This document shows, piece by piece, positions 1-46,100 of a stretch of 46,100 bases of DNA. Below the pieces are notes generated by a model that had not been told where the DNA came from, did not search any database, and worked only from the letters and a program-made list of their open reading frames with translations. The stretch spans positions 1 to 46,100 of the forward strand of contig DAIRSW010000004.1 in assembly GCA_036804205.1 (NCBI GenBank). Reading direction: 5' to 3'. Each line of letters starts with the position of its first letter. Positions within the stretch are counted from its first letter, which is position 1. The stretch comes from Verrucomicrobiia bacterium (GTDB taxonomy: Bacteria; Verrucomicrobiota; Verrucomicrobiia; Chthoniobacterales; CALDSX01). A program made the position numbers and the translations under genes.

Positions 1-18
1 TGTGCTTGGGTTTTTGCC

Positions 19-975
19 ATGAACGAGGAAGGCTCCATTCACCAGCCGCACGACAAGCTTTTTAAGTCGACCTTTTCGCATCCCGAGAATGCCAGGCCGC
101 TTTTGTGTCATCACTTGCCGGATAAGCTGGTGGCTTCTCTCGATTGGGCCACTCTTGCCCTCAAGCCGGGTTCTTTTATCGATTCTCAGTTTCGATTGAG
201 TGAAAGCGACTTGCTTTTTGCCGTGAAATCAAACTCCGGGCAGGTCCTGATTCACATTCTGTTTGAGCATCAGAAAAAGGATGATCCTGATCTGATGTTT
301 CGATTGCTTCGTTACAAGACGCGGATTTGGGAAACGTTTTCCGGCCCACCGGGCAGCAAGCGGCCGATGATTGTTTCTGTTGTGCTAGCCCAGAACGCCA
401 CCCACTGGGAAGCGCCGCAGCAGTTTGCTGATCTTATCGATGTCACCGCAGGCGGAGAGAAGTTTGTGCCAGACTTTAGTTATGTGCTCATTCAATTGGC
501 GGATCTGCCTTTTGATCATATCGCCGGAACCCCGGATGGAATTTTGGTGATGCGAACTTTCAAGGCCGAGGCGGGTAATGAGTTGTTAGCAGATGAACTG
601 TGGGATACGGAGCTTTTTCGAAAGGCGAGTGCGCAAACCTTCGAGATGGTACTCGGCTACATGCTTTCGAGGAACATTGACAAAGCGGCCTTCAGCACTA
701 AAATTACAGAAATTCAAGATGCGAATATTCGCGATAAAGCTATGACACTCGCTGAACAATTTAAAGAAGAAGGGCTGCAAAAAGGACTTGAGCAAGGACT
801 CTTACGAGGCCGCGAAGAAGGCCGCGAAGAAGGTCGCGAGGAAGGCATGTTGATTGGACAGATCCGGAGTCTTCAAGAGATTTTGCACGAACCTTTAACG
901 CCGGAAGAAGCGCTTTTCACAATGGATCGTGACGCCCTCCGCGACATGGTGAAAGAGCTTAAAGCCCGTTTTTGA
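19..975 (+). CDS. Rpn family recombination-promoting nuclease / putative transposase (YhgA-like, PD-(D/E)XK)
   Basis: 318 aa ORF. The N-terminal HQPHDKLFKSTF motif and overall layout are typical of the YhgA/Rpn (Transposase_31) family. The C-terminal ~80 aa is a charged helical tail containing a (REEG)x3 repeat. Confidence 0.8.
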   Translation: MNEEGSIHQPHDKLFKSTFSHPENARPLLCHHLPDKLVASLDWATLALKPGSFIDSQFRLSESDLLFAVKSNSGQVLIHILFEHQKKDDPDLMFRLLRYKTRIWETFSGPPGSKRPMIVSVVLAQNATHWEAPQQFADLIDVTAGGEKFVPDFSYVLIQLADLPFDHIAGTPDGILVMRTFKAEAGNELLADELWDTELFRKASAQTFEMVLGYMLSRNIDKAAFSTKITEIQDANIRDKAMTLAEQFKEEGLQKGLEQGLLRGREEGREEGREEGMLIGQIRSLQEILHEPLTPEEALFTMDRDALRDMVKELKARF

Positions 976-1030
976 CCACAGCTTCTTCCAGCTGGGCACA
1001 GATAGGAGCCTTTGATTGATGGGCTAGGGT

Positions 1031-1303
1031 GTGCTTGGGTCTTTGCATGAACGTATTCGCGATAAAGCTATGACACTCGCTGAACAATTTAAAGAAGAAG
1101 GGCTGCAAAAAGGACTTGAGCAAGGACTCTTACGAGGCCGCGAAGAAGGCCGCGAAGAAGGTCGCGAGGAAGGCATGTTGATTGGACAGATCCGGAGTCT
1201 TCAAGAGATTTTGCACGAACCTTTAACGCCAGAAGAAGCGCTTTTCACAATGGATCGTGACGCCCTCCGCGAGATGGTGAAAGAGCTTAAAGCCCGTTTT
1301 TGA
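1031..1303 (+). CDS. Rpn C-terminal-domain-only protein, from an internally deleted tandem copy of the upstream rpn gene; likely translated from ATG 1070 (77 aa)
   Basis: nt 1054-1307 match nt 726-979 with 2 substitutions. The protein equals residues 242-318 of the full-length ORF with one D-to-E change. The leader 1031-1053 matches nt 2-25. Confidence 0.55.
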   Translation: MLGSLHERIRDKAMTLAEQFKEEGLQKGLEQGLLRGREEGREEGREEGMLIGQIRSLQEILHEPLTPEEALFTMDRDALREMVKELKARF

Positions 1304-1307
1304 CCAC
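1031..1307 (+). repeat. Tandem partial duplication: leader (copy of 2-25) fused to a copy of 726-979
   Basis: Direct base-by-base comparison. The offset is 328 nt, with 2 mismatches in 254 nt. The leader has 1 substitution and a 1-nt deletion. A more diverged third leader-like stretch lies at about 1354-1375. Confidence 0.95.
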
Positions 1308-1475
1308 CTTTCCGTAGCGGCACAGGTAGGGGTTTATGCTTATCAAGCCCGCTGTGTGCTTTCGTCCGGCCAACGCCGGGACTCCAAATTGCCCGTTTTT
1401 TCAGCGCCGCACTCTTGGAGCTCTCCGGCCTTGCTGTCAGCGCTAGGACAAATGAAGTGTGCGAGGCCCAGCAAT

Positions 1476-1865
1476 TCAGGTGGTGGCTTCATCCTGGAGA
1501 GCCAAAATATCTTGGATGGCTTGCTCGGGATCTTTGATCTGACCGCCCCAGGAGAGGATGCGAGCTTTAGCTCCGGCGGCCTCGGCTTGTTTAATGCGAT
1601 GATCGCGCACGTAAAAGAGAGAGAGACTTGACCAAGCCAACTGATCCTGCGGCTGAAGTCTGACCGCGCTTAGTCCTGCCTCAATCGCCTCCGGATAACG
1701 TCCGAGTTTCATCAAAGTCATGGCAAACGCATGCCAGCCATCAAAATGGTCCGGCGCGGCAACAGTGATTTGTTGGAACTTCTCGGCCGCAGCGGCGAGG
1801 TCGCCGATCGCAACGTCCCCGCTGGCGTCGTCAAAGAGGGTTTCTAGATTTTCGGGTAGCTCCAC
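1476..1865 (-). CDS. small TPR-repeat protein
   Basis: 129 aa ORF with TPR-like helical repeats (AFAMTLMKLGRYPEAIEAGLSAVRLQP). It lies 15 nt downstream of the DUF59 gene on the same strand. Confidence 0.6.
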   Translation of the reverse strand: MELPENLETLFDDASGDVAIGDLAAAAEKFQQITVAAPDHFDGWHAFAMTLMKLGRYPEAIEAGLSAVRLQPQDQLAWSSLSLFYVRDHRIKQAEAAGAKARILSWGGQIKDPEQAIQDILALQDEATT

Positions 1866-1880
1866 AACGATATATCGTGC

Positions 1881-2420
1881 TTACTGCATGCCCAAGATTT
1901 CACGTCCCGCAGCGGAAATGAGTTCGGCGCTCCAAAGCGGTTCCCAGACCACATCGACGTTGGCTTCGGTGATGCTTGGGATGCTTTCGATTTTCATCTT
2001 GGCATCCTGAGCAATGCTTGGGCCCATCCCGCAGCCGGGTGCGGTGAGAGTCATGTCCACCTCAACCCGGTCGCCTTGCTCGCCGGGTTTGATTTCCATG
2101 CGATACACCAAACCGAGATCGACGATGTTCACTGGGATTTCCGGATCAAATACCGTTTTGAGTTGAGCCCAAACCTGATCCTCCAACGAGCCTTTTTGTG
2201 CTTCGGCCTCATGGGTATCGATGCTTAGGCCGAGGGCGTCGGCGTCGGAACCGTGGACGCGAAATAGGCCGGCTTGACTGGGAATGAGAACAGTAAAGGA
2301 TCCGCCTAAACTTTGGGTGATGACTAGTTCTGCTCCGGCAGGAAGGTCGAAAGGATCGCCGCTCGGAATGCGAATGGCAGTGAGGGCACGATTGGTGGTG
2401 ACGGTTGAGGCGTGTTCCAT
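1881..2420 (-). CDS. DUF59 / MIP18-family Fe-S cluster assembly protein (SufT-like) with an N-terminal extension
   Basis: C-terminal half carries VFDPEIPVNIVDLGLVY ... LTAPGCGMG ... V.WEP.W, the characteristic DUF59 signature. Confidence 0.7.
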   Translation of the reverse strand: MEHASTVTTNRALTAIRIPSGDPFDLPAGAELVITQSLGGSFTVLIPSQAGLFRVHGSDADALGLSIDTHEAEAQKGSLEDQVWAQLKTVFDPEIPVNIVDLGLVYRMEIKPGEQGDRVEVDMTLTAPGCGMGPSIAQDAKMKIESIPSITEANVDVVWEPLWSAELISAAGREILGMQ

Positions 2421-2467
2421 ATAAAAAGCTTTGTTTGGGCTTTATACTATCAGAAATCTTGAGCTTG

Positions 2468-2937
2468 CCAAGGCTTTGGAGGGGCATGGGAATTGTTAGA
2501 ACATGCCCCACAGCTTTCTCTGCATTTGGTGTTCGCACGTTCGCACAAAAGACCGCGCCAGCGTAATCACCCCCGGTTGGAAGCCGTGGCGCCGGCGTGA
2601 CGTATGGCGAGCGTTATTTGGGGCAGCAGCATTGTCCACCGCCCCCATGGGGCGGTTCGTGTGTTGCGCAACCACCGGTGGCTTGCGCCACCGGCTACTA
2701 CCCTTACGGCCCTGCCGGGCCAAGTACATTCCGCAAACAAACTGGCCAAGGGGCGAAATCTCATGAGCTGTTCGCACGCTACCAACTCTGCTGGGTGGTC
2801 TTTTGTCCAGCAACCAATCTGTTTGGGGGCTATCAACGCAACGTGTGACTCAGGGGGCAGCCGTGGAGCGGGGGCTTTGTGCTTCTTGGAGTGACTTTTC
2901 TCTTGTCGACACAGCGGATTGGCATGATAAAGAGCGC
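2468..2937. other. Candidate structured RNA / highly structured GC-rich intergenic region (class and strand unresolved)
   Basis: Divergent intergenic region. Perfect 8-bp hairpins at 2481-2509, 2638-2656 and 2675-2694, and a 5-bp hairpin at 2708-2721. A ~17-bp long-range helix pairs 2545-2563 with 2789-2806. Overlapping ORFs in five of the six frames show a lack of stop codons. Confidence 0.35.
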
Positions 2938-4086
2938 GTGTTAGGATTTTTTCAGCCCCGGTATCTACGCGAAGGGAAGATCGTGGTAAAAAGCGCTCGC
3001 AAGATTTTGCGGCATGAAAAAGATCGTCTTGGCGAGGAGAAATTGGCAAAACTGGAGCAGCAGGTTGATGCCTTGCAGGAAGCCGTCGCCTCAGGCAAGG
3101 CGGACGCCATTCAGAAGGCTCAAGCGCAGACGGAGAAGGCCTTTGCCAAAGTCCCTGGCGCTAAAGTCAGTGCTTGGAGGGAGAATGTGGAGGTTATCGT
3201 CGTGGCGGTGGTATTGGCTTTGGGTGTACGCACCTATCTTTTGCAGCCTTTTAAGATTCCGACCGGATCGATGCAGCCGACATTAAACGGAATCATTGGC
3301 ACCCCGATGGAGGAGGACGAAGAGTTTCCGCCCGGGTGGCAACGGCTCGCCGAAGCAGCTTTTTTAGGAAGACAATATTTTGAGATCGTCAGCCGGAATG
3401 ATGAGCATGTGGTGGAATTGCGTGAGCAACAGAAATTTCTTCTATTCACCGAGACTGAAATTATAACCACACGATCCCGTTATGTGGTGCCAGCTTCTAG
3501 TGCTGTGGTGGAACAGGACTTCGAGGTGAGACCGGGTAAAGCATTTCAGCCTGGGGAAATTATCGCGCGTGGCGCGGTGGATACAGGCGACCAGGTTTTG
3601 GTGGACAAGATCTCCTATCATTTTGTGCCGCCTCGCCGGAGTGAGGTGTTTGTCTTTCGTACCACCGCGATTCGTGGCATTCGGATTCCGGCTAATATGG
3701 GGGCGCAACATTATATTAAACGTTTGGCCGGTTTGCCGGGCGATAGCTTGCAGATTCAACCGCCGAATCTCCTGGTGAACGGGAGAATTGCCGAAGAGCA
3801 GGCTTTTCGGCGAGTCATGAGCCAGGAAGATGGTTATGTAGGATACTTTTTGGGAAGTAAAGGAGTAGGGCAACCGGAGCTGGGAGAGATGGGAGCCCAA
3901 CGCTCATACCTCACTTCGGAGTTTGAACGCTTCACACTTCCGGAAGGCGAATACTTCGCGCTGGGGGACAATAGTAACCGGAGCTTTGATAGTCGTGGAT
4001 GGGGCACTGTGCCTGAAAGAAATTTAGTGGGCCGGGGGATGATCGTCTATTATCCATTTAACAAGCACTGGGGATTGATCCAGTAG
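2938..4086 (+). CDS. lepB: signal peptidase I
   Basis: Boxes GSMQPTL (Ser), GDQVLVDK, YIKRLAGLPGD (Lys) and GDNSNRSFDSRGWG. The ORF is open from 2803, but the in-frame GTG at 2938 (MLGFFQPRYLREGK...) is a more plausible start. The upstream part overlaps the structured region. Confidence 0.85.
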   Translation: MLGFFQPRYLREGKIVVKSARKILRHEKDRLGEEKLAKLEQQVDALQEAVASGKADAIQKAQAQTEKAFAKVPGAKVSAWRENVEVIVVAVVLALGVRTYLLQPFKIPTGSMQPTLNGIIGTPMEEDEEFPPGWQRLAEAAFLGRQYFEIVSRNDEHVVELREQQKFLLFTETEIITTRSRYVVPASSAVVEQDFEVRPGKAFQPGEIIARGAVDTGDQVLVDKISYHFVPPRRSEVFVFRTTAIRGIRIPANMGAQHYIKRLAGLPGDSLQIQPPNLLVNGRIAEEQAFRRVMSQEDGYVGYFLGSKGVGQPELGEMGAQRSYLTSEFERFTLPEGEYFALGDNSNRSFDSRGWGTVPERNLVGRGMIVYYPFNKHWGLIQ

Positions 4087-4122
4087 GCAGGGCGGCTGGT
4101 CTGGTCGCACGATGAGGGCACC

Positions 4123-5328
4123 ATGATTGCTTGGATAGATTGGATCGACTGGACTGTCGAAACATGGATTGTACTGGTGGGATGGGGCTTGGTATTGATC
4201 GGGTATGTGGTCCTAATGCAGTTTCAAGGGGCATCACGCGCGTTCCAGCAAGGGCGGCGTTGCGTCCAGCGCTACACCATTTTGCAGTGGCTCCCGGGTT
4301 GGTTTGGTTTTTTTTATGTGCTGTGGGTTTACATCAAGGAAGGGTTGCTCCGTTGGTATGCGCAGGACCGGGTGGAACCACTGCTGCCGTGGGGGGAAGG
4401 ATGGCAGGGATTGGATTGGTTGGGAGTTTGGGCGCCGGAGATGTTTTGGCTGGGCCTCGAAAAGTTGGCAGGCCTGTTTCATGTGGTGGCAACGCCAGGA
4501 CCGTTGACTTTGTTTTTGGCGGCGTGGTTATTGACTCAGCCGGCTGGTCTAACCGTGGTGAAGCAGCTTTACACACGGTTTGGACGTTGGAGCTGGTGTT
4601 TCTATAGCGCGTTGTCCTTCGGATTGATTGGGGTGTTGCTGCGATGGTTTTACATCCTGCCACCGTCTTGGTGGCCGAGTGCGTTTTTCCAATCCAACTG
4701 GATGATGATTTTTGGGGTGCTCGAGATTTTCGCCCTGATGTTTGAGTATGCTTTGGCCTACGGGGTGCAACTGTACCTGATCTTGTTTGTGATCAACTGG
4801 ATCAATGGTCGTGCGGCCCGGCCATCCGTGTTGACGGAACAATCCGCCCGGCGATGGGTGGCTTCTTTAATTTGGGTAGGTCCCTTGGCGCTTCTTGGAG
4901 CGAGTCTGGTCCAAGGCCTTTGGCTTATGGAAATGTTTGGAGTGCTGGCGGAGGGGGAAGCGGAACAGCTGGTGCCACGGGCTCGGGCGGTGTTAAGTTT
5001 AGTCGTTATTGCCGGTGCGAGTTTTCAGTGGCGCTTGCTGATGCTGGATACGCCTGTGACCAAGTTGGTTGCCCAAGAGCGTGTTTTAATCCGGCAACGC
5101 GGGGGAGAAGTCTTTTGGTTCATGCTGGTAGCAAGCTTGCACCTGGGCTTGTTGATTCTCCTTGAGACGACTGTGAATCAGAGCATCGGTGATTGGAATC
5201 TCGTAGCCCTACTGGTGCGGCTGGGCTTTGCTCTGGTCTGGGGCTGGCTTTTGGGGTGGTTGTTGGCAGCATGGATTTGTCTGCTGGCTGGAGGCCGCCT
5301 GTTCGGCAAGCATCGTCTGACCTACTAG
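4123..5328 (+). CDS. polytopic inner-membrane protein of unknown function
   Basis: 401 aa, Trp/Leu-rich, with about 9-10 hydrophobic segments. I recognise no family motif. It sits 36 nt downstream of lepB. Confidence 0.6.
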   Translation: MIAWIDWIDWTVETWIVLVGWGLVLIGYVVLMQFQGASRAFQQGRRCVQRYTILQWLPGWFGFFYVLWVYIKEGLLRWYAQDRVEPLLPWGEGWQGLDWLGVWAPEMFWLGLEKLAGLFHVVATPGPLTLFLAAWLLTQPAGLTVVKQLYTRFGRWSWCFYSALSFGLIGVLLRWFYILPPSWWPSAFFQSNWMMIFGVLEIFALMFEYALAYGVQLYLILFVINWINGRAARPSVLTEQSARRWVASLIWVGPLALLGASLVQGLWLMEMFGVLAEGEAEQLVPRARAVLSLVVIAGASFQWRLLMLDTPVTKLVAQERVLIRQRGGEVFWFMLVASLHLGLLILLETTVNQSIGDWNLVALLVRLGFALVWGWLLGWLLAAWICLLAGGRLFGKHRLTY

Positions 5329-5391
5329 TTTGCGGTGAGGAGCGACGTCGCTGGGCCGAAACTCGTTTCGAGTTCCTCTCCAGCATCTGGC

Positions 5392-7338
5392 CTATTCCTC
5401 GACGCTGGCGAGCCGGGTGAGCACGCTAAGGTCTTCTAATGTGGTGGTGTCACCGGAAATTGCGCTGCCGCTGGCGATTTCTTTGAGCAAGCGTCGCATG
5501 ATTTTGCCACTGCGGGTTTTAGGCAGCGCTTCGGCAAAACGAACTTCGTCCGGTCGTGCAATAGGCCCAATCATTTGAGCCACATGTTTTCTGAGTTCCT
5601 GCTGCAGATCCTGAGTGGCTTTGACGCCTTGCTTCACGGTAACAAAAGCGACCACGCCTTGGCCTTTGATTTCGTCTGGCCGGCCTACTACGGCGGCTTC
5701 GGCTACGGCATGGTGACTGACTAAGGCGCTTTCAATTTCGCTGGTGCCGAGGCGGTGGCCGGCCACGTTAAGCACGTCATCAATCCGGCCCACGATCCAG
5801 AAGTTGCCGTCGGCATCGCGCCGGGCCCCGTCGCCAGTAAAATACCAGCCCGCAAATTCGCTCCAATAGGTTTTTTGAAAGCGTTCGGGGTCACCGTAAA
5901 TGCCGCGGAGCATGCTGGGCCAGGGTTTGCGGATGACCAATTTGCCCCCGGTGTTGGGAGGAACTTCTTGGCCTTGATCATCCACCACCGCGACATCCAC
6001 GCCAAAGAAAGGGAGAGTGGCGGTGCCTGGTTTGCATGGTGTGGCACCAGGTAGTGGGGTGATCATGATAGCCCCGGTTTCGGTTTGCCACCAGGTGTCC
6101 ACAATGGGGCAGCGGCCTCCTCCGATGACTTGGTGATACCACATCCAGGCTTCCGGATTGATGGGTTCGCCCACGGTGCCCAAAAGCCTGAGCGAGCTGA
6201 GATCGTGTTTGGCCGGCCAATGGTCACCAGCTTTAATAAAGGCTCGGATGGCGGTGGGGGCGGTATAAAGAATATTGACCCCCCAGGACTCAACGAGTTG
6301 CCAGAAACGGTCTGGCTCCGGCCAGTTGGGCGCGCCTTCGTACATGAGCACGGTGGCCCCGTTGGAAAGCGGGCCGTAGACGAGGTAACTGTGCCCGGTA
6401 ATCCAGCCTACGTCGGCGGTGCACCAGTAGACATCGTTTTCTTGAAGATCGAAAACCATTTGGCTGGTCATCGTAGCACCCAGAAGATAACCGGCACTGC
6501 TGTGAAGAATGCCTTTCGGTTTTCCGGTGGAACCGCTGGTGTAAAGGATGAAAAGTGGATGCTCACTATCGAGCTCTTCGGGCGGGCAGTTGGCGTCGAC
6601 GTATTCAAGTTCGCGATGCCACCAGACATCGCGGCCTGGTTCAATATGGATATCGTTGTTGGCGCGTCGGAAGACCACCACTTTTTGTACGGCATGCTCG
6701 CCTTCAAGAGCATGATCAACGTTCTTTTTTAGGGGCACGATGGAGCCTCGACGATAGCCGCCGTCGGCGGTGATGATGAGTTTGGCCCCGCTGTCTTTCA
6801 GCCGGTCTTTGATGGCTTCGGAGCTGAAGCCTCCAAAAACCACGGAGTGCACTGCACCCAGGCGAGCACAAGCCAGCATGGCGATGGCGGCTTCGGGGAT
6901 GAGCGGCATGTAGATTAAAACGCGATCGCCCTTTTGCAGACCTTGGCGTTTGAGCACATTGGCGAAGCGGCAGGTTTCGCGGTGCAATTGCTGGTAAGTG
7001 AGGGTGCGTTTTTCGCCTGGTTCACCTTCCCAGAGGATGGCGGCTTTGTTGCGGCGTTCGCCTAGGGCATGCCGATCGACGCAATTTGCGCACACATTGA
7101 GCTGACCTCCATCGAACCAGCGTGCATGAGGTGGCTGCCAGTCAAGGACACGTTCGAACGGCTTGAGCCAAGTGAGGTATTTCTCAGCTTGTTCTTTCCA
7201 AAAAGCCTCGGGCTCACCAAGGGAGCGCTGATGCGCTTGTTGGTAGTCAGAGAAGGAGTTGAGTCGCGCATTTTCCGCAAAGTCGGTAGGAGGAAGAAAC
7301 ACGCGATCTTCTTGAAGGTGGGATTCGATATTGTTCAT
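5392..7338 (-). CDS. acs: acetyl-CoA synthetase (AMP-forming)
   Basis: Full-length match to the Acs architecture: [14 protein letters not shown]-binding motif and a C-terminal [11 protein letters not shown]. The ORF is open to 7389, but [14 protein letters not shown] at 7338 is the conventional start. Confidence 0.95.
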
Positions 7339-7470
7339 AGGGGAAAAAAGGAATGAGAGTATGCAAACTAAGACCGGGGCTGTGCGCAAGACGCGAATAC
7401 CTAAAAATAGAGGCGGTTTTCTAAGGAAAAAAAGGATTCGTTTTTGTGTCTGGCTTAATTTTGGGCCACG

Positions 7471-8658
7471 TTGTCGGATATGAAGCGTGTTTTAGTGATG
7501 TCTGCTAGTGCGGGAACGGGCCACGTGCGAGCTGCGGAGGCCTTGGTGAAGGCTTTTAGCAACGATCCACTTGTGGAGCGGGTGATCCACGAGGATGCGT
7601 TAAACTATACCAATACGTTTTTCCGCGATTTCTACTCTAAGTTTTACACTCAGCTGGTGCGGTTTGCGCCAGAGTTTCTTGGCTGGTGGTACGATGCCAG
7701 CGACGAGCCTTGGAAAACGGATCGAATGCGGATCGCACTGGATCGCTTGAACACCGGACCTTTGGTGAAAATGATTAAGCAGTTCGATCCTCACATTACG
7801 GTGTGCACCCATTTTATGCCGGCCGGCATTATGTCACACCTGATTGCTAAAGAGGTTTTAGAGGCGCATTTATCGATTGTGGTGACGGACATGGATTTTC
7901 ATGCGATGTGGTTGTCCAGGGTGTTTCACCGATATTTTGTGGCTATTGATGAAACGCGAGCGCATTTGCAAGCTTTAGGACTTCCCCAAGAGCGTATTTC
8001 GGTAACAGGGATCCCGGTGGACCCTGTATTTGCGGAGCCAGTCGATGTGGAAAGTGCACGGAAATCGTATGGCTTGCAACCGGATCGTCCGACCCTCTTG
8101 GTGAGCGCAGGTGCTCTTGGGGTTAGCCCGGCGGAGTTTGTGGTCGAGCGCTTAAGGACCCTTAACGAAGCCTATCAGGTGGTGGTGGTTTGTGGCAAGA
8201 ACCATGAGCTTCGGGACAAACTTCGGCAGGCTCACGCGGATGTGCATCCACGATTTTTAATCTTGGGTTACACCGACGAAATGCATGTGCTGATGAAAAT
8301 GAGTGACCTCTACATTGGCAAGCCGGGTGGTCTGACCACGGCTGAGACCTTAGCCTGCGGCCTGCCCATGATCATTGTTGACCCTATACCCGGTCAAGAA
8401 GAACGTAACAGTGATCATCTTCTGGAGGACGGAGTGGCGGTTAAGTGCAACGAATACACAACAATCCCGTATAAGGTGGAGCGCTTGTTTGGGAATCCCG
8501 GCCGTTTGGAGGGTATGCGCCAACGCGCGAAAGCCCTTGGGCAGCCCAATGCAGCGACAAAAATCGCGCAGACCTTAATACATGATAAGCTGCCGCCTTT
8601 GACCTTTAGTAAGCAAGAAAGGGATAATATCGCACAACAAGCCTCGGGGGGAGATTAA
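7471..8658 (+). CDS. MGDG-synthase-like glycosyltransferase (GT28 family, diacylglycerol glycosyltransferase-like)
   Basis: N-terminal [15 protein letters not shown] and a C-terminal [10 protein letters not shown]...P..GQE..N pattern, typical of MGDG_synth plus Glyco_tran_28_C proteins. Alternative ATG start at 7480. Confidence 0.8.
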
Positions 8659-8668
8659 AACGTGACAT

Positions 8669-10201
8669 ATGGCGGGCATGGAGCAGGAACAAACATTTTT
8701 TTGGGGGGTGAGCACCTCAGCCTATCAATCTGAGGGAGGCTATAACGGACCCGGACAGCCACACAATAACTGGGCTTTGGTGGAGAAGCAGGGGCGTGTC
8801 GAAACAACGGGTGCCACATCCGAGTTTTGGACTCGATATGAGGAGGATTTTCGGCACTGCCAGGATATGGGGCTGAACGCCTTCCGGCTTGGTTTAGAGT
8901 GGACCCGCTTGCAACCGGAACGCCCGGAATCCTTGGCGGATATTGAACAGACGGCCCTTGTTCAATATGCAAAGATGATTGCGAGTTGTCGTGACTTTGG
9001 GATGGAACCCATCGTGACCCTGCATCACTTCACCCACCCAGTTTGGCTGGGCTCGGATGCCTGGCTGGATTCCGCCACCGCGGGAGCGTTTGCCGAATTC
9101 GCAGTGGCGCTCATTCGGCAGTTGAATGACCAGCTGGAGAAGGCGCATCAACAAGAGCCGTTAAAGTATTTTATCACGATTAACGAGCCTAATATGTTGG
9201 CTTTGAACACCTATTTCGGGCGGCAATTTCCAAGTCAAACCCGGTCCGGCCCGAAGATTGTGATGAGGGCGTATGACACCCTTTTAAACGCTCATTTAAA
9301 GTGCTACCAGGGCTTGCATGCGCTTTATCGCAAGCAAGGATGGTCCACGCCGAAGATTAGTTTGAATACCTACTGTAGCGACTGTTACTGGAACGATCTT
9401 GTTCTTTGGCATTCCATTGATGCCCGACGGCGGGGTGTGAAGTTGGACGATGTGAGTGAATTCTTGCGCTTCGAGGCGCGGGAGTTCGATAAGAAATTTC
9501 GACGTGCTAAACTCCCCCTGAGTTGGAATTTGCCGCGTGTGTTTGGCACCTTCGTCCATCAAATAGGCAATGCCATCGGCAGAAAGCATTTTAAACCGTC
9601 CAATTTGCCGGAGAGTCTCAGAACTTTGTACGAGACCGAGGAAGAGGGGAGCTTTGATTTTGTGGGGCTCGATTATTACGATCCTTTTGTGTCGCACACC
9701 TTCCGTTTTCCAAGACTCTCGGATATCGAGCAGCGGCATCCAAGTTTTCGAGCTTGGATGATGAACGCGGTCACCAGCAAGTGGTGGGATTGGCGGGTGC
9801 TGCCGAAAGGCTTACACTTTTTTTGTCAAACCTACACAGACAGTTTACAGCGGCCCATTTTTATTGCCGAAAATGGCATGGCGCTAGCGCGACGGTGGAA
9901 TAACCGCCCTATTAACCGTCGAGATGGCATGACTCGGAGCGAGTTTTTGCGGCTGCATGTGGCCGAGGTGTGCCGGATGCGCGCGGAGGAAATTCCGATC
10001 ATGGGCTACATGCATTGGTCGCTTACCGATAATTATGAGTGGGGATCCTTTACACCACGCTTCGGTTTGTTTACCATTGATTACCATGTCAGTCGAGATC
10101 GCATTGCCTATGACCACTTGGAAGATTGTCCCTCAGAAACCTACCGGGGCTTGGTGGCCAATAGCTGCCGGCTTATGGAGGAGTGGAAAGAGGCCCACTA
10201 G
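8669..10201 (+). CDS. glycoside hydrolase family 1 (beta-glucosidase-like)
   Basis: FFWGVSTSAYQSEGG N-terminal signature, TINEPN acid/base motif and IAENG nucleophile motif. Confidence 0.85.
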   Translation: MAGMEQEQTFFWGVSTSAYQSEGGYNGPGQPHNNWALVEKQGRVETTGATSEFWTRYEEDFRHCQDMGLNAFRLGLEWTRLQPERPESLADIEQTALVQYAKMIASCRDFGMEPIVTLHHFTHPVWLGSDAWLDSATAGAFAEFAVALIRQLNDQLEKAHQQEPLKYFITINEPNMLALNTYFGRQFPSQTRSGPKIVMRAYDTLLNAHLKCYQGLHALYRKQGWSTPKISLNTYCSDCYWNDLVLWHSIDARRRGVKLDDVSEFLRFEAREFDKKFRRAKLPLSWNLPRVFGTFVHQIGNAIGRKHFKPSNLPESLRTLYETEEEGSFDFVGLDYYDPFVSHTFRFPRLSDIEQRHPSFRAWMMNAVTSKWWDWRVLPKGLHFFCQTYTDSLQRPIFIAENGMALARRWNNRPINRRDGMTRSEFLRLHVAEVCRMRAEEIPIMGYMHWSLTDNYEWGSFTPRFGLFTIDYHVSRDRIAYDHLEDCPSETYRGLVANSCRLMEEWKEAH

Positions 10202-10211
10202 CGTGCCAGGT

Positions 10212-10595
10212 ATGTTTTGCCTCGTGGCAGCGTTCTTGCTGTCAGGGGCGTCAGCCCATGCTCAAGAGGAAGCCCTAGTTGAAGAGAAGGTCTACAGCGC
10301 TGATGATTTTGAAGGCTTGGTGGCCGCCGAGGGAACTCATGTTGCTGTGCAAGGACTCATCAGGGAGGTTGGACGTGATGCACAGTCGGGGACGGTTTTT
10401 TTGAACTTTGAGGGAGCTGGTCGCAATGGTTTTTATTGTTTGGTGTTTCCCAGGAATTTTATCAATTTTCCCGAAACAGACTTTGAATCGATCTATTCAA
10501 ACCAATCCGCGGTGGTCACCGGAACGATCGCGATTCATCGGGGACAGCCTCAGATTATTCTAGAGAATCCAGAGCAGGTGAGTGTTGCTGAGTGA
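10212..10595 (+). CDS. small secreted protein of unknown function
   Basis: The 9957 ORF overlaps the GH1 gene. The ATG at 10212 gives MFCLVAAFLLSGASAHA, a signal peptide, followed by a ~105 aa domain. The fold is not identified. Confidence 0.55.
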   Translation: MFCLVAAFLLSGASAHAQEEALVEEKVYSADDFEGLVAAEGTHVAVQGLIREVGRDAQSGTVFLNFEGAGRNGFYCLVFPRNFINFPETDFESIYSNQSAVVTGTIAIHRGQPQIILENPEQVSVAE

Positions 10596-10954
10596 GGAAA
10601 AATTCCGGGCGGAAGCGCGTTCCCGGGTGGCCTCGACCAAATGGCTTGGAGGGCACGGATTCCTTTGTGAGTGCTCAGAGCTGCTTTCGTTTCCGCATAC
10701 GCAAATAAAGATGAGATGAAGGAATAAGGAGGCAACGCAAAGAGCGTCGGCCACCAAGAGTGGGGCCAAGGTGAATACCAACCACGCGTAAACACTTCGA
10801 TAAAGTCTGTATCGGCAAAACACGAGAAAGGTGTTGGCACGCTCCAGATTAGATGAATTTGTCGCCCTCCGTGAAGCCATTTCCAAAACTGCACACCGCT
10901 CGTGATGACCCAGAGGATGCCCTCATATACGTTAAACCACTGGTCGGACATCAT
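10550..10954 (-). CDS. hypothetical Trp-rich protein (weak call)
   Basis: 134 aa ORF with no recognisable motifs. Its 3' end overlaps the convergent 10212-10595 gene by 46 nt. Confidence 0.3.
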   Translation of the reverse strand: MMSDQWFNVYEGILWVITSGVQFWKWLHGGRQIHLIWSVPTPFSCFADTDFIEVFTRGWYSPWPHSWWPTLFALPPYSFISSLFAYAETKAALSTHKGIRALQAIWSRPPGNALPPGIFPHSATLTCSGFSRII

Positions 10955-10983
10955 CAGGAGAAGGTGGACTCGTCAGGTATACA

Positions 10984-11019
10984 CAAAAAAAGCTCACCTT
11001 CCCGAGGGAAGGTGAGCTT
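10984..11019 (-). terminator. Rho-independent terminator downstream of the OMP gene
   Basis: Perfect ~13-bp stem (aagctcaccttcc / ggaaggtgagctt) followed on the minus strand by a U7 run. It lies about 17 nt after the stop at 11037. Confidence 0.7.
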
Positions 11020-11036
11020 AAATTGATTTTCAGTTC

Positions 11037-11564
11037 TTAGAAGACGAAACGGAGACCGGCACGTACCAAGGTGAAGTCGGTGTTTTCTTCGGTGAAGACA
11101 TAACGTCCATCACTGAAAACGCCGACACCTGGTGTCACGCGATATTCGAATCCAGCACCGATGCCAGCACCAAACTGATCGATGGAGTCGGTCAAGAGAC
11201 CAGCGGTTCCAAAGATGTAGGGAGCGAAGCAATCCATCGGGAAACGAACTTGCACCACGCCGCTCACGGAGTGGATGGGTTCGCTACCGAAAGCGAAGTA
11301 TTCCAAACCAATACCAATTTGGGGAGTGGTGTAATAAATGAGGTCGACACCGCCAGCAAAGCCGTCGTCGTAGCCCAGAGCTTCATCATCAGCGAACGCA
11401 TAACCGACAAAAAGACCGAGGGTGAATTCACCGCCATCAATACAGGGAGCGGGAATTGGGACCACAGGTTCTTTAAAGCCTTTGGTTGATTTGCTGAAAG
11501 GACCAGCTAGGGCCACGGAGCTTGCGACTGCGAAAAGGCAGAAGGAAGTAAGGAGTTTTTTCAT
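11037..11564 (-). CDS. outer-membrane beta-barrel protein (small OMP)
   Basis: Signal peptide MKKLLTSFCLFAVASSVALA, alternating Gly/aromatic beta-strand pattern, and a C-terminal GLRFVF ending in Phe, the OMP sorting signature. Confidence 0.8.
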   Translation of the reverse strand: MKKLLTSFCLFAVASSVALAGPFSKSTKGFKEPVVPIPAPCIDGGEFTLGLFVGYAFADDEALGYDDGFAGGVDLIYYTTPQIGIGLEYFAFGSEPIHSVSGVVQVRFPMDCFAPYIFGTAGLLTDSIDQFGAGIGAGFEYRVTPGVGVFSDGRYVFTEENTDFTLVRAGLRFVF

Positions 11565-11591
11565 ACTGCTAAGAGTTTTTTAGGTTGATTA

Positions 11592-11635
11592 AGGAATTGG
11601 GTAAGCTTATTAAGGCTTAGGAATTGGAAAAGCTT
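11592..11635. repeat. Two 17-nt direct repeats (aggaattggNNaagctt) 27 nt apart, upstream of the OMP gene
   Basis: 11592-11608 and 11619-11635 differ at 2 positions. They lie 28-71 nt upstream of the OMP start codon. Confidence 0.7.
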
Positions 11636-11903
11636 CAGAATGTCTGGCGTAATGCCAAAAACTCAACGGAGGGCCTCGTAGGCGACAAAACCGTAGGCAA
11701 AATCCTGTCGTCAGAGTCGTTCCTTACCTTTCCAACCAATAACGCAGGGTCTGGCGCTTCCGCCCAAGCCACAGGTATCTTAAACCTGAAAGGCAAAGGA
11801 CGCTCACGAAAAACCATGCAAGAATGTATAAACGACCGGGTTTGTTTAGTCAATATAATTTTTTTGAGGTCCTCCCCACTCCTCTGATGACGTGCGTACT
11901 TAC

Positions 11904-11927
11904 CACTTTGTCACTTTGTCACTTTGT
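11904..11927. repeat. (CACTTTGT)x3 tandem repeat
   Basis: Read directly from the sequence. Confidence 0.9.
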
Positions 11928-11941
11928 TTATATTGTCTATA

Positions 11942-11966
11942 CAATGGCAATGGCAATGGCAATGGC
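11942..11966. repeat. (CAATGG)x4 hexanucleotide microsatellite
   Basis: Read directly from the sequence. It produces the MAMAMAMA run in the spurious ORF 11824-12123. Confidence 0.9.
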
Positions 11967-12125
11967 TTTGATTGCAGCGTTGCCGATGGGTCAATGCGGC
12001 CAAAGAATCCTCCTAAAAGTTGAGTCCGGCGTAGCGCGGATGCGCAGTCAAAACGGCAAAGTTCCTTCATCTAAATTTTTTGTTGCAGAACGCTGGAATA
12101 TTGCCATATTTGTTTTCCGCTAAAA

Positions 12126-12201
<76 letters not shown>

Positions 12202-12301
12202 CTTTCCTGCAAAAAGAACAGCAGCGGACTTGCGAGCCCTATTTGCGATCTACGGTATCCGTGGGCTTTGCCTTTCTTGAAAAGGATATAGGCTACCTCC
12301 C

Positions 12302-13543
12302 ATGAGTGATTCCATCGTCATTGCAGCTTATCGCAACGAGGCGAAACAGCTTGAAGAAATAATTCTTCAAGCCATTGAGCGTGACTTAGAGTCGGTAGGG
12401 CAGTTTTTGTTTCGTCGGATGGAGCCATGCGATTTTGTCTCTACAGATTCCCAAACTCGATATGATGACTTACGCAAACAGCATCAGAAAACCAGCACTC
12501 TCATCCTCAATGGAGCGAAGTCGACCTGCCAAAAGCTTGTCTTGGCCGTCTCCCGACTTTCTCTCTTGGCGGCGAGTCTTAGGACGTATGAGCAATGCAA
12601 GCTCACACTTGAATCGCTCGAAAACAACCCTGCCGAGCTTGCGGAGATTCTTGCTGCGCATCTTGCCAGCGTCTCCCAGGAAGGAGTCAACTCCGAAAGA
12701 CGAGTTCTGCCTTTCTATTCTTACAAGCAGCACAATACCGAACAGAGCGTGATAGAGTTTTTGGATGACCTTGAAGTGATGCTTAAGGCGACGCGTCAGG
12801 CTGCCCCGACAGAAAAGCTCGACTGGGGCCCGGTGCATTGGCTCAACGCACGAACTGGAGGTATTCCTCCTGCGAGTGTGTCTTTAATCTTGGGTTCAAA
12901 AGGAGCAGGAAAATCTTTGTTCGCGCAATCCGTTCTGCTGTCGGCGGTTGCCAAGGACCAAGCGGTCCATCTGATGAGCCTGCGCGACTCGGTCGAGTCG
13001 ATTGCCAGAAGATTGCTTACGGCGGGCGCACAAATTGATCTGTCTACTGTGTCTAAAGGTATCTCTACAACGACTATGGAGAGCCTGATGAAAGTCAGTG
13101 TTTTGATCGCGGAAAAGTTGACCTCAAGCGAGCTGGTCGCGCCACATGCGAGCCTTTTGACACCGGTGGCCGAGCGGGCGCTTCATGAGCACGGATTCAA
13201 GCTTATCGTTATTGAGGATATCGACTCATGCCTGGCCAGAGACGGAAAGTCGCTCAACGAAATCGAACTGAGAAACGCGCTGCGGCAGCTTAGTGGATTG
13301 GCTAGAAGAACCGGCGTGCGGGTGGTGGTCACCTGCCATGCTGACATCGGCGATACCGTGGTGAGTCATTCGCACTGCGCAGATTATGTGTTTCACCTCC
13401 ACCCACCTGAGTTGGGATCGCATGAATCTACTTATAGCTTGGAGATTCTCCGGAACGCGCTTGGCCCTCTTGGTAGCGTCAAGCTCATTTTGCAAGCCCG
13501 TTTGCAAGGCTTTTTTGAGTATATCGAAGGGAGCGTTTTCTAG
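12302..13543 (+). CDS. divergent DnaB-like / RecA-superfamily ATPase (DnaB C-terminal-domain-like), function unknown
   Basis: 413 aa. Walker A GSKGAGKS (res 198-205), Walker B-like LIVIEDID, and DnaB-like block order (TGG...G...GK, SL..S, hhhhD, ADYV..L). Several DnaB catalytic positions are substituted. Confidence 0.65.
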   Translation: MSDSIVIAAYRNEAKQLEEIILQAIERDLESVGQFLFRRMEPCDFVSTDSQTRYDDLRKQHQKTSTLILNGAKSTCQKLVLAVSRLSLLAASLRTYEQCKLTLESLENNPAELAEILAAHLASVSQEGVNSERRVLPFYSYKQHNTEQSVIEFLDDLEVMLKATRQAAPTEKLDWGPVHWLNARTGGIPPASVSLILGSKGAGKSLFAQSVLLSAVAKDQAVHLMSLRDSVESIARRLLTAGAQIDLSTVSKGISTTTMESLMKVSVLIAEKLTSSELVAPHASLLTPVAERALHEHGFKLIVIEDIDSCLARDGKSLNEIELRNALRQLSGLARRTGVRVVVTCHADIGDTVVSHSHCADYVFHLHPPELGSHESTYSLEILRNALGPLGSVKLILQARLQGFFEYIEGSVF

Positions 13544-13608
13544 CGAGCAAAGACATCGAGCCCGATTCTGAGCCGAGAGCCCTGAAGGTTTCTAGCTCCT
13601 CAATAGGA

Positions 13609-14901
13609 TTAGAGTTGCGGCACGTTGCGCAATCGGTTCTCCCAGCGAGTGAGCAAATGCACCACAACATTTGTCCCAAACTTGTAGGTGGCAGCAAGAG
13701 TTTCTGGTTCCATATTTCGAAAGTAAATATTGCGTCGCTCCCACATGGAATGATTGATCGCCACGAGATTTCTGTTTTCATCGCGGCGCATGTCCACGGT
13801 GCCGTCGGCCATGAGGCCTATTTGCCACATGTCTCCGTACGAATTGGCAGTATAAATGACCGCAATCTCATCGTAGAACCTTAACACTTCGACAGGTTCC
13901 TGGTAGTAGTTGATCCCGGATGGTGCCTGCCGAATCTCCGGATAATAACCACCAGAAAATATCGGATGATTTGCTTCGAGAACCTCAAAATCCTTGTCAC
14001 GGTCAGGCAGGACGCGACGCATTTCTCGGCGGAAAGCGATATCAAAGCGTGAACGCCGTCCGGGCAGGGAGCTGTCCCCCCAAATTGCACCTCCAGACAT
14101 GATGTATTTGCGGAGGTTTTGTACTTCTTGATCGGTCAAAACAAAATCTCGTCGACCTGTAAAAAAAATGAAAGGCGGTTTGGCCTCAAAAATTGCGTCA
14201 CTTGCCAGATCCAGAGGCACGGCGTCGGCTTTAGCATCGATTCTTTCGTTAGACCACTGCTTCATCACGTAAAGGAGGTTAGGCAAACTGCCTTTGACGA
14301 CGCGATCATTGCGAACTTCCACCGTAGAGTTCCAGTCGCCGCCAGAGTATTTGGCGAGAAAAGCCGTGAACTCAAAGCGTCGTTGGCGAAGGCCTTGGCC
14401 GGATGTGCCGCCCCCAGTCCCGCCTTGCGCCCAGCTTCCCGTCATGGCCTGAATGTTACGTGCCACGTCCATGGGCATGGCACCGGGGGCTCCGGTCGGT
14501 GCTCGGGGCGTCGGAATGTTGGCAATGTCTGTCGGGGTAATGTTGGGGGAAGTGCCCGCAAACGAGGGCAAAACAAAATTTGACATGTTTGGGCTCACCG
14601 AAGTCAGGGCGTTCATGCTGGAAACCGGTGTGGGAGCTGAGGGAGCGACCACGGCAGGCGTAGCTGGGAGGTTTTGCAGCGGTTGGGCTTGCGGAACGCT
14701 TGCGGTTGGCGCGGATTCACCAGCCGGAGCAAACATGCCGCCCGGATCACCCCAAAATTCATTCTCCTCCAAGGCATTCTTGAAGAGAACAGCTCCACCA
14801 AGGCCAACCACGACCATTAAGTGGATCAGAAGCGAAACAGTAAAAAATCGAGAGTTACTCAGAGTGTGAGTAATCTTTTTGGTAAGTTCTTGTTTAGGCA
14901 T
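13609..14901 (-). CDS. DUF4159 domain-containing membrane-anchored protein
   Basis: N-terminal TM helix, a Pro/Ala/Thr-rich linker, then PPFIFFTGRRDFVLTDQEVQNLRKYIMSGGAIWGDS, typical of DUF4159 proteins. Confidence 0.7.
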   Translation of the reverse strand: MPKQELTKKITHTLSNSRFFTVSLLIHLMVVVGLGGAVLFKNALEENEFWGDPGGMFAPAGESAPTASVPQAQPLQNLPATPAVVAPSAPTPVSSMNALTSVSPNMSNFVLPSFAGTSPNITPTDIANIPTPRAPTGAPGAMPMDVARNIQAMTGSWAQGGTGGGTSGQGLRQRRFEFTAFLAKYSGGDWNSTVEVRNDRVVKGSLPNLLYVMKQWSNERIDAKADAVPLDLASDAIFEAKPPFIFFTGRRDFVLTDQEVQNLRKYIMSGGAIWGDSSLPGRRSRFDIAFRREMRRVLPDRDKDFEVLEANHPIFSGGYYPEIRQAPSGINYYQEPVEVLRFYDEIAVIYTANSYGDMWQIGLMADGTVDMRRDENRNLVAINHSMWERRNIYFRNMEPETLAATYKFGTNVVVHLLTRWENRLRNVPQL

Positions 14902-15137
14902 AATCAGGGTGGGAAAAAAGATTTAAAAAGTCCAAAACGACTTTTTCACACCACAATAAACAACAAATTCTGCAGATGTGCAAGACCCCTTCAAGCCTGA
15001 ATTCATTTGCACGCCAGCGCCTCCCACGCCAAGATGGTGATTCGATGTCGAAACTGTCGCCTTCAGCACCCCTGTCCACCCCTGTCGTCCCTTCGCCTGT
15101 GAAGGGATCGGGCCGGTCGGCCGTTTTCCCAACCTTG

Positions 15138-16286
15138 ATGGACCGTTACATGTTGGCAAACTTTCTCTGGCCATTGGCTTTTTGCATCACAGGTTTTGTC
15201 GGGCTATGGGTGATCTTCGACTTTGGCCAAAGCGGGCTTGGACTGCTTGCTGACGAAGTGCCCTTTACAGAAATCCTGGGCTATTACCTGACTTTGCTTC
15301 CTGCGGTGGTTGTTTTGACGATGCCGCTCTCACTTCTTCTGGCTATTCTCTACTCGCTCACGCGCATGTCGCGACGCAATGAGATCATTAGCTTTCTCAC
15401 TGCGGGGGTGAGCTTGCCCCGGATGGCGGCACCAATTTTTCTAGTAGGCGTCATTTTGAGTTTGGTCAGTTTTGGGTTGCACTACCGCCTCGCGCCTCGC
15501 GCCGAGAGTGTGGCTAAAGATGGGATCCAAGAATTTCGCGCGAGTGTTACTCAGACCCGCAGGATGTATGCCCACATCTTTCGCAACAACCAAGAAAATC
15601 GGCTTTGGTTCCTTCATCGAGTCCCGCTTGACGAAGGGCCAGCCCCACGATTCCGCGGCGTCCAGGTCATCCAACAGCATCCGGATCGTGGTGGGTTCAC
15701 AAAGTATTATGCCCAGTTTGCGCATTATGATGTGAGCGAGCAGATGTGGGTCTTCCAGAGAGCCAAACGCATCGATTTGGATGCGGATGGCGGATTGGTT
15801 AGGGAAGAAGTTGTTCGCACGATACGAATTGGGGGATGGAGCGAACGGCCTTTTCATATCATGAGTTCTCAGCTGAAGGCAAGTGCCATGGGAGTGCCGG
15901 AGCTGCAAGATTACCTTGAGCAAAGCGCGGTCTTTACGCCCGCGCAATTGGCACCGTTCCGCACCCACCTCTGGTTTCGATTTGCCAATCCGTGGACCTG
16001 TTTTGCGGTGACTTTATTTGGGGTTCCCCTGGCTATTGTCTTTAACCGTCGGGGTATGCTAGGAAGCGTGGGCTGGGCTATTGCCATGTTTTTTCTGCTT
16101 TGGGTCACCAGCCAAATCGCGGTTGCTCTCGGTGAGGGGCAGCGTTTGCAGCCGGGCGTAGCGGCGTGGTTTGGTGTCAGCTTTTTCTCGTCGATCGGTC
16201 TGGTTCTCTTTTATTTCCGAGCCAACAACCGTGATTTTCCAACGCTTAGTAGGATACTGCGCCCCCTCCCAACCCCTGCGTCATGA
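15138..16286 (+). CDS. LptF/LptG family LPS export permease
   Basis: MDRYMLANFLWPLAFCITGF start, six-TM YjgP/YjgQ layout with a periplasmic beta-jellyroll insert. The ORF is open from 14976, but the upstream 54 codons look non-coding. Confidence 0.85.
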   Translation: MDRYMLANFLWPLAFCITGFVGLWVIFDFGQSGLGLLADEVPFTEILGYYLTLLPAVVVLTMPLSLLLAILYSLTRMSRRNEIISFLTAGVSLPRMAAPIFLVGVILSLVSFGLHYRLAPRAESVAKDGIQEFRASVTQTRRMYAHIFRNNQENRLWFLHRVPLDEGPAPRFRGVQVIQQHPDRGGFTKYYAQFAHYDVSEQMWVFQRAKRIDLDADGGLVREEVVRTIRIGGWSERPFHIMSSQLKASAMGVPELQDYLEQSAVFTPAQLAPFRTHLWFRFANPWTCFAVTLFGVPLAIVFNRRGMLGSVGWAIAMFFLLWVTSQIAVALGEGQRLQPGVAAWFGVSFFSSIGLVLFYFRANNRDFPTLSRILRPLPTPAS

Positions 16287-16834
16287 GTCGGAAAACGAAA
16301 ACAACCCAGACACTCTTGCAAACACTGAAAGGTGACTGGCCAATCAACCGACGGGCCATCCAGTGTTGCCTGACTGAAAAGGCTTTCGCAGAAGAAGATG
16401 TGTTTTACACGCTCCTGTTTGAGCGTGCCGAGGGCTTTGAAAGGCGCGACCTCAGCCAGGAAGGTTGGCAAAAGTTTCAAGCGGACCCGAGCTTTGAAGC
16501 GCCCTTTTCCTTTTGGCGTTCCCGCTTTAAAAAAGTGATCGCGGATGACCAGCCTCTCAGTGATCAGGATCGTTTCGAGACACTTTTTCGCGAACTGGCC
16601 GGTCAGCTTGATCCTGGTGCTCAGCGTGCCTGCTACGTGGTGGCATTGATGTTAGAGAGAAAAAAACGACTTCGGCAGGTCGACATCAAAGAGCGCGAAG
16701 ATGGTCAGGTCATTTTGATTTACGAAAACCCGAGCACCAATGAGGTCTTTATGGTGCCTGACCCGGACCTGAAGCTAAACGAGCTTGAGCCGATTCAGCG
16801 TGAAGTCGCGGAACTTTTGGCGACCCTAGAGTAA
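16283..16834 (+). CDS. hypothetical cytoplasmic protein, apparently translationally coupled to the LptF/G gene
   Basis: 183 aa ORF. Its ATG overlaps the upstream stop (ATGA at 16283-16286). No recognisable motifs. Confidence 0.6.
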   Translation: MSRKTKTTQTLLQTLKGDWPINRRAIQCCLTEKAFAEEDVFYTLLFERAEGFERRDLSQEGWQKFQADPSFEAPFSFWRSRFKKVIADDQPLSDQDRFETLFRELAGQLDPGAQRACYVVALMLERKKRLRQVDIKEREDGQVILIYENPSTNEVFMVPDPDLKLNELEPIQREVAELLATLE

Positions 16835-16933
16835 ACGGGTGAAAAGCCAGCAGGTTGTTGCTGGGGTTCCCCTGGGACCAGATAAGAGGCAGCCTCTATT
16901 CGAGCACCCAGCCGCCGCTGCCCTACGTGTCTC

Positions 16934-18124
16934 CTATGTCTCCAGCCAATAAGCTGCCGGGGTGGTGAGGAATTCGTCAATCGGTATGCCGTCGGCACCG
17001 ACCAAGAGAGTGCGCAGTGGCTCAAATTCTCGGCGGAAGGCGGCCATCCCGCTCATCGGTCTCTGGATTCCGGCGCTTTTGACCTCGATTCCCACCAGCG
17101 TTTGTCCGCGTTGAAGAACGAAGTCGACCTCCAAGTTGCGATCTCTCCAATAAGCGACTTCGATCTGTGTGCCCAGTGTGCTGTTGAGAAGATGTGCTCC
17201 GATAGCAGACTCCACAAGTCGTCCCCAAAGAACAGATTTTAGGCGGGTCTTCTCAAAACCAATCCCCGAGGAGGCAGTCATTAGTGCCGTGTTTAAAACC
17301 TGAAGCTTGGGGCTAGAACCCCGCTGCCGGACTTTGCTTCCGGAAAACTTGGATAGGCCTGCCACCATTCCAGCCCCCTTTAATAAATGCAGGTAATGGG
17401 CCAGCGTTACCGTGTTGCCGGCATCAGTCAATTGGCCTGTCATTTTCTGAAAGGATAAAATTTGTCCTGAATAATCGCACGCAAGCTGGAAGAGACGCCG
17501 AAGAAGCGCAGGCTTATCCACTCTTGTCATTAGCAGAATATCGCGCGAGATGCTTGTCTCAATAAGCGAGTCAACCACGTAGCGCTGCCACCGCTCCGGT
17601 TCTGTGATCAAAGGCGCAGCCCCCGGATAGGCACCATAGTAGATAAATTGTTCTAAATTCCACCCGAAGGCTTCTTTCATTTCAGCAAAAGACCAGTGAG
17701 GTGCGGGGATAAGCTCAAATCGTCCTGCCAGGCTTTCCTAGAGTCCGCTTTGAATGAGAAGCGGAGAAGACCCTAGCAATAAAATCCGCAAAGGAATCTG
17801 CCTGTGGGTGTCGCTATCCCAGAGCTGTTTTACGGTTTCCGACCAGTCCGGAAGCTTTTGGATTTCATCCAGGACTAAGAGAGTTTCTCCTTTGCGAGCG
17901 TTCAGACGGCCGATTTCCCATTGCTGGGTGATCCCCAGTCCCGACCCTTGAGCGAGGGCTCGTCAGCAGAAGCATAATGGGTAAAGATGTCTATGCTTTC
18001 GATCACTTGCCGGGCCAAAGTTGTTTTGCCTACTTGACGGTGGTCCGGCCAACACCTGCATGAACCGTCGAGGTTCCTCGATTAAGCGGCGATGAAGCAG
18101 ACGCTGGATGAATTTTCGAACCAT
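16934..18124 (-). pseudogene. disrupted AAA+ ATPase (AAA_14 + DUF4143 family)
   Basis: Three-frame reading reconstructs MVRKFIQRLL...RRFMQVLAGP(R)QVGKTTLARQVIE ... LLVLDEIQKLPDW ... ESLAGRFELI ... and then the intact 248-aa DUF4143 part. Lesions are a 1-nt insertion near 18041, a frameshift near 17933, and an in-frame TAG at 17738-17740. Confidence 0.8.
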
Positions 18125-18240
18125 GACTTACATTTTACTCAGTATACTGAGCAAAATAACTCATCGCGATGAGCAAATGGTTTTAGCGAGGGCTGGGGTC
18201 TGCTAAACCCCGGCAACCAGCTGAAGTGCGGATCCTTCTT

Positions 18241-19101
18241 CTACTCCAGAACCCAGGCGCCGCTGGCTGAAACTCTCCAGGAATGAAGCGCCTCTTGACC
18301 TCGCCCGCTGGAGCGCAGCGGCTGATTCGCGGCTAAGCGTGGGGACGAATCTGTGTCCGGGTCTCCCGGAGCTTGCGCCGAGGATGCTACGTCTGCTCGA
18401 CGTGAGCTAGGTCTTGGCTCTGCGGAAGCAATGCGGGTTTCCTCCATGGCTTCAGTCGGTAGGGTTCCCCCGGCTGGTCGGCGGTTTCGCACCACCCAGC
18501 TTTGAGGTAAGGTACGCCACGCCAGGGGCAAGGAATTTTGCGATACCTCAACGGTAGCTCCGACACCTACTCGGTTGTATAAATCAATGACGTCGTCTGA
18601 CCGCATCCGGATGCACCCAAAGCTTGAAGGGCGTCCGATCGATCTCTCAGCGTTGGTGCCGTGAATGTAGATCATCCGGTTGAATGCGTTCTGGTTTCTT
18701 GCCTCCAGACCCTCTAGCCATAAAATACGGCTTACGATCGGGTCGCGCCCTGGAGCGTTCGGGGCAAGAATTTCGCCGGTCGGACGACGAGCTTTCATAA
18801 CAGCACCGGAAGGTAAGTTTCCGCCAATTTTTTTGGCGATTCGCAGCCGCCCAGTGGGAGTTGCGTAACTGCCTGGCTTATCGCCCAAACCAAACCGTGA
18901 GGTCGATATCGAATACATGGCCTCGGGCTTTCCATCGTACAAAAGCACCATGCGCTGATCCGGAACACTGACCAGCAGGCTACTGCGACTATCGACCCGA
19001 CTCTGGCAACCAGACAAAACACTCACCAGGCCAAGGAGAATCATGGAACGCCTCGTGAAGTTTGAAAGCTTGGATTCAGATTGACGGGATGAGAATAGCA
19101 T
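18241..19101 (-). CDS. L,D-transpeptidase (YkuD domain) lipoprotein with a Pro/Ser/Arg-rich C-terminal tail
   Basis: IYIHGTN...SFGCIRM catalytic His/Cys motif. LSGC lipobox after a hydrophobic leader. Possible start at 19044. Confidence 0.85.
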   Translation of the reverse strand: MLFSSRQSESKLSNFTRRSMILLGLVSVLSGCQSRVDSRSSLLVSVPDQRMVLLYDGKPEAMYSISTSRFGLGDKPGSYATPTGRLRIAKKIGGNLPSGAVMKARRPTGEILAPNAPGRDPIVSRILWLEGLEARNQNAFNRMIYIHGTNAERSIGRPSSFGCIRMRSDDVIDLYNRVGVGATVEVSQNSLPLAWRTLPQSWVVRNRRPAGGTLPTEAMEETRIASAEPRPSSRRADVASSAQAPGDPDTDSSPRLAANQPLRSSGRGQEALHSWRVSASGAWVLE

Positions 19102-19127
19102 GATGCCTGTGGGTTTGTGGGTGTCGA

Positions 19128-20648
19128 TTAAGCCGGAACGCTAATCTCTTCCGCTTCCGCAGCTCTTTTGGCAAGTGACTTTTGTCCCCAGAGCCCCCAG
19201 GAGCTGAATGAACAAAATGCCACATAACTGAAGCCGACCTGAAAAAGAGCCAGAAAAGGAATGGCCACAAATTGGTGGTTCAGGATTGCAAAACAAACCA
19301 GAACTGTAAAATAGACCGCAAGACCAACCTCTAGAAATGGCAGAATAGACTTGGATGCTGAGTATCTTAGGTTTTTCCAGGAGTCTTTAGGGCCTGAGAT
19401 GGCATATTTAGCCGTTCGAGTGAACCCTGACTGTTGCCGAAAAACCGCTTCCAACACGGCTCGGGCGTTGTTTAAGCTCATGCCAATTCCCAAAGCCATA
19501 GCCAAAGGCAGCAAGGGAAGTTTTTTGTACCAAGTTTTCGGGTACAACGCCAATTGAGCGCAGAGATAAAATGCTCCCACCGAAAATGTGGCGACGAAGA
19601 AAATTGGCAGATCCAAAAACAAGATCCGGTCAATAGTCCACCCGCCAGGAGGTGCAGCAGGGTAGACCAAGAAACACAGGCACGCCAAAAGCAGATACGC
19701 AAAGTTGCTGGTTAAGTGAAAGGTGGCCTCCAATTTGACAGGAATGGAGACCCGGCTTTTCCACACTGCCGGCAAGATCTTTAAGCACGTTTGGATCGAC
19801 CCCTTGGTCCAGCGATGCTGCTGCGCTTTGAAGCCATTCATGTCCACCGGTAATTCCGCCGGGGTTACAACGTGAGGCAGAAAAACAAATTTCCACCCGG
19901 CTAGCTGAGCACGATAGCTGATGTCTAAGTCCTCGGTGAGGGTGTCGTGATGCCACCCACCGGCTTGTTCAATACACTCGCGCCGCCAAATGCCCGCCGT
20001 TCCGTTAAAATTAAAAAATCGCCCTGTCCGGCTTCTAGCGGTTTGTTCTAGCAGGAGATGACCATCGAGATACATGGCCTGCAGTCGGGTCAATAAAGAA
20101 TAGTTGTGGTTTAAATGTCCCCACCGGGTTTGGATGAGGCCCACTTGAGGATCGGTAAAAAAATCAATGGTTTTGCGCAAAAGATTAGGGGCAGGCACAA
20201 AATCGGCGTCCAGTATTAAAATGAACTCGCCGGTTGCTGTTTTGAGCCCATGCTCAAGTGCCCCTGCCTTAAAGCCGACCCGGTCAGCTCGCCAAATGTA
20301 TTCTGCCTGCAATCCCGCAGCGCGCATCTCTTCCACCTTTTTCATGGCGATTTCACGAGTCTCGTCGGTGGAGTCGTCCAGCACCTGAATCTGCAAAAGC
20401 TCTTTCGGATAGTCCATTCGACTGACCACCTCCAAAAGGCGGTTCACCACATAGAGCTCATTATATATGGGGAGCTGCACGGTAATGGTGGGCAGCTGCT
20501 TGAACTTTCGCAATGGCAGCATGGGTTTTTTCCGAACTTGAAAGAAACACCAAAGAATCCAATACCGATGGAAGCCGTAAGCGCAGAGCCCCAGCAATAC
20601 AAAGGTGTAACAAAACAGCCAAATCGTCCATCCAATGCCAAAATCCAT
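19128..20648 (-). CDS. processive family-2 glycosyltransferase (cellulose-synthase-like / CslA-like)
   Basis: Multi-TM GT2 with DDSTD, ILDADF (DxD) and QQHRWTKG (QxxRW) motifs. Confidence 0.85.
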   Translation of the reverse strand: MDFGIGWTIWLFCYTFVLLGLCAYGFHRYWILWCFFQVRKKPMLPLRKFKQLPTITVQLPIYNELYVVNRLLEVVSRMDYPKELLQIQVLDDSTDETREIAMKKVEEMRAAGLQAEYIWRADRVGFKAGALEHGLKTATGEFILILDADFVPAPNLLRKTIDFFTDPQVGLIQTRWGHLNHNYSLLTRLQAMYLDGHLLLEQTARSRTGRFFNFNGTAGIWRRECIEQAGGWHHDTLTEDLDISYRAQLAGWKFVFLPHVVTPAELPVDMNGFKAQQHRWTKGSIQTCLKILPAVWKSRVSIPVKLEATFHLTSNFAYLLLACLCFLVYPAAPPGGWTIDRILFLDLPIFFVATFSVGAFYLCAQLALYPKTWYKKLPLLPLAMALGIGMSLNNARAVLEAVFRQQSGFTRTAKYAISGPKDSWKNLRYSASKSILPFLEVGLAVYFTVLVCFAILNHQFVAIPFLALFQVGFSYVAFCSFSSWGLWGQKSLAKRAAEAEEISVPA

Positions 20649-20978
20649 ATTATCAAGTGCCTCCGCGCGCTAGGCATGGAGCGGGTGCCGGTGCTTTTTT
20701 GTGAATGATTGAATAATCAACAAACAATACCGCTCGAATGCGGCGAGTCTGAATGAATCCCCACCCTTCGTCAAGCGTAAACGCTGAATGCGGCAAATTT
20801 TCCTGAACTTTATCCGAAAACAATTCGCTTAGGCTTCTCATATCACAGCGAGCCAGGATTTAGCATTATTCCTTCGCTTGACAAAGCTACCTACTGCCTA
20901 TTCCCTAGCGCCTCTCGCCCAAAATTTGATTGGCGTCCCCCGACGTCCCGTGGCAGAATCCATGCCTTCTATTGCACC

Positions 20979-23066
20979 ATGAATGACCTATCTAAATACC
21001 GTAATATCGGAATCTTTGCCCACGTTGATGCGGGCAAAACCACCACGACCGAGCGCATACTAAAGCTCACCGGCAAAATTCATAAAATCGGTGAGGTCCA
21101 TGACGGGGCAGCTACGACAGATTTCATGGAGCAAGAGCAAGAGCGCGGCATCACCATTCAATCGGCAGCTACAACTTGCTTTTGGAAAGACTACCGCTTC
21201 AACATTATCGACACACCCGGACACGTGGACTTCACTATTGAAGTCTATCGCTCCTTAAAAGTGCTTGATGGCGGCATTGGGGTCTTCTGCGGCTCGGGTG
21301 GAGTGGAGCCACAATCCGAGACCAACTGGCGCTACGCTAACGAATCCGAAGTCGCGCGTGTCATCTACGTCAACAAACTCGACCGCATAGGTGCCGATTT
21401 TTATCGCGTGGTCAAACAAATCAAAGAAGTGCTTGCCGCCAAGCCCCTCATCATGGTGCTCCCCATCGGCGTTGAAGAGAACTTTAAAGGCATCGTCGAT
21501 TTGCTCACCGAAAAAGCCTACGTCTGGGATGACTCCGGTCTTCCTGAAAACTTCACCATTGAGGAGGTGCCTGCCGACATGGTCGACCTAGTGAAAAAAC
21601 ACCGCGATGACATGATCGAAACCGCGGTTGAACAAGACGATGCGGTCATGGAGAAATACCTCGAAGGTGAAATGCCAGACGTCGACACCCTTAAGCGCTG
21701 CATTCGTAAAGGGACCATTGCTCTCGATTTTTTCCCAACCTATTGCGGATCTTCCTTTAAAAACAAAGGAGTGCAAAACGTGCTCGACGCCGTGGTAGAC
21801 TTCCTGCCGGCCCCGACCGAAGTCAAGCCACAGCCAGAGGTTGATCTCGAAGGCAATGAAACAGGAGAGTTTGCGATCGTCGATCCAGACCGCCCACTGC
21901 GTGCTCTGGCCTTCAAAATCATGGACGACAAATTTGGGGCGCTCACCTTTATTCGCATTTACTCCGGTCGCTTGAGCAAAGGCACCAACGTTCTAAACAC
22001 CTTCACAGGCAAAACCGAACGGGTCGGACGTCTGGTCCAAATGCACGCCGATTCCCGCGAAGAAATCGATAAAGCGCAGGCCGGTGATATCGTCGCCTTG
22101 GTCGGCTTAAAAAATGTGCAAACCGGCCATACCCTTTGCGATGAGGACCATCCGGCAACTTTAGAGCCCATGGTGTTTCCTGATCCTGTTATTTCTCTTG
22201 CGGTCCAGGCCAAAGATAAAGGTGCTAGCGAAAAACTTGGCGCTGCTCTTGGTAAGATGATCCGAGAAGACCCCTCTTTCCAGGTGGAAACGGATCAAGA
22301 AACCAACGAGACCATTCTTAAAGGAATGGGCGAGCTTCATCTCGATATTAAAGTCGACATCCTCAAGCGCACTCACGGTGTCGAAGTTGAGGTTGGCAAA
22401 CCGCAAGTTGCCTATCGCGAAACGGTGACCCGCCAGGTCAGCGACACCTATGTGCACAAAAAACAAACTGGTGGTTCCGGCCAGTTTGCGAAAATTGATT
22501 ACACTATCGAACCACTCGAACCCGGCGAAGGCTTCGTGTTCGAGTCCAAGGTTGTCGGTGGAAACGTGCCCAAAGAGTTTATTCCTGCGGTCGAAAAAGG
22601 CTTCCGCCTTTCCACTCAGAAGGGTGTTTTGGCCGGCTACCCATGCCTAGACTTTAAAGTCACCTTGGTCGATGGAGGATATCACCCGGTCGACTCCTCA
22701 GCCATCGCCTTTGAGGTCGCTGCGAGAACTGCCTACCGCCAATCCCTGCCCAAAGCCGGCCCTCAAATTCTTGAGCCGATCATGAAAGTCGATGTTTTCG
22801 TTCCAGAAGACTATATGGGTGACGTGATTGGAGACCTGAACCGTCGCCGTGGCATGATTCTCGGCCAAGAGCCCACCGCTACAGGTATCCGGGTTAAAGC
22901 CGAGGCACCGCTCCGTGATATGTTCGGCTACATTGGCGATCTTCGCACCATGACCTCCGGTCGCGGACAATTCACCATGGAATTTTCCCACTACTCAGCG
23001 TGCCCACGCAACATCTCCGACGAGGTGATCGCCTCCGCAGCAGCGCGTGCCGCAGCTAAAAAATAG
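20979..23066 (+). CDS. fusA: elongation factor G (stand-alone paralog)
   Basis: 695 aa. G1 [14 protein letters not shown] and NKLD motifs, with domains II-V present. It is not preceded by rpsL/rpsG. Confidence 0.95.
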
Positions 23067-23100
23067 AAACAAGCAGCGCAGCCACTCCCACAAAAACAAA

Positions 23101-23140
23101 AAACCGCCGTGGGCTAACAAGCCTACTTGGCGGTTTTTTT
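23101..23140 (+). terminator. Rho-independent terminator after fusA
   Basis: Long hairpin aaaccgccgtgggc...gcctacttggcggttt followed by a T7 run. Confidence 0.75.
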
Positions 23141-23221
23141 GTGGGCGGTTTTTTGGTGATCGTTTGAACTGGCTGATCCATCGGATCAGTCGGTTGGATC
23201 AGACTGGTCTTTCTTCCTGGG

Positions 23222-23295
23222 TGGCTGCCCCGCATGGACTCGAACCATGAATAACGCCTCCAAAGGGCGCTGTGTTACCATTACACCACAGGGCA
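23222..23295 (-). tRNA. tRNA-Gln (anticodon UUG), CCA encoded
   Basis: Hand-folded from the reverse complement. Acceptor UGCCCUG/CGGGGCA with U1-A72, anticodon stem GCGCC/GGCGU with loop CUUUGGA, T-loop GGUUCGAGUCC. Confidence 0.9.
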
Positions 23296-23390
23296 ATTTC
23301 TGGAGCACTAAAGTGCTGCAATTTCACGGCTTTGCAAGAGAAGTTTTTGCGAGCAGCCGCACCATGTGCGTTATTTGCACTTAGGAAAAA

Positions 23391-26183
23391 ATGGCGGTCT
23401 CAACTTTGGAAAAAGCATTGCGTCTCGAGCGTAAAGAACTGGCTGGTAACACGCGTGGACACAGTGAAATCAAGCCAGCAGACCTCTTGCAGATGTATCG
23501 CGGCTTTCTCAGGACCGAGGAGCATCGCCTTAGATTAGCCCATCACGACGGAGCCCGCGGACGTCAACTGACGGAAGAACGTTGTCAGGTAATTGACGCG
23601 ATGATGCGCGACATCTTTGAGCAAGCCATTCTTGAAAATGTGGGCGACGAGGGAGATGCGCCTCCCGTTACGCTGGTCGCCCTGGGCGGCTACGGACGCG
23701 GCGAGCTGAACCCTTACAGCGACATCGATGTCATGTTTCTTCATGCAGCCGGCGAGCGAAAACTTCCACCGGTCACCAACGCTATCATCACAAAGATCCT
23801 CTATCTGCTCTGGGACATCGGGTTCAAAGTCGGCCACTCCACTCGAACAGTTGCTGCGGTCATCAAACAGTGTAATCAGGACATGCTTACCAAAACCTCA
23901 TTACTCGAGGCACGTTTGGTGGCTGGCGACAAACAACTCTTCCTCCGCATGGAGGACGAGTTTGAAAAACACTGCATCCGCCCGGTCAACCAAGCTAAAG
24001 CTTACATCAACTGGCGCTTGCTGAACCAAGCTGAGCGCCACGCCAAGCATGGTGGCACCGTTTTTGTTCAGGAGCCTAACATTAAAAACGGTTGCGGCGG
24101 TCTGCGTGACTACCAGAATCTTCTGTGGGTTTCGTATTTCCAGATGAACACCCGTTCGATGACTACTCTCGTCGAAAAGAAGATTCTCACCACCTCGGAA
24201 CGACGTCTCCTCAAGGATGCTCACGACTTTCTGCTGCGAGTGCGGACCGAGCTTCATTACCTGAATAAACGAGCCAATGACCAGCTAACCCTGTTTCATC
24301 AGGCCCAAATCTCTACCCGGTTTGGTTACCCACAAAAGAACAACGCGGCGTGCACCGAAGCGTTTATGCGAGATTATTTTCGGCACGCTCGCAACATCTT
24401 TCTTATCTCCCGCGCGGTGTGTGAGCGTTTATCGATTCCCGTTCCAGGATTTCACACCAAACCCGGTCTGCTCGCCATTATGAGTCCCAACCGGATACGG
24501 GAAAAATTCGATGGGTTCTTTAGCGCCAACGGCCAAATATATTTCCAAAATCGGCAGATCTTTCATGACGACCCTTTTCGTCTCATGCGGGTGTTTTTAC
24601 ATGCTCAAAATCGTGGCCTTTCTCTGAGCGGCGAATTGCAACGCTTGATGCGTAGGAGACTTGATCTTGTCACTCGGAGTTTTCAATACGCTGCGCCCGT
24701 GCGCGAATCCTTCATGGCCATCTTATCCCACAAGGGACAAGTGGGCCGAATCCTCAGAATGATGCATGAAGTCGACTTTCTCGGTCGCTACCTCCCTGAG
24801 TTTGGAACTCTCACCTGTTTAGTCCAGCACGAATTTTTTCACGTCTACACCGCCGACGAACACACCCTTGTTTGTCTAGAAAAACTCGACGAACTCATCG
24901 ATACCGAGCAATCGCGCGACACCATTTATCGTAAAATTTTCGAAGACATGGAAAGCCCCGAGCTTCTTTATCTCGGTTTGCTTCTGCATGATGTTGGAAA
25001 ATCAACTCGGCAGCGTTCTCATGCGGAGGCCAGCGCCATGCTAGCCAACCGGGTGTGTCGACGCTTAGCTTTCTCGCCTGACCGCCGCCGTGCCGTCGTT
25101 TCTTTGGTGGATAATCATATTCTTTTGTCGCAAACCGCTCAGACCAGAAACTTGGATGACCCGGTCACGATCGAGTGGTTTGCGGAAGTGATACGAACTC
25201 GACACGATCTTGACCGGCTATTCCTCCTCACCATGGCTGATGCCAAAGGCACCACCGAACACGCTTGGAGTGATTGGAAAGAGACCTTGGCCAGGCACCT
25301 TTACACCGCTACGGGCAGCTTCTTGGAAGGAGGTCGCCATGAGCGCCGCTCCGTGGTTCGTCAAAATATTCAAGCGCTCGTTCGTAAAAAACTCCCGCGC
25401 GATTTTTCTGACGAAATCCAAGCCCACTTCGACTCAATGGAAGATCGATACTTCTACCACTACGAAGTCTCGGAAATCGTATCCCACTTGCGTTTGGTTC
25501 GGGAGTTTATTGCTCGACGCATGGAAGACCCAAGCTTTTGGCTCGGGGCAGCCACTGAGTGGAAAGCGTTCCCCGCGCAAGGTCATAGTATTTTTTCCTT
25601 GGTCACTTGGAATCGCCGAGCCCTGTTCCGAAGAATTGCCGGCTCATTCGCCGTGGCTCAAATTAACATCCTAAGCGCGGATATTTACACACGCAAAGAC
25701 TCGTTGGTGCTCGACTTTTTTCGGGTGTGCACCACCCGCTGGGAGCCGGTCGATAATCCTCGCAGCATGGCTCTGGTTGAAAAGCATCTTCACGAATCTT
25801 TGCAGAACGAAGATGACCAACTCGCTTCGCTCATCGCCAAGGCCCAGGGAAAGCATTCGCCCCCGCTCTACGATTTCCCGACCAAGATCGCGATTATCAA
25901 CGATTTGTCACCGGAATATACCCTGGTCGAAGTGCGCACACCAGACCGGCTCGGCTTACTTTATGATTTGCTAAAAACCTTTGACGAACTTGATATCGAC
26001 ATCGCCTTGAGCAGGATTACCACCGAGAAGGGTGCTGCATTGGACAGCTTCTATGTGACCACGCGGGGTGGTAAGAAAATTTCGACTGCCCAAGAAATAA
26101 GGCGGCTTCAGGAGGCGCTTTCCAAAAGCACCGCTCCCCAGACAGTGGAAGCGGCCGATCTCGCCTCTCTCCCGATGGAGTAA
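23391..26183 (+). CDS. glnD: bifunctional [protein-PII] uridylyltransferase / uridylyl-removing enzyme
   Basis: 930 aa. Nucleotidyltransferase motif GGYGRGELNPYSDIDV, an HD domain (LLLHDVGK), and two C-terminal ACT domains. Confidence 0.9.
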   Translation: MAVSTLEKALRLERKELAGNTRGHSEIKPADLLQMYRGFLRTEEHRLRLAHHDGARGRQLTEERCQVIDAMMRDIFEQAILENVGDEGDAPPVTLVALGGYGRGELNPYSDIDVMFLHAAGERKLPPVTNAIITKILYLLWDIGFKVGHSTRTVAAVIKQCNQDMLTKTSLLEARLVAGDKQLFLRMEDEFEKHCIRPVNQAKAYINWRLLNQAERHAKHGGTVFVQEPNIKNGCGGLRDYQNLLWVSYFQMNTRSMTTLVEKKILTTSERRLLKDAHDFLLRVRTELHYLNKRANDQLTLFHQAQISTRFGYPQKNNAACTEAFMRDYFRHARNIFLISRAVCERLSIPVPGFHTKPGLLAIMSPNRIREKFDGFFSANGQIYFQNRQIFHDDPFRLMRVFLHAQNRGLSLSGELQRLMRRRLDLVTRSFQYAAPVRESFMAILSHKGQVGRILRMMHEVDFLGRYLPEFGTLTCLVQHEFFHVYTADEHTLVCLEKLDELIDTEQSRDTIYRKIFEDMESPELLYLGLLLHDVGKSTRQRSHAEASAMLANRVCRRLAFSPDRRRAVVSLVDNHILLSQTAQTRNLDDPVTIEWFAEVIRTRHDLDRLFLLTMADAKGTTEHAWSDWKETLARHLYTATGSFLEGGRHERRSVVRQNIQALVRKKLPRDFSDEIQAHFDSMEDRYFYHYEVSEIVSHLRLVREFIARRMEDPSFWLGAATEWKAFPAQGHSIFSLVTWNRRALFRRIAGSFAVAQINILSADIYTRKDSLVLDFFRVCTTRWEPVDNPRSMALVEKHLHESLQNEDDQLASLIAKAQGKHSPPLYDFPTKIAIINDLSPEYTLVEVRTPDRLGLLYDLLKTFDELDIDIALSRITTEKGAALDSFYVTTRGGKKISTAQEIRRLQEALSKSTAPQTVEAADLASLPME

Positions 26184-26209
26184 AGCTCGAAAGCTAAAAA
26201 CCACGCGGA

Positions 26210-26914
26210 CTAGCGACCCGCAGGAGCAGCGGCCGCGGGACTGGTCGCGTCGACCAGAAGTGGCCCCTGTGGTCGAACGAAAGCTGCGGATGTTAGCAGC
26301 TGCTGCAATGGTAGGCCAGGCTCATTGTAATCGGTCGGGCGTCGTAGATCTTTTCCTAGGGTTTGATCTTCAGGATGTCGGTCGGCTACGTGCACAGGAG
26401 TACCAATTCGAACCAAGTGGTAAAGCTTAGGTGCTACGTTGCGATGCACGCGGACGCAGCCGTGTGAACGAGGCTCCGGCCAAACCGCACCTTCATGAAA
26501 ACCGTAAAGCGGTTTAAACTGCACCCAATAAGGCAGCGGGTGTCCAACGTAACGAAAACCGGAGCCAGGAGGTAGATCGCGGCGACCAGGAATCACGGTG
26601 TCACCTTTAACCCACAGGCCATAGGTGCCGGAGCGTTTTTCAATCTGTTTCACCTGCACACGAAAACGTCCTTTCGGAGTTCTGTGGGTCGACTTGCCAA
26701 CACAAGCAGCCGTCACCAGAAGCGGTCGGTCGCCTTCCATCACATAGATCGCCTGGTTTTCTAAAGACAACTTCACCTCAACGTTATTGGGGTTGGTCGG
26801 TTTATATGCTACCACATCGTAGGGTTGTTCAAGCGTGGAGCAGGCTCCTAAAAGCAGCGCCGAAGCGCCTACAGCAAGTAGGGAGAGGAAAGAGAGAGAA
26901 CGGTGGTTTTTCAT
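26210..26914 (-). CDS. L,D-transpeptidase family lipoprotein
   Basis: YkuD-type motif FHEG...SHGCVRV. MKNHRSLSFLSLLAVGASALLLGAC signal plus lipobox. The ORF is open to 26989. Confidence 0.8.
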   Translation of the reverse strand: MKNHRSLSFLSLLAVGASALLLGACSTLEQPYDVVAYKPTNPNNVEVKLSLENQAIYVMEGDRPLLVTAACVGKSTHRTPKGRFRVQVKQIEKRSGTYGLWVKGDTVIPGRRDLPPGSGFRYVGHPLPYWVQFKPLYGFHEGAVWPEPRSHGCVRVHRNVAPKLYHLVRIGTPVHVADRHPEDQTLGKDLRRPTDYNEPGLPLQQLLTSAAFVRPQGPLLVDATSPAAAAPAGR

Positions 26915-27063
26915 AACGTGAGTGGCGAGAGGTTTGATGCTTGCAGAATAGGGCTCATTGTGGCTTGAGCAAGTAAAATTGCCTGACAACGCGTGTTACT
27001 CATTAACCGTCAGAGCCCTAGAAAAGCTTTACTTTCGACAGAAAATCGATAGTTGCTAGACTG

Positions 27064-28035
27064 ATGAAAGTTTTAGTGACCGGCGGTGCCGGCTATATTG
27101 GCAGTATTTGTGTTGAATATCTTTTGGATGAAGGTCACGAAGTCGTGGTCTTTGACAACCTCAGTGAAGGCCATCGAAAAGCGGTGGACCAGCGCGCCGA
27201 GCTGGTTGAGGGCGATCTACGGGAGCAAGACATCATCGCTCAGGCCTTGTTAGAAACCACCCCGGACGCGGTCATGCATTTTGCCGCCAACGCTTTGGTG
27301 GGAGAGTCCATGAAAGCTCCCGAAAAATATTTTCGCAACAACCTTGTCTCCGGGATCAACCTGCTCGAAGGCATGTTGGGTGCCGGGGTCAAACGCATCG
27401 TCTTCAGCTCCACCTGCGCAACCTTCGGCACGCCAGATCGAGTGCCCATTGACGAAACTCTGCCTCAAAACCCCATCAATCCCTATGGCGAAACCAAGTT
27501 GATGTTCGAAAGAACGCTTCGTTGGTACGGCGAGCTGCACGGGTTTACCTTTGCGGCACTACGCTACTTTAATGCCGCCGGAGCCTCAGAAAAGCTTGGC
27601 GAAGATCATCGCATCGAGACTCATCTCATCCCGATTGTGCTGAAAGTCGCGCTCGGTCAGCGAGAGTCGGTCGATATTCTAGGGACCGACTATGACACGC
27701 CCGATGGGACTTGCGTACGTGACTACATTCACGTGAGAGATCTCGCTCAGGCCCATCTGTTGGCCCTTAACCTTGCTGAATCAGGCTACTTCAACTTAGG
27801 AACCGGCGGGGCAACGTCGGTCAGGGAAGTGATTGACACCTGCAAACGCGTTACAGGTAAAGACATCCCGGTGATCGAAAAACCGCGGCGGGCTGGTGAT
27901 CCGGCCCGTCTCATTGCGGCTTCGGAAAAAGCTCGTCGCACCTTAGGTTGGCAGCCGGAATTCAGCGACATCGAATCCATCATTCAGAGCGCCTGGGCCT
28001 GGCACAAGAAGAACCCGCACGGCTACGGAGACTAA
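27064..28035 (+). CDS. galE: UDP-glucose 4-epimerase
   Basis: MKVLVTGGAGYIGS Rossmann motif, a YGETK catalytic YxxxK, and full-length GalE-like sequence. Confidence 0.9.
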   Translation: MKVLVTGGAGYIGSICVEYLLDEGHEVVVFDNLSEGHRKAVDQRAELVEGDLREQDIIAQALLETTPDAVMHFAANALVGESMKAPEKYFRNNLVSGINLLEGMLGAGVKRIVFSSTCATFGTPDRVPIDETLPQNPINPYGETKLMFERTLRWYGELHGFTFAALRYFNAAGASEKLGEDHRIETHLIPIVLKVALGQRESVDILGTDYDTPDGTCVRDYIHVRDLAQAHLLALNLAESGYFNLGTGGATSVREVIDTCKRVTGKDIPVIEKPRRAGDPARLIAASEKARRTLGWQPEFSDIESIIQSAWAWHKKNPHGYGD

Positions 28036-28063
28036 TCCAGTGGCAGCATCCGGGTCCCACGCT

Positions 28064-29188
28064 CTAAAAAAACGAAAACCGGAACCCACTTAGCAAAGTC
28101 CACCCTTCGTATCGATCCCCCGACGAAAGCTGGGCGGTGCTATACTCAACCCCGAACTGCAGTTTAAGCTGATGTCCCTGCAAATGGTGGTTTAGGCCAA
28201 CATAAACCGCCTGATAATCTTTGCCGCGTGTGGATGGAAGGTCCGGCGCTTCCCGGTCATAACGACTCGGAATGCTCAATGGCGCATCGCCTTGTCCAGT
28301 CACCCACTGATAGCGGGCCACCGCAAACCATCGCTCCGGAACCAAGGTGACCACCGGATACACAATCCCTCCGTAGACATCCGGAACTCCATCCAGGCCA
28401 ACACCATAGAGCAGATCTGCTCGCCAACGCCAGGTTTCGAAACGCCCATCGTAAGACAATGTTGCCACCTGTTGATAAGGTCGGGTCGCGTTATTTTTGT
28501 TACTGGCCGTTTGAAAAGCGTAGTCAACCCTCAAACTTTGGCTGGGAGCAAATCGGCGTCCGATTCCACCATAAAAAACCGCACCCCCCTCAAAACTGGG
28601 CGTGTTCCAATCCGCATCCCGAGAGGCAGAATACACCCCTAAGCTGTAAAGCCAGTCCTGGTGGCTCCCGTCCCAAAGAACGCCCCACATCTTATCGTGA
28701 ACAGCTTGTGGAAACAAGATAGAGCGCTCGACCGTGTCCAAGCTGTTCGATGCTTGCCACCACTCATTGGTAAGGCGGGTTTGCAGCCTCCCTAAATAGA
28801 GAGTGTTGTGAGGATTTGGTTTCCAGCGAAGCCGCACTTCCTCAACACTACGGATAAAGCGTCCGCCTCCTTCAAGGCCCAGGTTTAGATTAAAGTCGAA
28901 AATCCAATCACGAAAAAACACCGCCTGCATTCCAAGCCGAGCGCGACGGGTCTGCCAGTCGCGAGCCGTTCCAAAGTTCGAATCGAGGCTCCAAAAATTA
29001 AGATGATAACGCCCAATAAAAGCCACCTTTTGCAGCCAAGGATGCTCATCATCCTGGTGGAGAACCGGATAATCCCATAGGTGTTTCAGTTCGAATACCG
29101 GATCGGTGTCCGCGACAGCCCGTTGGCCGCTGAAAATCAAGTGTGAAGCGAGGACAAGGAGAAATAATTTACCATTCAAGAAAGACAC
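28064..29188 (-). CDS. outer-membrane porin (possibly phosphate-selective porin O/P-like)
   Basis: Signal peptide, aromatic/Gly-rich beta-strand periodicity, and a C-terminal SGFRFSFF. The family assignment is tentative. Confidence 0.6.
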   Translation of the reverse strand: MSFLNGKLFLLVLASHLIFSGQRAVADTDPVFELKHLWDYPVLHQDDEHPWLQKVAFIGRYHLNFWSLDSNFGTARDWQTRRARLGMQAVFFRDWIFDFNLNLGLEGGGRFIRSVEEVRLRWKPNPHNTLYLGRLQTRLTNEWWQASNSLDTVERSILFPQAVHDKMWGVLWDGSHQDWLYSLGVYSASRDADWNTPSFEGGAVFYGGIGRRFAPSQSLRVDYAFQTASNKNNATRPYQQVATLSYDGRFETWRWRADLLYGVGLDGVPDVYGGIVYPVVTLVPERWFAVARYQWVTGQGDAPLSIPSRYDREAPDLPSTRGKDYQAVYVGLNHHLQGHQLKLQFGVEYSTAQLSSGDRYEGWTLLSGFRFSFF

Positions 29189-29371
29189 AATGGATGTCTA
29201 TATCGCATTAGCGAGGCTGTCTACTCCTTACTCGATTTTCTCAAAGGTTTTGGTCTGCCGCTTCCCCGAAGAGCCCCACCCTCGGCGGAGAATGACTTTT
29301 CTTTGAACCAAAGCTTCGCTTTGGTCTTTAACCATCCAGGGTCGCAACCTAACTCAGGCGGAAACGCCCAG

Positions 29372-29554
29372 CTAGGAGATTTGGATATTAAAGATCCCGA
29401 CCAACCCAATGATGATCAGGTAGGCGGCGACGATATAATTCAGCAATTTCGGAAAAATGAGAATGCAAATCCCGTCGATGAGGGCGAACAGGTGGTGAAG
29501 TTGAATAACCATAAGCTCAAATAGCATACGGGTGGCATTTAGCAAGCCCAACAT
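29372..29554 (-). CDS. small membrane protein, DUF3096-like
   Basis: A 50-60 aa two-helix protein with ILIFPKLLNYIVAAYLIIIGLVG, resembling DUF3096. The start is uncertain. Confidence 0.5.
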   Translation of the reverse strand: MLGLLNATRMLFELMVIQLHHLFALIDGICILIFPKLLNYIVAAYLIIIGLVGIFNIQIS

Positions 29555-29562
29555 CTAGCGGA

Positions 29563-32500
29563 CTACGATTCATCCTGTGCTTTGGAGAAATACGCTTTGG
29601 CATCGTCCAAGATGGCATAAAGGCAAGGAATCAGAATCAAGGTGATCAGCGTGGCAAAGCTCAGACCGAAGACGATTGCCTGCGCCATAGGAGCCAGAAA
29701 TTGTTCCTGTCCGCTTGTGGTGCTCGCCAATCCCAAGAGTCCAGCCACCGTCGTGGCGGTGGTCAAAACGATTGGACGAAAACGGTGTTGGCCACTGACC
29801 ATAATTGAGCGCCAGCGCATCAAACCATCAAGTCGACGTGGTTGTTCCCGGACATTCTCGATCTCGTCATCTGCGAACTGGTCGCGGCTATGCTGATGAC
29901 GATAGCGATTCATAAAGTCCACAAACACCACCGAATTGTTTACCACAATGCCGGCCAAAGCGATCATGCCCATGATGCCCATGAGGCCCATGGGTTGTCC
30001 AATAAATATCAAGCCCGCGTAGACCCCCACAAACCCAAAGGGAATCACCGCCATGATGATAAGCGGCTGGAGAAACGAATTGGTAATCGTCGCGAGCAAG
30101 GTATAAATCAAGGCAATCGCGATAAGCCCCGCAAAAAGCATGGCTTGCATGCTACGCTGAGTATCTTCATTTTCACCAGCCAGATTAATGCGATACCCCG
30201 GCTGCTCTTCGAGCAGCTTTGTTACGAATTTTTCCAGCTCCTCGTTAACCGCTTGTGATGTGGTCAGCGAGGTGTCGACATCGGCCGATACCGTGATGAC
30301 CCGGTCACGATTTAAGCGCTTAAAACGCGCAACTCCGGATGTGGCCACAATTTGAGCCACGCTATCCAAACGCGCTCCGCCCTGCGGCGTGTTTAGCCAA
30401 AAGCTCCGCAGCCAATCCGGGTCGTGGGCATACCGCTCGTCCATCTTCACACGCACCGTGATTTCGCTGTCGCCCCATCTCATGCTGGAGACCTCGGTGC
30501 CGCGAAATGCTGCTTGAAGATTCTGGGCAACTTCGGTTACGTCAAGACCGACCCGGTTGGCGCGGTCATCATCAATGACAATCTGAAATTCGGTCTTACC
30601 ACGCGGCCAGTCGTTGCCGATATCCCTCACGCCGGCCACAGTTCGTAGGTGATCCTCCAGGCGGTCGGCAAGATTCAGCATGCCGTCAAGCTCGGGGCCT
30701 TGAATCTGCGCATTCACCGCTGCCCCCACCGGTGGCCCGCCCTGATCGGCTTCCACAATGATTTTGGTAAACAGCGGGAATTCGGCCACCAGATCCCGGA
30801 GGTCCGGCACAATCTCAGATGGACGTCGACATTCCGGATGTTGCTCATTAAGGTCGACCGTGATCATGGCAAGGTTACTGCCATACTCTAAAAGCTCGTT
30901 TGCAATGTCGAGCTTAGCTCCCACCCGAGAAATTATGGCAAGCACATCGGTTGAAGGCATGACCTCAATGATTCTGCGTTCCAAGTCAGCCACAGCCCGC
31001 GCACTTTCTTGAATGGTGGTGTCTGGCGGCATTTCGAGCTTGATCAGTACGTCATCAGCCCAATCTGTCGCGAACAGCCGGAAGGGGATCACGCCGTTGG
31101 CCACCGCAACGATCGAGCCAACCAATAAGGCCACAAACCCGGCAATGGCCGCGTATCGCCAGCGTAGACACACCTTAAGCAAATAAAGATACAACTCGGT
31201 GAGCCCTCGAAAAGCTCGCTCCGTGATGGCCCGAACCTCGCTGTAAGTCAACGAGACTTGCAGACACATCCAGTGAAATGGGTTATGCGTGCTCCTTAAT
31301 CTAGTTCGAATGCTGGAAGTGCTTTCCGGCAAACGCACGAAATCGGAGATATGACTCGGCAACACCAGAAACGCTTGCACCAAAGAAAAAACTAAAGCAC
31401 TAATCACCACCAAAGGTACGACGGATAAGAATTTGCCAATAATGCCTTCGCCCCAGATGAGGGGCAAAAACGCGGCCACCGTCGTGCTCACGCTGCCCAC
31501 CACTGGCCAGAAGACTTCCTGCACACCCTCAATAGCGGCTCGCACAGGGGGTAAGCCCTCTTCATAACGTCGATACACATTTTCAGCGACCACAATGGCA
31601 TCATCCACCACCATGCCCAAGGCCATGATCATGGCGAATAGACTTAGCATGTTGATGGAGGCACCCATGGCTTCCAGCACCAGAAAAGTTCCTGCGAATG
31701 AAACAGGCAGACCGATGGCCACGATGACAGCAAGTCGCCAGTTCAAAAGGAGGACAAGCAGGACGGCGACCAAGAGCAGGGCTTGAAAGCCGTTTTTCAC
31801 CACCGTCTCGACCCTAGTCCGGATGAAGCGGGTGTTATCCTTGATCACCCGAGCGGTGAGTTCATCCGGCAACGCCTTCGTCGCCTCAAGAAATGCTGCT
31901 CGCGCGGCCTCAGCTGTTTTAATCGCATCCGCACTGCTGCTTTTGACGATGGTGTAGTTGATGGCCGGTTGCCCATTGAAGCGACCGAATCGTTCCGCGC
32001 GTGCCGTGGTTTCCTTGACGGTGGCGATATCCCGCAGGAGCACCAGGCCACCATCGCTTTGGCGCACCGGAAGAAATTCCAACTCCGAAGCATCTTGGAC
32101 CTGGCCCAAAACACGAGCGACGCGTTGGCCTCCTAGCCCGTCCAGCCGACCGACTGCGGTGCTGATGTTGCGGCGTGCGACCATCTGACCAAGCTCGGGA
32201 AACGAGAGGCCCAAGCCACGCAACTTGATGGGGTCCACCTCGATCCACAATTCGCGATCTTGCAATCCATCCACCAAAACGTTGGACACTCCGCGAGCTT
32301 GTCGGAGCCGACGTTCAATAAAGTCCAGTTCTTCCCGGACGGTTCTTAGATCAAAATCCGGGGGATAACTGATTCCAAAAGTCACTAACGGTAACGGAAT
32401 ATCAAATTCTTCGACGATGGGATCCTCGGCCGAACTTGGTAGCTCGCCTTTGGCCAGGTCCACCGCCTGCCTCACTTCACTGAGGATAGGTTGCATGTCC

Positions 32501-32808
32501 GTGACCGACGGATCGATCTCGATAAAAATATTGGAAATGTTGTCTTCAGAGAAAGACAAAAGTCGGGAGACGTCCGAAACATCCGACAACTTGTCCTCAA
32601 GGGGAACCGTGATGGTCCGTTCGATGTCTTCGGGAACACTGGTCGTGGTGTCCACCGTAGTGATGGTGATAAAGTTGGTGCTGACGTCTGGAAAAAGATC
32701 GACGTTCAGCCGGAACGCGGCTGTGTAGATCCCTGCGCTTAGCAAGGTCAAAGTGAGCAGGTTAACCGCGACCCGGTTCTTAACGCTCCATCGTGCAAGT
32801 TGACTCAT
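29563..32808 (-). CDS. RND efflux transporter permease (AcrB/HAE family)
   Basis: 1081 aa with the 12-TM ACR_tran architecture: two large periplasmic loops and a conserved TM4 MVVDDAIVV motif. Confidence 0.95.
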   Translation of the reverse strand: MSQLARWSVKNRVAVNLLTLTLLSAGIYTAAFRLNVDLFPDVSTNFITITTVDTTTSVPEDIERTITVPLEDKLSDVSDVSRLLSFSEDNISNIFIEIDPSVTDMQPILSEVRQAVDLAKGELPSSAEDPIVEEFDIPLPLVTFGISYPPDFDLRTVREELDFIERRLRQARGVSNVLVDGLQDRELWIEVDPIKLRGLGLSFPELGQMVARRNISTAVGRLDGLGGQRVARVLGQVQDASELEFLPVRQSDGGLVLLRDIATVKETTARAERFGRFNGQPAINYTIVKSSSADAIKTAEAARAAFLEATKALPDELTARVIKDNTRFIRTRVETVVKNGFQALLLVAVLLVLLLNWRLAVIVAIGLPVSFAGTFLVLEAMGASINMLSLFAMIMALGMVVDDAIVVAENVYRRYEEGLPPVRAAIEGVQEVFWPVVGSVSTTVAAFLPLIWGEGIIGKFLSVVPLVVISALVFSLVQAFLVLPSHISDFVRLPESTSSIRTRLRSTHNPFHWMCLQVSLTYSEVRAITERAFRGLTELYLYLLKVCLRWRYAAIAGFVALLVGSIVAVANGVIPFRLFATDWADDVLIKLEMPPDTTIQESARAVADLERRIIEVMPSTDVLAIISRVGAKLDIANELLEYGSNLAMITVDLNEQHPECRRPSEIVPDLRDLVAEFPLFTKIIVEADQGGPPVGAAVNAQIQGPELDGMLNLADRLEDHLRTVAGVRDIGNDWPRGKTEFQIVIDDDRANRVGLDVTEVAQNLQAAFRGTEVSSMRWGDSEITVRVKMDERYAHDPDWLRSFWLNTPQGGARLDSVAQIVATSGVARFKRLNRDRVITVSADVDTSLTTSQAVNEELEKFVTKLLEEQPGYRINLAGENEDTQRSMQAMLFAGLIAIALIYTLLATITNSFLQPLIIMAVIPFGFVGVYAGLIFIGQPMGLMGIMGMIALAGIVVNNSVVFVDFMNRYRHQHSRDQFADDEIENVREQPRRLDGLMRWRSIMVSGQHRFRPIVLTTATTVAGLLGLASTTSGQEQFLAPMAQAIVFGLSFATLITLILIPCLYAILDDAKAYFSKAQDES

Positions 32809-32829
32809 AGTGTTCGTCCTTCTTGCTAA

Positions 32830-33870
32830 TTAAGGAATTACAATTTGCGCACCTTCGGACACTCCAGAAAAGACCGGATAAAATCCCTGCACCTCAGGCC
32901 CCAGCTGCACGGATTGAGGAGTGCCCTTTTTAGTCTCCGCGTCCCAAACAAAAATCTGCGCTTGAGCCCCACGAAAACCAACGGCAGATGCAGGCACGAC
33001 CGGTAGGCCTTCAAATCGGGCCGTCTTGGCATGAACCCAAGCCGAAATACGAGCTGGCAGGTCTTCATCTTGTGCCGCTAAGCGTGCTTCAACCCGGAAC
33101 AGACGAAGCTCAGGATTTGCGGCGCGTGCCACATGCACCACCTCCGCGCTTAGGTCTTGACCCGGACGAAGATCGGTTGTTAAAACGACCGGGGCTCCGA
33201 CTGAAAACGTCTGCACTATGGTTTCGGGAACAAAAAAGACCACCCGATACTGGGACACATCAAGAAACTCATAGACCGGCTGAAAGGCATTCACCGCATC
33301 ACCTTGGCTCACATGGCGCCGGTTCACCACACCTGCAAATGGAGCGCGAATTTTCGTGCGGCTGAGCCGCTCTTGTCCCAGCTGCACCTCAAGTTTGCTA
33401 AGTTGTTCCCGGGCTTCGGCCGCTGCGAGCTCCGTAGCGGCAGCGACATTACGCGCTTGCAAAGACTGGGCCTCTTGCCTTAAGCGTTGGTTCTCTTCGT
33501 AAGCCGCTTGCGCTGAGGCAAGCTCCATTTCGAAAATGGTAGGATCTAGCTCTAGGAGAACGTCATCTTGTTCCGCAACATGACCGACCTCAGCGTGGAC
33601 TCGCAGCACTACGCCATTAACTTCTGCCGGTAGCGCGGCCTCAATCCAGGGCAAAATTTCGGCCGGGATGCGTTGTATTTGCTCAAGATTTTGCCGTGCC
33701 ACTGTGTGCAACAAGGGCTCGGGCATTCGCAGTTCCTCGTTTTCCTCGGCCAAACGACGTTGCAGCTCGACATTGGCAAAATACCTTCCGACCGCCATAA
33801 AAGCAAGGGAAACAAAAAAACCAATAAAGACGATGCCTAAGATGGCACGCTTTCGTGAACGAGAAATCAT
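32830..33870 (-). CDS. RND efflux periplasmic adaptor subunit (MFP)
   Basis: N-terminal TM anchor, a coiled-coil hairpin, and lipoyl/beta-barrel segments. It sits immediately upstream of the RND permease. Confidence 0.9.
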   Translation of the reverse strand: MISRSRKRAILGIVFIGFFVSLAFMAVGRYFANVELQRRLAEENEELRMPEPLLHTVARQNLEQIQRIPAEILPWIEAALPAEVNGVVLRVHAEVGHVAEQDDVLLELDPTIFEMELASAQAAYEENQRLRQEAQSLQARNVAAATELAAAEAREQLSKLEVQLGQERLSRTKIRAPFAGVVNRRHVSQGDAVNAFQPVYEFLDVSQYRVVFFVPETIVQTFSVGAPVVLTTDLRPGQDLSAEVVHVARAANPELRLFRVEARLAAQDEDLPARISAWVHAKTARFEGLPVVPASAVGFRGAQAQIFVWDAETKKGTPQSVQLGPEVQGFYPVFSGVSEGAQIVIP

Positions 33871-33992
33871 AGTTGAGTTACGTTCGCTGATTACGCCAGG
33901 GTGAAACGAAAATCAAATTAAGAGGCACGGATTGTGACCCATTGGCTTGAACTTTTGCTAGAACGAACGTATAGAAAGGTGCGCGTGAAGAG

Positions 33993-34064
33993 GCCCTCGT
34001 AGTTCAACGGATAGAACGGAGGTTTCCTAAACCTTAAATCTGGGTTCGATTCCCGGCGGGGGCA
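33993..34064 (+). tRNA. tRNA-Arg (anticodon CCU), CCA not encoded
   Basis: Hand-folded. Acceptor GCCCUCG/CGGGGGC, anticodon stem GAGGU/ACCUU with loop UUCCUAA, T-loop GGUUCGAUUCC. Confidence 0.9.
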
Positions 34065-34069
34065 TTCTC

Positions 34070-34180
34070 GTGAGCCTGAAGTGAGCCTGAAGTATAACGA
34101 TGGGGCGTAACTGGATGCCGCCAGCCATAACTGGATGCCGTTATGGCGTCGGCTATGACGTTATGGCGTCGGCTATGACG
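34070..34180. repeat. Cluster of three short tandem duplications (11-nt x2, 13-nt motif at 20-nt period x2, 20-nt x2)
   Basis: gtgagcctgaa at 34070-34080 and 34081-34091. taactggatgccg at 34108-34120 and 34128-34140. ttatggcgtcggctatgacg at 34141-34160 and 34161-34180, where the last copy contains the clpC stop codon. Confidence 0.9.
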
Positions 34181-36665
34181 TTGTTTCGGCGGCTTCGGGT
34201 TGGCTTAGCTGGTTGTGCTCGAAGACCAGTTTGTCTCCGTCGCGTCGCACCGTGAGGGTTTCGCCAGGCTTCACGTTTCCCCGTAGCAATTCTTCGGCGA
34301 GCGGATCCTCAAGGTAACGCTCAACAGCACGGCGCATCGGGCGAGCTCCGTAAGCGGGATCATAACCTTTCTCAACCAGAAGATCTTTGGCCGTTTCATC
34401 AAGGCTTATGTGAATCTCTTTGGCACGAATCCGGGTGGTAACTTTTTCGACTTCTAGCTCCACGATTTCGATGAGATCTTTTCTGCTGAGAGTATGGAAG
34501 ACAATCAAATCATCCAGGCGATTCAAAAATTCCGGTTTGAACACTCGCTTGGATTCTTCGAGAATCTTCGAGCGCATGCCTTCATAATCGTCATCAGCAC
34601 CGGCGGCTCCAAAGCCAAGCGAGGTTTGGCGTTTGATGAGTTCGGCCCCGACGTTTGAGGTCATAATGATGATGGTGTTGCGGAAATCAACCTTACGCCC
34701 CAGCGAGTCGGTGACTTTTCCTTCCTCCAAAATTTGGAGGAGCAGGTGCATCACGTCAGGGTGCGCTTTCTCAATTTCGTCAAAGAGCACCACGGAGTAA
34801 GGGCGGCGCCGCACTGCTTCGGAGAGTTGTCCGCCTTCTTCATAACCAACGTAGCCGGGAGGCGAGCCAATCAAGCGGGAAGAAGTAAATTTTTCCATGT
34901 ACTCAGACATATCAATTTGAATGAGGGCGTCACTGTCGCCGAACATAAATTCTGCGAGGCTCCGGGCTAAAAAGGTTTTACCAACCCCGGTCGGCCCGAG
35001 GAAAATGAACGAACCGATTGGGCGTTTGGGATCTTTAAGATCGGCCCTCGACCGGCGCAGAGCTTTGCTGATGGCCACCACCGCTTCGCTCTGTCCGATG
35101 ACGTGGCTTTGCAATTCTTCTTCCATCTTCAGGAGTTTTTGGACTTCCTTCTGTTCCATGCGTTGTAAAGGCACTCCGGTCACTTTGGACACGATGGTCA
35201 TGATGTCTTCTTCAGTGACCACGACTTCCTGTTCCTCGCGGATCTCACGCCATTCTTGCAAAGCTTTGTCGAGGCGCTCTTTGTTTTTCTTTTCCGAATC
35301 GCGTAGAGCAGCGGCTTTTTCAAAATCTTGCGCTTTGATGGCCGCTTCTTTTTGCTGACGAATTTCTTCGATCTCGTTCTCGATATCTTTGAAGTCCGGC
35401 GGACGGGTCATGGAATTAATGCGTGCGCGTGCGCCAGCTTCATCCATCATGTCGATGGCTTTATCGGGAAGAAAACGACCGGTGATGTAGCGTTCGGAAA
35501 GTTTCACTGCCGCCTCAAGCGCCTCATCGGTGAGACGTGCTTTGTGGTGCGCTTCATACTTAGGCCGCAAGCCTTTCAAAATAGCGATGGCGTCTTCGAT
35601 GTTCGGCGCTTCGACTTTAATGGTTTGAAAGCGACGTTCCAGCGCGGCGTCTTTTTCAATGTATTTGCGGTATTCATTGAGGGTGGTCGCTCCGACGCAT
35701 TGCAGTTCGCCTCGGCTCAAGGCCGGCTTGATAATGTTGGAGGCGTCCATGGCTCCTTCGGCTGAGCCGGCGCCCACGATGGTATGCAACTCATCAATGA
35801 ACAGGATGACATTGCGGGCGCGTCGGATTTCGTCCATCACCGCTTTAATTCGCTCTTCGAATTGACCGCGGTATTTGGTGCCGGCGACCATCAAAGCGAG
35901 GTCCAGCGTGATCACGCGTTTGTCGCGAAGGATCTCGGGCACATTACCAACGGCGATTTCTTGAGCGAGACCCTCAGCAATAGCAGTTTTTCCAACGCCA
36001 GCTTCGCCAAGAAGAACCGGGTTGTTTTTGGTGCGGCGGCACAATATTTGAATGACCCTTTCGATCTCATTTTTCCGTCCGATCACCGGATCGAGATCGC
36101 CTTTTTTCGCTAACTCGGTCAGGTCCCGCCCGAAAGCACGCAAAGCGGGTGTTTTAACTTCTTTCTTTCCAGACCCGGCTGCCGCAGCTTCGACGCCCGG
36201 TTCGATTTCGCCTTCCATCGGAGTAAAGTTGGGATCGAGTTCCCGCAAAATCTCGTTGCGCGTGCGTTCGATGTCGACTTCTAAGGAGCGCAACACTCGA
36301 GCAGCGACGCCTTCCCCTTCACGTAGCAGACCCAAAAGAATGTGTTCGGTCCCCACGTAGCTGTGGTTGAGCGAGCGTGCTTCTTTTCCGGCCAGTGCCA
36401 GAACTTTTTTCACACGAGGGGTGTAGGGGATATTGCCTACCATTTTTGTTTCCGGTCCAGAGCCGACTTGCTTTTCAACCTCCATGCGGACCGTATCCAG
36501 ATCGAGCCCCATTTTTTGCAGCACATTCACTGCGACGCCTTGCCCTAGCTTAATCAGCCCTAATAACAGGTGTTCGGTGCCCACATAGTTGTGGTTAAAT
36601 CGCTCGGCTTCTTTCCGAGCGAGGGCCAAAACTTGCTGAGCGCGTGGGGTAAAATTATTCATCAT
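34173..36665 (-). CDS. clpC: ATP-dependent Clp protease ATP-binding subunit ClpC
   Basis: 830 aa. Double Clp_N repeat, two AAA+ modules (GEAGVGKT and GPTGVGKT Walker A), and a UVR motif in the M-domain. Confidence 0.95.
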
Positions 36666-36703
36666 CGTAGGGTGTTAGTTGGCGGGTAAGGCCAAGGTGT
36701 GCG

Positions 36704-36720
36704 ACGAAATAAGATTTCGT
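36704..36720. promoter_or_regulatory. Perfect palindrome ACGAAAT-N3-ATTTCGT in the mcsB-clpC spacer
   Basis: Read directly from the sequence. It lies 39-55 nt upstream of the clpC start. It could be an operator or an RNA hairpin. Confidence 0.3.
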
Positions 36721-36806
36721 ACTATGTGGTAACATGGTCATGACTTCTATCGAATGCAAGCAGCTCTACTTAGTCAAAACTGGGAGTGAAGGGTTAAATG
36801 AGGCCG

Positions 36807-37904
36807 CTACGATTCTTCAGGTTGATCCTCGCTATTTTTGGCCTTTAAAGTTTGAGTGTCGGGAGCCTGTAAAGATTCAAATTTTTCTCGAACTAAATCC
36901 GCGCGCAAACGATCCCGTTGGTCGGCGGAAAGTTTTTTCGGCTGATAAAACTGGAGGTGCGCCGGCTGCGTATCGGTCACTAAATCCTCGAACAACAAAC
37001 GGGTTTCGCGAGGGAAAAGACCGAGATCAACAGCGAGTTTAAGCGAGGAAAGCAAGTTGAGGGCTTCTTTCGAGGCAAGGCTATGCGCGTGTTTAAGAAT
37101 GCCGAACGCGCGACCGATCTGGTCCTGAAGCATGGCCGGCTTCACATCCACCAAAGTCTCGCGAGCATTATTTTCGTGGTGCAACACCATATCAATCACC
37201 TTGCGCAGTCGCGCGAGAATTTCTTCCTCCGACTCGCCGAGCGTGGTTTGATTGGAGATTTGAAAAAGATTTCCCATGGCTTCGGTGCCTTCGCCATAGA
37301 TGCCTCGCACCACCAAACCGAGTTTATTCACCGACTGCACCACCTGATTCATGCGATCCACCAGGACCAACCCGGGTAGGTGGAGCATGGCCGAAGCGCG
37401 CATACCGGTGCCGACATTCGTGGGGCAAGCGGTGAGGTAGCCCAGCTCCATATCAAAGGCGACCTGAACCAGATCTTCTAGCTCATCATCGGCCTTGTTG
37501 ACCAATGAAAAGGCACCTTCCAAATCGAGACCCGGCCGGATGCCTTGCAGCCGGAGATGATCTTCTTCATTGATCATGATGCTCAGACTCAGCTCATCAT
37601 TAATCGCAACACCGCTACCTGAGCCCTTCTGCTGCTGTTCGCGACTTATCAGGTGGCGTTCAACCAGGACCTGCTTTTGCAGTGGAGTAAGCTCCTGCAT
37701 ATCCACAACCAAAGGATCGGTCATTGAGCTGAGGTGGGCAACCTCGGGTTTGAGACGCTGCAAAATCTCAATCCGCTGAGCCTTGTTAGCCCAAAGTGGA
37801 AATGGTTTTCCAGTCAAGTTGCGTGCAAGCCTTACCCGGCTACTTACCACGATGCCCGCCGGTTGGGGCTCGCGACGATGCTCTAAGATGTCGACGAAAT
37901 TCAT
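36807..37904 (-). CDS. mcsB: protein arginine kinase (ATP:guanido phosphotransferase)
   Basis: 365 aa. VSSRVRLARNL...PFP N-terminal motif and a phosphagen-kinase-like catalytic core (CPTNVGTGMRAS). Confidence 0.9.
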   Translation of the reverse strand: MNFVDILEHRREPQPAGIVVSSRVRLARNLTGKPFPLWANKAQRIEILQRLKPEVAHLSSMTDPLVVDMQELTPLQKQVLVERHLISREQQQKGSGSGVAINDELSLSIMINEEDHLRLQGIRPGLDLEGAFSLVNKADDELEDLVQVAFDMELGYLTACPTNVGTGMRASAMLHLPGLVLVDRMNQVVQSVNKLGLVVRGIYGEGTEAMGNLFQISNQTTLGESEEEILARLRKVIDMVLHHENNARETLVDVKPAMLQDQIGRAFGILKHAHSLASKEALNLLSSLKLAVDLGLFPRETRLLFEDLVTDTQPAHLQFYQPKKLSADQRDRLRADLVREKFESLQAPDTQTLKAKNSEDQPEES

Positions 37905-38413
37905 GAGGCTTGGCCTCCGGTGGTTTCGGCATTCTCTGCTTCGATCTGTCGAATCTTGTCTCTCAGAATGGCGGCGTTTTCGTAATTCTCTTCTTGCACC
38001 GCTTTTTCTAAGTCCTGACGCAATCCATTCAGGCGTTGACTAAAGGCGTGCAGTTTTTCCACGCGACTCGGCCGTTTGCCGGTGTGTTGTAAACCTCGAT
38101 GAACGCTTTTCAGCAGGGGCTGAACATGTTCGCGAAACACCTCATAGCAGTGCCCACAGCCGATGCGTCCGTCCCTTTTAAAATCAGCCACAGACAAGCC
38201 GCACTGGGGACAGCGTTCCACGGAGGCTTTGGTGTCGATCACTTGACTGGTCCCCAAGCCTTGTAACAAATCCAAAAAGGCAAAACTAGTCGGATCGGTG
38301 ACACCTTTCTCTTTCGAGCAGGATTCGCACAGATTGACTTTGAACATCTTGCCATCCACAATCTGCGTCAAATAGAGGGTGGCGGTGTGAGATTTGCAAA
38401 CGTCGCAGAGCAT
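37901..38413 (-). CDS. mcsA: protein arginine kinase activator McsA (UvrB/UvrC motif protein)
   Basis: Two CxxC zinc-finger pairs (CDVC...CESC, CPQC...CGHC) plus the UVR motif ENYENAAILRDKIRQIE. 4-nt overlap with mcsB. Confidence 0.85.
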   Translation of the reverse strand: MLCDVCKSHTATLYLTQIVDGKMFKVNLCESCSKEKGVTDPTSFAFLDLLQGLGTSQVIDTKASVERCPQCGLSVADFKRDGRIGCGHCYEVFREHVQPLLKSVHRGLQHTGKRPSRVEKLHAFSQRLNGLRQDLEKAVQEENYENAAILRDKIRQIEAENAETTGGQAS

Positions 38414-38469
38414 TTTTTTAAAGTGTAGAAGAGGAGGAGAAATCTAAGAAACTATACATCGAGAATTGG

Positions 38470-38507
38470 GAATACAAAACAAACCTGCTCACCGATTCTG
38501 GAGCAGG
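38470..38507 (-). terminator. Putative Rho-independent terminator of the tlyA-nadK unit (or operator upstream of mcsA)
   Basis: cctgctc-N10-gagcagg inverted repeat (38484-38507), followed on the minus strand by tttgttttgtatt. Confidence 0.5.
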
Positions 38508-38658
38508 AACTCTCATAATACTTAACGCTACCGAAGGCTTGCTCAGTTGCTACTTTAAGCATTCCTATTCCAGCGAAATGGGGCTCGCACATCTCCGTAA
38601 ACCACCCCTACCAGAAGCGGCGCTTGCACTGGGAGCCATAGGCGAACTTAGGCCAAGG

Positions 38659-39543
38659 CTAGACATTGCTGCCAGTCCACTTAAGCTTTTCTCGCAATAC
38701 GTCGAAAAAGCCCGTGCTTGGTAACATGGCCAAAGGCAGCCTTTCGTCGGCGCGCCTCATCAAGAGTTGATCACCAGGTCGGATTTCAAGTCCCGGACAG
38801 CCGTCCACGGCAAGAGTGGCGCTTTGGTCGCTCCTTAAGGTCACCGCAATTTCACTTTCGTCCGGAATAATCAAACTCCGATTCGTCAACACATGCGGGC
38901 AGATCGGCGTTACCACAAACACACCTGCTTGCGGCGTCATGATCGGTCCCCCAGCAGCCAAGGCGTAGGCGGTTGACCCGGTCGGCGTGGCGAGAATCAA
39001 GCCATCCGCATAATATTCAGTGATCAATTCTCCTCCCACGCGAGCTTCAAGTCGGATGAGCTGAGAGGATAAGCCTCGGGAAATGACCACATCATTAAGT
39101 CCGCGCAGCTTTCGCAAGCTTTGTCCCATTCTCTGGTGCTCTACCAAAATGAAGGTGCGTGGACTTAAGACATACGAACGCTCCACCACCGCGCGCGTGG
39201 CTTGTTGGTAGTCTTCCCAGGGCAGGCAGGTGAGGAAACCGAGCGCTCCAAGGTTTAATCCAAACACCGCAGGCAGGTCGGCTCCCAGCTCGCTCACGGA
39301 GTTGAGTAGGGTTCCGTCTCCACCGAGCACCAGCAACACTTCGCAGTGCAAACCCATCTCGTGCAGGGTCATGGCTTCGGACTCAGCCACAAACACGCCA
39401 TTCAGTTGACCCAAACGTTTGTCCAAATAAACGGGCATGCGCCCTGCCGCGACACTGCGCAGCTCGTCAACAATTGTTGCCACGGTTTCCCCCACCTCAG
39501 CTTTATCCAGCCGTGATGTTACTCCTACACCTTTTCGATCCAT
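38659..39543 (-). CDS. nadK: NAD+ kinase
   Basis: LVLGGDGTLL motif and the ..ATPTGSTAYALAAGGPI.. motif. Confidence 0.9.
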   Translation of the reverse strand: MDRKGVGVTSRLDKAEVGETVATIVDELRSVAAGRMPVYLDKRLGQLNGVFVAESEAMTLHEMGLHCEVLLVLGGDGTLLNSVSELGADLPAVFGLNLGALGFLTCLPWEDYQQATRAVVERSYVLSPRTFILVEHQRMGQSLRKLRGLNDVVISRGLSSQLIRLEARVGGELITEYYADGLILATPTGSTAYALAAGGPIMTPQAGVFVVTPICPHVLTNRSLIIPDESEIAVTLRSDQSATLAVDGCPGLEIRPGDQLLMRRADERLPLAMLPSTGFFDVLREKLKWTGSNV

Positions 39544-40307
39544 GCCATAAATTCGTGGTTACCATCCGTGCCTGGCAGCGAGCTTTCAACCACATCGCGC
39601 CAGTGAAGGGATACTTCTTTTTCGACAAAATCTCGTACTGAGTCAACCGCGGCTTGCCGATCTTCGAGCGAGCGCACCACCCCGCCTCGGGGGATTTTCT
39701 CCCGACCCAACTCAAATTGCGGCTTAACCAGGGCCAAAATCGACCCTCCCTCAGCCAGAATTCGAGCGACCGGGAGCAGAATCATTTTCAGGGAAATGAA
39801 CGAAAGGTCCATGACTGCCCAGGTCGGCTCGGGCTCAAAATCTTCTTTGTTCAAGTATCGAGCATTGACCCCTTCCTGCACCACCACCCGCGAGTCCTCC
39901 CGGAGTTTCCAGTGCAACTGATTGTGACCGACATCCAGAGCATAAACCATCGTCGCTCCACGCTGAAGCAAGCAGTCAGTAAAGCCGCCGGTGCTGGCTC
40001 CTACATCCACACAAATCAACCCGGTCGGGTCGAGCTGCCAATGATCGAGTGCCCCGGCCAGTTTATAACCTCCGCGCCCCACATAGTCTTTGCCCACCGG
40101 GGCATGCACCTCCAAAAGTGCGTCTTCTCGCATGGAGCGTCCGGCTTTTTCTAGCTTCTCGTGACCACAAAAAACCCAGCCGGCCATGATGGCTGCTTGC
40201 GCCTTGCTACGGGTCTCAAGTAAACCGCGTTCGACCAAAAGTTGATCGAGCCGGACTTTGCGACGCGAGCTGCCCAGCGCTTCTTTGCTCAGTGATTCAG
40301 TGGGCAT
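39525..40307 (-). CDS. tlyA: TlyA family rRNA (cytidine-2'-O)-methyltransferase
   Basis: N-terminal S4 domain (RLDQLLVERGL..SR..A) and an FtsJ-like SAM fold (DVGASTGGFTD). It overlaps nadK by 19 nt. The tlyA-nadK order is a known conserved pairing. Confidence 0.85.
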   Translation of the reverse strand: MPTESLSKEALGSSRRKVRLDQLLVERGLLETRSKAQAAIMAGWVFCGHEKLEKAGRSMREDALLEVHAPVGKDYVGRGGYKLAGALDHWQLDPTGLICVDVGASTGGFTDCLLQRGATMVYALDVGHNQLHWKLREDSRVVVQEGVNARYLNKEDFEPEPTWAVMDLSFISLKMILLPVARILAEGGSILALVKPQFELGREKIPRGGVVRSLEDRQAAVDSVRDFVEKEVSLHWRDVVESSLPGTDGNHEFMAWIEKV

Positions 40308-40329
40308 GATAGAATGTGAATAGGCAATG

Positions 40330-41715
40330 TCAGACTTTGCGGAAATAGTGACTCGTGCCTAGCGCCTCGACCGTTTCGCCAATGCGACGAAGCGCCAATG
40401 CGTACGCTGCGGTGCGCAAGGGAATTTGGTGTTCCTGGGCTAGATATTGGACTGCGGTAAATTGCTCTGCCATGCGAGCGTCGAGTGCTTCGTGCACGCG
40501 AGCTTCGCTCCAGCTTTCGCCGATCCGATTTTGCACCCACTCGTAGTAGCTGACCGTTACCCCACCCGCGTTGGCGAGAATGTCGGGGACCACCGTGCAA
40601 CCACGCTTGGCAAGGATGGCGTCGGCGGCATCATCCGTGGGCCCATTGGCCAGCTCCACAATAGTATGCGCTTTGACCTGTCCTGCATTTTCGGAAGTAA
40701 TGACGTCGCTCAGCGCGGCGGGAATGAGAATATCCACATCAAGGGTAAGCAGCTGCGCGTTGCTAATGCGCTCGGCAGCAGCGGTTTCACACACCGAGCC
40801 GCGACAATAAACGGTCTCCAGCTTGCGTGTTTCATTTTTGCGCGCGATCACACTGGGAATGTCAAGGCCGGCCGGGTTGTGGATGCCACCTTTTGAATCA
40901 CTGACCGCCACGATCTTATAACCCGCTTCGTAAAGAAGTTGCGCCACCGCTTGCCCCGCATTGCCAAAGCCTTGAATGGCCACGGTAGTTTCGCTTGGTT
41001 TCCATCCGTGCTGTTTTTCCAACTGCTGAATGCAGATGTATCCCCCACGACCGGTGGCGGTGTCACGACCGCGACTGCCGCCGAGGCTGACCGGTTTGCC
41101 GGTGATGACTCCCGGGCTATGCTTGCCGGCCAGACGCGAGTATTCGTCGGTCATCCAACCCATAATGCGGGCGTTGGTATAGACATCCGGCGCAGGAATG
41201 TCAATTTCCGGTCCGATGACCGGAGCGATGCGAGCGATAAATTCTCGACTGAGTCGTTCCAGTTCCATCGGGGAAAGCAGATGGGGATCAACGATCACAC
41301 CGCCCTTAGCCCCGCCGTATGGAAGGTCGAGCAAAGCACATTTGCAGGTCATCCAAAATGCGAGGGTCTTAATTTCGTCGAGATTGGCCTGCGGATGAAA
41401 GCGGATGCCACCCTTGCCGGGTCCGCGAAGGTCATTGTGGCGCACCCGATAACCTTCGAAAACCTTTAAGGTTCCGTCGTCCAAGCGGACTGGGATTGAA
41501 ACACTTAACACCGCTTTGGGAACTTTGAGCCGCTCGATGACTTCCTCGTGGAGATTCGCGTATCGAGCGGCCACATCGAGCCGCTTCACCGCACGATGAA
41601 ACATCTCAGGCTCGCTGGATGAATCTTCGCCGGTTGCGTTTTTGAGCAACTGAAGTTTGGATTGAGCCAGGTGCGGTGGTGTTTGGCTCAGCTTTTCATC
41701 GGAAGGAATTTTCAT
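40330..41715 (-). CDS. Glu/Leu/Phe/Val family dehydrogenase (glutamate dehydrogenase-like)
   Basis: K...LLDLPYGGAKGG catalytic motif and a GFGNAG Rossmann motif. Alternative start at 41604, which would remove a 37-aa N-terminal extension. Confidence 0.9.
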   Translation of the reverse strand: MKIPSDEKLSQTPPHLAQSKLQLLKNATGEDSSSEPEMFHRAVKRLDVAARYANLHEEVIERLKVPKAVLSVSIPVRLDDGTLKVFEGYRVRHNDLRGPGKGGIRFHPQANLDEIKTLAFWMTCKCALLDLPYGGAKGGVIVDPHLLSPMELERLSREFIARIAPVIGPEIDIPAPDVYTNARIMGWMTDEYSRLAGKHSPGVITGKPVSLGGSRGRDTATGRGGYICIQQLEKQHGWKPSETTVAIQGFGNAGQAVAQLLYEAGYKIVAVSDSKGGIHNPAGLDIPSVIARKNETRKLETVYCRGSVCETAAAERISNAQLLTLDVDILIPAALSDVITSENAGQVKAHTIVELANGPTDDAADAILAKRGCTVVPDILANAGGVTVSYYEWVQNRIGESWSEARVHEALDARMAEQFTAVQYLAQEHQIPLRTAAYALALRRIGETVEALGTSHYFRKV

Positions 41716-41757
41716 GGGCGAGTGAGCATGGTTGCGAGGAGCTGATCCGGTGGGCTT

Positions 41758-43551
41758 TTATGCTTTGAGCACTTCAATAAAGGCTTCTTGCGGAATGTTG
41801 ACTTTCCCAATGGCTTTCATCCGTTTCTTGCCTTCTTTTTGTTTTTCTAGGAGCTTGCGTTTCCGGGTGATGTCGCCGCCATAGCATTTCGCGGTAACAT
41901 TTTTCCGCATCGCCGAAATGGTTTCACGAGCGACGATTTTTCCGCCAACGGCCGCTTGAATGGCGACTTGGTAAAGCTGCGAAGGAATCACTTCTTTAAG
42001 TTTGCTCGCCAAAGCACGCCCGCGAGATTCCGCTTTGTCGCGATGCACAATGGTCGAAAACGCATCTACCGGCTCGTTGTTAACTAGCATATCGAGCTTT
42101 ACCAACTTGGCGGCTTTATACCCGGCTTTCTCGTAGTCCATGGAACCGTAGCCGCGAGTCATGCTTTTAAGACGATCGTTAAAGTCCACCAAAATTTCGT
42201 TCAGGGGCAAAGTGGTATCGAGAAGCACCCGACGCGCATCTAAGGTTTCGATATGGCTGACCTCGCCACGTTTATCCATGATCAACTGCATCAGATCACC
42301 AATGTAGTCATTGGGACTAAGGATCGTCACCCGCACGACCGGCTCACGAATTTCGGCAATCACGCTCGGGTCAGGCAAGTGGGTTGGATTATCGACCATT
42401 TCCACTTCCCCATTGGTTCGTTCGACTTCGTAGACGACGCTGGGGTAGGTGGCAATAATGTCCATGTTGTATTCTCGACGCAGCCGTTCTTGAATGATCT
42501 CCATGTGGAGCAGGCCCAAGAAACCGCAGCGGAAGCCAAAGCCTAGAGCGGCTGAGCTCTCTTGCTGATACTGAAAGGCAGAGTCGTTAAGTCTAAGTTT
42601 TCCCAGAGCCAATTTTAAATGTTCAAAGTCCGAGGTGCTGATCGGATAAATGCCACTGTAGACCATGGGCTGAATCTCCTGAAACCCAGGGAGTAGATCG
42701 GTGGCCCCAAGACGAGCATGGGTGAGGGTGTCTCCAATTTTGACTTCGCTCGTGGTCTTAATGTTGGCAATCACGTAACCAACATGACCGGGGTTTAAGC
42801 TTTCTTGTGCAAGCGGTTTCGGCGTAAAAACGCCGATCTCTTTGACCTCATACTCGGTGCCACTGGCCATCAGCCGGACTTTGTCGCCAGCTTTAATTTC
42901 ACCGCTCATCACCCGCACGTAAATGATGACGCCACGATAAATGTCAAAAACCGAATCAAAAATCAAGGCGCGCAGCTTCGTGTCTTCTGGTGGCTCGGGG
43001 CATGGAATCCGGGCGGCGATGGCTTCCAGCAACTCATCAATGCCCACCCCGGTTTTTGCGCTCACCAAAAGAGCGTCCTCAGCTGAAATGGCCAAAACAT
43101 CTTCCAACTGCTTTTTTACCGTCGGAATGTCGGCATTGGGCAAGTCGATCTTGTTAATGACCGGAATAATGGTGAGCTTCTGTTTTTCCGCGAGATGCAC
43201 GTTCGCTACGGTCTGAGCTTCCACACCTTGCGCAGCGTCCACGATGACCAAAGCTCCCTCGCATGCGGCTAGGCTGCGCGAGACTTCGTAGGCGAAGTCC
43301 ACGTGGCCGGGCGTGTCTAGCAGGTTCAGTCGAAGCTCCTGACCGGAAGCATCTGTATACTTCATGGTGACAGGGTGGGCTTTAATGGTGATGCCGCGCT
43401 CACGTTCCAAATCCATGGAATCAAGCAGTTGCTCCTGCTTGTCCCGCTCGCTAATGGTGCCGGTGGAATCTAAAAGGCGATCAGAAAGCGTGGTTTTGCC
43501 ATGATCAATGTGGGCGATAATGCAAAAATTGCGGATATGAGCGAGAGCCAT
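41758..43551 (-). CDS. lepA: translation elongation factor 4
   Basis: 597 aa. [30 protein letters not shown], and the LepA-specific C-terminal domain. Confidence 0.95.
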
Positions 43552-43698
43552 AAGTGAGAGTTAAAGAGAGTTGTAAAAATGGAACCAAGGACGTCAAAGG
43601 CACCGAGCCGGTGGAGGCAACAGCGCAAAGCCAGAAGCGCCGTCTGCCGAGAAGCCGTTTCGTGGAGGCCTCAGTCCTCCTCCATGAACCAGGGAAAA

Positions 43699-44679
43699 CT
43701 AGTCGCGATTTGAAAAAGACGGCTGCTTTTTCAGGCCGAGAACCTCCAAAAGTGAATCGTCGGCCTGGTTAGCCGGATTAGGCGCCGTTAGAAGTTTTGC
43801 CCCGTAGAAAATGGAGTTGGCACCCGCGTAGAGGCATAGCGCTTGACCTTCTTTGCTCAGCGAGGTGCGACCGGCCGAAAGACGAACTTTGGTGCTAGGA
43901 AACAGAATGCGAGTCACAGCAATCATGCGCACCAGTTCAAACACATCAACCGGAGCGTTGTCCTCCAGAGGGGTGCCGGGCATGGCCATGAGAGAGTTGA
44001 TGGGAATGCTTTCTGGAGCAGGCCGAAACCCGGTGAGCACTTGAAGAAAACGAAGCCGATCCTGTCGGCTTTCGCCCAAGCCAAGAATGCCTCCGCAACA
44101 CAGGGCCATTCCTGACCGTTGAACCGCCCCGATGGTGCTTAGACGATCTTCGTAAGTGTGGGTGCTTACAATATTGGGGTAATGCTCGGGAGAAGTGTCG
44201 AGATTGTGGTTGTATGCCGTGACGCCCGCATCTTTCAGGCAGGCCGCTTCTTCATCGCCCAATTCGCCTAAGGTCACGCAAACTTCCATTCCTAAGTCAG
44301 AAACCCGGCGAACAATGTCCAAGACTTGATCAAACTTCGCGTCGCCTTTTCGAACACCTTTCCAAGCTGCCCCCATGCAAAACCTGGTCGACCCCGTTTC
44401 TTTGGCCTGCTGCGCCGCTGCGTAGACCGTTTCAACTCCCACTAACGTCTCGCGCTCGACGCCGGTGCTGTAGTGGGCGCTTTGCGAACAGTATGAGCAG
44501 TCCTCGCTGCATCCACCGGTCTTAATGCTCATCAGAGTGCATAGCTGAACTTCCTCCGCCGCCCAATTTTCCTGGTGCACCCGGTGCGCCTTTTCGATCA
44601 AAGGAAACAGCGGCGTTTCATAAAGGGCCTCGATTTGTTCAAGTGGTAAAAGAGCGGGCTGGACAGCAGTGGACATCAT
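43699..44679 (-). CDS. bioB: biotin synthase
   Basis: Radical-SAM CSEDCSYCSQS motif and full BioB-like length. The ORF is open to a TTG at 44748. ATG-ATG at 44679/44676 is the more conventional start. Confidence 0.9.
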   Translation of the reverse strand: MMSTAVQPALLPLEQIEALYETPLFPLIEKAHRVHQENWAAEEVQLCTLMSIKTGGCSEDCSYCSQSAHYSTGVERETLVGVETVYAAAQQAKETGSTRFCMGAAWKGVRKGDAKFDQVLDIVRRVSDLGMEVCVTLGELGDEEAACLKDAGVTAYNHNLDTSPEHYPNIVSTHTYEDRLSTIGAVQRSGMALCCGGILGLGESRQDRLRFLQVLTGFRPAPESIPINSLMAMPGTPLEDNAPVDVFELVRMIAVTRILFPSTKVRLSAGRTSLSKEGQALCLYAGANSIFYGAKLLTAPNPANQADDSLLEVLGLKKQPSFSNRD

Positions 44680-44778
44680 ATCTTGGCTGAAACATGACAC
44701 AAATAATCTCGGTGCCAATGGGCTAAGCCAAGAAAAGTAGCTGGCCAAGCAGCTTGAGCGGAGGTGAGCGCGCAGTTC

Positions 44779-45477
44779 TTAAATCGGCAGCTGATGACTT
44801 TCTGGCTGAAAGGTGACTTCGTTTAGCGCCAAGTGCGCTGGCATTTCCAAACCCCAGCACAAAGCTTCGGCGGCGGTCTCAGCAGAGATCATCTTATCAC
44901 GCTGCACACCCATGCCGAGGTCGTCCCAGAAAGGCGTGTCCACGCCGCCCAGATGATATAAGCCAAAATGGATACCCTGCCGTTGATATTCCTGGGCCAG
45001 CGCTTTGATGAACCCGGTGACCGCAAACTTCGTGGCAATGTAAACCGAAGCGTTTTTCATCACCGCTTTTCCTAAGATACCAGGCACGGTGAGGAAACGT
45101 CCGCGTTTGGCTTCGGCCATGATGCGGCACGCGTGTTGCGCGACTAAAAAGGTGCCTCGCACATTGATGTTGCTCACGCGCAGAAACTCCGCATCGGTGG
45201 TGTCGGCCAAGGGTTTGATGAGGCCTTGGCCGGCCAGATGAACCACGGCATCAAATGGCGCTGCTTTTTCGAAAAACTGATGCACCTGCTCGGGATTGGT
45301 CAGATCCGCTGATTGAGTTAAGGCGACCTGATCCTGGGGCAAGGACTCGGCTAGTTCGCTGAGTTTTTTTTGAGACCGCCCAGTTAAGAGAAGTTCGAAT
45401 CCTTTTTCTGCAAGCTTGTGAGAAAGGGCTTGACCGATTCCTCCCGTTGCACCTGTAATAACAACACGTTGTGACAT
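44779..45477 (-). CDS. SDR family oxidoreductase
   Basis: TGATGGIG cofactor motif and a YIATK catalytic YxxxK. Confidence 0.85.
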   Translation of the reverse strand: MSQRVVITGATGGIGQALSHKLAEKGFELLLTGRSQKKLSELAESLPQDQVALTQSADLTNPEQVHQFFEKAAPFDAVVHLAGQGLIKPLADTTDAEFLRVSNINVRGTFLVAQHACRIMAEAKRGRFLTVPGILGKAVMKNASVYIATKFAVTGFIKALAQEYQRQGIHFGLYHLGGVDTPFWDDLGMGVQRDKMISAETAAEALCWGLEMPAHLALNEVTFQPESHQLPI

Positions 45478-45534
45478 GCACGCGTTACGGCACTCGCGAC
45501 ATATTCGGATGAGCCCAGATTTTTGATGAGGCGC

Positions 45535-46056
45535 TTATTCGTCGAAAAGCGCGACCAAATTGTCGTCAAGCCTTAAGTCGAGAAGGACCCACGATTCCTC
45601 GCGTTGATAAAAATAAAAGCGCCAACGCAAGGGCGCTTTTTTGCCCAGAGAAATATGGGTTAGCCGGATAAACGAGGGGCTGGCCTGCTCCGACCGGACC
45701 AACTCAAACCCCGTAACCGCGCCAAAACCATCCAAGGCCTCACGAAAGCTTTCTCGAAGTGCCCGGCTTGATTCTGCGTCGGCGAGGATAGGTGACTCAA
45801 CCAACAAAGCTTCGAAGGCAGCCAAGTGGTCATCGTTGGCCATGTTTTCAACAAAACCGTCCAGCAGCACTTGGACTCCGTCTGGGACGGGAGCTTGCTG
45901 AAGCCCAGCCGGACAGCACGGGCACGAGCCCTTGCAGTCCTCGCTGCAATCGCTGCAATCGCTGCAAGGCGACTTTTCTTCCTCCTCCGCCAGTACGGGA
46001 ACCGAAAGAGCCCACACAAAAAGAAGCACGAAACGAAAAGGCAAAGGTAAGATCAT
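45535..46056 (-). CDS. secreted Cys-rich hypothetical protein
   Basis: Signal peptide (ATG at 46056; the ORF is open to a TTG at 46071), an acidic EEEEK linker, a CSDCSDCSEDCKGSCPCCP cluster, and a ~115 aa C-terminal domain of unknown family. Confidence 0.55.
   Translation of the reverse strand: MILPLPFRFVLLFVWALSVPVLAEEEEKSPCSDCSDCSEDCKGSCPCCPAGLQQAPVPDGVQVLLDGFVENMANDDHLAAFEALLVESPILADAESSRALRESFREALDGFGAVTGFELVRSEQASPSFIRLTHISLGKKAPLRWRFYFYQREESWVLLDLRLDDNLVALFDE
45941..45967. repeat. (TCGCTGCAA)x3 in-frame 9-nt tandem repeat encoding the CSD repeats
   Basis: Read directly from the sequence. Confidence 0.9.
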
Positions 46057-46100
46057 AAGTTGCAGCCTCAAGGCACATCAAGCCAATGGCAAGTTGAAAG

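Follow-up and report, generated by a model that had tools for sequence, protein, structure and literature searches.

The window analysed here, a 46,100-nt stretch of a Verrucomicrobiia bacterium contig, opens on what is probably an rpn toxin–antitoxin or defence-type locus in which the antitoxin module occurs a second time as a gene of its own, the rpnSs arrangement. As in the rpnE-ypaA and rpnC-rpnCSs pairs of E. coli, a copy of the C-terminal module, lacking the nuclease domain, follows an rpn gene in the same orientation and starts at a conserved Met (MT[LI]AE...). Such separate downstream rpnS copies, ypaA (rpnESs) after rpnE and rpnCSs after rpnC, were described by Zhong et al. (2023), and the RpnESs protein has been detected in E. 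coli (PMC10400941). The locus is a new example of this known layout and not a new kind of system. An earlier, sequence-only reading of the same DNA had supposed an extragenic short copy to be undescribed, which the two E. coli pairs contradict; its account of the E. coli literature, in which rpn genes yield a toxic long nuclease (RpnL) and a small C-terminal protein from an internal start (RpnS) that neutralizes it, with the pair acting in phage defence, was accurate (PMC10400941). The current picture of Rpn systems is left unchanged, and the interest of the locus is that it provides a clean, very young Verrucomicrobiota example of the 'second RpnS copy' layout of E. coli, from a distant phylum, with the tandem and fused states both visible in near-identical strains.

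Judged by its sequence, the long gene, rpnL (positions 19–975, forward strand; 318 aa from ATG19), is a full-length member of the Rpn/YhgA family of PD-(D/E)XK nucleases. In profile searches its product matched PF04754 over residues 9–180 (135.4 bits, E = 2.6e-39, cut-off 21) and TIGR01784 (63.7 bits, cut-off 52.1), both above the curated cut-offs and in line with its initial description as rpn-like, and E. coli RpnE aligned to the long protein at 26% identity (E = 7e-25). The active-site motif appears to be kept, with D64, E83 and H84 invariant and Q85 nearly so across the sequences of 36 homologs; in an alignment with E. coli RpnE they fall on its SD...EHQ motif. Public annotation gives the rpn gene 329 aa by starting it at a TTG 33 nt upstream of ATG19, and on that basis the start of the window may clip the gene; in the consensus of the homolog alignment, wider homologs start at the ATG19 position. 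An exact-product look-up of the 318-aa protein found no match, a result to be read beside the public gene calls, in which the upstream TTG is used. Sequence searches of the PDB with the long protein and with a 36-sequence profile gave no match at E ≤ 10, and PADLOC reported no Rpn-type match, only a weak 'C3a178 putative invertase' match on the repeat tract. Matches to Yae1_N and FliH were rejected, as they sit on the G-x-x-x repeat tract, which is of low complexity. The genes around the locus are housekeeping genes, and no defence island was seen.

The C-terminal tail of the long protein carries what read as the hallmarks of RpnS, namely a conserved internal Met, variable 4-aa repeats and a positionally conserved promoter-like site. 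The putative intragenic rpnS frame (742–975, forward strand) runs from Met242 to the stop codon (77 aa), and this Met is invariant in the 36 homologs and aligns with Met244 of E. coli RpnE, the first residue of YpaA/RpnESs. RpnS repeats were defined as 4-aa repeats that start 8–20 residues after the internal Met and vary in number among close homologs. The tail contains six such tetrads (GLQK GLEQ GLLR GREE GREE GREE, 12 nt each; 772–843, forward strand), beginning 10 residues past Met242, compared with nine and four in two paralogs at 81–82% identity (P0001 and P0002, respectively). Inside rpnL, a promoter-like site (TTGACA-16 nt-TAAAAT; 677–704, forward strand) with 11/12 consensus matches ends 37 nt before ATG742. 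In a survey sample of 85 Verrucomicrobiota rpn genes, 30 have a matching site whose end lies at precisely this distance from the conserved ATG, and of 39 promoter-like sites detected at any position in the 85 genes, 35 fall in this single 37-nt bin. The 677–704 site may function as a promoter, with the caveat that its -35 hexamer overlaps conserved IDK codons.

The PF14261 (DUF4351) profile found no match at E ≤ 1 in either ORF and is present in a few homologs; because the RpnS region has been described as highly variable, the missing match does not argue against the RpnS reading. Nor does a Shine-Dalgarno motif precede ATG742 or ATG1070, the start of the downstream copy, which is uninformative because the genome seldom uses the motif (among 30 likely genes of the window, 5 have one). 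An alignment-based AlphaFold2 model of the 77-aa protein (pLDDT 87, compared with 74 for a first, single-sequence model) predicts a long helix followed by two short helices (residues 3–47, 55–59 and 63–76), and RpnS is described as a bundle of three helices, the first of them long (RpnAS, PDB 7TH0) (PMC10400941). Foldseek searches of the PDB with both models returned nothing meaningful (best E = 3.6, for the pLDDT 87 model) and did not retrieve 7TH0. The long gene shares with intragenic RpnL/RpnS systems (E. coli RpnA, RpnB, RpnC and RpnP2; C. difficile) a PF04754 domain, a conserved internal Met, a promoter-like site just before that Met and variable 4-aa repeats in the predicted long first helix. 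Unlike those systems, its tail has no PF14261 match, its internal start has no Shine-Dalgarno motif and its identity to RpnE is about 26%.

Downstream, nt 726–979 are repeated at 1054–1307 on the forward strand with two differences in 254 nt (99%). Alignment of the repeats places these at G903 versus A1231 (CCG to CCA, Pro295, synonymous) and C945 versus G1273 (GAC to GAG, Asp309 to Glu), and agrees with the one synonymous and one D-to-E change read from the letters beforehand. Missing from copy 2 are nt 26–725 (700 nt), and with them the whole PF04754 domain, which confirms the view of the short unit as an internally deleted tandem copy that retains only the tail, about 700 nt of the nuclease part being gone; no microhomology is evident by eye at the 25|726 junction. 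The putative stand-alone rpnS gene (rpnSs type; 1070–1303, forward strand) shows 99.2% DNA identity to 742–975 and would encode 77 aa, without the nuclease domain, that equal the intragenic RpnS except for Asp to Glu at residue 68, with the same six tetrads at 1100–1171. A 77-aa short gene is also called in the annotation of GCA_964521725.1.

The locus has peculiarities of its own: the apparent internal promoter is gone, the copy is fused out of frame to the leader of the putative toxin gene, the parental repeat number is kept and the flanks are far more diverged than the coding part. ATG1070 is preceded by the same 16 nt as the internal start ATG742, and copy 2 has no counterpart of the promoter-like site at 677–704; neither a sigma-70-like promoter site nor a terminator-like site was found in the spacer (976–1053). 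ATG1047, the copy of the rpn start codon, does not share the reading frame of the retained tail, for which the in-frame starts are GTG1031, TTG1043 and ATG1070. It opens an 8-codon mini-ORF as read from the sequence (MNVFAIKL, then a stop codon; 1047–1073, forward strand), the TGA of which overlaps ATG1070 as ATGA. We propose that the 77-aa product initiates at ATG1070 and that the short gene is probably co-transcribed with rpnL/rpnS, since nothing like a terminator separates them and the copy lacks its own promoter-like site. The short protein should bind and neutralize the long protein, as expected from the six repeats common to both, and would raise the antitoxin:toxin ratio. It is doubtful, in our estimation, that the copy is in addition a rewired antitoxin gene, in which the internal rpnS promoter has been swapped for the toxin leader and start, the mini-ORF provides coupling and gene conversion keeps the tail identical. 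If true, antitoxin synthesis would be coupled to toxin-type initiation signals via the ATGA overlap, and an extragenic antitoxin would evolve in concert with its target, repeat number included; the coupling role of the mini-ORF is conjectural.

The sequences flanking the two copies indicate how the tandem may have arisen. The window begins within the rpn 5' leader and includes just its 3' end (U1; 1–18, forward strand); the leader extends upstream of the window, and its missing sequence was supplied by the syntenic contigs L012 and L011. Paralogs L001 and L002 have the motif GTGTGCTT(G/C)GGT in their leaders too. Positions 1–17 recur at 1030–1046 with one mismatch, and the pattern has no other occurrence in the 46 kb at up to three mismatches. 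Up to the junction, the leader of copy 2 shows one substitution and a 1-nt deletion (CC to C before the ATG). The sequence-only reading had taken this leader for a copy of nt 2–25, which was right as to its being a copy and too short as to its extent, as 996–1053 matches sequence upstream of window position 1. The spacer (976–1053, forward strand) consists of the 3' flank of copy 1 (T1) followed by a second leader copy (U2) and the first 7 nt of the coding sequence; its 3' half agrees with U1 at 38 of 44 positions, and its 5' half more closely resembles the flank that follows copy 2 (18 of 23). Beyond copy 2 lies a diverged third 3' flank and leader (T2+U3; 1308–1385, forward strand), the relic of a further unit, and the proposal that the locus duplicated more than once is borne out. 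The recurrence is real but weak: 5 of 3000 shuffles attained its gapped local score of 15, and none of 2200 other windows taken from the sequence did so. A 10-nt match to the 3' end of the gene (GCCCGTTTTT, 1391–1400) was considered as a further relic and rejected as too short to claim.

Divergence amounts to 2 of 254 nt in the coding repeat versus 5 of 45 in the leader (Fisher p = 0.001), and identity falls abruptly 4 nt past the stop codon. We propose the following origin. Leader-like direct repeats on either side of the gene would have recombined unequally to make a tandem copy, leaving U2 as a U3/U1 hybrid, and a later internal deletion would have taken out nt 26–725. As the uneven divergence suggests, the coding repeat would afterwards have been homogenized with the parent tail.

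An independent MAG assembly that is 99.96% identical (contig L012) shows the same tandem (two mismatches and one gap in 10,371 nt). A third MAG (L011), 99.9% identical, carries one fused gene there, which agrees with copy 1 at 903 and with copy 2 at 945 and then passes into the copy-2 flank; T2+U3 follows this gene as well. We regard it as a probable fusion, most likely derived from a crossover between the two 254-nt repeats, with assembly collapse in that MAG as a possible alternative. L011 as the ancestral, pre-duplication state was rejected because the T1+U2 spacer is too diverged from U1 and T2+U3 to postdate the split of 99.9% identical strains. It is very improbable that the tandem copy is itself an assembly artefact: a closely related MAG does have a single gene at the site and 254-nt repeats are difficult for short-read assemblers, but the unit contains unique sequence, with a new junction (25|726) and a spacer unlike either U1 or U3, none of which an assembler would invent, the independent assembly shows the identical structure, and collapse in the single-copy MAG would be the likelier artefact, if any. 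JGI metagenome contigs, a collection without this organism, were scanned for the deletion junction and for shared sequence and gave no match. The window locus resembles E. coli rpnSs in that the copy is derived from the adjacent gene and has 4-aa repeats, and in that its presence is strain-variable and it can be lost when the N-terminal part becomes fused to the copy downstream; independent origins and loss by fusion have been reported for separate rpnS copies (PMC10400941).

The survey of related genomes that the sequence-only reading had called for recovered the long-plus-short layout elsewhere, with nuclease-less adjacent copies at nine distinct loci among the 85 Verrucomicrobiota rpn genes (about 1 in 10). 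Of the ten extra copies, nine keep an uninterrupted frame that runs from the conserved Met to the usual end, with dS up to 0.46, and the tenth (L052) has an in-frame stop. Their pooled dN/dS of 0.18 (72 synonymous and 43 non-synonymous differences) is below the expectation if one partner evolved neutrally, and at seven of the nine loci the stand-alone copy and the long gene beside it have unequal numbers of repeats. This small survey suggests that adjacent nuclease-less copies are common in Verrucomicrobiota, usually under purifying selection and often repeat-mismatched with their neighbour.

These figures bear on a competing explanation, unlikely yet to be taken seriously, in which the short unit is a non-functional, decaying remnant of the tandem duplications and deletions to which rpn loci are prone and looks intact only through recent homogenization with, or copying from, its parent. 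Its native start has lost the frame of the tail and the internal promoter-like site has been deleted, the relic immediately after it is more decayed, the unit is missing from a 99.9% identical strain, the extra copy of L052 has its stop and E. coli ypaA is a pseudogene in the RefSeq annotation. With only two differences from the parent, intactness requires no selection; one synonymous and one non-synonymous difference are too few to gauge selection on the copy. The relatives' copies argue the other way, being mostly open at appreciable dS with a low pooled dN/dS, as do the production of the E. coli counterpart RpnESs as a protein (PMC10400941) and a repeat number held equal to that of the parent. 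The lost internal promoter-like site, the lack of a sigma-70-like site in the spacer, the out-of-frame copied start and the absence of the copy from a near-identical strain also count against the preferred reading of a second antitoxin copy, as do the housekeeping neighbourhood, the failure of the model to retrieve a PDB structure and a C-terminal domain that PF14261 does not recognize.

The repeat-number mismatches elsewhere lend something to a further alternative, in which the short protein is functional without being the cognate antitoxin and acts on other Rpn paralogs of the genome, as a decoy for a phage factor aimed at RpnS or as a small DNA-binding regulator. At least three rpn loci occur in the same MAGs, the published matching rule, by which unequal tetrad number should prevent cognate neutralization (PMC10400941), predicts none at the seven mismatched loci, and Zhong et al. 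relate RpnS to helix-turn-helix motifs by HHpred (PMC10400941). At the window locus, however, the repeats of the short copy agree nearly exactly in number and sequence with those of the gene beside it, and they are unlike those of the paralogs (9, 4 and 4, versus six), making a non-cognate role improbable here. The window locus and those surveyed offer candidates for testing the control of RpnL by RpnS dosage and by repeat matching.

Set beside its closest described counterpart, the window copy differs in several respects. K-12 ypaA is a tail-only tandem duplication that starts 14 nt before the internal ATG, including the Shine-Dalgarno motif, at the rpnE stop codon, and its protein is 75% identical with one extra tetrad, whereas the window copy is 99% identical with equal tetrads and lies 94 nt after the stop codon. 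Unlike ypaA, the window copy has a 5' leader and the first 7 nt of the coding sequence fused out of frame, and it retains only 16 nt of internal upstream context, without the internal promoter-like site. As in classical type II toxin–antitoxin systems, a small antitoxin gene would stand beside a toxin gene and would neutralize its product by direct binding; unlike in those systems, the antitoxin duplicates a domain of the toxin itself, would act dominant-negatively and coexists with an intragenic copy.

The same Verrucomicrobiales MAGs contain a second rpn locus (L003/L004), comprising a 318-aa rpn gene and a 68-aa short gene (P0121). It resembles the window locus in having a long gene followed by a stand-alone tail copy (84% identity) and a further degenerate unit start after the short copy. 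It differs in that just the tail unit is repeated, head to tail, with a period of 205 and then 181 nt, in the overlap of the short gene with the end of the long gene, and in a short copy that has two tetrads compared with four in the long gene.

The gene at the start of the window (19-975, forward strand; an ORF of 318 aa) encodes an Rpn-family nuclease, as the sequence-only reading had proposed. In profile searches its product matched PF04754 (Transposase_31, YhgA-like) with 135 bits over residues 9-180 and surpassed the cut-off of NCBIfam TIGR01784 (Rpn family; 63.7 versus 52.1 bits). A total of 1235 homologs were recovered at E ≤ 1e-3, the nearest being Verrucomicrobiales MAG proteins labelled 'Rpn family recombination-promoting nuclease/putative transposase'; E. 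coli RpnE aligned with 26% identity (E = 7e-25). D64, E83 and H84 were invariant, and Q85 nearly so, in an alignment of 36 homologs. In E. coli, rpn genes encode a toxic full-length nuclease, RpnL, and a small C-terminal protein, RpnS, whose promoter and start codon both lie inside the gene and which binds and blocks RpnL; repeat number differs between strains, and neutralisation requires equal numbers in RpnS and RpnL (Zhong et al. 2023, PMC10400941).

At the level of sequence, the tail of the window gene appears to bear the RpnS hallmarks published for E. coli. Met242 was invariant across the 36 homologs and aligned to Met244 of RpnE, which also corresponds to the first residue of YpaA, and six tetrads (GLQK GLEQ GLLR GREE GREE GREE; 772-843, forward strand) begin 10 residues past Met242. 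On the same strand, a promoter-like site (TTGACA-16-TAAAAT, 677-704, 11 of 12 consensus matches) ends 37 nt 5' of ATG742. Exactly this distance from the conserved ATG was found in 30 of 85 Verrucomicrobiota rpn genes, and the single -37 bin held 35 of the 39 promoter-like sites located anywhere in these genes. The site is a candidate conserved internal rpnS promoter within coding sequence, with the caveat that its -35 hexamer overlaps conserved Ile-Asp-Lys codons. In the 30 genes, whose proteins are only 40-50% identical, an exact TTGACA is separated by 16 nt from a TAnnnT hexamer. Shine-Dalgarno motifs (4-mer or longer) preceded just 5 of 30 likely genes of the window, so their absence at the internal start is uninformative; several ORF calls in the window begin with TTG or GTG. 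An AlphaFold2 model of the tail (18-sequence alignment, pLDDT 87) predicted helices at 3-47, 55-59 and 63-76, a layout resembling the one long helix and two more described for RpnAS, with no match to PDB structures by Foldseek or to PDB sequences.

A repeat search found nt 726-979 duplicated at 1054-1307 (254 nt, 99% identity) in a second unit that is without nt 26-725 (700 nt), and leader 1-17 duplicated at 1030-1046 with one mismatch. No further leader copies were found in the 46 kb at ≤3 mismatches, nor any other rpn-like sequence within the window. The tandem, internally deleted copy was therefore correctly described from sequence alone, including its two differences by pairwise alignment: G903 versus A1231 (CCG to CCA, Pro295, synonymous) and C945 versus G1273 (GAC to GAG, Asp309 to Glu). 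The copied leader carries one substitution and a 1-nt deletion, and the copied rpn start, ATG1047, is out of frame relative to the retained tail, opening an 8-codon mini-ORF (MNVFAIKL, forward strand) whose TGA (1071-1073) overlaps ATG1070 as ATGA. In-frame starts for the copied tail are GTG1031, TTG1043 and ATG1070. Only 16 nt of native context were kept 5' of the ATG, so that the internal promoter-like site was lost from the short unit. Neither promoter-like nor terminator-like sites were found between the long and short genes; the short gene would most likely be expressed by co-transcription with rpnL/rpnS.

An extragenic short copy of this kind had been thought undescribed, a claim that does not stand: rpnE is followed by ypaA (rpnESs), whose product has been detected, and some strains have rpnCSs after rpnC, such stand-alone copies having arisen independently from their upstream genes and being open to loss (PMC10400941); Koonin's commentary repeats the same point. 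The interpretation of the window locus is right in kind, and its layout is already known. Direct inspection of E. coli K-12 placed ypaA 12 nt after rpnE, within a duplication that begins 14 nt 5' of the internal ATG and thereby takes in the Shine-Dalgarno sequence of that start; at the protein level the two share 75% identity, with a difference of one tetrad. RefSeq labels ypaA (L010 7817-8002) a pseudogene, despite detection of its product, RpnESs, by Zhong et al. (PMC10400941). The retained leader, the out-of-frame fusion with an ATGA mini-ORF and the loss of the internal promoter-like site are particular to this locus and amount to variations on the published picture. The window probably contains an rpnL/rpnS locus with a spare antitoxin gene of the rpnSs type. 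The 77 aa encoded from ATG1070 would bind RpnL, given their equal repeat numbers, and so raise the dose of antitoxin. Family assignment, anatomy, variation between strains and conservation in relatives rest on the comparisons made here; that the genes are expressed, that RpnL is toxic, that the short protein binds it and that the locus serves in defence is inferred from E. coli.

A neighbouring 179-aa protein is identical in two public MAGs. Contig CAZFSL010000092.1 of GCA_964521725.1 shares 99.96% identity with window 1-10369 and carries the same tandem (gene calls of 329 and 77 aa). The sequence-only reading had allowed for an assembly artefact, and the recurrence of the tandem in an independent assembly makes one very improbable. 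Contig JBHJOT010000064.1 of GCA_050329435.1 (99.9% identical) has a single gene, with window 1-979 joined directly to 1308 onward; its tail agrees with copy 1 at position 903 and with copy 2 at 945. Since the spacer is far too diverged to have arisen after the strain split, the likeliest origin of this single gene is a secondary fusion through crossing-over of the two repeats, with assembly collapse a possible alternative. Both MAGs also contain a second rpn locus (L003 3067-4237, L004 identical), where just the tail unit is repeated head to tail and the end of a 318-aa PF04754 gene is overlapped by a 68-aa tail copy (84% identity to the tail; two tetrads versus four in the long gene). The last 7 codons of this long gene are the next unit in another frame; beyond it lies the degenerate start of a third unit, with ATA in place of ATG. 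The closest paralogs of the window protein, P0001 and P0002 (L001 6001-7026 and L002 6001-6969; 81-82% identity), differ from it mainly in the tetrad tract, with nine and four tetrads, five apart. Neither has a short copy beside it, and their chromosomal sites differ between the two MAGs and are specific to each strain, which fits the published view of rpn horizontal transfer.

With sequence 5' of the window taken from syntenic contigs, the leader 5' of the rpn gene (U1), the spacer between copies (T1+U2, 976-1053) and the segment after copy 2 (T2+U3, 1304-1380), all on the forward strand, proved to be three diverged versions of one unit, comprising ~20 nt of 3' flank and then a leader of ~58 nt. 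U2 agrees with U1 in its 3' half (38 of 44 positions) and is nearer T2+U3 in its 5' half (18 of 23); it is the kind of hybrid that unequal crossing-over would produce between leader-like repeats on either side of the gene. The diverged recurrence noted earlier after copy 2 was borne out, the U2/U3 similarity being weak but beyond chance: only 5 of 3000 shuffles, and none of 2200 genomic control windows, attained its score of 15. Low divergence in the coding repeat (2/254 nt versus 5/45 in the leader; Fisher p = 0.001) and an abrupt drop in identity 4 nt past the stop codon indicate a tandem older than its coding part suggests, for which the simplest account is recent gene conversion or re-copying of the tail. 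Diverged flanks around a near-identical coding repeat represent variation within the published recombination-prone rpn loci. The short unit could be an inert remnant, recently homogenised, which we consider possible if rather doubtful; the window pair, with one synonymous and one non-synonymous difference, is uninformative for dN/dS.

We extended the comparison to 80 loci, Verrucomicrobiota-dominated and drawn from one genome per species, by searching the last 85 residues of each of 85 full-length genes against its own locus. Nine distinct loci held a nuclease-less extra copy near the full gene, downstream (window locus, L003/L004, L025), upstream (L015, L052 with two copies, L054, L060) or further off (L037, L062). 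In 9 of 10 extra copies no stop interrupts the frame between the conserved Met and the usual C-terminus. Pooled long-versus-short comparisons gave a dN/dS of 0.18, based on 72 synonymous and 43 non-synonymous changes, lower than expected under drift of short copies. In seven of the nine loci the short copy differed in length from the adjacent tail, the difference lying in the tetrad tract in the sequences compared; the window pair and one other were equal in length. Under the published repeat-matching rule, length-mismatched copies should fail to neutralise their neighbour. For the length-matched window copy, a functional short protein directed at another partner is improbable. The L054 copy, which retains ~20 residues of the N-terminus joined in frame to its tail, is of the same internally deleted type as the window short unit. 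Copies on the Verrucomicrobiota MAG contigs L015, L025, L037, L052, L054, L060 and L062 often lie 5' of the long gene.

On an ENA metagenome scaffold (L005 1-4276), a 91-aa RpnS-like protein (P0129) follows a 268-aa ORF without a Pfam match. Genes for a GmrSD-like protein, a DNA methyltransferase and an HTH regulator lie beside them, and the two ORFs may represent an Rpn-like pair, split or divergent, within a defence island. On a JGI metagenome contig (L009 3316-4288), a 245-aa PF04754 ORF and a 95-aa tail ORF in another frame overlap by 53 nt; either a frameshift has disrupted an rpn gene, or toxin and antitoxin are naturally split here. Elsewhere in the window, a tRNA gene (12126-12198) is directly followed by a 413-aa DnaB_C/AAA_25/KaiC-type ATPase ORF (region 12126-13543), and the remainder is housekeeping (EF-G, GlnD, AcrB-type pump, ClpB, glutamate dehydrogenase, LepA and LptF/G).
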